Sequence record: NC_048204.1 | Reading direction: 5' to 3' (one strand) | Source of the DNA: Escherichia phage vB_Eco_mar001J1 | DNA: 50,343 nucleotides | Part shown: positions 1 to 50,343 of the stretch, piece by piece | Layout: each line of letters begins with the position of its first letter | Position numbering within the stretch: the stretch's first letter is position 1 | Program-made: the position numbers and the translations under genes | Notes under the pieces: model-generated | The model's input: the letters and a program-made list of their open reading frames with translations, nothing else | Told to the model about the DNA's origin: nothing | Database searches by the model: none

Positions 1-127
1 AAAATTATGTCCAGCAAGTTTTTAGTAGTTCGCGTATATAATCATGACAACGAATCTTCTTCTGAAATCCCGACAATTTATGACAGGGATTTTGGATGGA
101 GTGAGCAATCGGCTGTTGAAAATGAGC
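1..127. repeat. Terminal direct duplication: 1-127 is identical to 50217-50343 (circular permutation or assembly overlap)
   Basis: Exact match of window start and end read directly from the sequence. Confidence 0.9.
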
Positions 128-231
128 GCAAGATTGCAGAACTGTACGGCGACACTTGCAGCATTGAAGTAAGGCAGTACGACGAATCGAACAAGCCAAC
201 AAACGAAACTTATATGTGGCCAGACGCATAA
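7..231 (+). CDS. Hypothetical protein (74 aa); its 5' end is duplicated at 50223-50343
   Basis: ATG with AAGG spacer upstream; cassette promoter 50143-50186 lies upstream across the circular junction. Confidence 0.6.
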   Translation: MSSKFLVVRVYNHDNESSSEIPTIYDRDFGWSEQSAVENERKIAELYGDTCSIEVRQYDESNKPTNETYMWPDA

Positions 232-234
232 AAA

Positions 235-266
235 TAAAGGAGGCATTAAGCCTCCTTTTTCTTTTC
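235..266. terminator. Bidirectional stem-loop terminator (AGGAGGC/GCCTCCT stem, T-run)
   Basis: 7-bp GC stem 238-256 followed by TTTT; sits between convergent genes. Confidence 0.6.
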
Positions 267-641
267 TCTCCAGTAAAGACAAATCAGCACAATTAACACA
301 ACCACGCATATGATTATTGGATCGTACCATCTGCCGTTATTACCCTGCACAACCTGAATTTTGTCTGCCTTGATGGTATTGGCCTGAATGGTTGATGTTG
401 TGAAATCCTTCTTGCTTGAAGTGTCCACCTTGTCAACCGCAGATTCCTTTATTGTGGTTTCCTGTTTTGTGCTGACGTCCTGCTTTGCTGTAATGCCAAC
501 TGTCTGCTTCACGTTCTCAGCGCCAGCCTGGGCTGTTATTTCCGGCTTACTGCCGATTAATCCGGTCAGTGGCGTAACGCTTGAACATCCAGACAAGATC
601 ACCGCCATTGCGATTGGTGTAAGTAAAAATTTCTTCATCAT
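246..641 (-). CDS. Unimolecular spanin (lipoprotein signal with lipobox LSGC plus C-terminal transmembrane domain)
   Basis: N-terminal [19 protein letters not shown] and C-terminal [15 protein letters not shown]; same architecture as T1 gp11 u-spanin; start overlaps endolysin stop. Confidence 0.7.
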
Positions 642-1129
642 TTCAGATCCATTGTGCAATATTTGTATTCGACCTTGCGCCTGTTAAGTAAGCCTTTAGA
701 CTTCTCGCGCTTTCCTGTTTTGGGGTTATGGTAATACGTCCAACGATAAAGCTGATCGCAAGCCTCGTTTAATTTCCCCTGGTTGATGAGTTTCAGCATT
801 GTTGAATTTCTGAAAGCTCCCACACCTGCATTGTAAGTGAATGAGTACATTGCTGCACGCATACTATCAGGAATGTCAACCTTAACTTGCTTGTCAACTT
901 CCTTTTTAGCAACCTGGATATGCTTAGCCAACAAAGCATCACACTCTTTTTTAGTGTACGTTTTCCCCAGGATAACATCTGGTCCGGTGATTCCTGCGCA
1001 AACCGTCCATACTCCCGCAATATCTTTGTATGGCTTGTATCTTACCCCTTCGATCTCTTCAAGAAGTGGAGAAGTCAAGGCAACCGCAACGCCAAAGGCC
1101 GCAGCCGCTACCCTGTTCTTTATGCTCAT
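638..1129 (-). CDS. SAR endolysin (phage P21 R-type lysozyme)
   Basis: N-terminal signal-anchor [13 protein letters not shown] then [23 protein letters not shown] and CDQLYRWTY, closely matching P21 R. Confidence 0.85.
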
Positions 1130-1344
1130 TACTTGCCCCTGATCTCAATAGCTTTTTGAATATCACCTTTTTCGATCGCCTCGTGGAATTTTTTACTATC
1201 ACGCCAGCGAAGGTAAGCACCCCACGCACCGAATGCAGCCATTAAAACAAAGCTGGCAATAGCAATGGTTAACTGACCTGTAGCGGCGCTTGCGATAGAT
1301 GAACCGCCAGATCCGGCTGTAGCTGCGTTAATAAAATCTTTCAT
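1129..1344 (-). CDS. Holin (pinholin-like, two transmembrane segments)
   Basis: 71 aa, two hydrophobic helices and charged C-terminus; stop overlaps endolysin start; GGAG RBS. Confidence 0.7.
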
Positions 1345-1419
1345 TTTTAATGCTCCATATTAATTAAAGTCAATATATTAACCGCATAATAAACGCACAT
1401 GATAAAAATTTAAACAAAA

Positions 1420-1447
1420 AAAAGAGGCGACAAACGCCGCCCCTTTG
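1420..1447 (-). terminator. Possible terminator between phosphoesterase gene and lysis cassette
   Basis: Short GC stem followed by a 9-nt T-run on the minus strand. Confidence 0.35.
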
Positions 1448-1490
1448 CAAGTTTTTGATTTAATTTGTCATTGATTTAAATAAAAATTCA

Positions 1491-2606
1491 TCAATTCATC
1501 ATTTCTGGATAGTGAACAAATCGCCCAACTTCTCCATGCTCTTTGTCGTAAATGATAACCGCTGCACGGCGTCGAGATCTCCAGCCACCGCGCGCGGCGT
1601 ATGCGTCTTTTGCCGCCAGGGTGCTATGCACCTCAACGATGCCAAGCGACGTTTCCGTCACGGTCTGGTGATGCCAGTGCCCTACGTGCGCATACATAGT
1701 TTTTGAGTTTCCGAAGTCCTCCCGCCAATCTGACGCGCACATCATTAGCAAAGTCTCCGGTTTACGCACTGTGTGCCCGTGATGGTACGCAAGGAAAGTT
1801 TTTCCGTATTGCGTGTGGTGAACAACGCGAGGAGAAACATCAACGTAAACGCGCGGCTCGTTCTCATATGCTGCCGCCATTGCTGCGCGTAGCCAAATCA
1901 TTCCTGATTGGTCGTGATTGCCCTCTACGATCTGGACCTCAACATGTTTATGCTTTAACAGCATTTTATCAATTGCGCGACGCATTGCACGGATTGCAAC
2001 GTAAACCAATTTTGCATATCGGCTATCTTGATCAAGTACGTGACCGCTTGCAGGTGTCACAGCCTCCAGGCCATCGCTATGAAGCATATCGCCACCAATC
2101 AGGATAACAGCCTTTTCGCTGTCCGGCGCGCACATCAAAGCATAGTCGATAAAGTTATTCATAACGCGCTCTGCCGTCGCAGTATCCCAATTTTCGCCGC
2201 ATTCGTGCTTATGGGCCATAGCGCCTAAGTGCATGTCAAAGATCGGATACAATGAAAGCGTTTCATTATAATTACGCTCCTGCAATGGAACTGGATCTAA
2301 TCGCGGCACTTCCTCGCTAAACGCCTCCATAGCTGCGCGCATCAGTGCCTCTAATTGCTCTTTATCCTTGCTGGTTTTGGTCCACTTGAGGATTATATTT
2401 CCTTCTTTGTCAGTCATTACTGACTCACCATGAACACCAAAACCAGGCGCTCCGATGGTCGATAACTGTCCTTGCTTTGCAAGACGCGCCGCGCGACGCT
2501 CGACGCTTCTCACATTCATTCCGTACTCTTGAGCGATCTGTTTATATGTCTTACCTGCCGCCCGTTCGATCTTGAATTGCTCATCTGTAATTTTTACATT
2601 TTTCAT
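1491..2606 (-). CDS. Helix-turn-helix domain fused to calcineurin-like metallophosphoesterase
   Basis: N-terminal KTYKQIAQEYGMNVRSVERRAARLAKQ; phosphoesterase motifs GGDMLHSDG, EGNHD, HHGH; start chosen at Met28 of the track ORF. Confidence 0.65.
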   Translation of the reverse strand: MKNVKITDEQFKIERAAGKTYKQIAQEYGMNVRSVERRAARLAKQGQLSTIGAPGFGVHGESVMTDKEGNIILKWTKTSKDKEQLEALMRAAMEAFSEEVPRLDPVPLQERNYNETLSLYPIFDMHLGAMAHKHECGENWDTATAERVMNNFIDYALMCAPDSEKAVILIGGDMLHSDGLEAVTPASGHVLDQDSRYAKLVYVAIRAMRRAIDKMLLKHKHVEVQIVEGNHDQSGMIWLRAAMAAAYENEPRVYVDVSPRVVHHTQYGKTFLAYHHGHTVRKPETLLMMCASDWREDFGNSKTMYAHVGHWHHQTVTETSLGIVEVHSTLAAKDAYAARGGWRSRRRAAVIIYDKEHGEVGRFVHYPEMMN

Positions 2607-2700
2607 TCTGCTACCTATCTCATCACTATATGGTACATAACTGTAACAGCGATGATAACGGGTAACGGTAGAACAAACAAGCGCCACATGATAACTATCC

Positions 2701-3186
2701 TCATTTTATGTATTCTGATTCCCAAATCATCCTCTGATTTATAGCATCATCCATTGATTTGAATGATTTTGATATTCTATTTGAGTTTACGCATATTGAA
2801 GCTACCCATAGATCATCTCTTTTATTATACATAACGCCAGTTATTCCGCTTGTATTGCTTTTTCTAACTCTACCGCAACCTTTTCTAAGGTTGTCTGAAT
2901 GACGTATTATTCTAAGGTTGTCGATATTGTCATTAGCCTCCTCGCCATCACAAACTGGGTTTTTATGATCTATGACAAATCCTTCTGGAATCTTACCGTT
3001 GTGCATTTCCCAAACTATTGAATGTCTGTAGTGCAGTTTTCCATTAAATCCTATTAAAACATATCCATATTCATTTTTGCACCCTGCAAAGTCTCCAGGT
3101 TTGACTCCTCCATTTCTCCCATTTCTCCTTACTTTCCAGTAAAGTATTCCATTTCTATATTCAAAATAATCACTCCAATTTATCAT
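2701..3186 (-). CDS. HNH homing endonuclease with AP2-like DNA-binding domain
   Basis: IDHKNPVCDGEEANDNIDNLR HNH motif and C-terminal SGITGV...W AP2-like segment. Confidence 0.8.
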   Translation of the reverse strand: MINWSDYFEYRNGILYWKVRRNGRNGGVKPGDFAGCKNEYGYVLIGFNGKLHYRHSIVWEMHNGKIPEGFVIDHKNPVCDGEEANDNIDNLRIIRHSDNLRKGCGRVRKSNTSGITGVMYNKRDDLWVASICVNSNRISKSFKSMDDAINQRMIWESEYIK

Positions 3187-3425
3187 TTAAATCTTTTTCT
3201 TTGCTCTCTGCTGCTGTCGATTACAGATTTGAAATCAATTTTTGTTGGAACTGCTGGAACTCTTACCATTTTTCGCGGCCTTTCCTTGAGGAAAGTCATC
3301 TTGTCGCCGCTAATTATGCTCACATCTGCAATATCAAAGTATTGCGCGATCTTCTTTATATCGTCGGCAATACCGCATTCTTTAGCGTGATTCCATACCG
3401 CATCTCTTCCTTGCTCAACCTTCAT
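3183..3425 (-). CDS. Hypothetical protein (80 aa)
   Basis: GGAGG RBS before ATG at 3425; 4-nt overlap with downstream HNH gene. Confidence 0.5.
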   Translation of the reverse strand: MKVEQGRDAVWNHAKECGIADDIKKIAQYFDIADVSIISGDKMTFLKERPRKMVRVPAVPTKIDFKSVIDSSREQRKRFK

Positions 3426-3594
3426 GCTTATAATATGCCTCCGCTTGTTCAATTGGTGCGTGACCGTATGCAACTTTCAGTAAAAACATTGCGATCTCCC
3501 AATCAAACTGGAATCCTTCCTTTGAACCGCCATCCACTGAACCTTTTGCTACTTCTTGAGCAAGATTAAAAGCGCGTTTATCGAATACCACCAT
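3415..3594 (-). CDS. Hypothetical small protein (59 aa, below the ORF-track cutoff)
   Basis: Manual translation MVVFDKRAFNLAQEV...; GAGGA RBS 9 nt upstream; stop overlaps next gene start. Confidence 0.5.
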   Translation of the reverse strand: MVVFDKRAFNLAQEVAKGSVDGGSKEGFQFDWEIAMFLLKVAYGHAPIEQAEAYYKHEG

Positions 3595-3626
3595 TTTTAT
3601 TTCCTCATGTTTGCTTCGTTGAAATA

Positions 3627-3670
3627 ATTATGCCCGACACTAGGCCGGGCGTTTTAACAAAAAGTGCTAT
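3627..3670 (-). promoter_or_regulatory. Cassette promoter candidate: 20-mer ATAGCACTTTTTGTTAAAAC + 18 bp (GC hairpin) + CATAAT
   Basis: Motif overlaps stop of 3670..3927; 22 bp from TTGTTA to the hexamer; almost identical to inverted copy at 50143-50186. Confidence 0.55.
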
Positions 3671-3927
3671 TAGTGGATCATTCCGTGCTGAAAATTCCAC
3701 GAATCGACAAACTCTTGCATGTCATTTCTGATTTGTTCGTGCCATTTTTCAAGCGGGAGTTTTCTTGTCTCCTCAAAGCTCATATCTAATGCGCTTGAAA
3801 ATTCCCACGGATCGCAATCAATCATCTTTTTCACGTTAGGATTTTTATCAAGTGCATCGCACACCATAGAGCGAAATAACAACCATTCGCCAGTTTCATT
3901 TAAATAAACGCTTCTCTCTTTTTTCAT
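3670..3927 (-). CDS. Hypothetical protein (85 aa)
   Basis: Track ORF with ATG start; compact spacing to Dam gene. Confidence 0.55.
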   Translation of the reverse strand: MKKERSVYLNETGEWLLFRSMVCDALDKNPNVKKMIDCDPWEFSSALDMSFEETRKLPLEKWHEQIRNDMQEFVDSWNFQHGMIH

Positions 3928-3931
3928 CGTG

Positions 3932-4657
3932 TTAGCTCCGTTTGCGTGCGCGACGTTCGGTTACAGAAGGGCAAATATCGCTGATCTTAACGTATCGCGT
4001 TTTCTGCTCCTCGCCTTCTTTAAGTTTGCGCATGACAAAAATCACGCTTCCCTTGTTGTTGCCCTGCACAGGCTCACCAGTCAATCCAGACACAAAGGCA
4101 ATTCTTCCGGTGCGGGAGTATTCTACTCCACCCTCTTCGTAAACCTCACCAGTGATCCAGATGATTTCAGCCGCGTTTTTCTGCGCCTCATAAAACCATG
4201 CTGTAGAGTTGTCGGCTGGCAACAAAACATCAATTTGGTTGTTGTGCTCCATTTGCTCAATTGCTTTCTTGATAAATGGAGTTGGGTTGCTGTACGGCGG
4301 GTTAAGCCATACGTGCTTGTTGCTACCCCACCAACGCTTTAAGCAGTTTGTTTCCTTGCTATAGAACTTCTCGCAAACTGCGTTTTCCTGGCTTGCTGCC
4401 GCGTCTAGATCGTATTCACCAAATTCTGATTCCATCCACTCCACGATCTCTTGAGGCGTGCTCCACATATCTCGCACAACGTCCGGCGTAGTGCTTCCAG
4501 CGTATCGGTTTCCGCTTACCTTATAATATTGATTTGGCTTTACTGCCTGGTAATGGCCTCCAGTTGCAAGGGCATTCCCTATAAACGTTTCTCTCTCCAA
4601 CTGCTCAAAGCTAACGAATGCGTCATGGGTGTCTTTATCTAAAATATCTTTAGCCAT
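3932..4657 (-). CDS. dam: DNA N6-adenine methyltransferase (phage Dam-like)
   Basis: NPPY catalytic motif (WLNPPYSNP); start placed at MAKDIL after GGAGA RBS, alternative ATG at 4684. Confidence 0.8.
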   Translation of the reverse strand: MAKDILDKDTHDAFVSFEQLERETFIGNALATGGHYQAVKPNQYYKVSGNRYAGSTTPDVVRDMWSTPQEIVEWMESEFGEYDLDAAASQENAVCEKFYSKETNCLKRWWGSNKHVWLNPPYSNPTPFIKKAIEQMEHNNQIDVLLPADNSTAWFYEAQKNAAEIIWITGEVYEEGGVEYSRTGRIAFVSGLTGEPVQGNNKGSVIFVMRKLKEGEEQKTRYVKISDICPSVTERRARKRS

Positions 4658-4697
4658 TTTCATTTCTCCGCTATTAAAAGCCATCTCGTGTTATTGA

Positions 4698-4741
4698 ATT
4701 ATGGCGCAATCCATCGCGCCAGTTTTAACAAAAAGTGCTAT
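4698..4741 (-). promoter_or_regulatory. Cassette promoter candidate (20-mer, hairpin GGCGCGATGGATTGCGCC, CATAAT)
   Basis: Same geometry as other copies; overlaps stop of 4738..5157. Confidence 0.55.
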
Positions 4742-5157
4742 TTAAGCATGTATTCAATAGCCAACTTAAACTGATTGAATCCGTAGGCTACCGCAGCGAA
4801 TCCTCCTAAGCTGCGAACGCGACGCAAAAAAGCCTTTTGTTCATCGCTGACTGGTGATGCTTTCCCCTTGCCTGATTTATTCACTCGTTTGATCTCAATC
4901 GCTGCAAAGGGGTATTTTCCGTTTAAACCAATCAGGATGATGAAATCGCTTACTCCCTTAACCAAGCCGGACTGCTGATCAATCATCGCCGTTGCTTTAG
5001 ACTTCTCATTCTCGTTTACCGTATGCCACGCCAGCAAATAAGGATGAGCATAAGTCAACCACTGAAAACTATCTATCTGGTGATTAACTTCCCTTCTCGT
5101 GTCGGTTGGATCCCTTTCGTAAAACTCAAGATAATCGCCTTTATCAGTTATAGCCAT
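4738..5157 (-). CDS. VRR-NUC domain nuclease
   Basis: PD-(D/E)XK-like segment GVSDFIILIG...AAIEIK in a 139-aa protein. Confidence 0.6.
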   Translation of the reverse strand: MAITDKGDYLEFYERDPTDTRREVNHQIDSFQWLTYAHPYLLAWHTVNENEKSKATAMIDQQSGLVKGVSDFIILIGLNGKYPFAAIEIKRVNKSGKGKASPVSDEQKAFLRRVRSLGGFAAVAYGFNQFKLAIEYMLK

Positions 5158-7154
5158 TAAACAAACTCCCGTTTTGCAATGTTATCCTCACCTTTGCCGT
5201 TTTTGCGATGCGTTACGCGTACAGGAGGCATGATGTGATGAGCGTATGACATTATTTTACGCGCATTTCTATAGCTCGCCACCATACCAGCAATCTTGCG
5301 ATCCGGTATGTGCTGCAATGCTATTTTTCTCCATATCGTCCGGCAAATGTTGCTTTCTGACTCAGGGAAAAATCTTTCGTATGCCTTGAATGTGTCGCCG
5401 TTGGCCTCAAGCTCATAGCAAAAAACAATTCCTTTCTGGTTTTTCGTCATATCAACGCGGAAAGATTTAACGTTGCACCAATCGTTTTTGGTGTAGTGCT
5501 TGCCGCTTAACTTCTCGTTAGGATCGACAAGAGAAATATCGCAACAACGGCATACTCTCGCCACTACGTCGTTTTTTGTTCCGCAACCGCGCTTGATTAT
5601 CTTTTTCGTTCTCGGATCTACATGGTCCTCGCAAATTCTGTAAGTCCAAAAATGCTCGCATCTCTTTCCGTTATCGTCTACGTGCATACATCGGCGAGCG
5701 TAAAAGCTGTTTAGCGTTCCACATATCGGGCAAGTCTTAGGCTCTTTCCCGTTTGTAAATCTCTTTTGAAATTGCGCTTGCTCAAGAATTGGATCGAAAT
5801 ACAAATCCCCTAACTCATCCATAGTACCTGCAAAATCCAATACAAGATGATCTTTTTTCTTGAATCCCTGCTCAATGTGCCATTGCTTAAGCAGTCGCAT
5901 ACCGCGCCCCAAAAGCTGGATAAGCAATGTTAGAGATCCTATCTTTCTCAGTATTACCGAAGTATCCCAAAACGGAACGTTAACGCCAGTGGTAAGCGCC
6001 TGTACCTGGAAGATGTATTTTACTTTTCCCTCGTATGCCTCCCTCAGCCACTCTTTACGCTGATTGTCTCCAGTCTTGCCAGTTATGATCCTGTATTCGA
6101 CGCCTGGCGGAAGTGCGGCGGCGGCCTCCTTGCAGTGTCTTTCCCCTGCGCATGTAACTAAAACTCCGTTCCTGTCTTTGCATATCTCATGGACTTTAGC
6201 CATGATTTTCTGTGTCATTGTTGCGTCTTGATGGATCTTTTCTTCCATCTTGCGCAATGTTTTAGCGTCAAAGTCTGAAACGCCATCCTCGCTACTTGCT
6301 TCGAACTCTGAAAGGTCATACCCCAGGTCGCCTACGTCGCCGAAATTTGTTGGCACTACAGAACCGAATTTGATTAAGTAGTTTGTGTCTATGTTAGTCA
6401 CCTGCTCACGCCAGAATCCCTTTTTGTTCTTATCTTCAACCAGTATTGGAACCACGCCGCGAAACTCAGATCCAGTCATACCGAATATTCGCAATTCGTG
6501 CCCGTATGCCTCGCGACACCTGCGCATCATTTCCATGATTATTACGGTGTACTGTGTGCGCCCTGTTCCGAACATTGGATCGCCATTGGAATCAAATTGC
6601 TGTTCTTCTCCAATCAGTACAGGCAAATCCTTCTTAGTGGTCATCTGCTGGTAAGATTCATTATTTTCTATCGCATCAGCGAGATCCTCCCAATCCACCT
6701 GGTGACATTCATCAATACCGATAACGTGCGGAACATAATCACCTAACGACTTAAACAATCCGTTTACTACAGTGCCCTCAGAACCGACTACGATCGGAAA
6801 GTATGCGCTTTTTGTTTTCAGTCCGGCGCAATAGATTGAGTTTGGCACGCCAAGATTGCTGATCTCTTCCGAATCCTGATCAACAATTTCAGCCTGGCGA
6901 GCAAGGACCATCATTTTCAATCCCATTTTGCGGCATTGCGCAGCAACCATCGCAAACATCAAAGTTTTGCCAGCCGACACAGAAGCCTTAACGAAGAAAG
7001 GATGCTCATATTTTTTCATGCGCTTTGCGATCTCGGCATACGCAACGCACTGATAAGGATAAGGCACTATATTGCCAACCGTGAATCGCTCTTGGATGCT
7101 TTTTATTACTGCCTCGCCTAACGCTGATATTTGTTTTTCGATATTTGGGATCAT
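5157..7154 (-). CDS. SF2 ATP-dependent DNA helicase with C-terminal zinc-ribbon region
   Basis: Walker A SVSAGKTLMFAMVAA, DECH box, C-terminal CPICG...CRCC cysteine cluster. Confidence 0.8.
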   Translation of the reverse strand: MIPNIEKQISALGEAVIKSIQERFTVGNIVPYPYQCVAYAEIAKRMKKYEHPFFVKASVSAGKTLMFAMVAAQCRKMGLKMMVLARQAEIVDQDSEEISNLGVPNSIYCAGLKTKSAYFPIVVGSEGTVVNGLFKSLGDYVPHVIGIDECHQVDWEDLADAIENNESYQQMTTKKDLPVLIGEEQQFDSNGDPMFGTGRTQYTVIIMEMMRRCREAYGHELRIFGMTGSEFRGVVPILVEDKNKKGFWREQVTNIDTNYLIKFGSVVPTNFGDVGDLGYDLSEFEASSEDGVSDFDAKTLRKMEEKIHQDATMTQKIMAKVHEICKDRNGVLVTCAGERHCKEAAAALPPGVEYRIITGKTGDNQRKEWLREAYEGKVKYIFQVQALTTGVNVPFWDTSVILRKIGSLTLLIQLLGRGMRLLKQWHIEQGFKKKDHLVLDFAGTMDELGDLYFDPILEQAQFQKRFTNGKEPKTCPICGTLNSFYARRCMHVDDNGKRCEHFWTYRICEDHVDPRTKKIIKRGCGTKNDVVARVCRCCDISLVDPNEKLSGKHYTKNDWCNVKSFRVDMTKNQKGIVFCYELEANGDTFKAYERFFPESESNICRTIWRKIALQHIPDRKIAGMVASYRNARKIMSYAHHIMPPVRVTHRKNGKGEDNIAKREFV

Positions 7155-7186
7155 CTTAAACCTTTAAAAAATGCCATTTAGAGTAT

Positions 7187-7230
7187 ATAATAGACTCATT
7201 ACAATAAACTGTTTTAACAAAAAATGCTAT
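7187..7230 (-). promoter_or_regulatory. Cassette promoter candidate upstream of helicase gene (20-mer + 18 bp + TATTAT)
   Basis: ATAGCATTTTTTGTTAAAAC on coding strand, 22 bp from TTGTTA to TATTAT; divergent region also holds a plus-strand TATAAT at 7186-7191. Confidence 0.5.
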
Positions 7231-7241
7231 GAGGTGACTAG

Positions 7242-7718
7242 ATGAAAGATGCACGAATTGCAGTGTCTACGGGTGAGATCGACAAGCGCACTATTAACGG
7301 TAACAACGGAACGCGACGAGGTAAAGACAAAAAGCCACGAAAACACCGAACCGGATTTCTTATCCTGCGAGATGAGGTAAAAGCAAGCCTGAAATCTCGC
7401 CTTGACATTCTGATCGAGTATTACGGCGGTGTTCCTGCTATGGCTCGACGTCTACGCGTATCTCAGCAAGTCGTTAACCAGTGGCGAAAGCGTGGCATGA
7501 TTTCAGCCGCTGGAGCACAAAAGGTGCATAACGACTACAAATATAATGGGTGCAAAGGATACCGCGCATCATTTTGTCGTCCAGATCTGCGGTTTGATTC
7601 TAACGGCAAGCCTCTTACTACCCGTTGCGACAAATACGAAATGTTGCGCGTAGTCAAAAATTCAGACTACGAACCAGGCGGACGATTCTACAAAGGTGAT
7701 AACAGCACGAATAGCTAA
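7242..7718 (+). CDS. Cro/YdaS-family helix-turn-helix DNA-binding protein
   Basis: YGGVPAMARRLRVSQQVVNQWRKRGMIS segment; GAGGTGA RBS. Confidence 0.55.
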   Translation: MKDARIAVSTGEIDKRTINGNNGTRRGKDKKPRKHRTGFLILRDEVKASLKSRLDILIEYYGGVPAMARRLRVSQQVVNQWRKRGMISAAGAQKVHNDYKYNGCKGYRASFCRPDLRFDSNGKPLTTRCDKYEMLRVVKNSDYEPGGRFYKGDNSTNS

Positions 7719-7725
7719 TGATAAG

Positions 7726-7761
7726 GCCCAGCGAAATGATAATATTTGCTGGGCTTTTTTA
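7726..7761 (+). terminator. Rho-independent terminator
   Basis: GCCCAGC...GCTGGGC stem followed by TTTTTT. Confidence 0.7.
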
Positions 7762-7773
7762 TTGAGGTTTGCC

Positions 7774-8703
7774 ATGAATACTGAAAACTTTATGACCTAT
7801 CAGAAAGAAGATGTTTTGCCATATATGAAGGGGTTATGGCGTGAAGCACTACAAAGCATTTGCGGGCTGCATAGCGATGTTTTCAACAAAAAGCATCAGC
7901 CTTGCCCACACTGCGGCGGTAAGGATCGTTTTAGGTGGACTGATAAGCTAAATGAAGAGGGCGACGGCGGCGCTATCTGCAACGTGTGCGGTAACGACAC
8001 GGGGATCGGTTGGTTAATGAAATTAACTGGCGAACCTTACAGCGAGTCCATCAACATTTTGGGCCGCTTCCTCGGAAAAGTTCCACAGGATTACAGGATC
8101 AGAGCAAACAAACGCGCTTCACGTTCTTCTGGCTACTCGTTCGGGAAACAGGCAAGTCATGAATGCTGCGAAAAAGTGATGGCAAAAACATTAAAATTCG
8201 ATCGCACACCTTTAAGCGTTTTTGAGGGGATATATCCGCCGGAAGGTTGTCATTATGATTGCGGCGTCAATGATGGTCGATACATTCACGCGCTACCTTG
8301 TCACCTGGTGCATGATGACGGGCTTGATGATGAAATGTGTAACGTGCTTTTCATTGATGAGGATGGAAAGGATTGGTTTTTAGCTCGCGACTACACGCGC
8401 GGATCTGTTGTTAAAACAGGTAGCACAGATAAGACGATCTATTTGTGCCTTGATTGGGTTGATTCCCAGCATGTTCATTTATCAACTGGTCAAGAAGTGT
8501 GGGCTTGCTTTACTCCTTCAAATCTTGAAATGGTTGCGCATAGATATAAAGGAGAAAGAAGAATGCGCGTAATCTGCCGGAAAGATGATCGTGATGTGAT
8601 AATCGCGGCAGAGGAAAGAGGTCTTGACATAATGATGCCTGTTAACGATAATTTTAAACAGGGCGTAGAAAGAAAACTCTACAAGCCCGAATCACTGCTA
8701 TAA
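7774..8703 (+). CDS. Primase-like protein with zinc-binding motif
   Basis: CPHCGGKDRFRW...CNVCGN zinc finger; lies next to helicase in the replication region; start at Met27 after terminator. Confidence 0.5.
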   Translation: MNTENFMTYQKEDVLPYMKGLWREALQSICGLHSDVFNKKHQPCPHCGGKDRFRWTDKLNEEGDGGAICNVCGNDTGIGWLMKLTGEPYSESINILGRFLGKVPQDYRIRANKRASRSSGYSFGKQASHECCEKVMAKTLKFDRTPLSVFEGIYPPEGCHYDCGVNDGRYIHALPCHLVHDDGLDDEMCNVLFIDEDGKDWFLARDYTRGSVVKTGSTDKTIYLCLDWVDSQHVHLSTGQEVWACFTPSNLEMVAHRYKGERRMRVICRKDDRDVIIAAEERGLDIMMPVNDNFKQGVERKLYKPESLL

Positions 8704-8719
8704 AACTCCGCTAGTATTG

Positions 8720-8744
8720 CCCCGCTTATGCGGGGTTTTTTTTT
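8720..8744 (+). terminator. Rho-independent terminator
   Basis: CCCCGC ttat GCGGGG followed by a 9-nt T-run. Confidence 0.8.
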
Positions 8745-8777
8745 GCATTTGAAAATGCTATTATCTGCATTGTCATT

Positions 8778-8792
8778 AGCAAAAAGTGCTAT
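8778..8792 (+). repeat. Partial inverted copy of cassette 20-mer (AGCAAAAAGTGCTAT) directly 5' of tail-fibre RBS
   Basis: Reverse complement of the ATAGCACTTTTTG core, abutting AGGAGG. Confidence 0.45.
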
Positions 8793-8809
8793 TTAGGAGG
8801 ATTTTACAA

Positions 8810-11419
8810 ATGGCAATTTACAGACAAGGCCAAGCGTCTATGGACGCGCAAGGTTATGTAACTGGTTACGACACAAAATGGCGTGAGCAATTAACCTTGA
8901 TTCGCCCAGGTGCGACAATATTTTTTATTGACGCCCCTTTTCAGGCGGCGGTAATCAGTGAGGTTATTAGTGATACGCAAATCCGCGCCATCACAACTGG
9001 CGGATCTGAAATTGCGCGAAGCAATTACATCATTTTACTGCATGACTCGATCACTGTTGACGGTCTGGCGCAAGATGTAGCTGAAACGCTGCGCTACTAT
9101 CAAAGCAAGGAAACGCAGATAGAGGAAGCAATTGAATTTTTCAGGAACTTTGATCTGCAAAAGCTGATTGACTTACGTGATGAAACAGTGAGAAATGCGG
9201 CATCAGCAGCACAAAGCGAACAAAACGCGCAAACATGGGCTGGTCAATCTTTTAATCATGCTGAATCAGCAAAAGGCTACATGCAACAAACGCAACAGAT
9301 CAAAGATTCAGCGGTAGCTGAAATTAACTCGGCGCGAGATAAGGGTGTGCTGACTGTAAACCAGACTAAAGATCAAGCTGTTGTTGAAATGAATCAGATT
9401 AAAAGCGACACATCGTCGCTAAAAAATCAGGCGATTGAGGCTAAAACAGGCGCAGAAAGTGCGCGAGATCAGGCTGCTAACCATTCAGCCAACGCATTGC
9501 AGCAAGCAAACCGCGCCGAAATGGAAGCTGATAGAGCGCATCAAGCGGTTGTAGGTTATCAGGGCTGGAAATACGAAAGAACTGTAAACGCTCCAGCGGG
9601 TGCGGAAGATGCAAAATATTACCCTGTGATCTTCCAAGAAAAGAACGTTGGTGATATGACTAAATTAGGCGTTTTCTTCCAGATCTCAACTAGTAATAGG
9701 AATGGTGATTATCCTTATAATTCAGCGTCATTTGCTGGCTATGCTCGTACTTCTGGATGGTCTGACGGCGTTGATAGCGTTTATGGTAATTTCACCATCT
9801 ATCAGAAAGATGAAAGAACTATTGATTCTATTTTGATGCCAGCGAAAGCAACACAAAAGGCGTTTGCAGTTTACATTCGAGGCGGCGCATTTCCTGTTAG
9901 CATTCACTGTGAAAGCAATGTTGATGTTGTTGTCCCAACATCAGATTATGCGCCAGATGGTTTTGTTGAAAACGCAACAGTTTTTAAGTTTGGTGCGACA
10001 GATCCTGCCGCTGAATGTACAGAAGTAAGGGCAATGGTTTTAACTAACACAGGATTCTATGCGATTAATGATTATGTTATCCGCGATATTCTTTTGTTTA
10101 GGGATGGTCTTGGATTGGGTGAGAGACAAACACCAAGATTTTCCGAACTAGATCTTGTTCGTCAATATGCTGGAGCTGCTGAGCTTAGTGGAATCTTGAA
10201 TTTACACGCAAAGGGTGATGATGGTGTTTCTCGGGGTTATTCTCGGGTATACGCTGAAAAGCAAGGCGGATTATGGAAAACAATAATACATACAGCAAAC
10301 AATGAAGGAGACAAGCACGGATACCTGCAATTTGATGAAAACTCAAAGTTATCAGGTCTAAATCATGTTGAAATCAATGGAACTGGTGGGCTTTACTCTA
10401 ACGGGTGGATTACTGCAAAACAGGCAATGCGAGTTGGCTGCGGAACTGCCGAAGGAGGTAATAAAGATATTTACCTGACAAACGCATCAGGAGATGGTGG
10501 AGCTTATGGATGGGTAAACCTTCTACAAGGCAACTGGTACGGTGGATTCTGGCAATTTGGCGCTGTAAGAGGCGGCGCTGCTGATATAGCCCATGTAAAA
10601 GTATTGATTAATAATCAAGGATCTGACGTTAAAGAGTTTAGATTCCACAATGATTACGGTGGATACATGACTGCGCAGCGTGGTTTTAATGGTCAGTGTG
10701 TACAAGGCGCATGGGGTCTTGAATGGGATCACATGGGGGCGCCATACTACGCAAACTCAGTTACAAACAATGACTCTGGTTGGAGTCCTGTTGTTTCTGG
10801 TGGCTCTTTATCAACTGGCGGTTATCATATGCGAGTTGGGCTTGGTGTTGCATCAAACGGAAATGCCGCGTGGCCTGATGTAGCGCTAAAGTTAAATGGT
10901 GATGGTCGTTCTCATCGTGCTTATCATTTTACATATGATGGTGACATTACTACATGGGAGCAAGGTTTCGGCGGAGGTGCTTTTATTTTCGCAAAAAACC
11001 CAACGTCCGATCGTGATTTGAAACACGACATTAAATACACAGACGGAAAGGAAAGCTACGATCGCGTAATGCAATGGTTGCCTGCTATGTTTAAATATAA
11101 CGGATCTGATGTTCAACGTTTTGGCCTGATAGCTCAAGATCTGTTAAAAATCGATCCACAATATGTAAAGCTAGTTCCAGGCTCGCCGGTATTTGAGGAT
11201 GTGATTGGAGTTGATGAAAATGGTGAGGAATACATTGATCGTCAGATTGAAACTGACAGAAATGATGACACATTGGCGCTAGATAGCAATGTTATGCTAA
11301 CAGATATGGCTTGCGCTATGGTCTACATGGGGGGAAAAATTGAGAAAATGGAGAAAGAGATAGATGATCTAAGAAAAGCGGTAGCGAAATTAATCAACAA
11401 TCCAACAGATACAGACTAA
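8810..11419 (+). CDS. Side tail fibre with C-terminal intramolecular chaperone (peptidase S74-like) domain
   Basis: Gln/Ala-rich coiled N-terminal region, long fibre-like body, C-terminal segment typical of autocleaving chaperone domains; AGGAGG RBS. Confidence 0.7.
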   Translation: MAIYRQGQASMDAQGYVTGYDTKWREQLTLIRPGATIFFIDAPFQAAVISEVISDTQIRAITTGGSEIARSNYIILLHDSITVDGLAQDVAETLRYYQSKETQIEEAIEFFRNFDLQKLIDLRDETVRNAASAAQSEQNAQTWAGQSFNHAESAKGYMQQTQQIKDSAVAEINSARDKGVLTVNQTKDQAVVEMNQIKSDTSSLKNQAIEAKTGAESARDQAANHSANALQQANRAEMEADRAHQAVVGYQGWKYERTVNAPAGAEDAKYYPVIFQEKNVGDMTKLGVFFQISTSNRNGDYPYNSASFAGYARTSGWSDGVDSVYGNFTIYQKDERTIDSILMPAKATQKAFAVYIRGGAFPVSIHCESNVDVVVPTSDYAPDGFVENATVFKFGATDPAAECTEVRAMVLTNTGFYAINDYVIRDILLFRDGLGLGERQTPRFSELDLVRQYAGAAELSGILNLHAKGDDGVSRGYSRVYAEKQGGLWKTIIHTANNEGDKHGYLQFDENSKLSGLNHVEINGTGGLYSNGWITAKQAMRVGCGTAEGGNKDIYLTNASGDGGAYGWVNLLQGNWYGGFWQFGAVRGGAADIAHVKVLINNQGSDVKEFRFHNDYGGYMTAQRGFNGQCVQGAWGLEWDHMGAPYYANSVTNNDSGWSPVVSGGSLSTGGYHMRVGLGVASNGNAAWPDVALKLNGDGRSHRAYHFTYDGDITTWEQGFGGGAFIFAKNPTSDRDLKHDIKYTDGKESYDRVMQWLPAMFKYNGSDVQRFGLIAQDLLKIDPQYVKLVPGSPVFEDVIGVDENGEEYIDRQIETDRNDDTLALDSNVMLTDMACAMVYMGGKIEKMEKEIDDLRKAVAKLINNPTDTD

Positions 11420-11450
11420 AAAAAAAGCCCCGCACATGCGGGGCTTTTTA
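11419..11450. terminator. Bidirectional terminator between convergent tail-fibre and SSB genes
   Basis: AGCCCCGC acat GCGGGGCT flanked by A-run and T-run. Confidence 0.8.
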
Positions 11451-11897
11451 TCAGAAAGGTATATCATCATCAAAGTCAATCGGCGGCTGATTGCTTTGCT
11501 GTGGTTGCTGTTGAGGGATTTGTTGCTGTTGTGGCTGCCCCCATCCACCTTGAGTGCGCTGCTGATATTGTTGCTGGCTTTCCCCACGCTGGCTAAATAG
11601 CAAATTTGCAAATCCGACAGGCTGCACGGTGCTGTAAATCTTTCCGTTGTATTCTCGCGTTTCAACTCGCAAGGTATCGCAGGAAACAGAAATAACCTTG
11701 CCTACCTGGAACGCATCAGCATACCAACCATTCAGGCCGTCTGTTTTCGCGTTAAAGAAAAATACATAGTTTGTATACTGCCAATTGCCTTCACGGTCTT
11801 TATATCGTTCGGAAAGCTCAACAACATATAGCGTGCTTCCGTTAGGCATTTGCTTTACTTTTGGCTCTTTTCGAATCTCACCTGTAATAACGTGCAT
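11451..11897 (-). CDS. ssb: Single-stranded DNA-binding protein
   Basis: Gln/Pro-rich linker and acidic tail DFDDDIPF identical in type to E. coli SSB tip; AGGAGA RBS. Confidence 0.85.
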   Translation of the reverse strand: MHVITGEIRKEPKVKQMPNGSTLYVVELSERYKDREGNWQYTNYVFFFNAKTDGLNGWYADAFQVGKVISVSCDTLRVETREYNGKIYSTVQPVGFANLLFSQRGESQQQYQQRTQGGWGQPQQQQIPQQQPQQSNQPPIDFDDDIPF

Positions 11898-11911
11898 TTT
11901 GTTTTCTCCTA

Positions 11912-11939
11912 TGACAAAAGGGGCGCAAGCGCCCCGTTT
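11912..11939 (-). terminator. Stem-loop or attenuator between erf and ssb
   Basis: GGGGCGC aa GCGCCCC followed by TTTT on minus strand. Confidence 0.5.
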
Positions 11940-11940
11940 A

Positions 11941-12609
<669 letters not shown>

Positions 12610-12639
12610 TTATCTGGTTGGCGAATTATATCACCAACC

Positions 12640-12662
12640 ATTATAAAAGTTTAGCTATTTGT
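12640..12662 (-). repeat. Degenerate cassette copy (AAATAGCTAAACTTTTATAATGG) upstream of erf
   Basis: Shares the AAATAGC head and contains TATAAT; spacing differs from the canonical cassette. Confidence 0.35.
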
Positions 12663-12670
12663 TTAGTTTG

Positions 12671-13726
12671 TCATAGATACTGCCTGAATTGAGCGCGCAC
12701 CCAATCAGGAGTATCAAGATCAATTTCTGGTTGCCCGTTTGCATACGAAGGCCATTCATCTAACTGTTGGCAAACGTTGAACTTGTTGATCACGCTCATG
12801 TACTGGATGCGCCCGATCTTCAATTGCTCAATGTTCATGCGGAATGCGAGCGGCAAGTAAGGCTCTTTCTTCTCTTGAGCAAGCAATCTCACAATTACTG
12901 GCCTTTCCTCGTCTGGATACGCCTTTTTGAATAAATCATGCTGCAAAGCCATTTTGAGATAATAGCCGTGATTGTAAGCCAGGCGCTGGAAGTCAACCGG
13001 ATTTGCGCTAACCGTTGTTTTATAGTCAGTGATAATCACAGCTTCTGGATAGATGACTTCTTCATAAATCGGTCTGCCTTTTTCGTCGTAACCGTTAATG
13101 ATTGTGGCCTTTACATCCTTGTTTACGTCAACGTGATCAAGGCGCACTTTAACTTTTACGCCATTGATGATCCCGAATATTGACATTTCACGCTGCGCGG
13201 TTGGGCTATTCATGCAAGCATTATGCTCAGGTATTGCCTCAAGTACGCGCCGCATCGCTACACAGGCATCGTAATCTTTCGCGTCGATTAACTGCACTCC
13301 GTCCGCTGCGGCCTGGCATTCTGCCATCATTTCGATAAGCCACCATACATTGAGATCCTCACCGCACTTGTACAGCATTTCCAGCAATTCAGGGTACTGC
13401 TTACCAGTCGTACCTTTCAGGCCAAAAGATTTCAGCTTTGAGGCCAACGCCGTTTGACTTGTGATCAGATCTTTAAAGTCATCCTGCGACGGTGCGCGGC
13501 GATATGTTTTTTCGAATAACTCCTTGCTTTCAAAATTGGTATGCGACTGCGTACCGAAAACAAGTGCCTTAGTTTCCTGGCGAGGCTTGTACTTCCAGTA
13601 CGCCGGGCAAGTGCTGTAAATCTCCGCCAAGCTGGAACCGCTGACGTATTCAGCCGTCCACGCGTTAGGATCATGATAAAGCTCATTGCTCATTTCTTCG
13701 CTAGTGTAGGCGTTAAAATCACTCAT
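12671..13726 (-). CDS. PD-(D/E)XK recombination exonuclease (RecB/Cas4-like fold)
   Basis: ITDYKTT and QRLAYNHGYYLK motifs; AAGGAG RBS. Confidence 0.65.
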   Translation of the reverse strand: MSDFNAYTSEEMSNELYHDPNAWTAEYVSGSSLAEIYSTCPAYWKYKPRQETKALVFGTQSHTNFESKELFEKTYRRAPSQDDFKDLITSQTALASKLKSFGLKGTTGKQYPELLEMLYKCGEDLNVWWLIEMMAECQAAADGVQLIDAKDYDACVAMRRVLEAIPEHNACMNSPTAQREMSIFGIINGVKVKVRLDHVDVNKDVKATIINGYDEKGRPIYEEVIYPEAVIITDYKTTVSANPVDFQRLAYNHGYYLKMALQHDLFKKAYPDEERPVIVRLLAQEKKEPYLPLAFRMNIEQLKIGRIQYMSVINKFNVCQQLDEWPSYANGQPEIDLDTPDWVRAQFRQYL

Positions 13727-13756
13727 CTTTGATGCTCCTTGTTGCTTTGTGTGTGC

Positions 13757-13784
13757 ATTGTAGCCATTTGGTTGATTTAGTCAA
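13757..13784 (-). promoter_or_regulatory. Sigma70-type promoter for the exo-erf-ssb operon (TTGACT, 16-bp spacer, TACAAT)
   Basis: Near-consensus hexamers read on minus strand about 30 bp upstream of exonuclease ATG. Confidence 0.55.
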
Positions 13785-14070
13785 TAGTTGTTTTGTTTTT
13801 TCTGTTTTCTAAACGTTCTTAGATTGCAAGAAAACAAATTTGAAACGTAAGTCAATGATTAATATGTGTTATTTTTCTTGCTCCCTTGTTCTCTCAGATA
13901 CGCCGGATTATATACATACACATGAATGATGGCACATACAGATGCTCATAAAGAAAATCACCACAAACAACCAAAACCACAAGAAACACAGATAACAAGA
14001 AAAAACAAATATACATACATAAATAAATAAACTATTGATTTTATATGTATATATCTATTTTATTGATTGC
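13757..14070. repeat. Divergent control region A, homologous to 42893-43200
   Basis: Shared blocks in the same order: AGCYATTTGGT..GTCAAT, CGCCGGA..TATATACATA, CAACCA..AACA..TAAATAAATAA..TTTTAT. Confidence 0.6.
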
Positions 14071-14152
14071 TTATTGCCCTTATTTTGGCTAAAATTTGCG
14101 CTAAATTTACGCCGTCTTAAATTCGATAACACCGAAAAACAAAAAATAACAA

Positions 14153-14195
14153 GTAGCACTTTTTGCTAAACGCCGCTTGTCGGATCGTGTATAGT
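14153..14195 (+). promoter_or_regulatory. Cassette promoter variant (TAGCACTTTTTGCTAAAC, TATAGT)
   Basis: One-base shorter A-run; TATAGT 21 bp after TTGCTA; upstream of lipoprotein gene. Confidence 0.45.
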
Positions 14196-14226
14196 TACAG
14201 GCAACGACAACTAAGGAGTATTGAAG

Positions 14227-14496
14227 ATGAAAAAATTAATCGCAGTTATCGCCACCGTAGCCGCTCTGACCGGGTGCGCAGCGTCTCCTACTGGCAACTT
14301 CAATGAGATCGACTGCACGGCAAAATTTAACGTTAAAACATTCCCTGTTAACGGATTCCATGAAGTTAAAATTAATGCAGTACGCGAAAACAGATTCAGC
14401 CAAAAGCAATACAGGTTGAGCGTTGACAATAAAGAAGTTAAATTTATCAACCGTTGGCAAAATGAAAGTAAATTTATTGATTTGAGGTGTAATTAA
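14227..14496 (+). CDS. Small lipoprotein, candidate Cor/Llp-type superinfection-exclusion protein
   Basis: Signal peptide with lipobox ALTGC; AAGGAG RBS; locus is convergent with tail gene J. Confidence 0.5.
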   Translation: MKKLIAVIATVAALTGCAASPTGNFNEIDCTAKFNVKTFPVNGFHEVKINAVRENRFSQKQYRLSVDNKEVKFINRWQNESKFIDLRCN

Positions 14497-14774
14497 TGGC
14501 GCAATATGGTTATGCAATATATGACGATCGAGGAAGGGAAGTTACAGGACTTTTAACGCCTGTTTTCTTCCTTGATAAATTCACTCAGCCATCAGGTAGC
14601 AAGACTTACCAAAACAGGCCGCCAGGTAAATCATTGAAAGCAATATATGTTGGCATGAATTCCTGGCGTGGTGGCGACCCTGGAGCACCAAACTTAGGGG
14701 TAAGTGGCGACACCGTTACATGGAGTGGGCTTTATGGATCTGATTCAAGATATATATATACTTTTTGGGGGTGA
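14496..14774 (+). CDS. Hypothetical protein (92 aa), possible receptor-binding locus component
   Basis: GAGGTG RBS, start overlaps lipoprotein stop. Confidence 0.45.
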   Translation: MAQYGYAIYDDRGREVTGLLTPVFFLDKFTQPSGSKTYQNRPPGKSLKAIYVGMNSWRGGDPGAPNLGVSGDTVTWSGLYGSDSRYIYTFWG

Positions 14775-14776
14775 TA

Positions 14777-15391
14777 ATGTACGGGATGAGTATAAAAAAA
14801 TCAGACGGATCGTTATGGTTAAGTCCAGATTTCACTCCAGTTAATCTAATTGATCGGGCAGTAATATCTGCTAATACCGGAACCGTTTTTACTTCGTCAA
14901 TTCCTGTTGATAGGGTATGTTTTTTCTTTGTTAGATTGACTGCTAAATCATACATATCATTTACGCAATTTAACAATGGTGGAAGGCACGCAATAAGAAT
15001 TGATAGATCTGATAATCAAGGGGAGGTTATTGTTTATGCTTTTAGTAACATGGTGACTCCTCCAGGTAGTCACGGCATAGCGTTTTATAACGCTCATGGT
15101 GAAATGGTTTATCATGGAAAAATGAGGCCGCTTGATGCAAAGCAAGTTGGTGTGAGCGGGATCGCGTTTGATGTTAACCTGGGCTACCCTTGCGCAATAA
15201 TGCCATCACTAACAGCGTTAAACTCTGTACCTAATCCGGCTTTAGGTGGATTTATGATTTTTGAGTCTCAAGCTGCCGCGTATGGTAACGGGATCTACTC
15301 TTTTTCCAGGCAGGTTGCACAAACCCCTGGACCTGTTGGTATTTACACCGCCTCATCTGTTTTGGTTATAAATGCATCACACTATGATTAA
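14777..15391 (+). CDS. Hypothetical protein (204 aa), possible receptor-binding protein
   Basis: Track ORF starts at TTG; first ATG is 14777; position next to J and lipoprotein. Confidence 0.4.
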   Translation: MYGMSIKKSDGSLWLSPDFTPVNLIDRAVISANTGTVFTSSIPVDRVCFFFVRLTAKSYISFTQFNNGGRHAIRIDRSDNQGEVIVYAFSNMVTPPGSHGIAFYNAHGEMVYHGKMRPLDAKQVGVSGIAFDVNLGYPCAIMPSLTALNSVPNPALGGFMIFESQAAAYGNGIYSFSRQVAQTPGPVGIYTASSVLVINASHYD

Positions 15392-15424
15392 AATTAAAGG
15401 GGGCTATGCCCCCCCTTTTTTTTA
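15392..15424. terminator. Bidirectional terminator between convergent genes
   Basis: GGGGGC tat GCCCCC followed by an 8-nt T-run. Confidence 0.8.
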
Positions 15425-18400
15425 CCAGCTTCCCGTAATCCTTCCGACTTCAACCCTCAATACTCCGTTTGCATCTTTTACCTTCAATCCTTCGTTGGTG
15501 AATTTAGTAGCTCCCTCTCCTGGAGTTGATCCGTAGTTTTCAAATATTCCGTTTTTATCAAGCCTCCAACCTTGCTGATTTTGAACAAAATTGTTTGACT
15601 GAATAACATTTCCAATCATGGCATTCGTTATGGACCCGTTTTTCACTAACAAGCTGTTAATGAAAACTTGGTTGTTTTCAACAACGAAAGGCAATGTAAA
15701 CGTACCGCCCGTAGAGCTAGTCATGATCGCGAACCTGTTAGCATCGAACAAGATTTGCGAGATCAGGCCTTGAGAAGATTGCGACAACTGCATGATCATG
15801 CCTGCGCTGTACTTCTGCCCCTTGTAAGTAAGGCCCAATTTCATAGCGTACTTAGCGCCAACCGAATCAACGTTGGCCCACGAATCAAGTTTTTGAGCTA
15901 ATGCAGATTCAACGTCTCCAAATTTGGCTGTTAAAGCCTGGTCAGCCTGAACCCTTGCCTCTGTCTCATTGGCGATCGCCTGTTTCACTTCTGAGATGTC
16001 AGCCTCGACTTCTGTTTTGATAACTCCGTCAAGGTCGTTTATCTCTTTCGTGAACTTAGCGTCAAGCTGCTGAACGGCCTGAGCGCGCGCTTCTGATTCA
16101 TTGGCAATGGTTTGCCTTACCTCGCCAATACTTGCAGCCGTATCTCGTTTTACGCCGTCTATTTCCTTCGTAAATTTAGAATCAAGCTGCTGAACTTGAG
16201 TAGCTCGCGTCTCTGATTCGTTGGCAATCGCTTCCTGAACGGTTTTGATACTTGAAACTATATCTTCATCAATTGACGCCCTTAACTCTTCGATTTGAGT
16301 TACGCGCGCCTCCGTTTCGGTAGCAATAAGCTCCAGTGCATGACCATATTCAGCCTTACGCTTTCCGTTTTGTACTCGCGTCCACTTCACATCAGCATCG
16401 TTTGCCAATGCGTTCTGGATGATTGATTGCGCCTGGTCTTTGATTTTGTTTGCACTGTCTATGGCGTTCTCTTTGATTTCTTGGCCCGCTTCGGTATCAA
16501 AAATCTTGTCCAGAATGTCGCCTAAAACAGATTCAACATCATCTGACGCCATGCCGCGAACAAAGTCAGTCCAGCCGGAAACGTTGCCGATCCTGTCAAC
16601 GCTACGGATTCTATACCATACAACTTGACCAGCTGGTAACGTGCTATGCCAATACTCATATTGAGGATATGGAATCAGCGTAAGCAGGCTTGAGTTTTCA
16701 ACCGTTCCGTCTGGAGATTGGTGAAGCTCAATGTAAGCCGTATCGCCTGATCCTTCCGGCATACCCCATTTGACACGAATGCCAAAAACTTCATTATCAG
16801 AAGCTGTAAGATTAATCGGCGCTCCTGGCTCGCCAACTTTACCTGTCAAGGTGGCGGTTGCAATCTTTGACCACGGGGAGGTGTTACCGCTTGCAGAAAC
16901 AGATCTAACCCTTACTTGATAGTTCCCTGAATAAATTCCTTCTACCTCTATCTCTTTGTTAGCTGTCTGCGGCGTATTCAGCCAGTTGCCATCACCTTTT
17001 CGCCACTGCATTTCATAAAGAGATGCGTAAGGAACCTTATCCCATGAAACAACCATAGTCTCAACGCTAACGCCCTGCACGACGCGAGAATAAGATGAGA
17101 TCTGCACGTTCTCAGGCGCTACCATCATGTCAGGCTGAACAATTGAAGTTGGTCTGTCATCAATGTTTACGCCATAATCAATCTCGTCGTATTTGTTCGG
17201 ATCGTACTCTACAGCCGTGATTGAATAGGTAAACTCGTTTTCGTCATCACCCTTGCTGATAGTTGTCACAACGTATTGCTGCAACGCAAGGTCAGTACGG
17301 TCAATCGCAAAAACAGTGTCAGGCTTAACATCAAAACCAAATCCAATATTTAACTCAATGGTTTTTCCGTCTGCGCTAACCTTTGAGATCGTGCGCTTAA
17401 CTGGCTTGCCGTCCGGCTTGTTGATGATAATAAAATCACCAGGACGAGCATCAACCTTAAACGGAACGAAAACCTGCAATCCTGAAACTTCCATCACTCG
17501 GCCCGATAGGTTTAACGTTAGGTTGCTGCTCTGAAAATTATCAGCGATAGCAATCACATCACCTATTGATGGAATCATCCCCTCTAGTCCGGTAGCAAAG
17601 TTTACAGTAGTGCTTCTAAGGTTTGTTTTCAAAACCCACCTACCGCGACGATTCGCTTCGCTCCTGCGTGTGCACCCGATCGCTGTAATGCTTGTTGGAT
17701 TGTATCCAAATCGTAATGCAGCCTCAGTATCAAAAACCCCCTCTACGTCCTGCTGATACATGTTTTGTTCGTCGTCAAACGTCACGTTACACTGCGTGTA
17801 CATGCTTTTTTCGCTTGCGGTTGTGTACTGAAAATCACCGTTGATGACGTTTTCATTAGTAAACACGTATGATGGATCGCGCGGCTTATCAATCACGATT
17901 GATAAACTCTCACCATTCCAAAAGCTCATTCCGCGAAAGATTGAGCAAATGTCACGGATTAGCTGATAAGCCTCAACCTGATTCTGGATCACCACATCGC
18001 ATAGGTAGCGAGGCTCTGTACCGCCCTTACCGTCTGGAACTTTCTGATCACAGTAAACGCCTGCTTCGTATAAGCTCCACTTGTCGATCTGTATTCCTAA
18101 CTCTCGCTGGTCAAGCCCATAACGCTGATTCGTCACCAGATCATAAAGAACCCATGCAGGATTATTTGACCACGCTTTTTTAAAAGTCCCATCCCATGAC
18201 CCGTGATATTCTCTTGATATTGGATCATAGTTGCTTGGCACATTAATAATCTTCCATTTCTTTTTTATAGAAATGTTAGGGATTTGTGTAGGAAACAATT
18301 CGCTGTCAAATTCTACAAATACAAGGCCAGTCAGAGGATAACGGAATTTTGCATCCACAACCTCAGCGTAACTTTGCAGTTTGATTTTATCAGTCACCTT

Positions 18401-19000
18401 TGAAGATGTGCTATCTGGAGTCAGTCGCTTGACTCTGATTAAAACGCGCTCCTCAAACTTAGGAAGATCAATCCTTCTGCTGCGGTCATATCCTGATCTC
18501 GTCTTGCCGTCAATTACATCTCTCATAACCTCGTTATAAGAACCGCCATCAACAGCCATATCTACGGCATATTGAACCCTTACGCCAACAAGATCGCCGT
18601 TATCCTCCTGCTTCATGCCAACTGGCATCAGAATCTTGATTCTGATTGCAGAAAGATTTTTGTTTGTCACAGATATAACATAAGGATTGTCTGCTGTAAT
18701 ATCTCGCGAAACTGTCACCTCGCTTGATGTGTCAGTAAACCCCTGGATGTAATCTTGCGTCTGCGTACCTGGTCGATATTCAGCCGTAACTCCCTCGTAG
18801 TTAACAGTGCCATCGCTGGCAATAACCGGAACATCATCAAGATAAAGATCGCGCAACGTGAAATTTGGATCGCACTCGCCATCAGATACAGCAAGCAAAA
18901 CTTTAATCTTATTTATCGAGATCAGGTTATCTTCCATCTCTTTTGGCACGTAGGGCTTTTGACCGCCCCCTTTACTGCCACTTATCATATATTTAGCCAT
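15422..19000 (-). CDS. J: Central tail fibre / host specificity protein J
   Basis: N-terminal and body similarity to lambda gpJ (SGSKGGG..., VPSNYDP...SWDGTFK), fibronectin-like region; start set at MAKY. Confidence 0.85.
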   Translation of the reverse strand: MAKYMISGSKGGGQKPYVPKEMEDNLISINKIKVLLAVSDGECDPNFTLRDLYLDDVPVIASDGTVNYEGVTAEYRPGTQTQDYIQGFTDTSSEVTVSRDITADNPYVISVTNKNLSAIRIKILMPVGMKQEDNGDLVGVRVQYAVDMAVDGGSYNEVMRDVIDGKTRSGYDRSRRIDLPKFEERVLIRVKRLTPDSTSSKVTDKIKLQSYAEVVDAKFRYPLTGLVFVEFDSELFPTQIPNISIKKKWKIINVPSNYDPISREYHGSWDGTFKKAWSNNPAWVLYDLVTNQRYGLDQRELGIQIDKWSLYEAGVYCDQKVPDGKGGTEPRYLCDVVIQNQVEAYQLIRDICSIFRGMSFWNGESLSIVIDKPRDPSYVFTNENVINGDFQYTTASEKSMYTQCNVTFDDEQNMYQQDVEGVFDTEAALRFGYNPTSITAIGCTRRSEANRRGRWVLKTNLRSTTVNFATGLEGMIPSIGDVIAIADNFQSSNLTLNLSGRVMEVSGLQVFVPFKVDARPGDFIIINKPDGKPVKRTISKVSADGKTIELNIGFGFDVKPDTVFAIDRTDLALQQYVVTTISKGDDENEFTYSITAVEYDPNKYDEIDYGVNIDDRPTSIVQPDMMVAPENVQISSYSRVVQGVSVETMVVSWDKVPYASLYEMQWRKGDGNWLNTPQTANKEIEVEGIYSGNYQVRVRSVSASGNTSPWSKIATATLTGKVGEPGAPINLTASDNEVFGIRVKWGMPEGSGDTAYIELHQSPDGTVENSSLLTLIPYPQYEYWHSTLPAGQVVWYRIRSVDRIGNVSGWTDFVRGMASDDVESVLGDILDKIFDTEAGQEIKENAIDSANKIKDQAQSIIQNALANDADVKWTRVQNGKRKAEYGHALELIATETEARVTQIEELRASIDEDIVSSIKTVQEAIANESETRATQVQQLDSKFTKEIDGVKRDTAASIGEVRQTIANESEARAQAVQQLDAKFTKEINDLDGVIKTEVEADISEVKQAIANETEARVQADQALTAKFGDVESALAQKLDSWANVDSVGAKYAMKLGLTYKGQKYSAGMIMQLSQSSQGLISQILFDANRFAIMTSSTGGTFTLPFVVENNQVFINSLLVKNGSITNAMIGNVIQSNNFVQNQQGWRLDKNGIFENYGSTPGEGATKFTNEGLKVKDANGVLRVEVGRITGSW

Positions 19001-19036
19001 GACTTTTAACCTTTTGTGCTGTTTCTTGGTTTGCAC

Positions 19037-19065
19037 ATTATAAAGGCACAAAAAAACCAGCGCAA
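19037..19065 (-). promoter_or_regulatory. Sigma70-type promoter candidate for J (TTGCGC, 17-bp spacer, TATAAT)
   Basis: Perfect TATAAT; -35 lies in the 3' arm of the upstream terminator hairpin. Confidence 0.4.
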
Positions 19066-19071
19066 TGCTGG
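19049..19071 (-). terminator. Rho-independent terminator between HNH gene and J
   Basis: CCAGC...GCTGG stem followed by a 7-nt T-run on minus strand. Confidence 0.65.
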
Positions 19072-19077
19072 TTAAAT

Positions 19078-19554
19078 CTACTTTCCGTGGTTTATGTGGA
19101 ATTTGTTTAAAACTTCAATCTCTATCCTCTTTTCTGCCGCATCCTGAAATGAATCAAAGTAAAATTCATGCCTAACACCATCAATCTTTGCTCTTGCAAT
19201 CCATTTTCCGCGACTAAAGTTTACCCCAGTAATTCCCGTCTTGCTGTTCCTGTAAAGCGACTTATTCTTGTTGTTAACACTCATTCTAACAAGTCTTAAG
19301 TTTGAAATATTGTCGTTCATTGTGTTGTGATCTATGTGATCAACTTGCATTCCATGCGGTATTTCTCCATTATGAATTTCCCAAACTATCCTGCTCCTGT
19401 AGTATCTTTCTACATCAATTGATATTCTAACCCTTTCTCCACTCTTCTTGCTTTTGCTTACGCTTCCTGCCTCACTTCCTTTCTTTATCCTTCTTCCTAC
19501 GTCTACAGCCCAAAATAACTTACCGTCATTATAATAAAAAATATCACGCCACAT
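19078..19554 (-). CDS. HNH-AP2 homing endonuclease inserted between tail genes I and J
   Basis: HNH motif MQVDHIDHNTMNDNISNLR; AP2-like TGITGV..W; start at MWRDIFYY with AAGGA RBS. Confidence 0.75.
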   Translation of the reverse strand: MWRDIFYYNDGKLFWAVDVGRRIKKGSEAGSVSKSKKSGERVRISIDVERYYRSRIVWEIHNGEIPHGMQVDHIDHNTMNDNISNLRLVRMSVNNKNKSLYRNSKTGITGVNFSRGKWIARAKIDGVRHEFYFDSFQDAAEKRIEIEVLNKFHINHGK

Positions 19555-19571
19555 GATCACATCCTTAATTA

Positions 19572-19615
19572 ATTGTAAAGCGAAAATCCGTTTTCGCTTT
19601 AACATATTGTGCTAT
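19572..19615 (-). promoter_or_regulatory. Cassette promoter variant (AAATAGCACAATATGTTAAAG, TACAAT)
   Basis: 22 bp between ATGTTA and TACAAT; overlaps stop of tail gene I. Confidence 0.45.
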
Positions 19616-20212
19616 TTATGCTTTGTCCTCTGCGTAGCTGCCAGCCGACCAGATCGCTCCGCCTACTGTCCTATATCCATATGGCAAAGGAACCGGATAA
19701 CCTGCCGCCGTGGTATTTACTGCGCCGCCGAAAGCGTAAGAAGGCTTGTTTTCTGCTGATTGGCTTTGTAGTTTCATTCCGCCATGCTGCGGCGAGATCA
19801 TTTGCATGACACCGCCAAGCGCGATAGCACCACCCATCATAAATGCGGAAGATGCAAAAGCGCCCATAGCCGCCAGGCTTGCACCGCCAGTAATGAACGC
19901 AGTAGCCATAATTACAGCACCAAAAACAACATTGAACAGGCCGCCGGACTTAGAACCAGTTGGAACAGGAACTATTCTAACCTCTCGCGCGCACTTCCAT
20001 GATTTTTCATCATGCTGACCAATGTTTTTACCGTCAACGAATATAGCATACTTCATGCGCGATCCTACTTCGCTTTGCATGTAGTCTTTGAACCCTTCAA
20101 CCTGGGAAGACAACGCGCGTATTGCTTCTGGGTATGAGTCAACCGCCATTTTGTGAAAGACGCCAAATCTACGCCCCAGGGAACCAGATAGCTTAATTAC
20201 TTTCAATGTCAT
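19616..20212 (-). CDS. Tail assembly protein I-like
   Basis: Gly/Ala-rich C-terminal hydrophobic region; lambda order K-I-J. Confidence 0.7.
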   Translation of the reverse strand: MTLKVIKLSGSLGRRFGVFHKMAVDSYPEAIRALSSQVEGFKDYMQSEVGSRMKYAIFVDGKNIGQHDEKSWKCAREVRIVPVPTGSKSGGLFNVVFGAVIMATAFITGGASLAAMGAFASSAFMMGGAIALGGVMQMISPQHGGMKLQSQSAENKPSYAFGGAVNTTAAGYPVPLPYGYRTVGGAIWSAGSYAEDKA

Positions 20213-20924
20213 ATTTCAGATCCTTATGTCGGCAAATTTTTACAGTGTGCTCCTGATACCATCCAGAATACAAGTCAATGCGAGATAGCTTTCCAAACGC
20301 ATGATGTAATAGCTGATTGTTACCCAAATAAATCCCCGCATGATTCCAGACTGGCGATGATAGCTGCATAATCACCATATCACCAGGTTTTGGAGGCTCG
20401 TTAGTTTCAACAAATCCCTCTTTCAAATAATTATCCTGGTAAAGATTTTCACCATATTCTGACTTCCACCACTCGTAAGGCTTTCGGAAGTCATTCAATA
20501 CTACTCCGTGCTGTTTATGCCACGCCATGATAAGACCCCAGCAATCGAACGACCCCAGCGACCACGGGCGACCGATAAGCGGCCTCTCCTGCGGCTCGAC
20601 AATTCTCATATCACCTTCGGGCCATGAAACTATAATCCACGATACACCCATTTCATCGCACATACATGAGTCGTGCGCGCTCGGTATCGTACTAGCACCA
20701 TCCCCGCAATGGGAATGCACCACAGCGATTAATTCGCCTTTGTCGAGCGATTCAGCGTATTCTACGGCGTCCATTTCAAAATGATTTTCTGGATCGTCAT
20801 GCACGTTGGTTATGCGGTGATATTTCTGTACCCGTGACTTTTGAGTTATGACGCCGCAAGCCTCTTTAGGGTATTCCTCTTTAACGTGCTGCATTATTTC
20901 AAGTTTAATTTTTGCACTAATCAT
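20193..20924 (-). CDS. Tail protein K-like (JAB/MPN metalloprotease plus NlpC/P60 domain)
   Basis: EACG...HSHCGDGASTIPSAHD JAMM motif; start at MISAKIKL with GGAGG RBS. Confidence 0.8.
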   Translation of the reverse strand: MISAKIKLEIMQHVKEEYPKEACGVITQKSRVQKYHRITNVHDDPENHFEMDAVEYAESLDKGELIAVVHSHCGDGASTIPSAHDSCMCDEMGVSWIIVSWPEGDMRIVEPQERPLIGRPWSLGSFDCWGLIMAWHKQHGVVLNDFRKPYEWWKSEYGENLYQDNYLKEGFVETNEPPKPGDMVIMQLSSPVWNHAGIYLGNNQLLHHAFGKLSRIDLYSGWYQEHTVKICRHKDLKYDIESN

Positions 20925-21685
20925 TATTGATTCCTCCGTAGCAGTGACGCCACCGCGCAACCGCCGAAATCCAACTCGTTTTGCTGACCGAATCTCAATT
21001 TGCAAGCCGTTACAGTTCCTGCGCAATAGTCTTGCGATGGATCTGTTACTGGCTTATTGTCTTTATCGAACATTGCCGATCCGTTATAAGAGCAACCCTT
21101 TCCGCTCCTGTACCACCCCCTTTGCGCCCAATAGCAAACGCTTTGAGTGATGCGCGGCGGGATCATCAGTCCATCCATATCGTAAGGCGACGTCAGATCA
21201 AATTTCGCCACCTCTCTATTATACTGGCTTGGGCGCTCAATGTAATAAACCAATTTTCTGTAAGCGCCATCTTTGATTGCCCCGCCTTCTCCGATAAATT
21301 CCTTTGCCGTGATCCAGAAAGTCACCTTTGCTTGCATCATGCCATTGTAATTTCTGATCATGGCGCTAACCCTGCTGTCAAGGTTTGACACTATAAGCTG
21401 AGGCTTATCTGCCCTGCCGTTACTTGTGAAGTTAATCCCGCTCACACCGAAAGGCCGCGCTCCGTAAACCTCACCCTGGAAAATAATATCTTTCGGCGGC
21501 AAGATTCCAGTTTGCTGCGCTTGCATTAATTCTTCGGCAGTATAAGAGATGTTTTCATTGTGAAATCGGTAAATATTTGCTCCGAACTTCGTCCCGTCAA
21601 TCTCTACAAGCGTTATAATTTCGCCTGGGTACAAACTTTGTAGGCAGTTCTCAAACTCAACTCTACCTGATTCTTTATTAGCCAT
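20924..21685 (-). CDS. Minor tail protein L-like
   Basis: Synteny and C-terminal cysteine cluster as in lambda gpL; AGGAGG RBS. Confidence 0.75.
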   Translation of the reverse strand: MANKESGRVEFENCLQSLYPGEIITLVEIDGTKFGANIYRFHNENISYTAEELMQAQQTGILPPKDIIFQGEVYGARPFGVSGINFTSNGRADKPQLIVSNLDSRVSAMIRNYNGMMQAKVTFWITAKEFIGEGGAIKDGAYRKLVYYIERPSQYNREVAKFDLTSPYDMDGLMIPPRITQSVCYWAQRGWYRSGKGCSYNGSAMFDKDNKPVTDPSQDYCAGTVTACKLRFGQQNELDFGGCAVASLLRRNQ

Positions 21686-21714
21686 TTTCTACCTCCTTTT
21701 TGCTCATTGTAACA

Positions 21715-21742
21715 TCAATAAAAAAGCCGCACAAAGGCGGCT
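21715..21742 (-). terminator. Intra-operon terminator/attenuator between M and L
   Basis: AGCCGC...GCGGCT stem followed by TTTTTATT. Confidence 0.6.
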
Positions 21743-21747
21743 TTAAA

Positions 21748-22098
21748 TTACTGCATTGATGTAAATTGCTCCGTAAAAGTGGCTTTTACTTCCTGAACGG
21801 TTGGCGACAATGGGGTAAGCCCGACGCTACCGCTTTTAACCCTAAACAATCCAGGGCTTCCATCTGGCATGATCCACAAGAAAGGTTTTAGCCTGTGCTC
21901 ATTCAGGAACTTGACAACATCTCTGTAATCAAGCCCAGCGTAAACAATGCTAAACTCTCGCCGGATTGTGTTAAAACCTCCAGATGCTACCTGTGTGTAT
22001 CCGTTACCGAATGCAATCTCTCGATCGTTATTCGATGACGTCATGGCCCCGCCGCCATTCTGAACCTGCGTACACCACTTAAACTGATCCAGCTTCAT
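21748..22098 (-). CDS. Minor tail protein M-like
   Basis: Size and position after tape measure gene; GAGGT RBS; start overlaps tape measure stop. Confidence 0.65.
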   Translation of the reverse strand: MKLDQFKWCTQVQNGGGAMTSSNNDREIAFGNGYTQVASGGFNTIRREFSIVYAGLDYRDVVKFLNEHRLKPFLWIMPDGSPGLFRVKSGSVGLTPLSPTVQEVKATFTEQFTSMQ

Positions 22099-22100
22099 TA

Positions 22101-24782
22101 TCAACCTCGCTTGCTCATAACAAATTCGTAAACCTCCCCACCCTGCATACAGGAACGTTTAATCATATCAGTAAAGATCATCTTAACGCCAGTTTCGATG
22201 CCCTTCGGATCGTTGCCGTTAGTGATGCTAACATCAATCCCGCCGATGTTAAATTGAGGTGCTCCACCAGTTACAGCGCCACCGCCAGTATAGCCGGAAC
22301 TACCAACAACGCCGCCGTTAGCATAGCCTCGCATCATGCGGTACAAGTTGCCTACCCCGATACGCTGCGTCGCCTCCTTCGTCATGACAAATTCACCTTT
22401 ATGGACAATTCCGGCTGGCTCATACTTCCCGCCGTCGCCAGTGTATCCACCGCCAGCAAATCCGCCAATGTTCTTAAGCAAGCTCCCCATCGTCCAGGTT
22501 TGACCACCCATCAGGCCAGATAACGCATTAAAGACAACCATTTTCGTGATCATCTGAATAATCATTTTGATGATAGCCGTCGAGAAGTCTTTAAAGTTTG
22601 CCTTGCCAGTAGCGATAAAATTCGCTAATTGGTTTGTAAGGCCGTTTAACGCCTCGCTTGCGATCTGCTGAACATTGCCATAGGCATTGTTTGCATCTTC
22701 CGCGAATAGCTCCCATGCGTTTTTTGCTCCTGCCAACCAGTTGCCTTGAACCTCATCCTGTGTCTGATAATACTGCTTAAGTTTCGCCTCCATTTGCTGA
22801 AAAACTTCATCGCTAACGCTTCCTCCTTGCGCCTCGTAGTCGGTGCGCAGCTTGCGTAACTCTAGCTCACGCTCGATCTGCTTTTCAGTGTAGCCAAGTT
22901 GCTTAAGGCCAAGCACATCAATAGCCGCCTGCGTTTCACGGATAAACTTAATGCTATCTTGCTCCAGCTTGTTTTTGCGCTCCTGCAAAACAATCTGATC
23001 CCCTAATTCAGCCTTTTGCCTTGCCATTTCCAAAACGGATTTTTGCTCATTTAGTAGCGCCTGTTCCGCTCCGGTCAATTTACGCTTGCTCTGCGCATCC
23101 TCCAGGATCTCGATCTGCTTTTCGATGCTCCATAAAGATTTACGCTGGCGAGAAATAACATCATTAACAGTGCGATGCTCTTTAAGCGTTTCCAGTTGCG
23201 CTTTTAAAACGTACAACTCTTTATCAAGCTGCTCAGTCGGGCCGCGAACTATTCCGCCTTTAGCCTCTTTCTTTTTCTGCTCCTGCTTCTTGATCTCCTC
23301 AAGCTCTTTGCGTCTGAACTCCACGTTTTCAGCCGCACGCTTTTTCAGTTCTTCATCAGCCGAACGCGCCACGCCCTTCTGATCTTCAATGGCTTTGTTT
23401 AAAGCCTCCTGTGCTGCTCTCACTCTGTTCAAGGCCAGGTTTTCTTTGTCGATGCGCTCCGCTCGTTCAGCCATGTCCTTATTAGCATCTTTTACGACCT
23501 TTCCAATGTCTTCATAAGTGTTAAGTGCAAACTTAAGCATAGGATTAACATAGCCAAGCTCTTTACCTAACAGGCCGCCGGACGGGGAAGCGTAATCACG
23601 CTTCGCTTTCAAAACTTCATACCACGACTCGCCCAACTCAAGGATTTTATTTTTGTGGTTTGCAATGTCGTTATTCAGGCCAACAAAGCTAGATGCGCCT
23701 TTGTACTCGTTGACTTTCTTTTTTGCGTCATCATAAGTCATGCCAACGTCAACCAGTTTTTTAATCGCCTCGCTCGCGCCGTCTTTCGTGGTGATGTAAG
23801 CCTTTGCCAGATCTTCGGCGCTTTCGCCTGTCTTGTCGGAAAGCTCCTGGATTCCGGTAGCAATCTTTTCGGCAAAATCACCAGTCAAGCCAGTTGTTTC
23901 CTGAATGGTTTTTTTAATTGCCTCAAACTCTGTCTGTGTTTTGTAGGCATTATATGCAGCAATTGCCAGCGTGCCGGAAAGCAAGCCAAACGCAACGTTT
24001 ACCGGATTAAGGAAAGATAGCAACGCTTTTAAAGCATTGGATGCGCCACCAAAAGAATCCTTAATCTGTCCGCCCTGCTGGATTGCAACCAGCCAAACAG
24101 GCATACCAGAAGCAAGTGAAGTCACCACGTCTGTGATCTGCATTGGCAATAGCTTCATTGCTTGATTGTATTGGCCTGTAGAAATCCCAAGTTTTTGGAT
24201 CTGCTTTTCCTGCTCTTTCAGTCTTGCGATGTAAGGTGCTGCCTCCTGGCTAACTCCAAGCTGTGCCGCTTTCATTTCCAGCAATTCAGACTTGCTTTTT
24301 CCGGCTGCTTCTTCCTGCTCACGCAAAGCCTGGATGAATTTTTTAGCCTCTTCCGCTGCACGCGCTTTGTTCTTTGATTCCTCAAGCGCCGCGCGGCCTT
24401 CCTCTGTCATCGCTTTTTTGGTTGCGATCAGCTTGTTTTGCTGTGTCTCAAGAATTGCCCCAAGCTCAAAAAAAGTCTCATCAGGAACAATGCCCTTTTT
24501 CCATAGCGCATCAAGCTGTGTCGCTGCCTTTCGCAGCTTATCCATCTTTGATGCGGTGGGATCAATTGACTCCTGGATTTTCTTAAATTCTGCTTTCTGG
24601 CGCGCCAATTCTTCGGCAAACTGTTTAGCTTGCTGTCGCGCCACAACCTCAGAATCAACAAATTCATTAACGCTTTTTTTTGCGTCGTCGTTTGCCTTCT
24701 TGAATTGCTGCAATGATTTAACAGCATTATTGACCTGCGACACGTCAACGCCTAGCGTTAGGCCAGCGTATTTCTCAGCCAT
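22101..24782 (-). CDS. Tail tape measure protein
   Basis: 893 aa, extended coiled-coil (Ala/Glu/Lys/Gln-rich), Gly-rich C-terminal segment; GGAGG RBS. Confidence 0.85.
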   Translation of the reverse strand: MAEKYAGLTLGVDVSQVNNAVKSLQQFKKANDDAKKSVNEFVDSEVVARQQAKQFAEELARQKAEFKKIQESIDPTASKMDKLRKAATQLDALWKKGIVPDETFFELGAILETQQNKLIATKKAMTEEGRAALEESKNKARAAEEAKKFIQALREQEEAAGKSKSELLEMKAAQLGVSQEAAPYIARLKEQEKQIQKLGISTGQYNQAMKLLPMQITDVVTSLASGMPVWLVAIQQGGQIKDSFGGASNALKALLSFLNPVNVAFGLLSGTLAIAAYNAYKTQTEFEAIKKTIQETTGLTGDFAEKIATGIQELSDKTGESAEDLAKAYITTKDGASEAIKKLVDVGMTYDDAKKKVNEYKGASSFVGLNNDIANHKNKILELGESWYEVLKAKRDYASPSGGLLGKELGYVNPMLKFALNTYEDIGKVVKDANKDMAERAERIDKENLALNRVRAAQEALNKAIEDQKGVARSADEELKKRAAENVEFRRKELEEIKKQEQKKKEAKGGIVRGPTEQLDKELYVLKAQLETLKEHRTVNDVISRQRKSLWSIEKQIEILEDAQSKRKLTGAEQALLNEQKSVLEMARQKAELGDQIVLQERKNKLEQDSIKFIRETQAAIDVLGLKQLGYTEKQIERELELRKLRTDYEAQGGSVSDEVFQQMEAKLKQYYQTQDEVQGNWLAGAKNAWELFAEDANNAYGNVQQIASEALNGLTNQLANFIATGKANFKDFSTAIIKMIIQMITKMVVFNALSGLMGGQTWTMGSLLKNIGGFAGGGYTGDGGKYEPAGIVHKGEFVMTKEATQRIGVGNLYRMMRGYANGGVVGSSGYTGGGAVTGGAPQFNIGGIDVSITNGNDPKGIETGVKMIFTDMIKRSCMQGGEVYEFVMSKRG

Positions 24783-24799
24783 TTTAAAACCTCCAGATA

Positions 24800-24822
24800 T
24801 TAAAAAAGCGCCTTTCGGCGCT
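24800..24822 (-). terminator. Stem-loop terminator/attenuator directly upstream of tape measure RBS
   Basis: AGCGCC tttc GGCGCT followed by TTTTTT. Confidence 0.6.
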
Positions 24823-25456
24823 TATGTTTTGTTTGAATGAATCATTTCTAGCGCCTTTTGTTCCATGATGCGCAAATCATTTAGCGCCATCTCCCGATCC
24901 TCAATCTTGTAAATGTCAAAAAGCATAGGCAAAACGTTATAGTCGAACCCATACACGCTGCCGCTAGTCGATCTCCATTGCGTCTGCATAGCGCAAAACA
25001 GATCCCAAGATTGAAACATTGATTCATCAAAAATTACCTCCGGCGGATCCTCCCCTTCGTAGTCTGAACGGGATAGGCCGACGGCCTCTAATTGTGCGTC
25101 AGTTGGCGGCTTGAGGTAAAACAGGTAAACCGCCCGCTTTAGTTTTTTACCCGCTGCCCCGCAAGTGCTTTCATATAATGACCAGTCAGCGATAATGACG
25201 CAGAAGGGTAATAATCCAGCAATTTAGCAACGTTTTCCTCGTTAAATTCATCTTCCAGATCCCAACCGGAAGCAAGGAAGGTGATCATTTCTACGTCGCT
25301 CATCGGCTTTTCTGCCGTGTATCGTTCGTGAATCTCGCTTGCCTTCTTGTGGCGCACGGTAAAAACAATAACTTGCTCATCACCATTTGGAAGCACAAAA
25401 GAAACAGGTAGCTTAAAATCAGGCAGTGGGCCTAACGTTAGTTTCATCTTTGCCAT
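24822..25456 (-). CDS. Tail assembly chaperone GT fusion made by -1 ribosomal frameshift
   Basis: Downstream -1 frame is open from the slippery site to 24822; standard G/GT arrangement before the tape measure gene. Confidence 0.6.
25139..25456 (-). CDS. Tail assembly chaperone G
   Basis: 105 aa, acidic; AAGGAG RBS; ends at the slippery site. Confidence 0.7.
   Translation of the reverse strand: MAKMKLTLGPLPDFKLPVSFVLPNGDEQVIVFTVRHKKASEIHERYTAEKPMSDVEMITFLASGWDLEDEFNEENVAKLLDYYPSASLSLTGHYMKALAGQRVKN
25142..25148 (-). other. Programmed -1 frameshift slippery heptamer A AAA AAC
   Basis: Heptamer sits immediately before the G stop codon. Confidence 0.6.
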
Positions 25457-25470
25457 CTCAAGATCTCCTT

Positions 25471-25490
25471 ATAGCACTTTTTGTTAAAAG
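25471..25490 (+). repeat. Inverted cassette 20-mer immediately 5' of the chaperone G RBS
   Basis: ATAGCACTTTTTGTTAAAAG reads on plus strand while flanking genes are on minus; TAGATT lies 22 bp downstream on plus. Confidence 0.5.
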
Positions 25491-25532
25491 TGGAATTGAT
25501 TTATTTGATAGATTGATTTTACAGGAATGAAA

Positions 25533-25557
25533 AAAGGGGCGCAACGCCCCTTGTTTT
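25533..25557. terminator. Bidirectional stem-loop after the tail tube gene
   Basis: GGGGCGC a ACGCCCC flanked by A-run and T-run. Confidence 0.65.
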
Positions 25558-26218
25558 AATTGATGTCGGAAGATAAGAACGTAAATCGACCTTTCAGAGA
25601 TACGGAAAGGGAAACAGTTTCCATTTCGTTCATAGTGGTTTGCGGAATGTCATTAAAAGACAATACGCCAGCCCAGCAACGCATCTCTTTAGCTTTCGGC
25701 ACGTACATACGCAAAGCGGTTACGTCGCCGGATTCCTCAGCCTCGCGCAAGATCGGATAAATCGGATTATCATATTCATGTGCGAAAGTATAGGTAAGAG
25801 AAACGGCGCTCTTGTAGGTCGGCAACTGCTGCTCCTGGTCATCAGCCAAACACTGATAAGTGTAATACTGTTGCTCGCCGCCGTCCTGCGCAAGATCCTG
25901 TACGCAAGGAATCTCTACCCATGATTTTACTTCTCGGAAGGTTGCTGTATTTTCGCCAACAGGAAACACGTTAGTATCAGTAGTATCAACCCCTTCAAGG
26001 GTAACATTTTCATTATCGGTAACAGCCTTAACGCGCAACACACGGCTAACCAACTTACCCCACGAAGACGTCTCAATCAGAACATAAGCGCCCTTCTTGA
26101 TATTTTTTGTGTCGCTCGCTGTAAATACAGGCTCCTTAGCGTTAGTGATAGCCGTAGCCTGAATCGGATCGCCCATATTAACGCCGATGAAAATTTGAGA
26201 ACCATTAGGCAAGTGCAT
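25556..26218 (-). CDS. Major tail (tube) protein
   Basis: Position immediately upstream of G/GT; 220 aa. Confidence 0.6.
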   Translation of the reverse strand: MHLPNGSQIFIGVNMGDPIQATAITNAKEPVFTASDTKNIKKGAYVLIETSSWGKLVSRVLRVKAVTDNENVTLEGVDTTDTNVFPVGENTATFREVKSWVEIPCVQDLAQDGGEQQYYTYQCLADDQEQQLPTYKSAVSLTYTFAHEYDNPIYPILREAEESGDVTALRMYVPKAKEMRCWAGVLSFNDIPQTTMNEMETVSLSVSLKGRFTFLSSDIN

Positions 26219-26220
26219 GA

Positions 26221-26622
26221 TTATTCCTCCTTTGTATCAAGCCTAACACTGAAACGGATCGGCAATAACCAACCTGTTTCACTTTTTAGTAACGTGTGGA
26301 CGTTTGCCCCCTCGCTAATATAGCCAGTTTCAAGCATTCTACCATCATAGAAAAATCTCGCAATCTCTTTAGCCAGCAAACGCGCTTTATCAGTGCCACC
26401 GCCAGGAGGAATGACAATTCCAACCTGAACCAAACCGATATAAGAAACACATTTTCTATCAAGAGATATGCGATCCGTGTCTGCTTCCATGTAGTTAAAT
26501 TTTAACCACATAGAACCATCTCCAGGCGGCACAAAATCAACGTTTTCATAGGCTATCTTAAATCGTGATTCATATTCAGCCGCCAGCGCCTTTCTTGCCG
26601 CCAACATTAAATCATAGTGCAT
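26221..26622 (-). CDS. Putative tail terminator/completion protein
   Basis: Synteny only. Confidence 0.4.
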   Translation of the reverse strand: MHYDLMLAARKALAAEYESRFKIAYENVDFVPPGDGSMWLKFNYMEADTDRISLDRKCVSYIGLVQVGIVIPPGGGTDKARLLAKEIARFFYDGRMLETGYISEGANVHTLLKSETGWLLPIRFSVRLDTKEE

Positions 26623-27064
26623 TTTTTGCCCTCGAATCCTTTATTGCCTTAGCCATATAAGATCGCAGCTTTACCGCCACGATTCCAAGTACGCCGGACG
26701 GCGCTTGTTTTGAATGCCCGTATTCAAGCGCGTTGGCGTAAATGAGCATGTTTGAAAAATAGATTGACCGCACCGCGCCACCGCCACGCATGATTGCATA
26801 TATTGCTCGCTTACCTTCTGCAATGGTTTTACCACCATCGCGATCGTATTGGTTGAGCGCATATAGCGGCGGCTTGTTTGCTGTTATCTGCCAGTTTGCT
26901 TTATATCGGCCCGTATCAACTGGCGAGCGATTTACAAGATCCTCGTGGACGTTTGTCGCGAACATTTCAACGCAATCAACAAGGCCGCTGCTTACTGAAT
27001 CAATCCACCTGCTTATATCACCGTGAAATTCCCTGATCTTATAATTATCAGCCATGCACAGCAA
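26612..27064 (-). CDS. Putative neck protein (HK97 gp10-like)
   Basis: YANALEYGHS segment and synteny. Confidence 0.4.
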   Translation of the reverse strand: MLCMADNYKIREFHGDISRWIDSVSSGLVDCVEMFATNVHEDLVNRSPVDTGRYKANWQITANKPPLYALNQYDRDGGKTIAEGKRAIYAIMRGGGAVRSIYFSNMLIYANALEYGHSKQAPSGVLGIVAVKLRSYMAKAIKDSRAKNAL

Positions 27065-27428
27065 TCCTCCTTAATATCGGACGATAAGCCGCCGTGATGT
27101 TAGTCTGCCTGACTGGCCTTGCTTCAACGACAACATAACGTTCGCCATCAATTTCAATCTGATAACCATTTTTGATCTCAGTTTCATTAGTGAATATCCC
27201 CAGCTTGTCGGTTACTCGGATTGTTTCACCGTCAACCTCTCTAGTCTTCGGAGATCTAACAAGCCCCTTTATCATCACTGAAATCTCCGGCTTGGTAACT
27301 TCCTCTCCGCCGATAATCTCAACCCCTCCCTGCTGCGTGATGCACTTAAACATACCGTTAGCGTCGCTGAAAAAGTTAATCCCAGCCGTAGCCATTCTTG
27401 CAATCTCATTGTAGTTCATCGGCAGCAT
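27048..27428 (-). CDS. Putative head closure protein
   Basis: Synteny and size. Confidence 0.4.
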
Positions 27429-27835
27429 CTCCGGCGCAATCCAGTCACAAGGCCAAAGCCGCCACCGTGCTTACGGTTTAACACTTCGTACATTTTGCCC
27501 CACGGCGTTTGTCGGATCTGCTTTCCGCTTGTATCGGAAGAAATTCGATCAAACGTCTGACTAAACTCACCAGTCAGAGTGAACGAGGCAACGCGGCGGG
27601 AGTAGTTTTCTACGCTTTCACCTTCCTGTTTCATTGCCCCGTCTAAGGTCATAAGGTGAAGAGTGTAAAGCGCAACCGCTTTCGGGTATGAGTTTTTAAA
27701 CCGCTTTTTGCAAACAAACTCTTTAGCAAGCTCAATCCATGCCACAATTAAATCGGGATCAACTTGTTGCATTGGCGGCGCTAACTTTACGATTTGCTGA
27801 ACGATTTCAGCGTCTGTGTAAAATTCATCTACCAT
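27416..27835 (-). CDS. Putative head-tail connector protein
   Basis: Synteny; preceded by stem-loop 27859-27876. Confidence 0.4.
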
Positions 27836-27881
27836 TTTGTTTTCTCCAGATGCGACAAGGGGCGCATAAGCGCCCCAATTA

Positions 27882-28148
27882 TTAATATTCGCCGCCGTCC
27901 TCTAGCTCTTTGCGGCTCTTACCCTCGGTAGGATCTTTTTTGCGCTTCTTCTCCGCTTTCGCCTTGATTTGCTCGTTAATTTCGGAATTGTCTTTAACTT
28001 CCACATCACCGCGAGCGATCAGGTATTCAACTGCGGAATCATTAATGCGATCGGATTCAATTTCAATTTCATCACCAGGATGATAACGCTTACCGTCCAT
28101 AATAATCATGCAAACGCCAGTTACTTTAAGTTTTAAAGTTTTGCTCAT
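27882..28148 (-). CDS. Hypothetical protein (88 aa) downstream of capsid gene
   Basis: Track ORF with Lys/Glu-rich C-terminus. Confidence 0.45.
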
Positions 28149-28160
28149 TTTGTGTACTCC

Positions 28161-28195
28161 ATAAATAAAAAAAAGGGGAACCCTTAAGGCTCCCC
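28161..28195 (-). terminator. Strong terminator directly after the major capsid gene
   Basis: GGGGAGCC ttaa GGGTTCCCC followed by an 8-nt T-run. Confidence 0.65.
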
Positions 28196-28206
28196 ATGTT
28201 ATCTAA

Positions 28207-29178
28207 TTACTCAGCTTTTTTCAAGCCGGTAATGAGCACCATCGTAAACGGACGATAAATCGTAAGGCCAGTACACTTGGAAGTGCAAGGAACCTTGAAA
28301 TGTAGGTCTTTTGGCTGCGCCGGAAGCATGTTAAACGCTTCTGGAATCTCAATGCTCATGTTCATTGGATCTTTTTCGTAAACCAAGCAACCTTTCGTAC
28401 CTTTGCCGTCAATATCCTCAAGCTCTGCGATAGAGTCGATAGTGATACCGCCGTTTTGCTTCTGGAAGTATTCCAGATAACTTTCAGTGGTATTTTCCAT
28501 TCGAACCGTCAGGACTTTGCGCATGGACGGCGGGATCAGGATGTTAGTCGCGCGGTGCTGGCCTTTGGTCACTTCCTCGATCGTTTCGATTGCAGCCTCC
28601 AGTTCATCGCTTGCTACCTGCGGGAATTTGGTATTGCCGTCATTGCTCATCCAGCCTTTAGAAACAATTTTCGTAAGGTTAGGATGATCGAAAACGGAAA
28701 CGATCTTGTGAGGCTTGGAACCCTTGAACACCAGGAAGTTAATCAACTGATCATGTGCATTTTGCGCAGCGTTAGCCTTGCGAGTTGACAGGCTCTTGCC
28801 AGTTCGCTGACCTGTTTTAATCTCATCAATGGAGATCAGATAAGCGTTACCCAGGCGGAACACTTTGCCAAACTCAGAAGTCATCAACGCGTCCACAGTC
28901 GGCAGATCATCGGTGTAGTCGGCGATAATTTTCGCATAGCCAACCTTATCAAAAGTCTGATATTCGAAAGTCTTGTCAGTATCAGAAAGCTCGTTTGTTA
29001 CAGGGAATACACGAAGCGCGGAACCTGCCGGATACTCTTTCTCGTATGCGTTAGAGCGGATCTTGTGTAGCTCTTGAGCGGTCCAAATACCCATATCAGA
29101 AGCGTCGGACTTAACACCCTGAATCTGCAAATGATTTGCTACAATAGTAGCATCTAATTCATCATATTTTTTAGCCAT
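28207..29178 (-). CDS. Major capsid protein
   Basis: 323 aa in the expected position; strong GGAGG RBS; own promoter and downstream terminator. Confidence 0.7.
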   Translation of the reverse strand: MAKKYDELDATIVANHLQIQGVKSDASDMGIWTAQELHKIRSNAYEKEYPAGSALRVFPVTNELSDTDKTFEYQTFDKVGYAKIIADYTDDLPTVDALMTSEFGKVFRLGNAYLISIDEIKTGQRTGKSLSTRKANAAQNAHDQLINFLVFKGSKPHKIVSVFDHPNLTKIVSKGWMSNDGNTKFPQVASDELEAAIETIEEVTKGQHRATNILIPPSMRKVLTVRMENTTESYLEYFQKQNGGITIDSIAELEDIDGKGTKGCLVYEKDPMNMSIEIPEAFNMLPAQPKDLHFKVPCTSKCTGLTIYRPFTMVLITGLKKAE

Positions 29179-29219
29179 TTTGTTTCCTCCATAAAAGGCC
29201 GTTACATTTAACGGCCTAG

Positions 29220-29247
29220 ATGATAGCACTTTTTGTTAAAGCGTCAA
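29220..29247 (-). promoter_or_regulatory. Sigma70-type promoter for capsid gene (TTGACG, 16-bp spacer, extended -10 TGcTATCAT)
   Basis: The spacer and extended -10 are the inverted cassette 20-mer (plus 29223-29241); 5'-UTR hairpin GGCCGTTAAATGTAACGGCC follows. Confidence 0.55.
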
Positions 29248-29259
29248 AGCGTTTTTATG

Positions 29260-30273
29260 TTATTCAGGATCGGTGATGGTTAGTCTTTGCTGACCTTTAA
29301 CGCCAGAACCATCAGCAGCGGTCCAGATAACATCAACCTCGCCAGCGGCGATAGTAGTTACTAGTCCAGTACCAGGATCTACAGATGCAAAATCACCACT
29401 TGACAAAGACCAAGAACCGGATTTATTTGTAGCACCTTCTGGAGCAACGACAACGCTCGCCTGAACGGCTTCACCAACAAGTGCAGAATTTTTCTCAAGG
29501 CTTACGGTTGCACTAGCGACGCTAACAACAGCTTTTTCGAATTGATAAACAATCGTGGCCTTAGTCTTGCTTCCATCGTTAGCAGTCCAATTTACGTTTA
29601 CACTACCGAATGCATCACTACCAACAGGAGTTAGAATACCTGTATCGGCATCAATAGTCGCAATGTTTACAGCATCAACAGACCAAACACCAGTTTTATC
29701 GGTGGCGTTGCCAGGCTCTACTGTGATACTGCATTTTACAGGAGCATTGTTTGGCTGCGGACTCTCCTTGTCAGTGTTAATTGTTGCAGACTCTACCAGC
29801 ACCACAGGAGGCGGAGGGGGTGGAACGATGAGAGCATTTTGCTTCACCTGAACCTCAATAATGTGACCGTCTTCGTGCTTAACAAAGCCACCAGCAAAGG
29901 TCCAGCCAACATAATCATCTACGCCAGTTACTACTCCTCCAACACCGATTTTTAGTTTTGAGAATGATTTCGGGGCTTCACTAAGAGAAGTAAGCGCCCA
30001 CACCCGACCGTGAGAAACGACGTTACACACCTCTCCGTCGAGAATTTTACCGCTCAGGTGCTCATATTGGGAACGAAAAGCGATGCCGTAAGGAGTTTCA
30101 CCATCAGAAATCGCCGTCACAACCCTCATTCCATCCACTATTCCGACAACCCGAACCGCTGATCCAAACTCAATATCACCTTGAGCAACACAAGCGCCAT
30201 CAATGTTATAGGTTGAAGTATCAGAGAGATTGCCAGGACATGCATAGTGCAGCATTAAATTTTCATAAGCCAT
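29260..30273 (-). CDS. Head decoration protein paralogue with C-terminal Ig-like extension
   Basis: N-terminal region paralogous to 30334..30813 (TYNIDGACV, PYGIAFRS, HGRVWALTS, AGGFVKH), then PPPPPP linker and beta-rich repeats. Confidence 0.55.
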   Translation of the reverse strand: MAYENLMLHYACPGNLSDTSTYNIDGACVAQGDIEFGSAVRVVGIVDGMRVVTAISDGETPYGIAFRSQYEHLSGKILDGEVCNVVSHGRVWALTSLSEAPKSFSKLKIGVGGVVTGVDDYVGWTFAGGFVKHEDGHIIEVQVKQNALIVPPPPPPVVLVESATINTDKESPQPNNAPVKCSITVEPGNATDKTGVWSVDAVNIATIDADTGILTPVGSDAFGSVNVNWTANDGSKTKATIVYQFEKAVVSVASATVSLEKNSALVGEAVQASVVVAPEGATNKSGSWSLSSGDFASVDPGTGLVTTIAAGEVDVIWTAADGSGVKGQQRLTITDPE

Positions 30274-30282
30274 AATAATTTC

Positions 30283-30318
30283 TCCATAAAAAAAAGGACC
30301 ATCCAAAAGGATGGCCCC
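30283..30318 (-). terminator. Terminator/attenuator between the two decoration paralogues
   Basis: GGCCATCC tttt GGATGGTCC followed by a 9-nt T-run. Confidence 0.65.
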
Positions 30319-30333
30319 AATATTAAACTCTAA

Positions 30334-30813
30334 TTACAGTTGCTGCAACTGAACTTCTACAAGCTTAATATCTTTATATTTGACAAAGCCGCCAGCGTAG
30401 GTCCAGTTAGTAGTGATTGCGCCGTCTGATTTTTCATGACCATCAACATCAAGCTTGACAGCAGTGCCGAAGACTGGTGCTGCGCTGGACTTTGAAAGAA
30501 TCCAAACTCTGCCAGATGTCATTACGTTGATTGCGCTTCCTTCTTCATAAACCATCTGTCCTTGAGAGTTAACAGTTTGCCAGTGAGAACGAATTGCCAC
30601 ACCGTAAGGATATTTTCCTGTTTCCATGCGCTTAATAAGTTTATGACCTTCAACCGCTTGCACTGCGACAACCTGCACGGCAGTACCAACAAGAATTTCT
30701 CCACCTTCACTAACGACGCAAGCGCCGTCAATGTTGTATTTAGAAGTGTCAGCAACCATGCCAGGTAGTGCGATCGCCATAGTGTCAAAATAACTTGCTC
30801 CAATTTTAGCCAT
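30334..30813 (-). CDS. Head decoration protein (lambda gpD-like)
   Basis: 159 aa; DTSKYNIDGACVV resembles gpD; AAGGAG RBS. Confidence 0.5.
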   Translation of the reverse strand: MAKIGASYFDTMAIALPGMVADTSKYNIDGACVVSEGGEILVGTAVQVVAVQAVEGHKLIKRMETGKYPYGVAIRSHWQTVNSQGQMVYEEGSAINVMTSGRVWILSKSSAAPVFGTAVKLDVDGHEKSDGAITTNWTYAGGFVKYKDIKLVEVQLQQL

Positions 30814-30825
30814 TTTAATTACTCC

Positions 30826-31941
30826 TTATTTCAGTTTCTCAAAACGAGCGTTAGGATTCAGCTTAGAACCTGCGTCATCCTGTTTTTCATTAGCGAAAGA
30901 GTCACCTTTAATGCTCTTACGCTGCGCCGCCATTTTATCAGAGTTTTTGGCGATGTCGAAAGCTGTTTCGATATAGGCATCAGTTTTATCGGAAACGTCA
31001 TTGCCCATAACTTCTTTGATGTATGCAACCTTGATTGCTTTAGCATCCAGGCCGTCGCACTTGATGCCTAACTCTTTAGCGTCTGCCACTAATTGAGCAT
31101 ATTGCTCGGCATCTTCTTTGGCCTTCTTGACTGCGGCATCAATCTGATCCTGAATGCCATCTACTTTGGATTGCAGCGCATCGCGCTCAGCTTCCAAGCC
31201 GTCCGCCTTTTCTTTCTGTGCTTTGGCATCAGCTTTCAGTGATTCAATGTGATCCGCAACTGCTTTCGGAACATCAAATTCTACAGCGCCATCCAGTTTA
31301 ATTTTTACAGTCATGATTTGATCCTCTTTGTTGTTAATAACTTCGTCACTATACGGAAAATCTTGCTGACTATCAAGGTTTAATTTTGCGATACCAGCAC
31401 GGCCTCTGAAAACTAACGCGATGTGGTTTACCTTGATTTCAGTCTGGATTGCATCAAACTTAACCCAATCAGGAGAATCAGGTTTCCAGTCTTCGCTAAC
31501 ATCCTCATCGAAAACGTACTCACCAGTTTTATTATTGCCCCAGCCTGGTTTATCAATATCAACCGATGTATAACCAACTGAAATTTCCGCCGTGTCTCGC
31601 TTCTTCGCGCTTTCGATTGCTCGTTTTGAGTAAATGCTTAACGGAACCTCTACGCCGATCCCGTTCGGCACGCCAGCGCCAGCACAAGAACCAACCACAA
31701 CCTTTTCGGCGTTTTCTGGCGTTACCGTGACGTGACCAACCGTGACTGGCTTACCTGCGAAGGTGGCGAGCGAGTCGGCCTTGAATACTTCGGACGCCGG
31801 ACGAAATTCTCTGCGCTCACCGAAAGGAGTCTGATAGACTTGTAAACCAATTCGCGCCACGATAGGGCGATCAACTAAAAACCCGTTATCATCAAAGTGC
31901 GCCTTTACTTTGGCGCTATCAAATCTTTGTTTTGCCTTCAT
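30826..31941 (-). CDS. Putative scaffolding protein / prohead protease
   Basis: Position between head morphogenesis and decoration genes; C-terminal coiled-coil (KADAKAQKEKADGLEAERDALQSK). Confidence 0.4.
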   Translation of the reverse strand: MKAKQRFDSAKVKAHFDDNGFLVDRPIVARIGLQVYQTPFGERREFRPASEVFKADSLATFAGKPVTVGHVTVTPENAEKVVVGSCAGAGVPNGIGVEVPLSIYSKRAIESAKKRDTAEISVGYTSVDIDKPGWGNNKTGEYVFDEDVSEDWKPDSPDWVKFDAIQTEIKVNHIALVFRGRAGIAKLNLDSQQDFPYSDEVINNKEDQIMTVKIKLDGAVEFDVPKAVADHIESLKADAKAQKEKADGLEAERDALQSKVDGIQDQIDAAVKKAKEDAEQYAQLVADAKELGIKCDGLDAKAIKVAYIKEVMGNDVSDKTDAYIETAFDIAKNSDKMAAQRKSIKGDSFANEKQDDAGSKLNPNARFEKLK

Positions 31942-31951
31942 TTAACACCTC

Positions 31952-32707
31952 TTAACTGTTCCAATCTGGTATGGCCCAACAACGACAACCGAAAGGCTCA
32001 CCAGGAAAATCATGTTCAGAATCTAGCGCAATGCGCTTACCCTCCCATTGTACATGCTGCAATCGTTCTCTGTCATCAAGCATACCATGCCAAAAATAAT
32101 GAGTTACTTTTGCATCATAAAGACGCTGGCGCATGAGTCTACTATTCCAAGCGCCTATGATATTTTCAGCCCTTGTCTTACCCCAAGAGCTATACACTGC
32201 AAATCTCTTACCAGCCAATTCATTAACCTGACTATCTCTCATTCCGCGAAAGTTTGCCGATCTAATATTGGTTGACCAGTCAGACACGATGTTTCCAAAT
32301 AGCTTTTGAAGAGATGCGATCGTCATGTCATGCCATTGACCGTATAGCGTCCTATACCAACTCTCATTCGCATTGGCCCCAATAGCCATAAGAATGATAA
32401 CAGCGGAATTTGACTTACCTCCCGTTGATTTCGCTACGTTAATAAATTGCTTTGCGTTGAATTTATAAACAGCAAGGCCGATAGCCGGAAGTGATGCGGC
32501 GATGCCAGCTATTAGCTTTAACGCGAAGCTACTAATCTCATCCTCTGCGGCGTTGATTTCTTCGGTGTCCGCGTCAAATTTCATTTCCTTTGTTTTGCTG
32601 CGCATCAGCACAACAAGATCCCTTATCGCCTCCTGAATTGAGCGGCGCAATTGCCGCTCGCTTGCTTCAGGAAAGCGCCATTGTTTAACGACGCCTTTCA
32701 CTATCAT
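31952..32707 (-). CDS. Head morphogenesis protein (minor capsid, SPP1 gp7-like)
   Basis: Position immediately after portal, start overlapping portal stop. Confidence 0.5.
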   Translation of the reverse strand: MIVKGVVKQWRFPEASERQLRRSIQEAIRDLVVLMRSKTKEMKFDADTEEINAAEDEISSFALKLIAGIAASLPAIGLAVYKFNAKQFINVAKSTGGKSNSAVIILMAIGANANESWYRTLYGQWHDMTIASLQKLFGNIVSDWSTNIRSANFRGMRDSQVNELAGKRFAVYSSWGKTRAENIIGAWNSRLMRQRLYDAKVTHYFWHGMLDDRERLQHVQWEGKRIALDSEHDFPGEPFGCRCWAIPDWNS

Positions 32708-33996
32708 TGATTGCTACCCTCGGTTGTTCCTGGCTCCGGCTCTACGTCCTGCTCAGGTAATTTAATGTTATTGCCGTCTTTTAGTTTAACGTTAGGCGCA
32801 ATGGCTCGCAATGTGTCGCGCGCCTCCTCTGTATCCATGAATTGACCGTCAATAGCCTTGCTCAAAGAATCAATATTCTTGTTCAAGATCTCGGCCTGGT
32901 CCTTTTCGCTGGGAACGCTTAACGGCGCAAAGTGAATACTCCATTCTTCCTCTTGAATCAGGAACGGGATCAGAAATTCAAGGATTGGTTTGTATTCTTC
33001 CTTTCGCTTTCTGTCGATCAGCTTGTAGAAGGTTTCAAGCGCCGTGTTTTGGCTCGCGCTAACACCGCCAACGTTCTTGTTTTTGAGGATGATTTCATGG
33101 ATGCCGGAAAGAGATACAATGCGATCCATCTTCTTTTCCAGAAATGAATCGACGCCGGAAATATCAGAATTTAAAACATCATATTCCTCATCTTCCGCAT
33201 CAATGCCGATCGCACGGCCAACTCCACCCTCATCATCAACTTGAGCAAGGCGCAAACGTGCGGCGTTAACACCATCATCATCATCACAAAGATCGGCAAG
33301 TCCTTTAGCTTTCCATACTGCCTGTTGCTTACGTCGCAACAATTGAGTTGCTAAGTTTTCGCAGTAGTTGTAATCACAAATAGCCTCAACCAATCGCTTA
33401 TTCAGGATTGACTCACCCCAACCATCATTTGACTGACGTCGCTGATTTGGTAGCCGCTCACCGTCGATAATACAGACTCGCGAATAGTGAACCTGATATT
33501 CTGGCAAGTCCGCACCAGGTGAAATGGTGTAAATTAATGGCTCACCATATCGCACCTTACGTGGATTAGTTTCGCGCTTTTCTACGCGAACCTGAAAGCG
33601 ATCGTAAACGCGAACATCTTCAAGGATTGCACCAAGCGCTACAGGTGACTTTAATGCCCTGCCATCCTGAACGATTGCCACGATTGCAGCGCCACCAAAA
33701 AGACGCGACCAGCAAAGCGCATCAATGATTTTATCGTTTAGTCGCTTCTCATCCCACAAAGATCTAAAACTCTCCTCATCTTCCACGCCATCAATATTAA
33801 ATCCAGGTGTCACCATTTCTTCTGGAACAACGTCGATAATTCGTTTTGCTAGGCCGTCGCGAATGTAAAAATCAGCGTGCGTGGTGTATTCGAACCCTTG
33901 CATAAAGAAAGGCAACTCCACACGCCCATTGCCCTTGCTGCCCTTGAAAATCTCGTTGTATCCATCGGCCTTAACTAGCCTTGTTTTTTCACTCAT
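32704..33996 (-). CDS. Portal protein
   Basis: 430 aa directly downstream of large terminase; acidic C-terminus; start at MSEKTRL. Confidence 0.7.
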   Translation of the reverse strand: MSEKTRLVKADGYNEIFKGSKGNGRVELPFFMQGFEYTTHADFYIRDGLAKRIIDVVPEEMVTPGFNIDGVEDEESFRSLWDEKRLNDKIIDALCWSRLFGGAAIVAIVQDGRALKSPVALGAILEDVRVYDRFQVRVEKRETNPRKVRYGEPLIYTISPGADLPEYQVHYSRVCIIDGERLPNQRRQSNDGWGESILNKRLVEAICDYNYCENLATQLLRRKQQAVWKAKGLADLCDDDDGVNAARLRLAQVDDEGGVGRAIGIDAEDEEYDVLNSDISGVDSFLEKKMDRIVSLSGIHEIILKNKNVGGVSASQNTALETFYKLIDRKRKEEYKPILEFLIPFLIQEEEWSIHFAPLSVPSEKDQAEILNKNIDSLSKAIDGQFMDTEEARDTLRAIAPNVKLKDGNNIKLPEQDVEPEPGTTEGSNQ

Positions 33997-34007
33997 CGTC
34001 AAATCTC

Positions 34008-34037
34008 CATAATAAAAAGGCTGGAAAAATCCAGCCT
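34008..34037 (-). terminator. Stem-loop between large terminase and portal genes
   Basis: AAGGCTGGA...TCCAGCCTT followed by TTTTATT. Confidence 0.55.
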
Positions 34038-34047
34038 TGATTATATA

Positions 34048-34069
34048 ACTTTTTAGCAATTAGTGCTAT
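34048..34069 (-). repeat. Degenerate cassette copy (TAAATAGCACTAATTGCTAAAAAG) with adjacent TATAAT
   Basis: Overlaps the large terminase stop codon; spacing unlike the canonical cassette. Confidence 0.35.
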
Positions 34070-35637
34070 TTATTGCGTAGACCAGCCAGCTTTTTCATCC
34101 TTGCCACCGGATCATCTGCCAAGTTCATTTCGACGTTAACAGCATCAACTATATTATCGACAATATCATCATGGGGATGAGAATCATCAAAAGTGAATGC
34201 TGCAACCTCTGCCAGTATCTCAGGCAGCATGGGGTGATTTTCTGGCAGCGCCACACGTCCGGCCCTCATTACTGGCGCGGCGTCCATTGCTCGCGTCACC
34301 TTGTCATTGCTTCGCTGAACGGGATTTATATCAATCGGGATCTTCTTTTTGGCCCCCTGAATCAAACCCGTGCCGCTGGCCTTATCCTCAATATGGATAC
34401 GTCGCAAGCTGCCACACTCCTTATTGCGCTTCCAGCACTGGTTAACGAAGGCAATAAAATTTAATTCAAGATCCGGCGCTTCCCACTTTCCGCGAATGCC
34501 ATCAATGAAGTAAACGCGATTCTTATACATACCCCAATAACAAAAAACTGAATAGTCATTAAGCTCTCCGGCCTTCTGCGCGGTATCTCCAGTGATAAAT
34601 GTGTATTCAAAGCGATCCGGTTTAGGAAGTGCGCATTTTTCGCCGCTGCCGTAATACTGGAACCACTCTGTTTTAAACACATTCCCGCCCAGCGCGATTG
34701 GTTGCTGTTGGTATTGGCTGGCGAACGTGTAAGGATCTGCATTGCGCAATGCAAGCAATTCCTCCGCGCTTTCCTTTGCAGGCCAAAATGAATAATGAGC
34801 AACGCCATCTATCATCACTGGCTTACTGGACAAAACATCGCGATCAAACTCTGGCTTTAACCAATCAGGAAGCGTTTCCCGATAATCCTCGGTAACGAGC
34901 GCCGGAATGCTCACGACCTTAAATTTGATGCCGCCCATACCGCCATTCGTCATAAACCAAGTCGAATCATTGACGTGTAGCCGCTGCTGAACCATTACAA
35001 TGGGCGTGGTGTCTTTCATTCGACGAGATCGCACGGTGTTTTTTAGGCGCATGTGTCCGGCTTCGCGCTTCGTCTTTGATAGCTGATCGTCTGGTTTGTC
35101 TGGATCGTCGAGAACCAGCATACCAGTGAAGCCATCATCCATGTAACCACCACGTAATCCCGTTACCTGTCCGCCAATGGATCGTGAATTGAGTTGCAGC
35201 CAGACTTTACCATCACGATTAAGCACAGCTATATCTTTTGCGCTGGCCTTTGCCATCTTGCAAGGCCATAGCTCTTGCCATTCCGGCGAACCGATAATCT
35301 CCCTTACTCGAATGCTGTTTTGCTGCACAAGTCCATCACTAAACGAAAGGTTTAAATTTCGCACCTTCTTGCTTTTCAGCATTGCGTAAACTGGCATGTG
35401 GATCGAGAATATTTCCGTTTTTGACGAACCAGGAGCAACGTTGAAAATCACGTTCTGCTCCTTGCCACTAATCACATCCTCAAGGCATCGGCAGATATAT
35501 GATAAATGCCAGTTACCTAAAAACTTTTGCCCCTGTAGCAAGCTAAACCAAATGCGGATCATCTTTTCGAATGAGTGGGCGCTCATTTCTTTAATGGCGC
35601 GTTTCTGCGCCGCTGTTAAGTCCTCCCAAATAATCAT
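34066..35637 (-). CDS. Terminase large subunit
   Basis: 523 aa with ATPase-like N-terminal region; position between small terminase and portal. Confidence 0.75.
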   Translation of the reverse strand: MIIWEDLTAAQKRAIKEMSAHSFEKMIRIWFSLLQGQKFLGNWHLSYICRCLEDVISGKEQNVIFNVAPGSSKTEIFSIHMPVYAMLKSKKVRNLNLSFSDGLVQQNSIRVREIIGSPEWQELWPCKMAKASAKDIAVLNRDGKVWLQLNSRSIGGQVTGLRGGYMDDGFTGMLVLDDPDKPDDQLSKTKREAGHMRLKNTVRSRRMKDTTPIVMVQQRLHVNDSTWFMTNGGMGGIKFKVVSIPALVTEDYRETLPDWLKPEFDRDVLSSKPVMIDGVAHYSFWPAKESAEELLALRNADPYTFASQYQQQPIALGGNVFKTEWFQYYGSGEKCALPKPDRFEYTFITGDTAQKAGELNDYSVFCYWGMYKNRVYFIDGIRGKWEAPDLELNFIAFVNQCWKRNKECGSLRRIHIEDKASGTGLIQGAKKKIPIDINPVQRSNDKVTRAMDAAPVMRAGRVALPENHPMLPEILAEVAAFTFDDSHPHDDIVDNIVDAVNVEMNLADDPVARMKKLAGLRNK

Positions 35638-36179
35638 TGTAATAACCTCTCTATTTCATCTTTTGAAAAACTACGATCTACACAATGGGTATGCAGCTTA
35701 ACTTTTGCTTTTGCGTATGCTGCGCGGCATTCCTCCTTCGTGTCGAAAAATCCAAGAAAGAAAACCATCCCGTTAACCTTGATTCGCGAATGCCATTTAC
35801 CCACTCTCTTCTCAAAGTATCCGCCAGTTATTTCGCTATATTCCCTGTTTTGCTGATTCTCAGATCCTGAAACATCGCTTAAGTTATCGGCCTTATTGTT
35901 TAGCTTATTGCCATCATTGTGATCTACAAATTCAGGCCAATAGCCATACACCAAAAACCAAACAACACTATGCGCCATAAATCGCCTACCGCCTTTTAAC
36001 TGGCCTCGGAAGTATCCATCTTTTGTTATTTCAACAAAAGCCTCTTTTCCGTTCTTTTTGGCGTGATACATGTTCTTAAATCTAAGGCATGTTGACGATG
36101 ACTCATCGTAATAAACATGCTTTAAAATCAGTTCTTCTTCCTCTTTCGTGACTGGTTTTGCTTTTCCGTTTACATGCAT
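35634..36179 (-). CDS. HNH-AP2 homing endonuclease inserted between the terminase subunit genes
   Basis: VDHNDGNKLNNKADNL HNH motif; C-terminal AP2-like segment; start at MHVNGK. Confidence 0.75.
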   Translation of the reverse strand: MHVNGKAKPVTKEEEELILKHVYYDESSSTCLRFKNMYHAKKNGKEAFVEITKDGYFRGQLKGGRRFMAHSVVWFLVYGYWPEFVDHNDGNKLNNKADNLSDVSGSENQQNREYSEITGGYFEKRVGKWHSRIKVNGMVFFLGFFDTKEECRAAYAKAKVKLHTHCVDRSFSKDEIERLLQ

Positions 36180-36220
36180 AATAAAAACCCCCAACATTAC
36201 GCCAGGGGTAAATTTTAGAG

Positions 36221-36754
36221 TTATTGGTTTAGCATGTCCAGAACATCATGCACAGCCTCTTTCACCTCATCGGCAGTTACTGCGTCAATGCTTGCATTAG
36301 CTGCCGCGCTCGCTTCAACGCTCACTGTTGCTGGCTTCTCTACTCCGATCTCTTTACCGATAAATCCAGCATTAATCATGTTATTTGCCGCAAGCTGGAA
36401 TTTTTGCTCGTAAATTACTTTATCAACAAACTCCATCACATCGCAGAATCCAGGCTCTTTACGCCATTTGCTTACAGCAGCCTCAGTCACGCCGAGATAC
36501 AAGCTGAATCCGTTAACCGTGAAAACGCGAGGCTTGTAAACTCTGCTCTCGTACACGTCACCCTGAAAGGAAGCAGTTTCAGCCGCCTGGATGTGATTCT
36601 CTTCGGCCCAAGTGAAATAGCGGATCGCCATATCAAAAACCTGTTCCGGCGTGTACTTGTGGCGGTTGTTTAGCGTAACAATATCGCCATAGGTTTTATT
36701 ATATAACTCTTTGAAATTTAATGCCTTTACAGCAGGCTCAACGTTTTTAGCCAT
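36221..36754 (-). CDS. Terminase small subunit (putative)
   Basis: Position upstream of large terminase; strong AGGAGG RBS at MAKNVEP. Confidence 0.5.
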   Translation of the reverse strand: MAKNVEPAVKALNFKELYNKTYGDIVTLNNRHKYTPEQVFDMAIRYFTWAEENHIQAAETASFQGDVYESRVYKPRVFTVNGFSLYLGVTEAAVSKWRKEPGFCDVMEFVDKVIYEQKFQLAANNMINAGFIGKEIGVEKPATVSVEASAAANASIDAVTADEVKEAVHDVLDMLNQ

Positions 36755-36800
36755 TGTTAATCCTCCTTTGGTTAGATGCCTGATTATACCAAACAACGGG

Positions 36801-36833
36801 CAATAAAAAACCCGCCGTGCGGCGGGTGATTTT
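36801..36833. terminator. Stem-loop upstream of the packaging genes
   Basis: CCCGCCG tgc GGCGGG flanked by A-run and T-run. Confidence 0.6.
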
Positions 36834-37057
36834 TAAGCTGTATATTTTACTTTCCCATCTTTGGCTCGAATGGAATTTAGGATCTTGCTACCGATCATCA
36901 GGTATTGACCACGTACAAGCCATTTCTTTTGTTTTTCGCTCCAGATTGCAGAAGCGCACCAACCTTTATTAATCACGAACTTATAAGCAAAGCGCATGAC
37001 AACGGAAAAGATAATGATAGCCATGATAAAACCAATGCAGAAAGATAATGCGATCAT
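36833..37057 (-). CDS. Small membrane protein
   Basis: Hydrophobic N-terminal helix; GAGGG RBS. Confidence 0.5.
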   Translation of the reverse strand: MIALSFCIGFIMAIIIFSVVMRFAYKFVINKGWCASAIWSEKQKKWLVRGQYLMIGSKILNSIRAKDGKVKYTA

Positions 37058-37221
37058 TGTAAAGCCCTCACAAGGTTAATCGAAAATTGATGTGTTTCAG
37101 GATTAGCGCCCGATTGCTCTTTTGCTTTTGCTACTGCTTCCAGTTCATCAAGAGCATCAACTACGCATTCATATTCCTGTTTGCATGATTGGCAATTACG
37201 CCCCATTCTCCGGATCGTCAT
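37054..37221 (-). CDS. Small Cys-containing protein (55 aa)
   Basis: Stop overlaps start of next gene (ATGA); start codon uncertain. Confidence 0.35.
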   Translation of the reverse strand: MTIRRMGRNCQSCKQEYECVVDALDELEAVAKAKEQSGANPETHQFSINLVRALQ

Positions 37222-37429
37222 CTTCACTTTGTAATTCATCAGCGACAACCTCACGCTTAATGCTGGTAATATTGTGAATCGGGTAAGCAACATTTCCAAT
37301 AGAAATGTAAGTTTCGTCACCGTCCAGCTGATCCTCTGTCGCTTCTACTGTAAAGCATTTAACAAAGCTCTTGAGAAAAGGATGGATAACGGTATCACGG
37401 AAAGAAACGGTTAATTTGTATTTAATCAT
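37196..37429 (-). CDS. Hypothetical acidic protein (77 aa)
   Basis: Track ORF; acidic C-terminus DDDPENGA. Confidence 0.5.
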   Translation of the reverse strand: MIKYKLTVSFRDTVIHPFLKSFVKCFTVEATEDQLDGDETYISIGNVAYPIHNITSIKREVVADELQSEDDDPENGA

Positions 37430-37591
37430 TTTGGATCTCCATTAAAAAAGGCGATACGTCTTACGGATTATTTTGCATTGCAAAAACCTCCTGCATATCG
37501 CCGTTGTTGTGTGACTATCGCGTCACGCGTTCGGGCTAAGCCGCTCTTATGTAAACGACGCCATGCTAACCAATCAGGAAACAGTTGTCAA

Positions 37592-37822
37592 TCATTCCCT
37601 GTCGAAAGCGTTCCCCCACCGTCCACGCAAGTAACCACATAGCCAAATGAATTGAGTGATCGTCAACATTGGCGCGATTGGCTGGTAGTGTTCTGCAATG
37701 ATGCCCTTCATTACTTCATCAACATACTTCCCGCGCTTTTCCACATCCGCTTTCATCGCCTCGCCGCACTTTTTAGCCTGGCGTTTAGCTGCGTTGAATT
37801 GCGCCTCATTCATGCCGAACAT
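37592..37822 (-). CDS. Hypothetical protein (76 aa)
   Basis: Start at MFGMNEAQF overlapping stop of the preceding small ORF. Confidence 0.4.
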   Translation of the reverse strand: MFGMNEAQFNAAKRQAKKCGEAMKADVEKRGKYVDEVMKGIIAEHYQPIAPMLTITQFIWLCGYLRGRWGNAFDRE

Positions 37823-37950
37823 CAGTACCCTCTCCCCTTCCATTCTTCCGCAAGTTTGAAATAGTTCATAGCTTCTTCCACATCTCCGCGCTCCAGTGCC
37901 TCTTCTTGCTTCTCTTTGCACCACTGCGAAGGTTGTTTGCACTCATCCAT
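37822..37950 (-). CDS. Hypothetical small protein (42 aa)
   Basis: Manual translation MDECKQPSQWCKEK...; AAGGTGA RBS. Confidence 0.35.
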   Translation of the reverse strand: MDECKQPSQWCKEKQEEALERGDVEEAMNYFKLAEEWKGRGY

Positions 37951-38020
37951 TAAATCACCTTACCAGAAAAATAGCTAGTTAGAATGCGATTGAGGCGCTC
38001 TAACGGCTATGAGTTTTTAA

Positions 38021-38335
38021 TTAAAAACCGTCGAGAATCTCTCGAAAGTTGTTTAGCGTCTTAACTTTGGCCTTATCCCACGTTACAGATCCTGCATCTT
38101 CCCACGGGGAACCAGGGGCGTGATTTGTCATATCATCAATCAAGCAAGAGATCTCATCAATAACAACATCTTTTAAATGCTCGCGGTACTCAATATCTTC
38201 CACAGGCTCAAAAGCCTGAATGACGCCTCCTAAAACCTGTTGCTGGGCATTTGCCTTGTCCAAATCATCGTGGATGAAACGATGCTCTTTTTTGTTCTCG
38301 TTAGTTCCGATTTGGTAGTAGTGAATGTAAATCAT
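38021..38335 (-). CDS. Hypothetical acidic protein (104 aa)
   Basis: Start at MIYIHYYQ overlapping upstream stop; strongly acidic. Confidence 0.5.
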   Translation of the reverse strand: MIYIHYYQIGTNENKKEHRFIHDDLDKANAQQQVLGGVIQAFEPVEDIEYREHLKDVVIDEISCLIDDMTNHAPGSPWEDAGSVTWDKAKVKTLNNFREILDGF

Positions 38336-38595
38336 AAACCTGATTCCTCCATAGTCTCGTTTATGCGCTTCCAGTTTTCGACTTGCTGATCTCTGTATCC
38401 GTTCTCTCCGAACCATGCGGCAGTTTCCGATTGCTCAGTCACAACAGGATCAAATGCGTGTTCTAGCTGGCTGAAAACTTCACGCGCCACTGGCTCAGGA
38501 ATTTTAACCGTTGCCTGGATGCCGTCATCATCTCGCCATCCAAAGGCCGCTAACATAATGCGCGCTTGCTGCTCTGACAGGTTAATCGTGATCAT
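38332..38595 (-). CDS. Hypothetical protein (87 aa)
   Basis: GAGGTAG RBS; ATGA overlap with upstream gene. Confidence 0.5.
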   Translation of the reverse strand: MITINLSEQQARIMLAAFGWRDDDGIQATVKIPEPVAREVFSQLEHAFDPVVTEQSETAAWFGENGYRDQQVENWKRINETMEESGL

Positions 38596-38804
38596 TCTTC
38601 CACTACCTCGCATTCGTCATGGTTAACACTAATATTGTCGCCAGCCTTGATAAACTCGCTGTTACGCTGCGCAATAACACAATAAGATCCGTCGCTGAAA
38701 TGTCCGTCAACTTCCAGCACATCACCAACAACCAAACCGCATTGCTCAAGAGTTATTGATCCGTCGCCGTTGATAGTGTCGATTTTGGTGATTTTGATTT
38801 TCAT
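38592..38804 (-). CDS. Hypothetical acidic protein (70 aa)
   Basis: First gene after cassette promoter 38837-38880. Confidence 0.55.
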   Translation of the reverse strand: MKIKITKIDTINGDGSITLEQCGLVVGDVLEVDGHFSDGSYCVIAQRNSEFIKAGDNISVNHDECEVVEE

Positions 38805-38836
38805 TGCGCTTTCCTCTGTTTCGCTTCAATAAGGGC

Positions 38837-38880
38837 ACTTTATCAAATGCCCTTGCGGAAGTTTTAACAAAAAGTGCTAT
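38837..38880 (-). promoter_or_regulatory. Cassette promoter candidate (20-mer, hairpin, TAAAGT)
   Basis: Overlaps stop of 38880..39170; 22-bp spacing. Confidence 0.5.
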
Positions 38881-39170
38881 TAGCTCAGATAGTAAAGCTC
38901 ATCGCGCGCGAAGTCATCAAAATCTCGCTGTGTCAACGGTCGATCCTCTCGCGCAGCCTCCTCTATCATGTTGATCAAAAAGTCGTTCATCGCTCCTAGT
39001 CCACCATCCGGCATATAGAAAGCTGCGAAAGCCCGCGCCCATGAACGAGCATTTTTGAATCCGACGCGCTTCATTGTGACTGGCGAGTGTTTAGAGTCGT
39101 TCCACTTGTTAGACTGCGCGATGTTTTCAAAAGCGTTAACCAGTAGTTTGCGGTAAGTTTTGTTTGCCAT
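38880..39170 (-). CDS. Hypothetical protein (96 aa)
   Basis: AAGGGGA RBS. Confidence 0.55.
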   Translation of the reverse strand: MANKTYRKLLVNAFENIAQSNKWNDSKHSPVTMKRVGFKNARSWARAFAAFYMPDGGLGAMNDFLINMIEEAAREDRPLTQRDFDDFARDELYYLS

Positions 39171-39181
39171 TTCAGATCCCC

Positions 39182-39364
39182 TTATTTTTGTTTAAGTCCC
39201 ATCAGCATCTTGCGAACGCCGTCCTTTTTCCCGTCAGAGTAGCCAGTAATTGAACCAGCGGCAAAAACCATCAAGTTACCCCAAAAGGCCATAATGCCCT
39301 CATAGTTAATGGTTAAATGGCTGCCGAAAAGGATCAGGAAAAGAACAATAATACCAGTTTTCAT
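39182..39364 (-). CDS. Small membrane protein (60 aa)
   Basis: Two hydrophobic helices; start at MKTGIIVL with GAGGTG RBS. Confidence 0.5.
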   Translation of the reverse strand: MKTGIIVLFLILFGSHLTINYEGIMAFWGNLMVFAAGSITGYSDGKKDGVRKMLMGLKQK

Positions 39365-39371
39365 TTTCACC

Positions 39372-39620
39372 TCAGTAACAATCATTAACGTGAATCAGTA
39401 CGGAAAAACGACACTTGCGTAAGCGGTGGCGCTTCTTGACGTACATATAAGCATCACTGTAATACTTAAATTCAGTGGCAATGATGACGAAAAAGTCGTC
39501 TGTAACATAGCGCCAATTGCCGCCTAAGCTGCGTCGCTGCACATGATAAGTAGAACAGTCGCGGCAAAATACGATCCGGTATTCCGGCTTAAACAGTCGT
39601 TTCAATGCGTTAAAAACCAT
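39372..39620 (-). CDS. Hypothetical basic Cys-containing protein (82 aa)
   Basis: GAGGG RBS. Confidence 0.5.
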   Translation of the reverse strand: MVFNALKRLFKPEYRIVFCRDCSTYHVQRRSLGGNWRYVTDDFFVIIATEFKYYSDAYMYVKKRHRLRKCRFSVLIHVNDCY

Positions 39621-39719
39621 AGTAGCGCCCTCATGCTATAAAGAAAAAGTAGCATTGATAATACCGCAATCATTGCGGAATGAAAATCAAAAGGTGGCTT
39701 AGGATTCGTTGCGTTATTG

Positions 39720-40100
39720 TTATTTCCCAGCATTGCGCGCAATCCTCTTGTATCCATAGTAGAAATCATCGCCTACGCCACGGAATTTTAACGCGTTACG
39801 CGCCAGGCGGCGGATTCGACGATTATCCAGTTTGCCGTAATTTACTGGCGCTTTAATCGTCTTGATTGGGCAGCCGCGATGATTAGTGATTCGTTTAAGA
39901 GTGGCAACAATACCCTCAAGCGCACGGATAGCGAATCCGTCGAATCCAAGATCTCTATTGATTAGATAGCCATTGATACCATGGATTCCGAACCTTTTGC
40001 TATCAACCTTAACAATCTGGCCCTTCTTCATTCCGCTCTCTGGAATTGCGTAAGTAACTAAGAATTTAGTGCCGACGCGGATTTTTCTGATGTTAACCAT
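39720..40100 (-). CDS. Hypothetical basic protein (126 aa)
   Basis: First gene after cassette promoter 40131-40174. Confidence 0.55.
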   Translation of the reverse strand: MVNIRKIRVGTKFLVTYAIPESGMKKGQIVKVDSKRFGIHGINGYLINRDLGFDGFAIRALEGIVATLKRITNHRGCPIKTIKAPVNYGKLDNRRIRRLARNALKFRGVGDDFYYGYKRIARNAGK

Positions 40101-40130
40101 TGCGATTTCCTATTGCTTGTTGATGTGAGC

Positions 40131-40174
40131 ATTATAGCGGGGCCGATAACCCCGCGTTTAGCAATTCGTGCTAT
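40131..40174 (-). promoter_or_regulatory. Cassette promoter variant (AAATAGCACGAATTGCTAAAC, hairpin, perfect TATAAT)
   Basis: 22 bp between TTGCTA and TATAAT; overlaps stop of kinase-like gene. Confidence 0.5.
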
Positions 40175-40761
40175 TTAATCTGTGTGTGTTTCCATTTGAC
40201 AGTATTGACGATCTCGTTTACAGCAAGTTCCTGCTTGCCGTCCTGCAAGTGGAAATCATAGTGATGGATTCGATAGTGATAACCGCTCAGGTCAATATAG
40301 TTTCGCGAATCGCCAGCAAACGTGAAGCCGTCGCGATGCAATCGGCAAATATGCACTTCATGCCCTGCCTTAACAAGCGGCTTGATTTCTTCGGGGAATC
40401 CGCCATCACTGATCACAACCGCCAAATCTCGGTACATATCGTGAATCTCTTCAACCATTCGACGCCCGAAATAGTGATCCCCAAAAACTGGCTTCATTAC
40501 ATCCTCGCTAATCCAGATCATGAATTGTCGAGGTGACTTGCCGCCTAAGATAACTTGAGGCTTTTCTTTTTGCTCTCTGTCGTTGTACAGGTCCATAAAT
40601 TCATCGTATCGAGTCGGGCCAAGCATAGAAAAAGCAATGTCGAACATAGGTTGCTTGAATGATGCCTTAACCGCTGGGTAACGATGGCCCGTTAGGTAAG
40701 CTGCAATAGTGTCCTTCCCGCAACCTGGAGGCCCATTAAGGATGATAATGTCTCGTTTCAT
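40171..40761 (-). CDS. P-loop nucleotide kinase-like protein
   Basis: Walker A ILNGPPGCGKDT near N-terminus; 196 aa. Confidence 0.55.
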   Translation of the reverse strand: MKRDIIILNGPPGCGKDTIAAYLTGHRYPAVKASFKQPMFDIAFSMLGPTRYDEFMDLYNDREQKEKPQVILGGKSPRQFMIWISEDVMKPVFGDHYFGRRMVEEIHDMYRDLAVVISDGGFPEEIKPLVKAGHEVHICRLHRDGFTFAGDSRNYIDLSGYHYRIHHYDFHLQDGKQELAVNEIVNTVKWKHTQIK

Positions 40762-40933
40762 GATTACTCTCCCCTTGCTTTCAAGACGGTAATTTCTGTT
40801 GTCTCGCTTAAAACCTTGAAATTTCTATTCTCGCTTTTGATCGTCATATTGACAATCATAACCTTACCGCGCTCTATCATGTCGGCAAGCTCTCGAAGGT
40901 GACATGCAGTTTTGGCAATCTCTTCGCTTTTTT

Positions 40934-41098
40934 GTCAAATGGTGGCAATTGCATTTATTTTTCTCCATAGTGTGAGTTGATATTATGCAGCATTTCGCGT
41001 CTATGGCGCTTCTTGCGTTGCTTGTTCACAAACTCTACATGCTCATCGTATCCGCGACGCTTCTTTTTGGTAACGATTTTTTCAAAGTTACGCATCAT
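40934..41098 (-). CDS. Small basic protein (54 aa)
   Basis: Manual translation MMRNFEKIVTKKKRRGY...; AAGGGGGA RBS. Confidence 0.35.
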
Positions 41099-41154
41099 TT
41101 CCCCCTTTAGGTTTTCTCAACATGGCGCACTGCATGAATGCGCCATAGCAAGAA

Positions 41155-41337
41155 TCACCAATCAAATTTCTGTTTGTCTCTGATGATCTCGTAAATTGCT
41201 AACCACACCCAAACAAACCAGAAAGCGAGAACTATTTTATCGTCCTTGTCTGTCGCGTCAGAATATTTCACCAATGCTCGGAACGCAAACAGGCCTGAAA
41301 TGTAAAGAAAAACAACCAAAAAAAAGCAAGTAACCAA
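41155..41337 (-). CDS. Small membrane protein (60 aa), apparent TTG start
   Basis: Two hydrophobic helices; no in-frame ATG; a 24-codon ATG ORF with better RBS spacing overlaps in another frame. Confidence 0.35.
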   Translation of the reverse strand: MVTCFFLVVFLYISGLFAFRALVKYSDATDKDDKIVLAFWFVWVWLAIYEIIRDKQKFDW

Positions 41338-41338
41338 A

Positions 41339-41602
41339 TCATTTATTTTCTCCTTCTACTACCAGCGTGTAAAGCAGAACAGGCTCTACCATGTCGCGGC
41401 GGCGTGGCTCTCGTGGCGAATCGCGACACATACATTTAACGTTTGCCACAATAACACGCACAAGATCGCTAAGTTTTAAGATTCCTTTACATCTAATAAC
41501 TTTGTATGCAACGTCTTCACCGTCGATGGAATGGATGGCAAAGTAACTTTGCGTGCCATCAATAATGTCTACAGCTTTAAAAAACTCGATCTTGTTAGCC
41601 AT
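41339..41602 (-). CDS. Hypothetical protein (87 aa)
   Basis: First gene after cassette promoter 41634-41677; GAGGA RBS. Confidence 0.55.
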   Translation of the reverse strand: MANKIEFFKAVDIIDGTQSYFAIHSIDGEDVAYKVIRCKGILKLSDLVRVIVANVKCMCRDSPREPRRRDMVEPVLLYTLVVEGENK

Positions 41603-41633
41603 AATTTAATCCTCGTTTGTTGTTGATGGGCTT

Positions 41634-41677
41634 ACTATACCGCAAGCCCGTTGAGACGTTTTAACAAAAAGTGCTAT
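41634..41677 (-). promoter_or_regulatory. Cassette promoter candidate (20-mer, hairpin GGGCTTGCGGTATAGTAAGCCC, TATAGT)
   Basis: 22-bp spacing; overlaps stop of 41678..41863. Confidence 0.5.
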
Positions 41678-41863
41678 TTAGAATTTTACCTCTTCCACAA
41701 GCTCAACCATCTTGTAACCAAGACGATAAGAGTCACCGAACAACAAGATCCCCATAAATTCATCGTGGCTTATTGACTCTTTGCCAACCGTTCTAAGCTC
41801 TCCGTTGTGAATCACAGTATCGCCGATCTTGATTTCTGATTTATGGACTAATTTCGTTTTCAT
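41678..41863 (-). CDS. Hypothetical protein (61 aa)
   Basis: AGGTGA RBS. Confidence 0.5.
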   Translation of the reverse strand: MKTKLVHKSEIKIGDTVIHNGELRTVGKESISHDEFMGILLFGDSYRLGYKMVELVEEVKF

Positions 41864-41878
41864 TTATTCACCTGCTAA

Positions 41879-42064
41879 TTAAAAGAAAGCTACATAGTTT
41901 GCAATGCCTTTGGCGTCGTCGTTTGGCATTGCTTTTACAGCCAAGTCATAACCCGCCTCTACCTTCTGCTTTGCTGTTTCTTCGTTGTAGCCCCAGATAA
42001 CCAGGATTTTAACTACGTTTTCTTTGTTCAGGACTTTAAGGTCTTTGGTGATGCGACGTGCCAT
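41879..42064 (-). CDS. Hypothetical protein (61 aa)
   Basis: First gene after cassette promoter 42097-42140; GAGGAAA RBS. Confidence 0.55.
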   Translation of the reverse strand: MARRITKDLKVLNKENVVKILVIWGYNEETAKQKVEAGYDLAVKAMPNDDAKGIANYVAFF

Positions 42065-42096
42065 TTTTGTTTCCTCAATCTCGTTTCGATGAGGCT

Positions 42097-42140
42097 ATTA
42101 TGCCAGGCTTTGCGCCTGGCGTTTTAACAAAAAGTGCTAT
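42097..42140 (-). promoter_or_regulatory. Cassette promoter candidate (20-mer, hairpin CCAGGCGCAAAGCCTGG, CATAAT, TCGAAACGA leader)
   Basis: Consensus copy; overlaps stop of lipoprotein gene. Confidence 0.55.
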
Positions 42141-42397
42141 TTAATATCTGTTGTGACTTGCTGGTGCATTACGTTCTTTCCGCTGTTGTACGTGCTATCC
42201 GTTGCGCCTTTGCAATTGGTGTAATAGATCGCGCGACCGTTATCATAGAATCTGTATGCTGTGCATCCGTCAACAGTGAACAGGCGACCGACTTTGAAAT
42301 CTGACTCCACGCCTACGACAACCGTTGATTCTGATGCCTTTTCGCATCCGGTCAGGAGTGTCATTGCCGCCAAAACGCCTATTAATGCCTTTTTCAT
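42137..42397 (-). CDS. Small lipoprotein (second Cor/Llp-like candidate)
   Basis: Signal peptide with lipobox LLTGC; strong GAGGAGG RBS. Confidence 0.55.
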   Translation of the reverse strand: MKKALIGVLAAMTLLTGCEKASESTVVVGVESDFKVGRLFTVDGCTAYRFYDNGRAIYYTNCKGATDSTYNSGKNVMHQQVTTDIK

Positions 42398-42861
42398 TAT
42401 TGCTCCTCCTCTTTGATGATTTCGCGGATCATATCCTGGTAGCGGCTTACGCCCTCACAAGCCCCAGCCAGCTTATCCCCTTCCAGGTCCACGATATTCG
42501 GGATTGTTGCCAGTAAGCGATCGGCAAGCTTTTTGATCGCCCTTGCCTTGATGGCTGGCAATTCTTCGGGCGTGATGATTTTCCTTTTCGATTCGCGGAC
42601 CATGCGGAAAACGTAAAATTTATCATCTTCCGTTTCCTCTACCTTGATGCTTACCCGACCTGCGGCCCTTACTTCTGGAACGCGGTTGATAATGGTCCGG
42701 CTGTAGGATGAACTGCGCGTGATCTTGTAACAGTCGTCACCGCTTAACATTCCGGCCAGGTCAATTAGTGACATTTTATACTCTTCAATATCGCCACTGG
42801 CCAGGCGGCGACCAAGCTCGCGAAGCCAATCGCAATAGTCCTTAGTGGTCTTCTGTTCCAT
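42397..42861 (-). CDS. Hypothetical protein (154 aa), first gene of the leftward early operon
   Basis: Start at MEQKTTKDY with GGAGG RBS; consensus promoter upstream. Confidence 0.55.
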   Translation of the reverse strand: MEQKTTKDYCDWLRELGRRLASGDIEEYKMSLIDLAGMLSGDDCYKITRSSSYSRTIINRVPEVRAAGRVSIKVEETEDDKFYVFRMVRESKRKIITPEELPAIKARAIKKLADRLLATIPNIVDLEGDKLAGACEGVSRYQDMIREIIKEEEQ

Positions 42862-42892
42862 TTCCTTTCCTCCAGTTGTTGACTGTTGGCGC

Positions 42893-42920
42893 ATTATAAA
42901 AGCTATTTGGTGCGTGTCAA
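42893..42920 (-). promoter_or_regulatory. Consensus sigma70 promoter (TTGACA, 16-bp spacer, TATAAT) for the leftward early operon
   Basis: Both hexamers match consensus exactly, about 30 bp upstream of the 42861 start. Confidence 0.65.
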
Positions 42921-43200
42921 TGTTTTTGTTGTATTCAAAACGTTACCAATATCGAAAAACTACAAAATCATGCGCAAGTTGTTGATTTCAGGGCTGTTAT
43001 TTTTCTGTTCACGCTGTTAACGCAATCCGCCGGAAAAAGTATATATACATATGCAATCCGCCGCGCGCGCAACTATCCATATATGCCCACACACAACCAC
43101 ACCATAGCCAACAAAAAGCACTGTAACAGTGAGAACAAAAAGAAAACATTATAGATATATATAAATAAATAATCTTTATTTTCAATGTATTATAGAGGAT
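42893..43200. repeat. Divergent control region B, homologous to 13757-14070
   Basis: Same ordered blocks as region A, including the AT-rich TATAGATATATATAAATAAATAAT tract. Confidence 0.6.
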
Positions 43201-43408
43201 TTTCTTTGTTTTTTCCGTTTTCGCTACACCGGAAAACCGCGCGGAAACACGCCGCCTGAAATCGGTAACAGGGGTGAACAAAAGACAACAACCACTGACA
43301 GCCAGGCGGAAAAGTGAGGCAAGAGGGGAAGGTTTCACTATCTCCCCTGCAACCAATGATTAAGCGTGATTACTTTTCTCATCAAATTTGCAAAGGCAAT
43401 CATCATTT

Positions 43409-43448
43409 TGACGTGATTTGATTACGAATGATTACTTCTGATTATTTC
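43409..43448. repeat. Tandem 10-bp direct repeats TGATTAC(N3), iteron-like
   Basis: TGATTACGAA, TGATTACTTC, TGATTATTTC in register, partial copy upstream and another GTGATTAC at 43365. Confidence 0.5.
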
Positions 43449-43475
43449 GATCACAATCCTGGCGCTAACCGTCAA

Positions 43476-43519
43476 ATAGCACTTTTTGTTAAAACTCAGG
43501 CCGTCTGATCGGGTACATT
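43476..43519 (+). promoter_or_regulatory. Cassette promoter candidate for the rightward early operon (20-mer, TACATT, TCGAAACGAA leader)
   Basis: 22 bp between TTGTTA and TACATT. Confidence 0.55.
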
Positions 43520-43553
43520 ACACACATCGAAACGAACCGCTCAGGAGATAGCA

Positions 43554-43826
43554 ATGAACATCAGCAAAACCACTTTCAACTTCTCTAAGCGTCACGGTCT
43601 GGATCTGACTGTTGAAGATTTTGGCGATGTTCTGCAACTCTGCATTTGGGAAGCAGATAACGATTGCGAGTGGCTTTGCTCTTATCGTATCAACTACGAT
43701 TGCTTGACCTGGCACGGCAATATCTATCTGCCGCAAGAAGTGAAGGAAGAATTGCCAGCGACTATCAACAACGAGGTTTTCTTGCGTCAGGTGCTGAAAT
43801 TTATCAGTGAGGAGATCAAGAAGTAA
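43554..43826 (+). CDS. Hypothetical protein (90 aa)
   Basis: GGAG RBS. Confidence 0.55.
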   Translation: MNISKTTFNFSKRHGLDLTVEDFGDVLQLCIWEADNDCEWLCSYRINYDCLTWHGNIYLPQEVKEELPATINNEVFLRQVLKFISEEIKK

Positions 43827-44092
43827 TGGCGGTGATTACCGAAAATGATTTGGATCTGGCGGAGGCATTTTGCAGGGCCGCCAGGGCTAACCTGGATGTG
43901 GCTACTAAATTTCTTCCGGTGCGCCCACTCTTTTCGTGTGCGCCCGTGAATAAACCGACTCGCGTAATGATCGTGATTGAAGGTGATGGCCTGTACGCTG
44001 AAAAGACGTTCCACATCAGCAACATTAAGGGTCGTGCTGATTTTATCAATGATGTTTGCTTATTGCAGGAGAAGAAAAAATGTTGGATGTGA
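43826..44092 (+). CDS. Hypothetical protein (88 aa)
   Basis: TAATG start/stop overlap. Confidence 0.5.
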   Translation: MAVITENDLDLAEAFCRAARANLDVATKFLPVRPLFSCAPVNKPTRVMIVIEGDGLYAEKTFHISNIKGRADFINDVCLLQEKKKCWM

Positions 44093-44289
44093 TCAAGAAA
44101 GCACATGAGATGGGTATGGATGTTTCAATCTGCGACGCTTCCGCGCGTCACCCGTCAGCACCTGAAAATATGGTTGTTGTCATCGTGCATAATCACCGCT
44201 ATGAGTGCCGTGCGATGTTTGAGAAGCAGGATAAAGAGTCTCAACGCCGCTTTATCAACGAAGCCTGTGAACTGTATGGGCGTATCTGA
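44080..44289 (+). CDS. Hypothetical protein (69 aa)
   Basis: Start at MLDVIKK with AGGAGAAG RBS. Confidence 0.5.
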   Translation: MLDVIKKAHEMGMDVSICDASARHPSAPENMVVVIVHNHRYECRAMFEKQDKESQRRFINEACELYGRI

Positions 44290-44503
44290 AATGTTCAAGA
44301 AATTGTTATGGCTGTACCGTTCCAGGCGCAACAAGGGATATTGCAGGGGCACGGAAAGTAATCTTGATCGCGCTTATAAATACTGCCTGTTGTTGCTCGC
44401 CAGTCTGCCGGAAAACAGGAAGGAATATATTGCACTGCGAGAAATAACAATGCGGATATATAGTTACCGCAATAAACTATACGTCTTTAAATCTTTACGA
44501 TAA
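44276..44503 (+). CDS. Hypothetical basic protein (about 70 aa), start uncertain (44276 or 44291)
   Basis: Track ORF 44105..44503 trimmed to the first ATG beyond the upstream gene; weak RBS. Confidence 0.35.
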   Translation: MGVSEMFKKLLWLYRSRRNKGYCRGTESNLDRAYKYCLLLLASLPENRKEYIALREITMRIYSYRNKLYVFKSLR

Positions 44504-44515
44504 GGAGTAATAACC

Positions 44516-44779
44516 ATGAAAATTAATGCACCTATTCCAGTTAAGCGCAAAGCACGTTTGCTCAACAACGGATGTTACGCCCTGCGGCCTGCATTTAAGG
44601 ATCGCACATTTCCGGTTATCGTTAACGTGTCTCACGTAAGCCGTAGCGGAAATCTGGTATTCGTTAAAGGTGAAGATCTGGCGGAGCTTGTATTCTATGG
44701 CGGTGCTAACGGCGAACCGCTCGGATTCTGGCTTGTAGATCCGTTAACTGGAGAGCGTGAAATCGAATTTCTGGACTAA
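44516..44779 (+). CDS. Hypothetical protein (87 aa)
   Basis: AAGGAG RBS. Confidence 0.55.
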   Translation: MKINAPIPVKRKARLLNNGCYALRPAFKDRTFPVIVNVSHVSRSGNLVFVKGEDLAELVFYGGANGEPLGFWLVDPLTGEREIEFLD

Positions 44780-44823
44780 ATAGCACTTTTTGTTAAAAAC
44801 GATGCGCTGCTGATTGTTATAGT
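44780..44823 (+). promoter_or_regulatory. Cassette promoter candidate (20-mer + TGtTATAGT)
   Basis: 22-bp spacing; the TATAGT has an upstream TG (extended -10). Confidence 0.5.
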
Positions 44824-44854
44824 TATCGCATCTACAACAAACGAGTATTTAAAA

Positions 44855-45052
44855 ATGGAAAATCAGGTTGATGTTAAAGTTGTTAAGCGCGACAAGTCTC
44901 ACGAAAAAGGTTTGTTTAAGAAAGGTGCTGAAATCACAATTGACCTTGATGATATGGAGGCGTACCACTCAGGGCTAACTTGGAACGTGCGCAAATGTGA
45001 AAACGGACTGTTCAAGTTAAATGGCTTTGAAACATACATGGAGATCATTTAA
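44855..45052 (+). CDS. Hypothetical protein (65 aa)
   Basis: Track ORF, ATG start. Confidence 0.5.
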   Translation: MENQVDVKVVKRDKSHEKGLFKKGAEITIDLDDMEAYHSGLTWNVRKCENGLFKLNGFETYMEII

Positions 45053-45333
45053 TGGCATACGAAAAGAATGATTTCAATAGCGCAAGAGAAAAAATCAAGG
45101 CGGCGCGAATTAAACAGCGCGCCTTTAGATTCTGGCTTGACTATCGCGATCTAAGAAAAGAGATGGATATGCTTATTAAGACTGGTAGCGCATTCTGCTC
45201 TAATAGAACGGTTTGGCGAAATATGAATGCGCAGTACGGCCAGGGTAAAATTCGTGTATTTGGCGGCGCTGTTGATGCTTATGTATTTAGCGCAACAAGG
45301 GCTGTAAGTTTTAACGTAACTGGGATCGCATAA
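45052..45333 (+). CDS. Hypothetical protein (93 aa)
   Basis: TAATG overlap. Confidence 0.5.
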   Translation: MAYEKNDFNSAREKIKAARIKQRAFRFWLDYRDLRKEMDMLIKTGSAFCSNRTVWRNMNAQYGQGKIRVFGGAVDAYVFSATRAVSFNVTGIA

Positions 45334-45545
45334 TGGCAAAGCAATTAAAACTTAAATGCGTAGAAACCTATAACTCAACATGGACATTTACGCCAGGAAA
45401 AGAATATCCGCTAATGGGTTATCTCAAAGACGACCCTCATGTAATTTCAGATAATGGCTTTTACCTTTATTTAAAGAAATACAAAGATGGATATGTTGGT
45501 ACTGGTTTTCCAGGCCATAAATTCAAGATGAAAAATAAGAAATGA
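45333..45545 (+). CDS. Hypothetical protein (70 aa)
   Basis: TAATG overlap. Confidence 0.5.
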   Translation: MAKQLKLKCVETYNSTWTFTPGKEYPLMGYLKDDPHVISDNGFYLYLKKYKDGYVGTGFPGHKFKMKNKK

Positions 45546-45653
45546 GGCTTTTTATATTCAAAAATGCCTGGATGGTGGCGGTTGCAAATGACCATTACGG
45601 CGGCGACGGAAAAAGAGCGCCACGACACTCTTACTTTAACTGAGGAATATAGA

Positions 45654-45890
45654 ATGACTGCAAAATCAATCAAAGTTGAAAATATTATGGCGGCTGTTAC
45701 GGCACATCACCGCGTTATTGTTCGACTTGATAAATCTAGCGGAATCAACCAGTTAACCATCACAGAATGTAAGGGCGGTTACACTGTCGGTATTCATCCT
45801 GGCGGTAAGTTGCGTAAATTCAGCGAGGCTGGATTAAAAGAAATGCTGAATGAATACTCATTCTATATTCAAAATTGGAAGGCTGCATAA
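45654..45890 (+). CDS. Hypothetical protein (78 aa)
   Basis: Start at MTAKSIKV with GAGGA RBS. Confidence 0.45.
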   Translation: MTAKSIKVENIMAAVTAHHRVIVRLDKSSGINQLTITECKGGYTVGIHPGGKLRKFSEAGLKEMLNEYSFYIQNWKAA

Positions 45891-45936
45891 TAAATTGATG
45901 GGCGCTAATGCGCGCCCTTAAATATAGGAATGAACG

Positions 45937-46047
45937 ATGAATAAAATTACTTATATTACTCTTTCTGTTGTTGTTTTTATGCTTGGAGTCACTATTGCGG
46001 CGTCATGTGTGGCATTAATTTATATTATGTTTAAGGTGATGATCTGA
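45937..46047 (+). CDS. Small membrane peptide (36 aa, below the ORF-track cutoff)
   Basis: Manual translation MNKITYITLSVVVFMLGVTIAASCVALIYIMFKVMI; AGGAATGA RBS. Confidence 0.4.
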   Translation: MNKITYITLSVVVFMLGVTIAASCVALIYIMFKVMI

Positions 46048-46271
46048 TGAGTCAAGACGGTTTTTTTGAGCGCCTTCAAATGGCAGAAGATTCCGGACTA
46101 AATAAAGAGGCGGCGCTTGAAGTTGCATATAAAATTAAGACTCTTGATGAGGCTTTAGGTGATATGGATATGGATCTTGAATCAAGCGCAATATTTGCAG
46201 ATCCCACTATGATTGTTAATGATTGTGGATGCGATTTCGATCCTGGTTGTCCGCGCTGTTTTCCGTTTTGA
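46047..46271 (+). CDS. Acidic protein with C-terminal Cys cluster (CGCDFDPGCPRC)
   Basis: Track ORF; directly upstream of the methyltransferase-like gene. Confidence 0.5.
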   Translation: MSQDGFFERLQMAEDSGLNKEAALEVAYKIKTLDEALGDMDMDLESSAIFADPTMIVNDCGCDFDPGCPRCFPF

Positions 46272-46281
46272 GGTAATGACG

Positions 46282-46992
46282 ATGTATAAAGGTTTAATAT
46301 TCTCACTATTTGATGGATCTGGTAAGGCCGTTAAAGACTGGGCTGATAATGGCTATAAGTGCATTTGCTTTAATGCTGACGGTGGCGATCACGGTGATTA
46401 CCAGTCAGTGCGCATACAGCATGAGAATATCGAATACGTTAACGTCTGGATTGATGATGCTTTTTATGTTAAGGCAATCAATAATGAGTGGGGCAATCCT
46501 GATTTTATTATGGCCTTCCCACCATGCACCGACCTTGCAAATAGCGGATCTCGCCATTGGGCCAAAAAACGCCTTGAGAATCCATCGTTCCAGGATGAGG
46601 CCGCCGACACTTGCAGAATAGCGGCTGATATAGGTGATTATTTCGGTGTTCCTTACATGATCGAAAATCCGGTTGGCAAGTTGTCAACGTTATGGCGTAA
46701 GCCTAATTATACGTTCCATCCGTGCGATTACGCTGGCTATCTGCCGGAAGATGATAAACACCCCGACTTCCCTGATATTATTCCGGCGCGGGATCGCTAC
46801 TTTAAGAAAACGTGTCTCTGGACTGGCAACGGCTTTGTTATTCCTCCACGCGCTTTAATCCTGCCGAAAGAGGAAGACAAAGATAATCCAGGCTGGGCCA
46901 AAACTGGCGGCAAGTCATCGCGCACAAAGATGATCCGCTCCCTCACTCCGCGCGGCTTTGCTCGCGCCGTCTTTGAGTCAAACTCAAAATAG
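46282..46992 (+). CDS. DNA cytosine-C5 methyltransferase-like protein, unusually short with PCT in place of PCQ
   Basis: Motif I LFDGSG, motif IV AFPPCTDLA, motif VI ENPVGK; only 236 aa, no obvious target-recognition domain. Confidence 0.55.
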   Translation: MYKGLIFSLFDGSGKAVKDWADNGYKCICFNADGGDHGDYQSVRIQHENIEYVNVWIDDAFYVKAINNEWGNPDFIMAFPPCTDLANSGSRHWAKKRLENPSFQDEAADTCRIAADIGDYFGVPYMIENPVGKLSTLWRKPNYTFHPCDYAGYLPEDDKHPDFPDIIPARDRYFKKTCLWTGNGFVIPPRALILPKEEDKDNPGWAKTGGKSSRTKMIRSLTPRGFARAVFESNSK

Positions 46993-47032
46993 CACTTTTT
47001 GTTAAAAGCCAGGTGTAAAAACCTGGCATAAT
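46989..47032 (+). promoter_or_regulatory. Cassette promoter candidate (20-mer, hairpin CCAGGTGTAAAAACCTGG, CATAAT, CCGAAACGAAAGGAG leader)
   Basis: 22-bp spacing; overlaps TAG stop of the methyltransferase-like gene. Confidence 0.55.
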
Positions 47033-47063
47033 CACTTCACCGAAACGAAAGGAGAAATAAACG

Positions 47064-47291
47064 ATGACAAAGAAGAGAACAATAAAATGCACAAAAGTTT
47101 ACCACCACATGAACAGCGTAAAGCCAGGTCAGCATTTTAAGGAAGGGAAACGCTATGAGATAATTATGGGAAGGGTTTTAGGCGCTGTAGCTGGTTACGT
47201 TGTTGATGCTCAAGGTGAGCAATGGACTCTTGAAAGACGCGAGGTGGGATTTAAATGTGCAATAGCGGAATTTCAAGGCAAGTACTTCTAA
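47064..47291 (+). CDS. Hypothetical protein (75 aa)
   Basis: AAGGAGA RBS. Confidence 0.55.
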   Translation: MTKKRTIKCTKVYHHMNSVKPGQHFKEGKRYEIIMGRVLGAVAGYVVDAQGEQWTLERREVGFKCAIAEFQGKYF

Positions 47292-47776
47292 ATTTATTTA
47301 TATATGAAAATGGTCGTCTATTATGGAAAAGCCCATCAGGAAGACGGGCAAAAATTGGCGATGAGGCAGGTTATATAACTAAAAACGGATATAGACGTAT
47401 AGGTATTGGTGGCAGAGAGTATCCGGCGCATTGGATTGTTTGGTGGATGCATGGAAAAACAATACCAAAAGGAATGGAGATAGATCACGTGAATCACATA
47501 AGAGATGACAATAGAATCGAAAACCTCCGGCTTGTCACAAGAAAACAAAACTCACAAAACCACACAAGGAGATCGACAAATAAATCTGGTTATACTGGCG
47601 TGATGTGGAATAAGAGGGTGTCTAAATGGTGCGTACAAGTAACTGTTGATGGCAGGTGTATTTCTGGTGGTTATCATGCATCAATTGATAGCGCTGTATC
47701 ATCAAGAGATGCTATTTGGAAAAAGTACGGATTCCACGAAAACCACGGAAGCGAGAAGCCTTATGATCAAGACTGA
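47255..47776 (+). CDS. HNH-AP2 homing endonuclease
   Basis: MEIDHVNHIRDDNRIENLR HNH motif; SGYTGV...W AP2-like segment. Confidence 0.75.
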   Translation: MCNSGISRQVLLNLFIYENGRLLWKSPSGRRAKIGDEAGYITKNGYRRIGIGGREYPAHWIVWWMHGKTIPKGMEIDHVNHIRDDNRIENLRLVTRKQNSQNHTRRSTNKSGYTGVMWNKRVSKWCVQVTVDGRCISGGYHASIDSAVSSRDAIWKKYGFHENHGSEKPYDQD

Positions 47777-47984
47777 ATATCGCTATAAGGTTACTAATTC
47801 AGCAACAAAAACCTTCAAGCCTGGCGATATAGTCAGGCCCATCAAAAAAACTGCGGTAGGTTGGCTGATTGGTTTTTCATATCATAAGGCGCTTTACTTT
47901 ACGTTTAAGGATGGGATTGCAGGAGAATGCTACAGCGACAGCCAGCCTGATCGACTTCTGGTTGCAATAGAGCGGATCAAATAG
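47763..47984 (+). CDS. Hypothetical protein (73 aa)
   Basis: Start at MIKTEYRYK overlapping the HNH gene stop. Confidence 0.45.
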   Translation: MIKTEYRYKVTNSATKTFKPGDIVRPIKKTAVGWLIGFSYHKALYFTFKDGIAGECYSDSQPDRLLVAIERIK

Positions 47985-48024
47985 CACTTTTTGACAAAAC
48001 GGGGTAGTATTGGGCAGTTAAAAT
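47981..48024 (+). promoter_or_regulatory. Cassette promoter variant (ATAGCACTTTTTGACAAAAC, TAAAAT)
   Basis: TTGACA replaces TTGTTA; same 22-bp spacing. Confidence 0.5.
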
Positions 48025-48052
48025 TTACGGCCCACAAAGGAGAAGCTAACGA

Positions 48053-49633
48053 ATGTTTTCATTAGAAACGAACAAATTAACTCCACAGCAAATAATCGCT
48101 ATGGCTGAAAGCCAGAACCTTTCGCCAGTTCGCGTATCAATTCAGGCTAACGGCTATCGCCAGTCGTCAAGCTTTTGGGGCGACGTGAAGGATGTAAATA
48201 GCGGTCACGATCGCTACCCCGTAATTTCTCTTGGTAATGATATTGATGTTGTCGGCAAGTTATCACGCAGTATTGCGCGATCAGTTCAATTCCCTGAATC
48301 ATCGGCTTACATGCACTTTATCGGCTGCATTTCTGCCTCTATGCTTGGACGCTTTACAGTTGACTATCACGGAACCGATCAGCCGACTGCGCTTTACGTC
48401 GTTACAAGCCAGCCGCCGTCAACTGGTAAATCTGCGATCAACAGTATGGCTATTGCTCCGATGATTGCGGAAGTTGAGAAGATCAACGAGCAACGCCGCA
48501 AGGAAAGAAAGAAAATACAGGCAAAGTTGGCAGGTCTTGCAAAGGAGATGAAAAGCGAAAGATCAGGCGCTGATATGGAATCTCTATACCAGGAAAAAGA
48601 GGATCTGGAGGAGAAGCTGGAAAAGATGTGTGATATAACTTTCCCTGTTTCAGATACCACTCCAGAAGGATTGGCGAAAATCAACAACAAGCAAGGTAAC
48701 TTTGCCGTAATATCTGACGAAGCAACAAGTATTAACAGCCTGTTAGGCTTGACCTATGCCAATAGCGAAAGGAAGACTAACAGCGAGCTAGTGCTTAAGG
48801 CGTGGGATAATGGTCACGTATCAATTGCCCGTGCTAATGCTGACAATAACATGAGTTTTCGCGCGCTTGGATGTATGAGCGTTATAGCCCAGGATGAAAC
48901 GATAAGCGGAATCATGGACGCTGGATCGCGCGGTATCGGTGTGAGTGAGCGCTTTTTGTTGGTCCGCGAAGAATCATTCTTAGGCCGTCGCTCATTCATT
49001 GATGAAAATGGTGATTCTACCTATGAGGCGGTGGATTCTGAATTGAAAGCCCAATATTATCAATTGGTGCATAACATCATGAGCGAATCAAATATATCGC
49101 TGAAAATAAGCCGTTCAGCTATGCGAGTGCTCAACATTGCTCGTCAGGATATGGAACCGCATCTTGCAGACGGCGGAAAGTATTCTCATACAATGTTGCG
49201 CGGTGCGCTGGGTAAAATGGATAAACAGGTGATCAGGCTTGCTTCCGTCCTGCATGTTATCCGTAACTGGTTTAATCCTGCCGGATACCCGCAGAAGTCG
49301 AAAGAGATCGGCGTGGAAACAATGCAAGAGGCGTTGATAATGTTTCAGGAATTGAGCAAAACATACATTAGCGCCGCCAATGCTTCTGGTTATGCTGGTG
49401 ATGATGCTGAAATGGGTAAATTGATTGAATTGATCACGAGGCACGGCAAGGCTAACAAAGGGATCCTGAATATTCGCGCCCTGTACGAATCAGCGAGAAA
49501 GGTAAAACCTTTCGTTGGTCAGGCTGGCGTAATGAAGAGGATAGAAGGGCACTTGCTGCCAATGCTGGAAGAAAGAAATTATGTTTGTGTGATTAATGGT
49601 GTTATTTTTGTCAATCCAATACTGCTGGGATGA
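48053..49633 (+). CDS. P-loop NTPase of unknown role (possibly replication-associated)
   Basis: Walker A-like SQPPSTGKSA and Walker B-like AVISDEAT; 526 aa; central coiled-coil. Confidence 0.4.
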   Translation: MFSLETNKLTPQQIIAMAESQNLSPVRVSIQANGYRQSSSFWGDVKDVNSGHDRYPVISLGNDIDVVGKLSRSIARSVQFPESSAYMHFIGCISASMLGRFTVDYHGTDQPTALYVVTSQPPSTGKSAINSMAIAPMIAEVEKINEQRRKERKKIQAKLAGLAKEMKSERSGADMESLYQEKEDLEEKLEKMCDITFPVSDTTPEGLAKINNKQGNFAVISDEATSINSLLGLTYANSERKTNSELVLKAWDNGHVSIARANADNNMSFRALGCMSVIAQDETISGIMDAGSRGIGVSERFLLVREESFLGRRSFIDENGDSTYEAVDSELKAQYYQLVHNIMSESNISLKISRSAMRVLNIARQDMEPHLADGGKYSHTMLRGALGKMDKQVIRLASVLHVIRNWFNPAGYPQKSKEIGVETMQEALIMFQELSKTYISAANASGYAGDDAEMGKLIELITRHGKANKGILNIRALYESARKVKPFVGQAGVMKRIEGHLLPMLEERNYVCVINGVIFVNPILLG

Positions 49634-50025
49634 TTATGTTTTTGCTTGATCTGTATAAATGGTGTGAGTCATACGACTGGTTTAACAGGCAGCACATAGC
49701 CAAATTTATCTATAAGCATAGAGAATGTGAGCGGCTCGCACGGGCCGCCGGACTTACGCCGCGAATGTTCGCCAGCCTTACATCTAAGGAATTTTGCGCA
49801 AGAATGATGACGGCTGGCTATATAGATGGGGTCTGCGGTAAATACTGGTCCAAAGGATCGTCAAAGCGGCCTTTCGGATTCGAGTTGTATAGCTTGGATG
49901 GTATGCGCAACGACTGGATCAGGGATATGGCTAGAATAGGGGAGATGGGCGATGATGAATTGTTCCAGGCAAAAGCTAATAGACAAGTTCTTGAAGCACT
50001 GCGCCGTAAATTCAATATCACATGA
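49630..50025 (+). CDS. Hypothetical protein (131 aa)
   Basis: ATGA overlap with upstream gene. Confidence 0.5.
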   Translation: MIMFLLDLYKWCESYDWFNRQHIAKFIYKHRECERLARAAGLTPRMFASLTSKEFCARMMTAGYIDGVCGKYWSKGSSKRPFGFELYSLDGMRNDWIRDMARIGEMGDDELFQAKANRQVLEALRRKFNIT

Positions 50026-50146
50026 GGATTTTATTCATGCTTTACTTACGCTACTTTATTCAGATATGCGCGCTTTTAGCACCACTGAACATGTTTTATG
50101 CAATGATGATGGTGTATTACTGGTTACGGTAAAGCGTATGGAATAG
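49952..50146 (+). CDS. Hypothetical protein (64 aa) overlapping the preceding gene in another frame
   Basis: TAG stop is embedded in the cassette 20-mer like other cassette-preceding genes. Confidence 0.4.
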   Translation: MMNCSRQKLIDKFLKHCAVNSISHEDFIHALLTLLYSDMRAFSTTEHVLCNDDGVLLVTVKRME

Positions 50147-50186
50147 CATTTTTTGTTAAAACGCCCGGCCTAGTGTCGGGTATATT
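50143..50186 (+). promoter_or_regulatory. Cassette promoter candidate (20-mer, hairpin GCCCGGCCTAGTGTCGGG, TATATT, TCGAAACGAAAC leader)
   Basis: Drives the gene at 7..231 across the circular junction; near-identical to the inverted copy at 3627-3670. Confidence 0.55.
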
Positions 50187-50343
50187 TGTTTCATCGAAAC
50201 GAAACAACCAAAAGGTAAAATTATGTCCAGCAAGTTTTTAGTAGTTCGCGTATATAATCATGACAACGAATCTTCTTCTGAAATCCCGACAATTTATGAC
50301 AGGGATTTTGGATGGAGTGAGCAATCGGCTGTTGAAAATGAGC

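What the first reader, a model, noticed from the sequence alone, without database searches (positions are those of the whole stretch)
46047..46992. Minimal cytosine-C5 methyltransferase-like enzyme with PCT catalytic motif, paired with a Cys-cluster acidic protein
The protein at 46282-46992 has motifs I (LFDGSG), IV (AFPPCTDLA) and VI (ENPVGK) of DNA C5-methyltransferases but is only 236 aa, seems to lack a target-recognition domain, and has Thr where the motif-IV Gln is normally invariant. It could be a non-canonical or promiscuous DNA-modifying enzyme (anti-restriction modification, possibly a hypermodification step) or a catalytically altered binder. The overlapping upstream gene (46047-46271) encodes an acidic protein ending in CGCDFDPGCPRC, a possible zinc-binding partner. 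The genome also encodes a separate Dam-type adenine methyltransferase.
Basis: partly seen in the sequence, partly recalled or inferred. Interest (0 to 1): 0.6.

Follow-up and report, generated by a model that had tools for sequence, protein, structure and literature searches.

The report
Known phage Dcm-like cytosine methyltransferase
This gene is the T1-like phages' small "Dcm-like" DNA cytosine-C5 methyltransferase: it is already annotated as dcm and is 89% identical to a phage enzyme shown experimentally to raise 5-methylcytosine in a bacterial retron's DNA and set off that defence, so the finding is real but not new.

Summary
The window is the rotated genome of Escherichia phage vB_Eco_mar001J1 (Drexlerviridae, Warwickvirus). 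RefSeq already calls it dcm.

It is 89% identical, ungapped over all 236 residues, to Dcm of phage KarlJaspers/Bas06. The Bas06-like phage K42 has a 711-bp dcm that triggers retron Ec86 (Eco1). Expressed alone, K42 Dcm raises 5mC in retron msDNA, and a C82A/E128A/K175A/K176A mutant is inert. All four residues are present here at the same positions.

The upstream 74-aa acidic protein with four invariant cysteines is real. It does not overlap dcm: there is a 10-nt gap. It accompanies dcm only in close Drexlerviridae relatives (8 of 80 viral loci). K42 Dcm works without it.

Still open: the true sequence specificity (CCWGG is assumed, not measured) and the small protein's role.

Verdict: already known; low interest.

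The parts
46282..46992 (+). dcm-like DNA cytosine-C5 methyltransferase CDS (236 aa plus stop). Catalytic Cys82 lies in FPPCT, Glu128 in ENP, with K175/K176; the C-terminal conserved block is R219-SLTPRGFARAV.
46270..46273 (+). GAGG ribosome-binding site, 8 nt before ATG 46282. It overlaps the stop codon of the upstream gene.
   Evidence: Sequence. The same GAGG sits before Bas06 dcm. K42 retron-escape mutants carry a point mutation 9 bp upstream of the dcm start; that position falls in this GAGG in Bas06 (inference).
46047..46271 (+). 74-aa acidic protein (pI 4.05). It has an N-terminal helical part and a C-terminal C60-G-C62-x5-C68-x2-C71 cluster. Function unknown.
   Evidence: ORF. PHROG 9323 (unknown function), E=3e-36. 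84% identity to bas06_0056. Four Cys invariant in 25 homologues. AF2 model poor, pLDDT 61.7.
47008..47027 (+). 7-bp GC-rich hairpin (GCCAGGT-gtaaaa-ACCTGGC) 16 nt after the dcm stop. It contains two CCWGG sites and has no T-run.
   Evidence: RNA fold of the surrounding 86-nt stretch (46985-47070) gives z = -3.46 against shuffles, and its centroid structure is this stem alone. CCWGG positions 47009 and 47022. Not flagged as a terminator.
3932..4684 (-). The phage's separate T1-type Dam N6-adenine methyltransferase (RefSeq start at 4657).
   Evidence: Pfam PF05869, E=1.1e-61. RefSeq 'dam'.

Best explanation
The gene encodes an active, orphan, AdoMet-dependent DNA cytosine-C5 methyltransferase. 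It is the Drexlerviridae 'Dcm-like' enzyme and an orthologue of phage K42/KarlJaspers Dcm.

Inferred mechanism, from the conserved chemistry of the fold: Cys82 of the FPPC loop attacks C6 of a flipped-out cytosine, Glu128 of ENP acts on N3/N4, the methyl group of AdoMet goes to C5, and beta-elimination releases the enzyme. The catalytic large domain is complete. The small (target-recognition) domain is reduced to about 30 residues, as in no solved bacterial enzyme; the closest resemblance is to the DNMT3 catalytic domain.

Biology. Shown for the orthologue: expressed alone, it raises 5mC in retron Ec86 msDNA and activates that abortive-infection system, and phages escape the retron by losing the gene. 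Inferred: the phage keeps the gene because methylating its own DNA protects it from some cytosine-sensitive restriction enzymes. The target motif, CCWGG, is assumed by analogy and by msDNA mutagenesis; it has not been mapped.

The upstream Cys4 protein is a lineage-specific neighbour, not a required subunit.
For: - Orthology: 89% identity with no gaps to KarlJaspers Bas06 Dcm. C82, E128, K175 and K176 are identical, the gene length is the same (711 bp), and the neighbours are the same.
- Function of the orthologue (bioRxiv 10.1101/2023.08.16.553469; published as Cell Rep 2024;43:114857). All four K42 escapers of retron Ec86 disrupt, or potentially disrupt, dcm: a deletion, a frameshift and two point mutations 9 bp upstream of its start. 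Dcm expression is toxic only with the retron present. LC-MS shows high 5mC in msDNA with the wild type but not with the quadruple mutant.
- Family conservation in 232 sequences: P80 221, C82 224, T83 209, E128 225, N129 219, P130 229, D171 221, Y173 228, K175 221, R219 226.
- One homologue is fused to a D12 N6-adenine DNA methyltransferase. A prophage copy sits next to a Dam gene in a lambdoid nin region, with no annotated or Pfam-matched restriction endonuclease among its neighbours. Both fit an orphan DNA-modification role.
Against: - No sequence-profile method links it significantly to canonical C5-methyltransferases. Pfam and NCBIfam give no hit at E<=1. The family profile against PDB sequences gives M.HaeIII only at E=0.27. 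hhalign against E. coli Dcm gives probability 0.3%.
- The canonical motif VIII second Arg is not conserved in the family (Ala in 173 of 232). The C-terminal block cannot be assigned unambiguously to motif IX or motif X.
- Activity was shown for a relative, not for this protein, and I could read only the preprint.
- CCWGG specificity is doubtful. The msDNA assays were done in dcm+ MG1655, yet control msDNA had low 5mC.
- CCWGG sites in the phage genome are neither avoided nor enriched: 108 observed against 117 expected.
- BASEL found no simple relation between methyltransferase genes and restriction resistance.
Confidence: 0.85

Rival explanations
1. It is an active C5 DNA methyltransferase, but its specificity is not CCWGG. 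With almost no target-recognition domain it would read a shorter or degenerate motif, as DNMT3 reads CpG or CmoX reads GpC, giving broad methylation.
For: - The target-recognition segment is only about 30 aa (median 28 in the family).
- There is no detectable sequence relationship to E. coli Dcm.
- Host Dcm in MG1655 did not give high 5mC in msDNA, while the phage enzyme did.
- The preprint's authors suggest that Dcm itself is toxic.
Against: Changing CCTGG to AATGG, ACTGG or CATGG in the msDNA stem abolished defence against K42. This fits CCWGG recognition, although it could also reflect effector binding. No methylome data were found in the literature searches.
Confidence: 0.3
2. It transfers carboxymethyl from carboxy-SAM made by the host CmoA, like phage CmoX, producing 5-carboxymethylcytosine rather than, or as well as, 5mC.
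For: - CmoX is recognised by S-P-P-C plus an Arg replacing M.HhaI Asn304 (PMC12783734). This protein has F-P-P-C and a near-invariant Arg219 (226 of 232) in the C-terminal block, which might be the equivalent position.
- E. coli makes carboxy-SAM.
Against: - LC-MS of the orthologue's product matched a 5mC standard.
- There is no CmoA homologue in this genome or within 4 kb of dcm (less where a contig ends) in 80 related viral loci and one prophage locus (tblastn E<=1). CmoX genes typically sit beside CmoA.
- DNMT3, which is closer structurally, is an ordinary methyltransferase. From my own knowledge, not tested here, DNMT3A also has an Arg (R891) at the Asn304-equivalent position of motif X.
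- The equivalence of Arg219 to Asn304 is not established.
Confidence: 0.04
3. The methyltransferase and the upstream Cys4 acidic protein form a functional pair. The small protein would be a zinc-binding specificity factor, regulator or inhibitor of the enzyme.
For: - The pair has the same orientation and is separated by about 10-16 nt in mar001J1, KarlJaspers and several Klebsiella, Salmonella and Citrobacter Drexlerviridae.
- The four Cys are invariant.
- Phage T1, which has no dcm beside its small-protein homologue, has that homologue without the Cys tail.
Against: - Only 8 of 80 diverse viral loci encoding the enzyme have it; all 8 have Dcm identity of 64% or more.
- The small-protein family is narrow: 80 clusters, all on contigs of roughly 50 kb or shorter.
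- K42 Dcm alone is sufficient for msDNA methylation and retron triggering.
- CLB_P3 and locus L024 carry dcm with a Cys-less small protein 1.4-2.7 kb away.
- The AF2 model of the small protein is poor.
Confidence: 0.12
4. It is a catalytically dead DNA-binding protein, or an RNA (tRNA) m5C methyltransferase like DNMT2.
Against: - The nucleophile Cys82 and Glu128 are conserved at about 97%.
- The orthologue's catalytic mutant loses all activity, and the wild type raises 5mC in DNA.
- DNA methyltransferases score higher than DNMT2.
Confidence: 0.03

Closest known systems
Dcm of phage K42 / Escherichia phage KarlJaspers (Bas06), the trigger of retron Ec86 (Retron-Eco1); PHROG 757
   Same: 89% amino-acid identity over all 236 residues with no gaps. 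C82, E128, K175 and K176 are identical. The gene length is the same (711 bp), as are the GAGG RBS, the 74-aa upstream gene and the DUF3987 helicase further downstream.
   Different: A different genus (Warwickvirus rather than Hanrivervirus) and 26 substitutions. An HNH endonuclease gene is inserted downstream here. No experiment has been done on this allele.
DNMT3A/DNMT3B catalytic domain (e.g. PDB 6u8p, 6f57)
   Different: Only 14-18% identity. There are no regulatory domains, and the recognition region is even shorter. I could not assess whether a DNMT3-type RD/FF oligomer interface exists. It is a phage orphan enzyme, not an evolutionary member of the DNMT3 family on any test made here.
E. 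coli Dcm / M.EcoRII-type CCWGG methyltransferases (Pfam PF00145)
   Same: Shares the name, the presumed chemistry and the presumed CCWGG target. The P-C and E-N-x motifs line up. The C-terminal RSLTPRGFAR block aligns best with Dcm motif IX, RRLTPRECAR.
   Different: 236 aa against 472 aa. No significant sequence or profile similarity. No large target-recognition domain. No significant Vsr homologue (best tblastn hit E=0.15).
CmoX, the phage DNA cytosine C5-carboxymethyltransferase (PDB 8yf3; PMC12783734)
   Different: CmoX has S-P-P-C, here it is F-P-P-C. CmoX is about 350 aa. CmoX genes usually neighbour CmoA or ligase genes, and none is found here. The orthologue of this protein makes 5mC.

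Membership tests
DNA cytosine-C5 methyltransferases (C5-MTase fold; Pfam PF00145) | Motif I, the AdoMet-binding F-x-G-x-G | tested here: met
   L9-F10-D-G12-S-G14. In the family, F10 is present in 172 of 232 sequences, G14 in 201 and G12 in only 121.
DNA cytosine-C5 methyltransferases (C5-MTase fold; Pfam PF00145) | Motif IV, the Pro-Cys catalytic dipeptide | tested here: met
   P81-C82. C82 is present in 224 of 232 sequences. The next residue is Thr (209 of 232) rather than Gln; DNMT3B has Asn at this position.
DNA cytosine-C5 methyltransferases (C5-MTase fold; Pfam PF00145) | Motif VI, E-N-V, with its catalytic Glu | tested here: met
   E128-N129-P130 (E-N-P variant). Counts are 225, 219 and 229 of 232.
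DNA cytosine-C5 methyltransferases (C5-MTase fold; Pfam PF00145) | Motif VIII, Q-x-R-x-R | tested here: inconclusive
   This protein has A169-R170-D-R172-Y-F. The family consensus is R-D-A-Y-x-K-K-T, with the second Arg present in only 12 of 232 sequences; K175 is nearly invariant.
DNA cytosine-C5 methyltransferases (C5-MTase fold; Pfam PF00145) | A sizeable target-recognition domain between motifs VIII and IX | tested here: not met
   Only about 30 residues (183-212) separate the motif VIII strand from the C-terminal helices. The family median is 28 aa. pLDDT is lowest in this segment.
DNA cytosine-C5 methyltransferases (C5-MTase fold; Pfam PF00145) | Motifs IX and X both present | tested here: inconclusive
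   There is only one conserved C-terminal block (R219-SLTPRGFARAV). Its best local alignment is to Dcm motif IX (14 of 500 shuffles score as well). It also resembles the DNMT3 motif X, G-R-S-W-S-V-P (my own knowledge). A profile of the C-terminus finds nothing in PDB sequences.
DNA cytosine-C5 methyltransferases (C5-MTase fold; Pfam PF00145) | A significant match to the curated family HMM | tested here: not met
   No Pfam or NCBIfam family at E<=1. None of the 240 listed homologues carries a precomputed Pfam domain.
DNA cytosine-C5 methyltransferases (C5-MTase fold; Pfam PF00145) | The three-dimensional fold of the catalytic domain | tested here: met
DNA cytosine-C5 methyltransferases (C5-MTase fold; Pfam PF00145) | AdoMet-dependent formation of 5-methylcytosine in DNA | not testable with these tools
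   Reported for the K42 orthologue by LC-MS, with an inert catalytic mutant. Not measured for this protein.
Drexlerviridae Dcm-like enzyme (K42/KarlJaspers Dcm; retron Ec86 trigger) | Full-length collinear orthology, with the experimentally mutated residues conserved | tested here: met
   210 of 236 residues identical, no gaps. C82, E128, K175 and K176 are identical.
Drexlerviridae Dcm-like enzyme (K42/KarlJaspers Dcm; retron Ec86 trigger) | Same genomic position | tested here: met
   In both genomes the order is: 74-aa gene, then dcm, then small ORFs, then the DUF3987 helicase.
Drexlerviridae Dcm-like enzyme (K42/KarlJaspers Dcm; retron Ec86 trigger) | Activates retron Ec86/Eco1 | not testable with these tools
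   Needs plating of mar001J1 and a dcm-deletion derivative on a retron-Eco1 host.
E. coli Dcm / EcoRII-type CCWGG methyltransferases | Sequence homology to Dcm, a Vsr repair partner, and CCWGG specificity | tested here: not met
   hhalign probability 0.3%. No significant Vsr homologue in the genome (best hit E=0.15). Specificity itself cannot be tested here and has not been mapped in the literature I could read.
CmoX C5-carboxymethyltransferases | S-P-P-C motif, the Arg350 equivalent, and a neighbouring CmoA | tested here: not met
   The motif is F-P-P-C, not S-P-P-C. No CmoA homologue is found in the genome or in 81 related loci. The Arg equivalence is unresolved.

The most novel reading that the evidence does not exclude
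The enzyme is not a functional copy of host Dcm. Having lost the whole small domain, it would recognise a target other than CCWGG: a shorter or relaxed motif, read by the catalytic-domain loops alone or with help from the co-transcribed Cys4 protein. Its real methylation pattern, and the reason it fires retron Eco1 when host Dcm does not, would then still be undiscovered.
Probability: 0.25. Interest if true: 0.45.

Novelty: already known. Interest (0 to 1): 0.2.

Why it matters
The practical value is limited.
- It confirms that mar001J1 carries the Dcm-like gene that makes Drexlerviridae visible to retron Eco1/Ec86. That bears on host-range prediction and on choosing phages for therapy.
- It corrects the RefSeq start codon.
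- A widespread phage family (about 1500 phage records) of C5-methyltransferases is invisible to Pfam and NCBIfam. It has almost no target-recognition domain, and its specificity has never been mapped directly in what I could read.
- Mapping that specificity would be a modest but useful addition. It would not be a new kind of system.

Tried and rejected
- hhalign of the family profile against E. coli Dcm was insignificant, although it aligned motifs IV-VI correctly.
- AF2 of the 74-aa protein gave too low a confidence (pLDDT 61.7) to justify a fold search.
- Literature searches for a measured methylation motif of Drexlerviridae Dcm found nothing. The published Cell Reports version is not held.
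- The hypermodification idea is rejected: there is no CmoA, ligase, hydroxymethylase or glycosyltransferase gene.
- The restriction-modification idea is rejected: no restriction endonuclease is annotated or Pfam-matched next to dcm, either here or in a prophage copy.
- CCWGG site counts were uninformative: 108 observed against 117 expected.
- Rfam found no RNA family anywhere in the window.
- The afdb50 fold library was unavailable.

Full report
**Identity of the window.** A megablast of 45900-47100 gives a 100% match to Escherichia phage vB_Eco_mar001J1 (LR027388.1 / NC_048206.1; Drexlerviridae, Tempevirinae, Warwickvirus), whose record is also 50,343 bp long. The window is that genome in rotated form. 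Around the finding, window coordinate = record coordinate + 21241. RefSeq already annotates the ORF as 'dcm, DNA methyltransferase' (HOV63_gp48) and the upstream ORF as hypothetical gp47.

**Checking the observation.**
- The ORF at 46282-46992 (+) encodes 236 aa with LFDGSG (residues 9-14), AFPPCTDLA (78-86) and ENPVGK (128-133).
- The upstream ORF at 46047-46271 encodes a 74-aa protein, pI 4.05, ending in CGCDFDPGCPRCFPF.
- The two genes do not overlap when the 46282 start is used. The upstream TGA ends at 46271, a GAGG ribosome-binding site lies at 46270-46273, and ATG 46282 follows 8 nt later.
- RefSeq's start, ATG 46219 (257 aa), does overlap the upstream gene, but it is probably wrong. 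Most homologues are 227-238 aa. The BASEL annotation of the KarlJaspers orthologue is 711 bp with the same GAGG. Retron-escape mutants of the related phage K42 carry a point mutation 9 bp upstream of that start; in Bas06 that position lies inside the GAGG (inference).
- A T1-type Dam gene is present at 3932-4684 (-) (PF05869, E=1e-61).

**It is a real, widespread gene.**
- PHROG 757 'DNA methyltransferase' matches at E=7e-85.
- There are 2706 homologous 90% clusters and 1137 representatives at 50% identity.
- tblastn finds matches in 1498 phage records: Drexlerviridae, Klebsiella phages of about 50 kb, siphoviruses of about 44 kb, myoviruses of about 137 kb and T4-like genomes of about 164 kb.
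- A copy in an E. coli chromosome lies in a lambdoid prophage nin region beside a Dam gene, with no annotated or Pfam-matched endonuclease among its neighbours.
- One homologue is fused to a D12 N6-adenine methyltransferase.

**What is already known about it.** A preprint (bioRxiv 10.1101/2023.08.16.553469, cited by others as Wang et al., Cell Rep 2024;43:114857) studied phage K42, which is 95% identical to KarlJaspers/Bas06.
- Escapers of retron Ec86 were isolated. All four carried lesions in or just upstream of a 711-bp 'dcm' gene.
- Dcm expressed alone arrests growth only when the retron is present.
- LC-MS shows high 5mC in purified msDNA with wild-type Dcm, but not with the C82A/E128A/K175A/K176A mutant.
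- Mutating the CCTGG site in the msDNA stem abolishes defence.
- Later papers treat this as established for Retron-Eco1.

I fetched KarlJaspers (MZ501090). Its Dcm is 89% identical to the window protein over all 236 residues without a gap, and C82, E128, K175 and K176 are conserved. The 74-aa upstream gene is also conserved (84% identity). The window gene is therefore an orthologue of a functionally characterised phage enzyme.

**Independent test of the fold.**
- Sequence methods fail. Pfam and NCBIfam give nothing at E<=1. phmmer against PDB gives only DNMT3B at E about 0.6, over motifs I-IV. The family profile gives M.HaeIII at E=0.27. hhalign against E. coli Dcm gives probability 0.3%, though it aligns FPPC with FPCQ and ENP with ENV.
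- An AlphaFold2 model built on 150 homologues is confident (pLDDT 92.6, pTM 0.90).
- Foldseek against the PDB is led by DNMT3A/B/C catalytic domains (E about 1e-7).

**Anatomy.**
- Conservation in 232 family members highlights F79-P-P-C82-T83-D-L, E128-N-P130, D171-x-Y173-x-K175-x-T177, W180 and R219-S-x-T-P-R-G-F-A.
- Thr83 is the family norm (90%). DNMT3B carries Asn there, so the Gln is not invariant.
- After the motif VIII strand (177-182) only about 30 residues (183-212, lowest pLDDT) precede two terminal helices. This segment has a median of 28 aa across the family. So 'lacks a target-recognition domain' is correct and is a family trait.
- The single C-terminal conserved block aligns best with Dcm motif IX, RRLTPRECAR. 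From my own knowledge of DNMT3A, it also resembles the DNMT3-type motif X. A C-terminal profile finds nothing in PDB sequences, so this remains unresolved.

**The small upstream protein.**
- Its family is narrow: 80 clusters, almost all 74 aa, on contigs of roughly 50 kb or shorter. It occurs in 448 phage records.
- The four cysteines are invariant. The structure prediction is poor (pLDDT 61.7).
- Among 80 diverse viral loci encoding the methyltransferase, only the 8 with Dcm identity of 64% or more have this gene directly upstream. The others have unrelated neighbours.
- Phage T1 has a homologue of the N-terminal half without the Cys tail and has no dcm beside it.
- K42 Dcm acts alone, so the small protein is not a required subunit. 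A regulatory role is not excluded.

**Hypermodification and other rivals.**
- The annotated genome has no hydroxymethylase, glycosyltransferase or ligase.
- The recently described CmoX carboxymethyltransferase (PMC12783734) is a close structural neighbour. It is defined by S-P-P-C plus an Arg replacing M.HhaI Asn304, and it usually sits next to CmoA.
- Here the motif is F-P-P-C. tblastn finds no CmoA homologue in the window or in 81 related loci, and the orthologue's product co-migrates with 5mC. I keep this reading at a few percent, only because E. coli itself makes carboxy-SAM.

**What remains uncertain.**
- The CCWGG specificity is assumed from the name and supported only by msDNA mutagenesis.
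- The assays were done in dcm+ MG1655, yet control msDNA was poorly methylated. The phage enzyme therefore either reaches a substrate the host enzyme cannot, or has another specificity.
- CCWGG counts in the genome (108 against 117 expected) say nothing either way.
- BASEL found no simple link between Drexlerviridae methyltransferase genes and restriction resistance.
- I found no published methylome for these phages.

**Verdict.** It is wrong or unsupported on the inactive-binder, hypermodification and obligate-partner ideas. The gene is already annotated and its orthologue has been functionally characterised. Novelty: already known. Interest: 0.2.

Noticed in passing
window 1-127 and 50217-50343: The first 127 bases of the window are identical to the last 127 bases, an exact terminal direct repeat. 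It probably reflects assembly overlap or terminal redundancy of the deposited, circularly permuted genome.
   Followed up: partly
window 46219-46281: RefSeq starts dcm at ATG 46219 (257 aa), overlapping the upstream gene by 53 nt. Homologue lengths, the Bas06 annotation and the GAGG RBS favour ATG 46282 (236 aa).
   Followed up: yes
window 45937-46047 (+): An unannotated 36-aa hydrophobic ORF (MNKITYITLSVVVFMLGVTIAASCVALIYIMFKVMI). Its stop overlaps the start of the 74-aa gene (cTGATG). KarlJaspers has a 37-aa ORF (bas06_0057) in the same position, but with no sequence similarity.
   Followed up: partly
window 47008-47027 (+): A stable 7-bp hairpin just after the dcm stop. Its arms are the CCWGG sites CCAGG and CCTGG, the motif proposed as the enzyme's target. 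The surrounding 86-nt stretch folds at z = -3.46 against shuffles. There is no T-run.
   Followed up: partly
window 47255-47776 (+): An HNH_3 homing-type endonuclease gene sits between dcm and the DUF3987 helicase. KarlJaspers has no HNH annotated at this position, suggesting a mobile insertion.
   Followed up: no
phage collection hits MG0656xx ('Campylobacter phage' A134, A112a, A136, B15 and others): About 20-39 records labelled Campylobacter jejuni phages carry near-identical Drexlerviridae or coliphage dcm and 74-aa genes (85% identity for the small protein). They are probably mislabelled or contaminant coliphages.
   Followed up: no
P0248; BFVD A0A6J5SE15, A0A6J5NPY6: The Dcm-like domain occurs fused to a D12 N6-adenine methyltransferase (563 aa). 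It also occurs inside phage proteins of 1100-1400 aa; one of the two is annotated 'Helicase/UvrB, N-terminal', the other is uncharacterised.
   Followed up: partly
window 46372-46374 (residue N31): At the end of strand beta-2, where canonical enzymes have the motif II acidic residue, the enterobacterial-phage subgroup has Asn31 (121 of 232 sequences, usually with Asp33 two residues on). More distant members have Asp31.
   Followed up: partly

What the first reader, a model, noticed from the sequence alone, without database searches (positions are those of the whole stretch)
48053..49633. Large early P-loop NTPase of unknown function
A 526-aa protein with Walker A-like (SQPPSTGKSA) and Walker B-like (AVISDEAT) motifs and a central coiled-coil is the largest gene of the rightward early block and has its own cassette promoter (variant with TTGACA). 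It does not look like the helicase or the terminase already present; it may be a replication initiator/loader or a host-takeover ATPase.
Basis: inference. Interest (0 to 1): 0.45.

Follow-up and report, generated by a model that had tools for sequence, protein, structure and literature searches.

The report
MCM-like DUF3987 helicase of T1-like phage
The 526-aa "unknown P-loop NTPase" is the phage's DUF3987-family helicase, a distant relative of the MCM ring helicases that most likely unwinds phage DNA during replication; public databases already label it a DNA helicase, so the finding is real but ordinary.

Summary
The ORF (48053-49633, +, 526 aa), its Walker A and B motifs and a helical insert between them are all present. 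The window is the complete genome of Escherichia phage vB_Eco_mar001J1, a T1-like phage, and this gene is gp52, which RefSeq calls "DNA helicase".

- **Family:** full-length match to Pfam DUF3987 (E = 1.4e-43) and phrog_2373 "DNA helicase" (E = 7e-243).
- **Conservation:** K126, E223, R260, Q280, R300 and K388 are essentially invariant across 145 diverse family sequences.
- **Association:** relatives are fused to DnaG-type or AEP primases or to the DnaB N-terminal domain. In distant phages the gene sits beside a primase and an SF2 helicase.
- **Literature:** the family was predicted to be a replicative SF6 helicase in 2016. One member (AgaPH) was shown in 2025 to be a 5'->3' helicase.

The phage has no DNA polymerase and no recognisable loader. 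Most likely gp52 is the fork helicase, working with the phage primase and host Pol III.

The upstream "cassette promoter" is one of 16 copies of a repeat already reported in phage TLS. Its promoter function is unproven.

Novelty is low.

The parts
47980..47999 (+). Conserved 20-nt box AATAGCACTTTTTGACAAAA, the TTGACA variant (TTGACA at 47991-47996). It overlaps the TAG stop codon of the upstream gene gp51 (47982-47984).
   Evidence: one of 16 copies genome-wide (expected 0.02). The same repeat is described in phage TLS as aaATAGCACnnnTTGnTAAAA (PMC11447400).
48019..48024 (+). -10-like hexamer TAAAAT, 22 nt downstream of the TTGACA hexamer. The other four copies in the rightward block have the same 22-nt spacing.
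   Evidence: Read directly. Not called by the sigma-70 consensus scan. Function unproven.
48037..48042 (+). Shine-Dalgarno-like AAGGAG, 10 nt before the ATG.
   Evidence: Sequence.
48053..49633 (+). gp52 coding sequence, 526 aa: DUF3987-family, MCM-like AAA+ helicase.
48053..48352 (+). N-terminal alpha-helical region (aa 1-100). There is no OB fold or zinc domain like that of MCM.
   Evidence: DSSP of the AF2 model. Most of it (from about aa 62) is retained as the linker in the primase fusion P0156.
48407..48436 (+). Walker A / P-loop, SQPPSTGKSA (aa 119-128).
48434..48625 (+). Charged antiparallel helical hairpin inserted after the P-loop (aa 128-191).
   Evidence: H126-168, H172-191; high pLDDT; the insert is present family-wide, 33-94 aa.
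48704..48727 (+). Walker B strand, AVISDEAT (aa 218-225). E223 is invariant.
48806..48871 (+). Beta-hairpin (aa 252-273) with invariant R260 at its tip, just before the sensor-1 strand. It is a candidate pre-sensor-1 DNA-contacting hairpin.
   Evidence: DSSP E252-258 and E267-279. R260 is present in 145/145 sequences and the hairpin length is fixed at about 21 residues. The assignment is an inference; pLDDT here is only 54-69.
48878..48898 (+). Sensor-1 strand SVIAQDE (aa 276-282). Q280 is invariant.
   Evidence: The resemblance to the MCM sensor-1 strand is from my own knowledge.
48938..48964 (+). GVSERFLLV (aa 296-304). R300 is a candidate arginine finger, resembling the MCM 'SRF' motif.
   Evidence: R300 is present in 142/142 ungapped sequences. 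The motif analogy is an inference.
49037..49387 (+). Alpha-helical lid region (aa 329-445) with near-invariant K388 and conserved R383, which are candidate sensor-2 residues.
49400..49630 (+). C-terminal winged-helix domain (aa 450-526).
49630..50025 (+). gp53, 131 aa. Its start overlaps the gp52 stop (ATGA). It is a winged-helix protein found only in T1-like phages and may be an accessory factor.
7774..8703 (+). gp67 primase, with a T7 gp4-type zinc ribbon and no helicase domain. It is the presumed partner of gp52.
5157..7154 (-). gp65, the phage's second helicase (SF2; ResIII plus Helicase_C). It is followed by a VRR-NUC nuclease gene (4738-5157).

Best explanation
gp52 is the phage-encoded replicative DNA helicase of this T1-like phage. 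It is an AAA+ ATPase of the DUF3987 family, a divergent MCM-like (SF6) lineage.

**Shown here**
- It belongs to DUF3987.
- It has an MCM-like AAA+ fold and a C-terminal winged helix.
- Its catalytic residues are intact and conserved.
- The family is fused to, or encoded next to, primases.

**Inferred mechanism**
- It assembles into a ring, probably a hexamer, around single-stranded DNA.
- ATP is bound by the P-loop (K126/S127) and hydrolysed using E223. R300 from the neighbouring subunit acts as the arginine finger.
- The beta-hairpin carrying invariant R260 pulls DNA through the central pore and so unwinds the fork.
- It works with the separately encoded T7-type zinc-ribbon primase gp67 and phage SSB, and it recruits the host DNA polymerase III, because the phage has no polymerase of its own.
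- The C-terminal winged helix, the N-terminal helical region and possibly the coupled winged-helix protein gp53 would mediate loading at an origin or contacts with partners.

The only polarity measured in the family is 5'->3', for the distant member AgaPH. It is unknown for this protein.
For: **Family membership.** Pfam DUF3987 at 149.9 bits against a cut-off of 27, covering aa 81-430. phrog_2373 'DNA helicase' at E = 7e-243 over the full length. RefSeq product 'DNA helicase'.

**Conserved residues.** K126, E223, R260, Q280, R300 and K388 are essentially invariant across 145 sequences.

**Fusions.** Homologs at 30-34% identity are fused to a DnaG-type CHC2 zinc finger (P0156), to DnaB_N (P0189), and to the AEP-type domains BT4734-like_N and NrS-1 pol HBD.

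**Gene context.** Relatives at 35-39% identity head contiguous modules of DUF3987, DnaG-type primase, SF2 helicase, exonuclease, recombinase and SSB.

**Distribution.** Full-length copies occur in 910 phage records. The host-genus counts parallel those of the primase.

**Need for a helicase.** The genome has no DNA polymerase and no DnaC-like loader. Its primase lacks a helicase domain.

**Literature.** DUF3987 was classified as an SF6 replicative helicase with a C-terminal wHTH (PMC4889955). AgaPH, a PriCT-DUF3987 protein, is a Walker A/B-dependent, ATP/dATP-driven 5'->3' helicase that binds its primase-polymerase (PMC11724360).
Against: - No experiment exists on this protein or on any T1-like ortholog in the literature I could search.
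- In this phage the gene is not next to the primase. By the circular map it lies about 8.4 kb away, across the lysis cassette.
- The phage has a second helicase (SF2, gp65). The TLS re-annotation paper treats that one, with the primase, as the replication pair.
- The link to MCM is visible only at the fold level. There is no Pfam MCM hit for any of 35 members and no PDB sequence hit even with a profile. Global TM-scores are low, at 0.31-0.36.
- Ring formation, DNA binding and polarity are all inferred.
- From memory only: classical work on T1 reported a need for host elongation dna genes. I could not retrieve that paper. If host DnaB is required, the fork-helicase role would be weakened.
Confidence: 0.7

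Rival explanations
1. gp52 is an initiator-helicase that loads itself. It recognises the phage origin through its winged-helix and/or N-terminal domain, possibly with the translationally coupled winged-helix protein gp53. It then melts the origin and becomes the fork helicase, as SaPI Rep, P4 alpha or viral SF3 initiators do. This extends the best explanation rather than excluding it.
For: - No initiator or loader is recognisable in the genome.
- gp52 has a C-terminal winged helix.
- gp53 has a winged-helix fold, and its start overlaps the gp52 stop codon.
- In distant relatives the gene lies directly beside a 450-620 bp divergent intergenic region.
Against: - No origin is known, and no iterons lie next to the gene here.
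- Winged helices in MCM and cullins often mediate protein contacts rather than DNA binding.
- gp53 is restricted to T1-like phages, so it cannot be a general partner of the family.
Confidence: 0.3
2. gp52 is a recombination or repair motor: a branch-migration or fork-restart translocase like ComM, RuvB or MCM8/9. It would support recombination-dependent replication and concatemer formation, while the host DnaB or the SF2 helicase gp65 drives the fork.
For: - ComM and MCM8/9 are among the structural neighbours.
- The phage carries a rich recombination set: Erf, exonuclease VIII, SSB and VRR-NUC.
- The gene is separated from the primase in this genome.
Against: - The family's fusions are to primases and to the primase-binding domain DnaB_N, not to recombinases.
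- The SF2 helicase gene, not gp52, is the one paired with the VRR-NUC nuclease gene.
- AgaPH binds a primase-polymerase.
Confidence: 0.12
3. gp52 is a helicase loader or adaptor that recruits the host DnaB, as lambda P or DnaC do, and does not unwind DNA itself.
For: - DnaC-type loaders are also AAA+ proteins.
- The phage depends on host replication proteins because it has no polymerase.
Against: - The structural neighbours are MCM-clade motors, not the DnaA/DnaC initiator clade.
- The candidate pore-hairpin arginine and the arginine finger are invariant.
- A family member unwinds DNA by itself.
- A homolog carries DnaB's own N-terminal domain in place of the N-terminus, so the module substitutes for the DnaB motor.
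Confidence: 0.06
4. gp52 is a host-takeover or anti-defence ATPase unrelated to replication.
For: Only its position in a block of small, mostly uncharacterised genes that are presumed to be early.
Against: - No PADLOC match.
- All homology, fusion and gene-context evidence points to replication.
Confidence: 0.02

Closest known systems
AgaPH, the PriCT-DUF3987 helicase of a Seonamhaeicola mobile element (PMC11724360)
   Same: Both contain the Pfam DUF3987 domain with Walker A and B motifs and a small C-terminal domain. Both are functionally associated with a primase. AgaPH is the only family member with published biochemistry: an oligomeric, ATP/dATP-dependent 5'->3' helicase.
   Different: AgaPH has an N-terminal PriCT domain and partners with an AEP primase-polymerase encoded next to it. 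gp52 has a different helical N-terminus, and its partner is a DnaG/T7-type primase encoded elsewhere in the genome.
MCM helicases (SF6; archaeal MCM and eukaryotic MCM2-7, MCM8/9)
   Different: There is no detectable sequence match to Pfam MCM. gp52 lacks the N-terminal OB-fold/zinc domain, and no helix-2 insert is evident. It has a 64-residue helical hairpin after the P-loop that MCM lacks. MCM translocates 3'->5', whereas the one DUF3987 helicase tested runs 5'->3'.
Cch, the MCM-like DUF927 helicase of staphylococcal SCCmec elements (PDB 5dgk)
   Different: Cch belongs to a different Pfam family (DUF927) and is much less similar to gp52 than MCM itself is.
T7 gp4 and bacterial DnaB (SF4)
   Same: They are the likely functional equivalents: a ring helicase working with a zinc-ribbon/TOPRIM primase. 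Relatives of gp52 are fused to a DnaG-type primase, as in the gp4 architecture, or to the DnaB N-terminal domain. The phage primase gp67 has the gp4-type zinc ribbon.
   Different: The motor fold is different: RecA-type in gp4 and DnaB, AAA+ in gp52. gp52 has no Pfam DnaB_C match, and its best structural neighbours are AAA+ proteins.
Phage N4 dns protein (per PMC4889955)
   Same: It is reported to contain a DUF3987 helicase domain and to be essential for N4 DNA replication.
   Different: [quoted passage not shown] I did not examine it here.

Membership tests
DUF3987 (Pfam PF13148) helicase family | Match to the family HMM above the curated gathering score | tested here: met
   149.9 bits against a cut-off of 27, E = 1.4e-43, aa 81-430 matching profile positions 3-350 of 364. 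All 35 aligned homologs also match.
DUF3987 (Pfam PF13148) helicase family | Conserved Walker A lysine and Walker B glutamate, both required for AgaPH helicase activity | tested here: met
   K126 is in 141/141 and E223 in 144/144 ungapped family sequences. This protein has the canonical GKS and DE.
DUF3987 (Pfam PF13148) helicase family | [quoted passage not shown] 2016) | tested here: met
DUF3987 (Pfam PF13148) helicase family | Association with a DnaG or AEP primase, by fusion or by adjacent gene | tested here: inconclusive
   A primase is encoded in the genome but about 8.4 kb away, not adjacent. Homologs are fused to primases or encoded next to them. The host distributions of the two genes are parallel.
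DUF3987 (Pfam PF13148) helicase family | ATP-dependent DNA unwinding by an oligomer | not testable with these tools
   This needs biochemistry. It has been shown only for AgaPH.
MCM family proper (Pfam PF00493, SF6 in the strict sense) | Sequence match to the MCM AAA+ domain model | tested here: not met
   No PF00493 hit for any of 35 members even at E <= 5. No MCM chain is found by profile hmmsearch of the PDB. The published link is by HHsearch for another member.
MCM family proper (Pfam PF00493, SF6 in the strict sense) | MCM-type AAA+ fold | tested here: met
MCM family proper (Pfam PF00493, SF6 in the strict sense) | N-terminal OB-fold/zinc-binding domain that forms the N-tier ring | tested here: not met
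   Residues 1-100 are predicted to be all-helical, with no cysteine cluster.
MCM family proper (Pfam PF00493, SF6 in the strict sense) | Pre-sensor-1 beta-hairpin and helix-2 insert hairpin | tested here: inconclusive
   A hairpin (aa 252-273, with invariant R260) lies directly before the sensor-1 strand, consistent with a pre-sensor-1 hairpin. No hairpin interrupts helix 204-214, so a helix-2 insert is not evident.
DnaB/T7 gp4 (SF4, RecA-fold ring helicases) | RecA-type core with DnaB_C motifs | tested here: not met
   No Pfam DnaB_C match. The best structural neighbours are AAA+ proteins.
DnaC/IstB-type helicase loaders (AAA+ initiator clade) | Sequence or fold match to DnaC/IstB/DnaA-type AAA+ proteins | tested here: not met

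The most novel reading that the evidence does not exclude
gp52, perhaps with the translationally coupled winged-helix protein gp53, is a self-loading initiator-helicase. It would be an MCM-like AAA+ ring that finds and melts the T1-type origin without a separate loader, runs 5'->3' (the opposite of MCM), and couples a DnaG/T7-type primase to the host Pol III holoenzyme. That would make T1-like phages a simple model of a hybrid replisome, with an archaeal/eukaryotic-type helicase and a bacterial polymerase.
Probability: 0.2. Interest if true: 0.5.

Novelty: already known. Interest (0 to 1): 0.2.

Why it matters
There are four modest reasons.

1. T1-like phages (Drexlerviridae) are very common coliphages and Klebsiella phages that are used in therapy and in defence-system screens. 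Even so, the T1-type ortholog (T1p09-like) is still labelled hypothetical, and the 2024 TLS re-annotation does not list this gene among the replication proteins. Naming it clearly as the likely fork helicase improves annotation.
2. The search of PDB sequences found no solved relative of the DUF3987 family, and only one member has been studied biochemically.
3. An MCM-like motor reported to run 5'->3', working with a bacterial-type primase and the host Pol III, is mechanistically interesting.
4. Replication proteins are frequent triggers or targets of anti-phage defence, so knowing this protein's identity helps interpret escape mutants.

Tried and rejected
- **PDB by sequence.** The single sequence and the family profile gave only coiled-coil noise and no solved relative.
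- **NCBIfam** and **PADLOC** gave no hits.
- **Pfam at permissive E-values** on 35 members, looking for MCM or other AAA+ models, gave none.
- **Second homolog search** with an alignment added almost no diversity because the word index saturates. The exhaustive HMM search supplied the diversity instead.
- **Sigma-70 promoter scan** called no promoter upstream of the gene, so I did not accept the 'promoter' label.
- **Flanking small ORFs.** The small upstream ORF (gp51) is not convincingly conserved in distant relatives (24-29% identity). gp53 does not match the ORF that follows the gene in one distant relative, L005.
- **gp31 'ATP-binding protein' as a DnaC-like loader.** It has only a weak kinase-type AAA_18 match.
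- **Literature.** I searched for experimental work on this gene in T1-like phages, for defence-escape mutants and for T1's host dna-gene requirements and found nothing usable. The Kazlauskas 2016 supplements are not held.

Full report
**Identity of the window and the ORF.** The window is 100% identical to Escherichia phage vB_Eco_mar001J1 (LR027388.1 / NC_048206.1; Drexlerviridae, Tempevirinae, Warwickvirus), a T1-like siphovirus. It is the whole 50,343-bp record, re-linearised. The gene is HOV63_gp52. GenBank calls it 'hypothetical protein', and RefSeq calls it 'DNA helicase'.

**Checking the observation.**
- The Walker A-like SQPPSTGKSA is residues 119-128, and the Walker B-like AVISDEAT is residues 218-225.
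- In alignments reaching 33% identity, Q120-P-P-x-x-G125-K126-S127 and S221/E223 are invariant.
- In an alignment of this protein with 144 cluster representatives from an exhaustive profile search, K126 (141/141 ungapped), E223 (144/144), R260 (145/145), Q280 (142/143), R300 (142/142) and K388 (141/142) are essentially invariant. The Walker B aspartate is often A or S in other members (D 55, A 51, S 31). This protein has the canonical D-E.
- The 'central coiled-coil' is a confidently predicted antiparallel helical hairpin (H126-168 and H172-191) that begins at the end of the P-loop. It is not special to this phage. The distance from K126 to the invariant T203-P-E motif has a median of 77 residues across the family (range 33-94) and is exactly 77 here.
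- The gene is the largest of the rightward block.

**The 'cassette promoter'.**
- The motif is real. AATAGCACTTTTTGTTAAAA occurs five times in the rightward block. Each copy is followed by 22 variable nucleotides, often hairpin-forming, and then a TAnAnT-like hexamer.
- The copy at 47980, 73 nt before the ATG, is the only one of the five with TTGACA.
- Genome-wide there are 16 copies within three mismatches, against 0.02 expected. Most are oriented with local transcription. Three variants read as a perfect TAGCA-N5-TGCTA palindrome.
- The same repeat, aaATAGCACnnnTTGnTAAAA, has been described at 21 sites in phage TLS and noted in T1, Rtp and Rogue1. Its function is unknown; stoperator-like, enhancer-site and UP-element-like roles were suggested (PMC11447400).
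- A 22-nt spacing is not canonical for sigma-70, and the consensus scan called no promoter here. The sequence observation therefore stands, but 'promoter' and 'early' remain inferences.

**Family placement.**
- Pfam gives DUF3987 (PF13148) at E = 1.4e-43 over residues 81-430. PHROGs gives phrog_2373 'DNA helicase' at E = 7e-243 over the full length, and phrog_7327 over residues 441-525.
- NCBIfam and PADLOC have nothing.
- The exhaustive search found 6,470 cluster representatives at E <= 0.001 and 434 at E <= 1e-30.
- tblastn found the gene in 924 phage records, full-length in 910. These are overwhelmingly T1-like phages of Klebsiella, Escherichia, Salmonella and Shigella, including Tunavirus members at 58% identity. 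In Shfl1 the ortholog is 'similar to T1p09' and still hypothetical.

**Literature.**
- Kazlauskas et al. 2016 used profile-profile comparison to place phage DUF3987 proteins in SF6, distantly related to MCM. They noted a C-terminal winged helix and frequent association with DnaG or AEP primases, and concluded that these proteins act as replicative helicases. They state that the essential N4 dns protein contains this domain (PMC4889955).
- Kazlauskas et al. 2018 list DUF3987 among the ATPase domains that replace MCM, RepA or DnaB in primase fusions (PMC5862659).
- In 2025 a PriCT-DUF3987 protein, AgaPH, was purified. [quoted passage not shown] It uses ATP or dATP and needs its Walker A and B residues (PMC11724360).

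**Structure.**
- An AlphaFold2 model built on a 35-sequence alignment is confident (mean pLDDT 87.4, pTM 0.85). The weaker region is residues 230-270.
- The Foldseek top 50 are all MCM2-7 subunits, at modest E-values (2e-5 to 4e-3) and low global TM-scores of 0.31-0.36.
- At the sequence level the link is invisible. No MCM Pfam hit appears for any of 35 members, and no PDB hit appears even with a family profile. No solved structure of the family was therefore detectable.
- Reading the motifs on the predicted secondary structure gives candidate assignments. The hairpin 252-273 with invariant R260 lies directly before the strand SVIAQDE, which resembles the MCM sensor-1 strand. GVSERFLLV resembles the MCM SRF arginine-finger motif. 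These are inferences.
- Two MCM features are missing. The N-terminus is helical rather than an OB/zinc domain, and no helix-2 insert is evident.

**Association evidence.**
- Homologs of the whole module are fused to a DnaG-type CHC2 zinc finger (P0156; 34% identity over 475 residues, E = 2e-85) and to the primase-binding N-terminal domain of DnaB (P0189; 30% over 458 residues, E = 4e-66). Others are fused to the AEP-type domains BT4734-like_N and NrS-1 polymerase HBD. The DnaB_N fusion suggests that this module can stand in for the DnaB motor.
- In three metagenomic phage contigs at 35-39% identity, and in Klebsiella phage ZC2, the gene heads or adjoins a compact module containing an SF2 helicase, a DUF3799 exonuclease, a recombinase and SSB. 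A DnaG-type primase is recognisable in all but one of them.
- The window phage has the same set, but dispersed: gp52; the primase gp67 at 7774-8703, which has a T7 gp4-type zinc ribbon and no helicase domain; the SF2 helicase gp65 at 5157-7154; SSB; Erf; and exonuclease VIII.
- The primase has nearly the same host-genus distribution as gp52.
- There is no DNA polymerase gene. The TLS paper says the same for T1 and TLS.
- No DnaC-like loader is recognisable. The 'ATP-binding protein' gp31 has only a weak kinase-type match.
- The SF2 helicase gene is followed directly by a VRR-NUC nuclease gene. I read this as favouring a recombination or fork-processing role for that helicase, leaving gp52 as the fork helicase. 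That reading is an inference.

**Conclusion.** It is not an orphan, though. It is a typical stand-alone member of the DUF3987 family of MCM-like helicases and is already labelled as a helicase in RefSeq and PHROGs. The most likely mechanism is a ring helicase at the phage replication fork that cooperates with the phage primase and the host Pol III (confidence about 0.7). A self-loading initiator role is an open extension of that. A recombination motor, a DnaB loader and a host-takeover ATPase are progressively less likely.

**What remains untested:** oligomeric state, polarity, the loading mechanism, and which of the two phage helicases drives the fork.

Noticed in passing
window 1-127 and 50217-50343: The first and last 127 bases of the window are identical. 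The GenBank record has the same 127-bp overlap at its own ends, which correspond to window 21242-21368. This looks like the k=127 overlap an assembler leaves on a circular contig (the source paper mentions SPAdes). The unique genome would then be 50,216 bp, and gp54 (window 7-231) is partly duplicated at the window end.
   Followed up: yes
window, 16 sites: 3652, 4723, 7212, 8774, 34051, 38862, 41659, 42122 on the - strand; 14152, 25470, 29222, 43475, 44779, 46988, 47980, 50142 on the + strand: The 20-nt box AATAGCACTTTTTGTTAAAA occurs 16 times against 0.02 expected, mostly oriented with local transcription. Three variants (8774, 14152, 34051) form a perfect TAGCA-N5-TGCTA palindrome, which suggests a site for a dimeric DNA-binding protein. 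With the -10-like hexamer 22 nt downstream, the palindrome centre would lie near -42. The repeat is already reported for TLS, T1, Rtp and Rogue1 (PMC11447400), with its function unknown. The Cro/YdaS-like gp66 (7242-7718) is an untested candidate binder.
   Followed up: partly
window 49630-50025: The start of gp53 ('YdbL' in some records; phrog_2794, unknown function) overlaps the helicase stop codon (ATGA). Its homologs were found only in T1-like phages, and it is predicted to be a winged-helix protein with extra C-terminal helices.
   Followed up: yes
window 42861-43554: This 693-bp gene-free divergent region lies between the leftward and rightward blocks. It has an AT-rich core (25-29% GC at 43100-43250) with TATATATA palindromes, several TGATTA repeats at 43352-43447, and GCAATCCGCCG twice at 43022 and 43053. 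It is a candidate control region or replication origin. This is untested.
   Followed up: partly
window 4738-7154 (- strand): The SF2 helicase gene gp65 (ResIII plus Helicase_C) is immediately followed by a VRR-NUC nuclease gene, gp64. The pairing suggests a branch-migration and resolution or fork-processing module.
   Followed up: partly
window 7774-8703: The primase gp67 has the T7 gp4-type zinc ribbon (PF08273). It matches only positions 7-316 of the 667-position phrog_510 profile, apparently its primase half. It therefore looks like a gp4-type primase that lacks, or never had, the helicase half.
   Followed up: partly
phage collection hits H9-H15 and H19 (e.g. MG065685.1, MG065641.1): About 20 unannotated records named 'Campylobacter phage' with host C. 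jejuni are 81-88% identical to this coliphage region. For T1-like enterobacterial phages that host label looks doubtful and may reflect contamination or mislabelling.
   Followed up: no
gp52 residue 222 (window 48716-48718), family-wide: Across the DUF3987 family the Walker B aspartate is not conserved (D 55, A 51, S 31 of 145), whereas the following glutamate is invariant and the preceding serine (S221) nearly so. This is an unusual Walker B for an AAA+ family. It raises the question of what coordinates Mg2+ in the members that lack the aspartate.
   Followed up: partly
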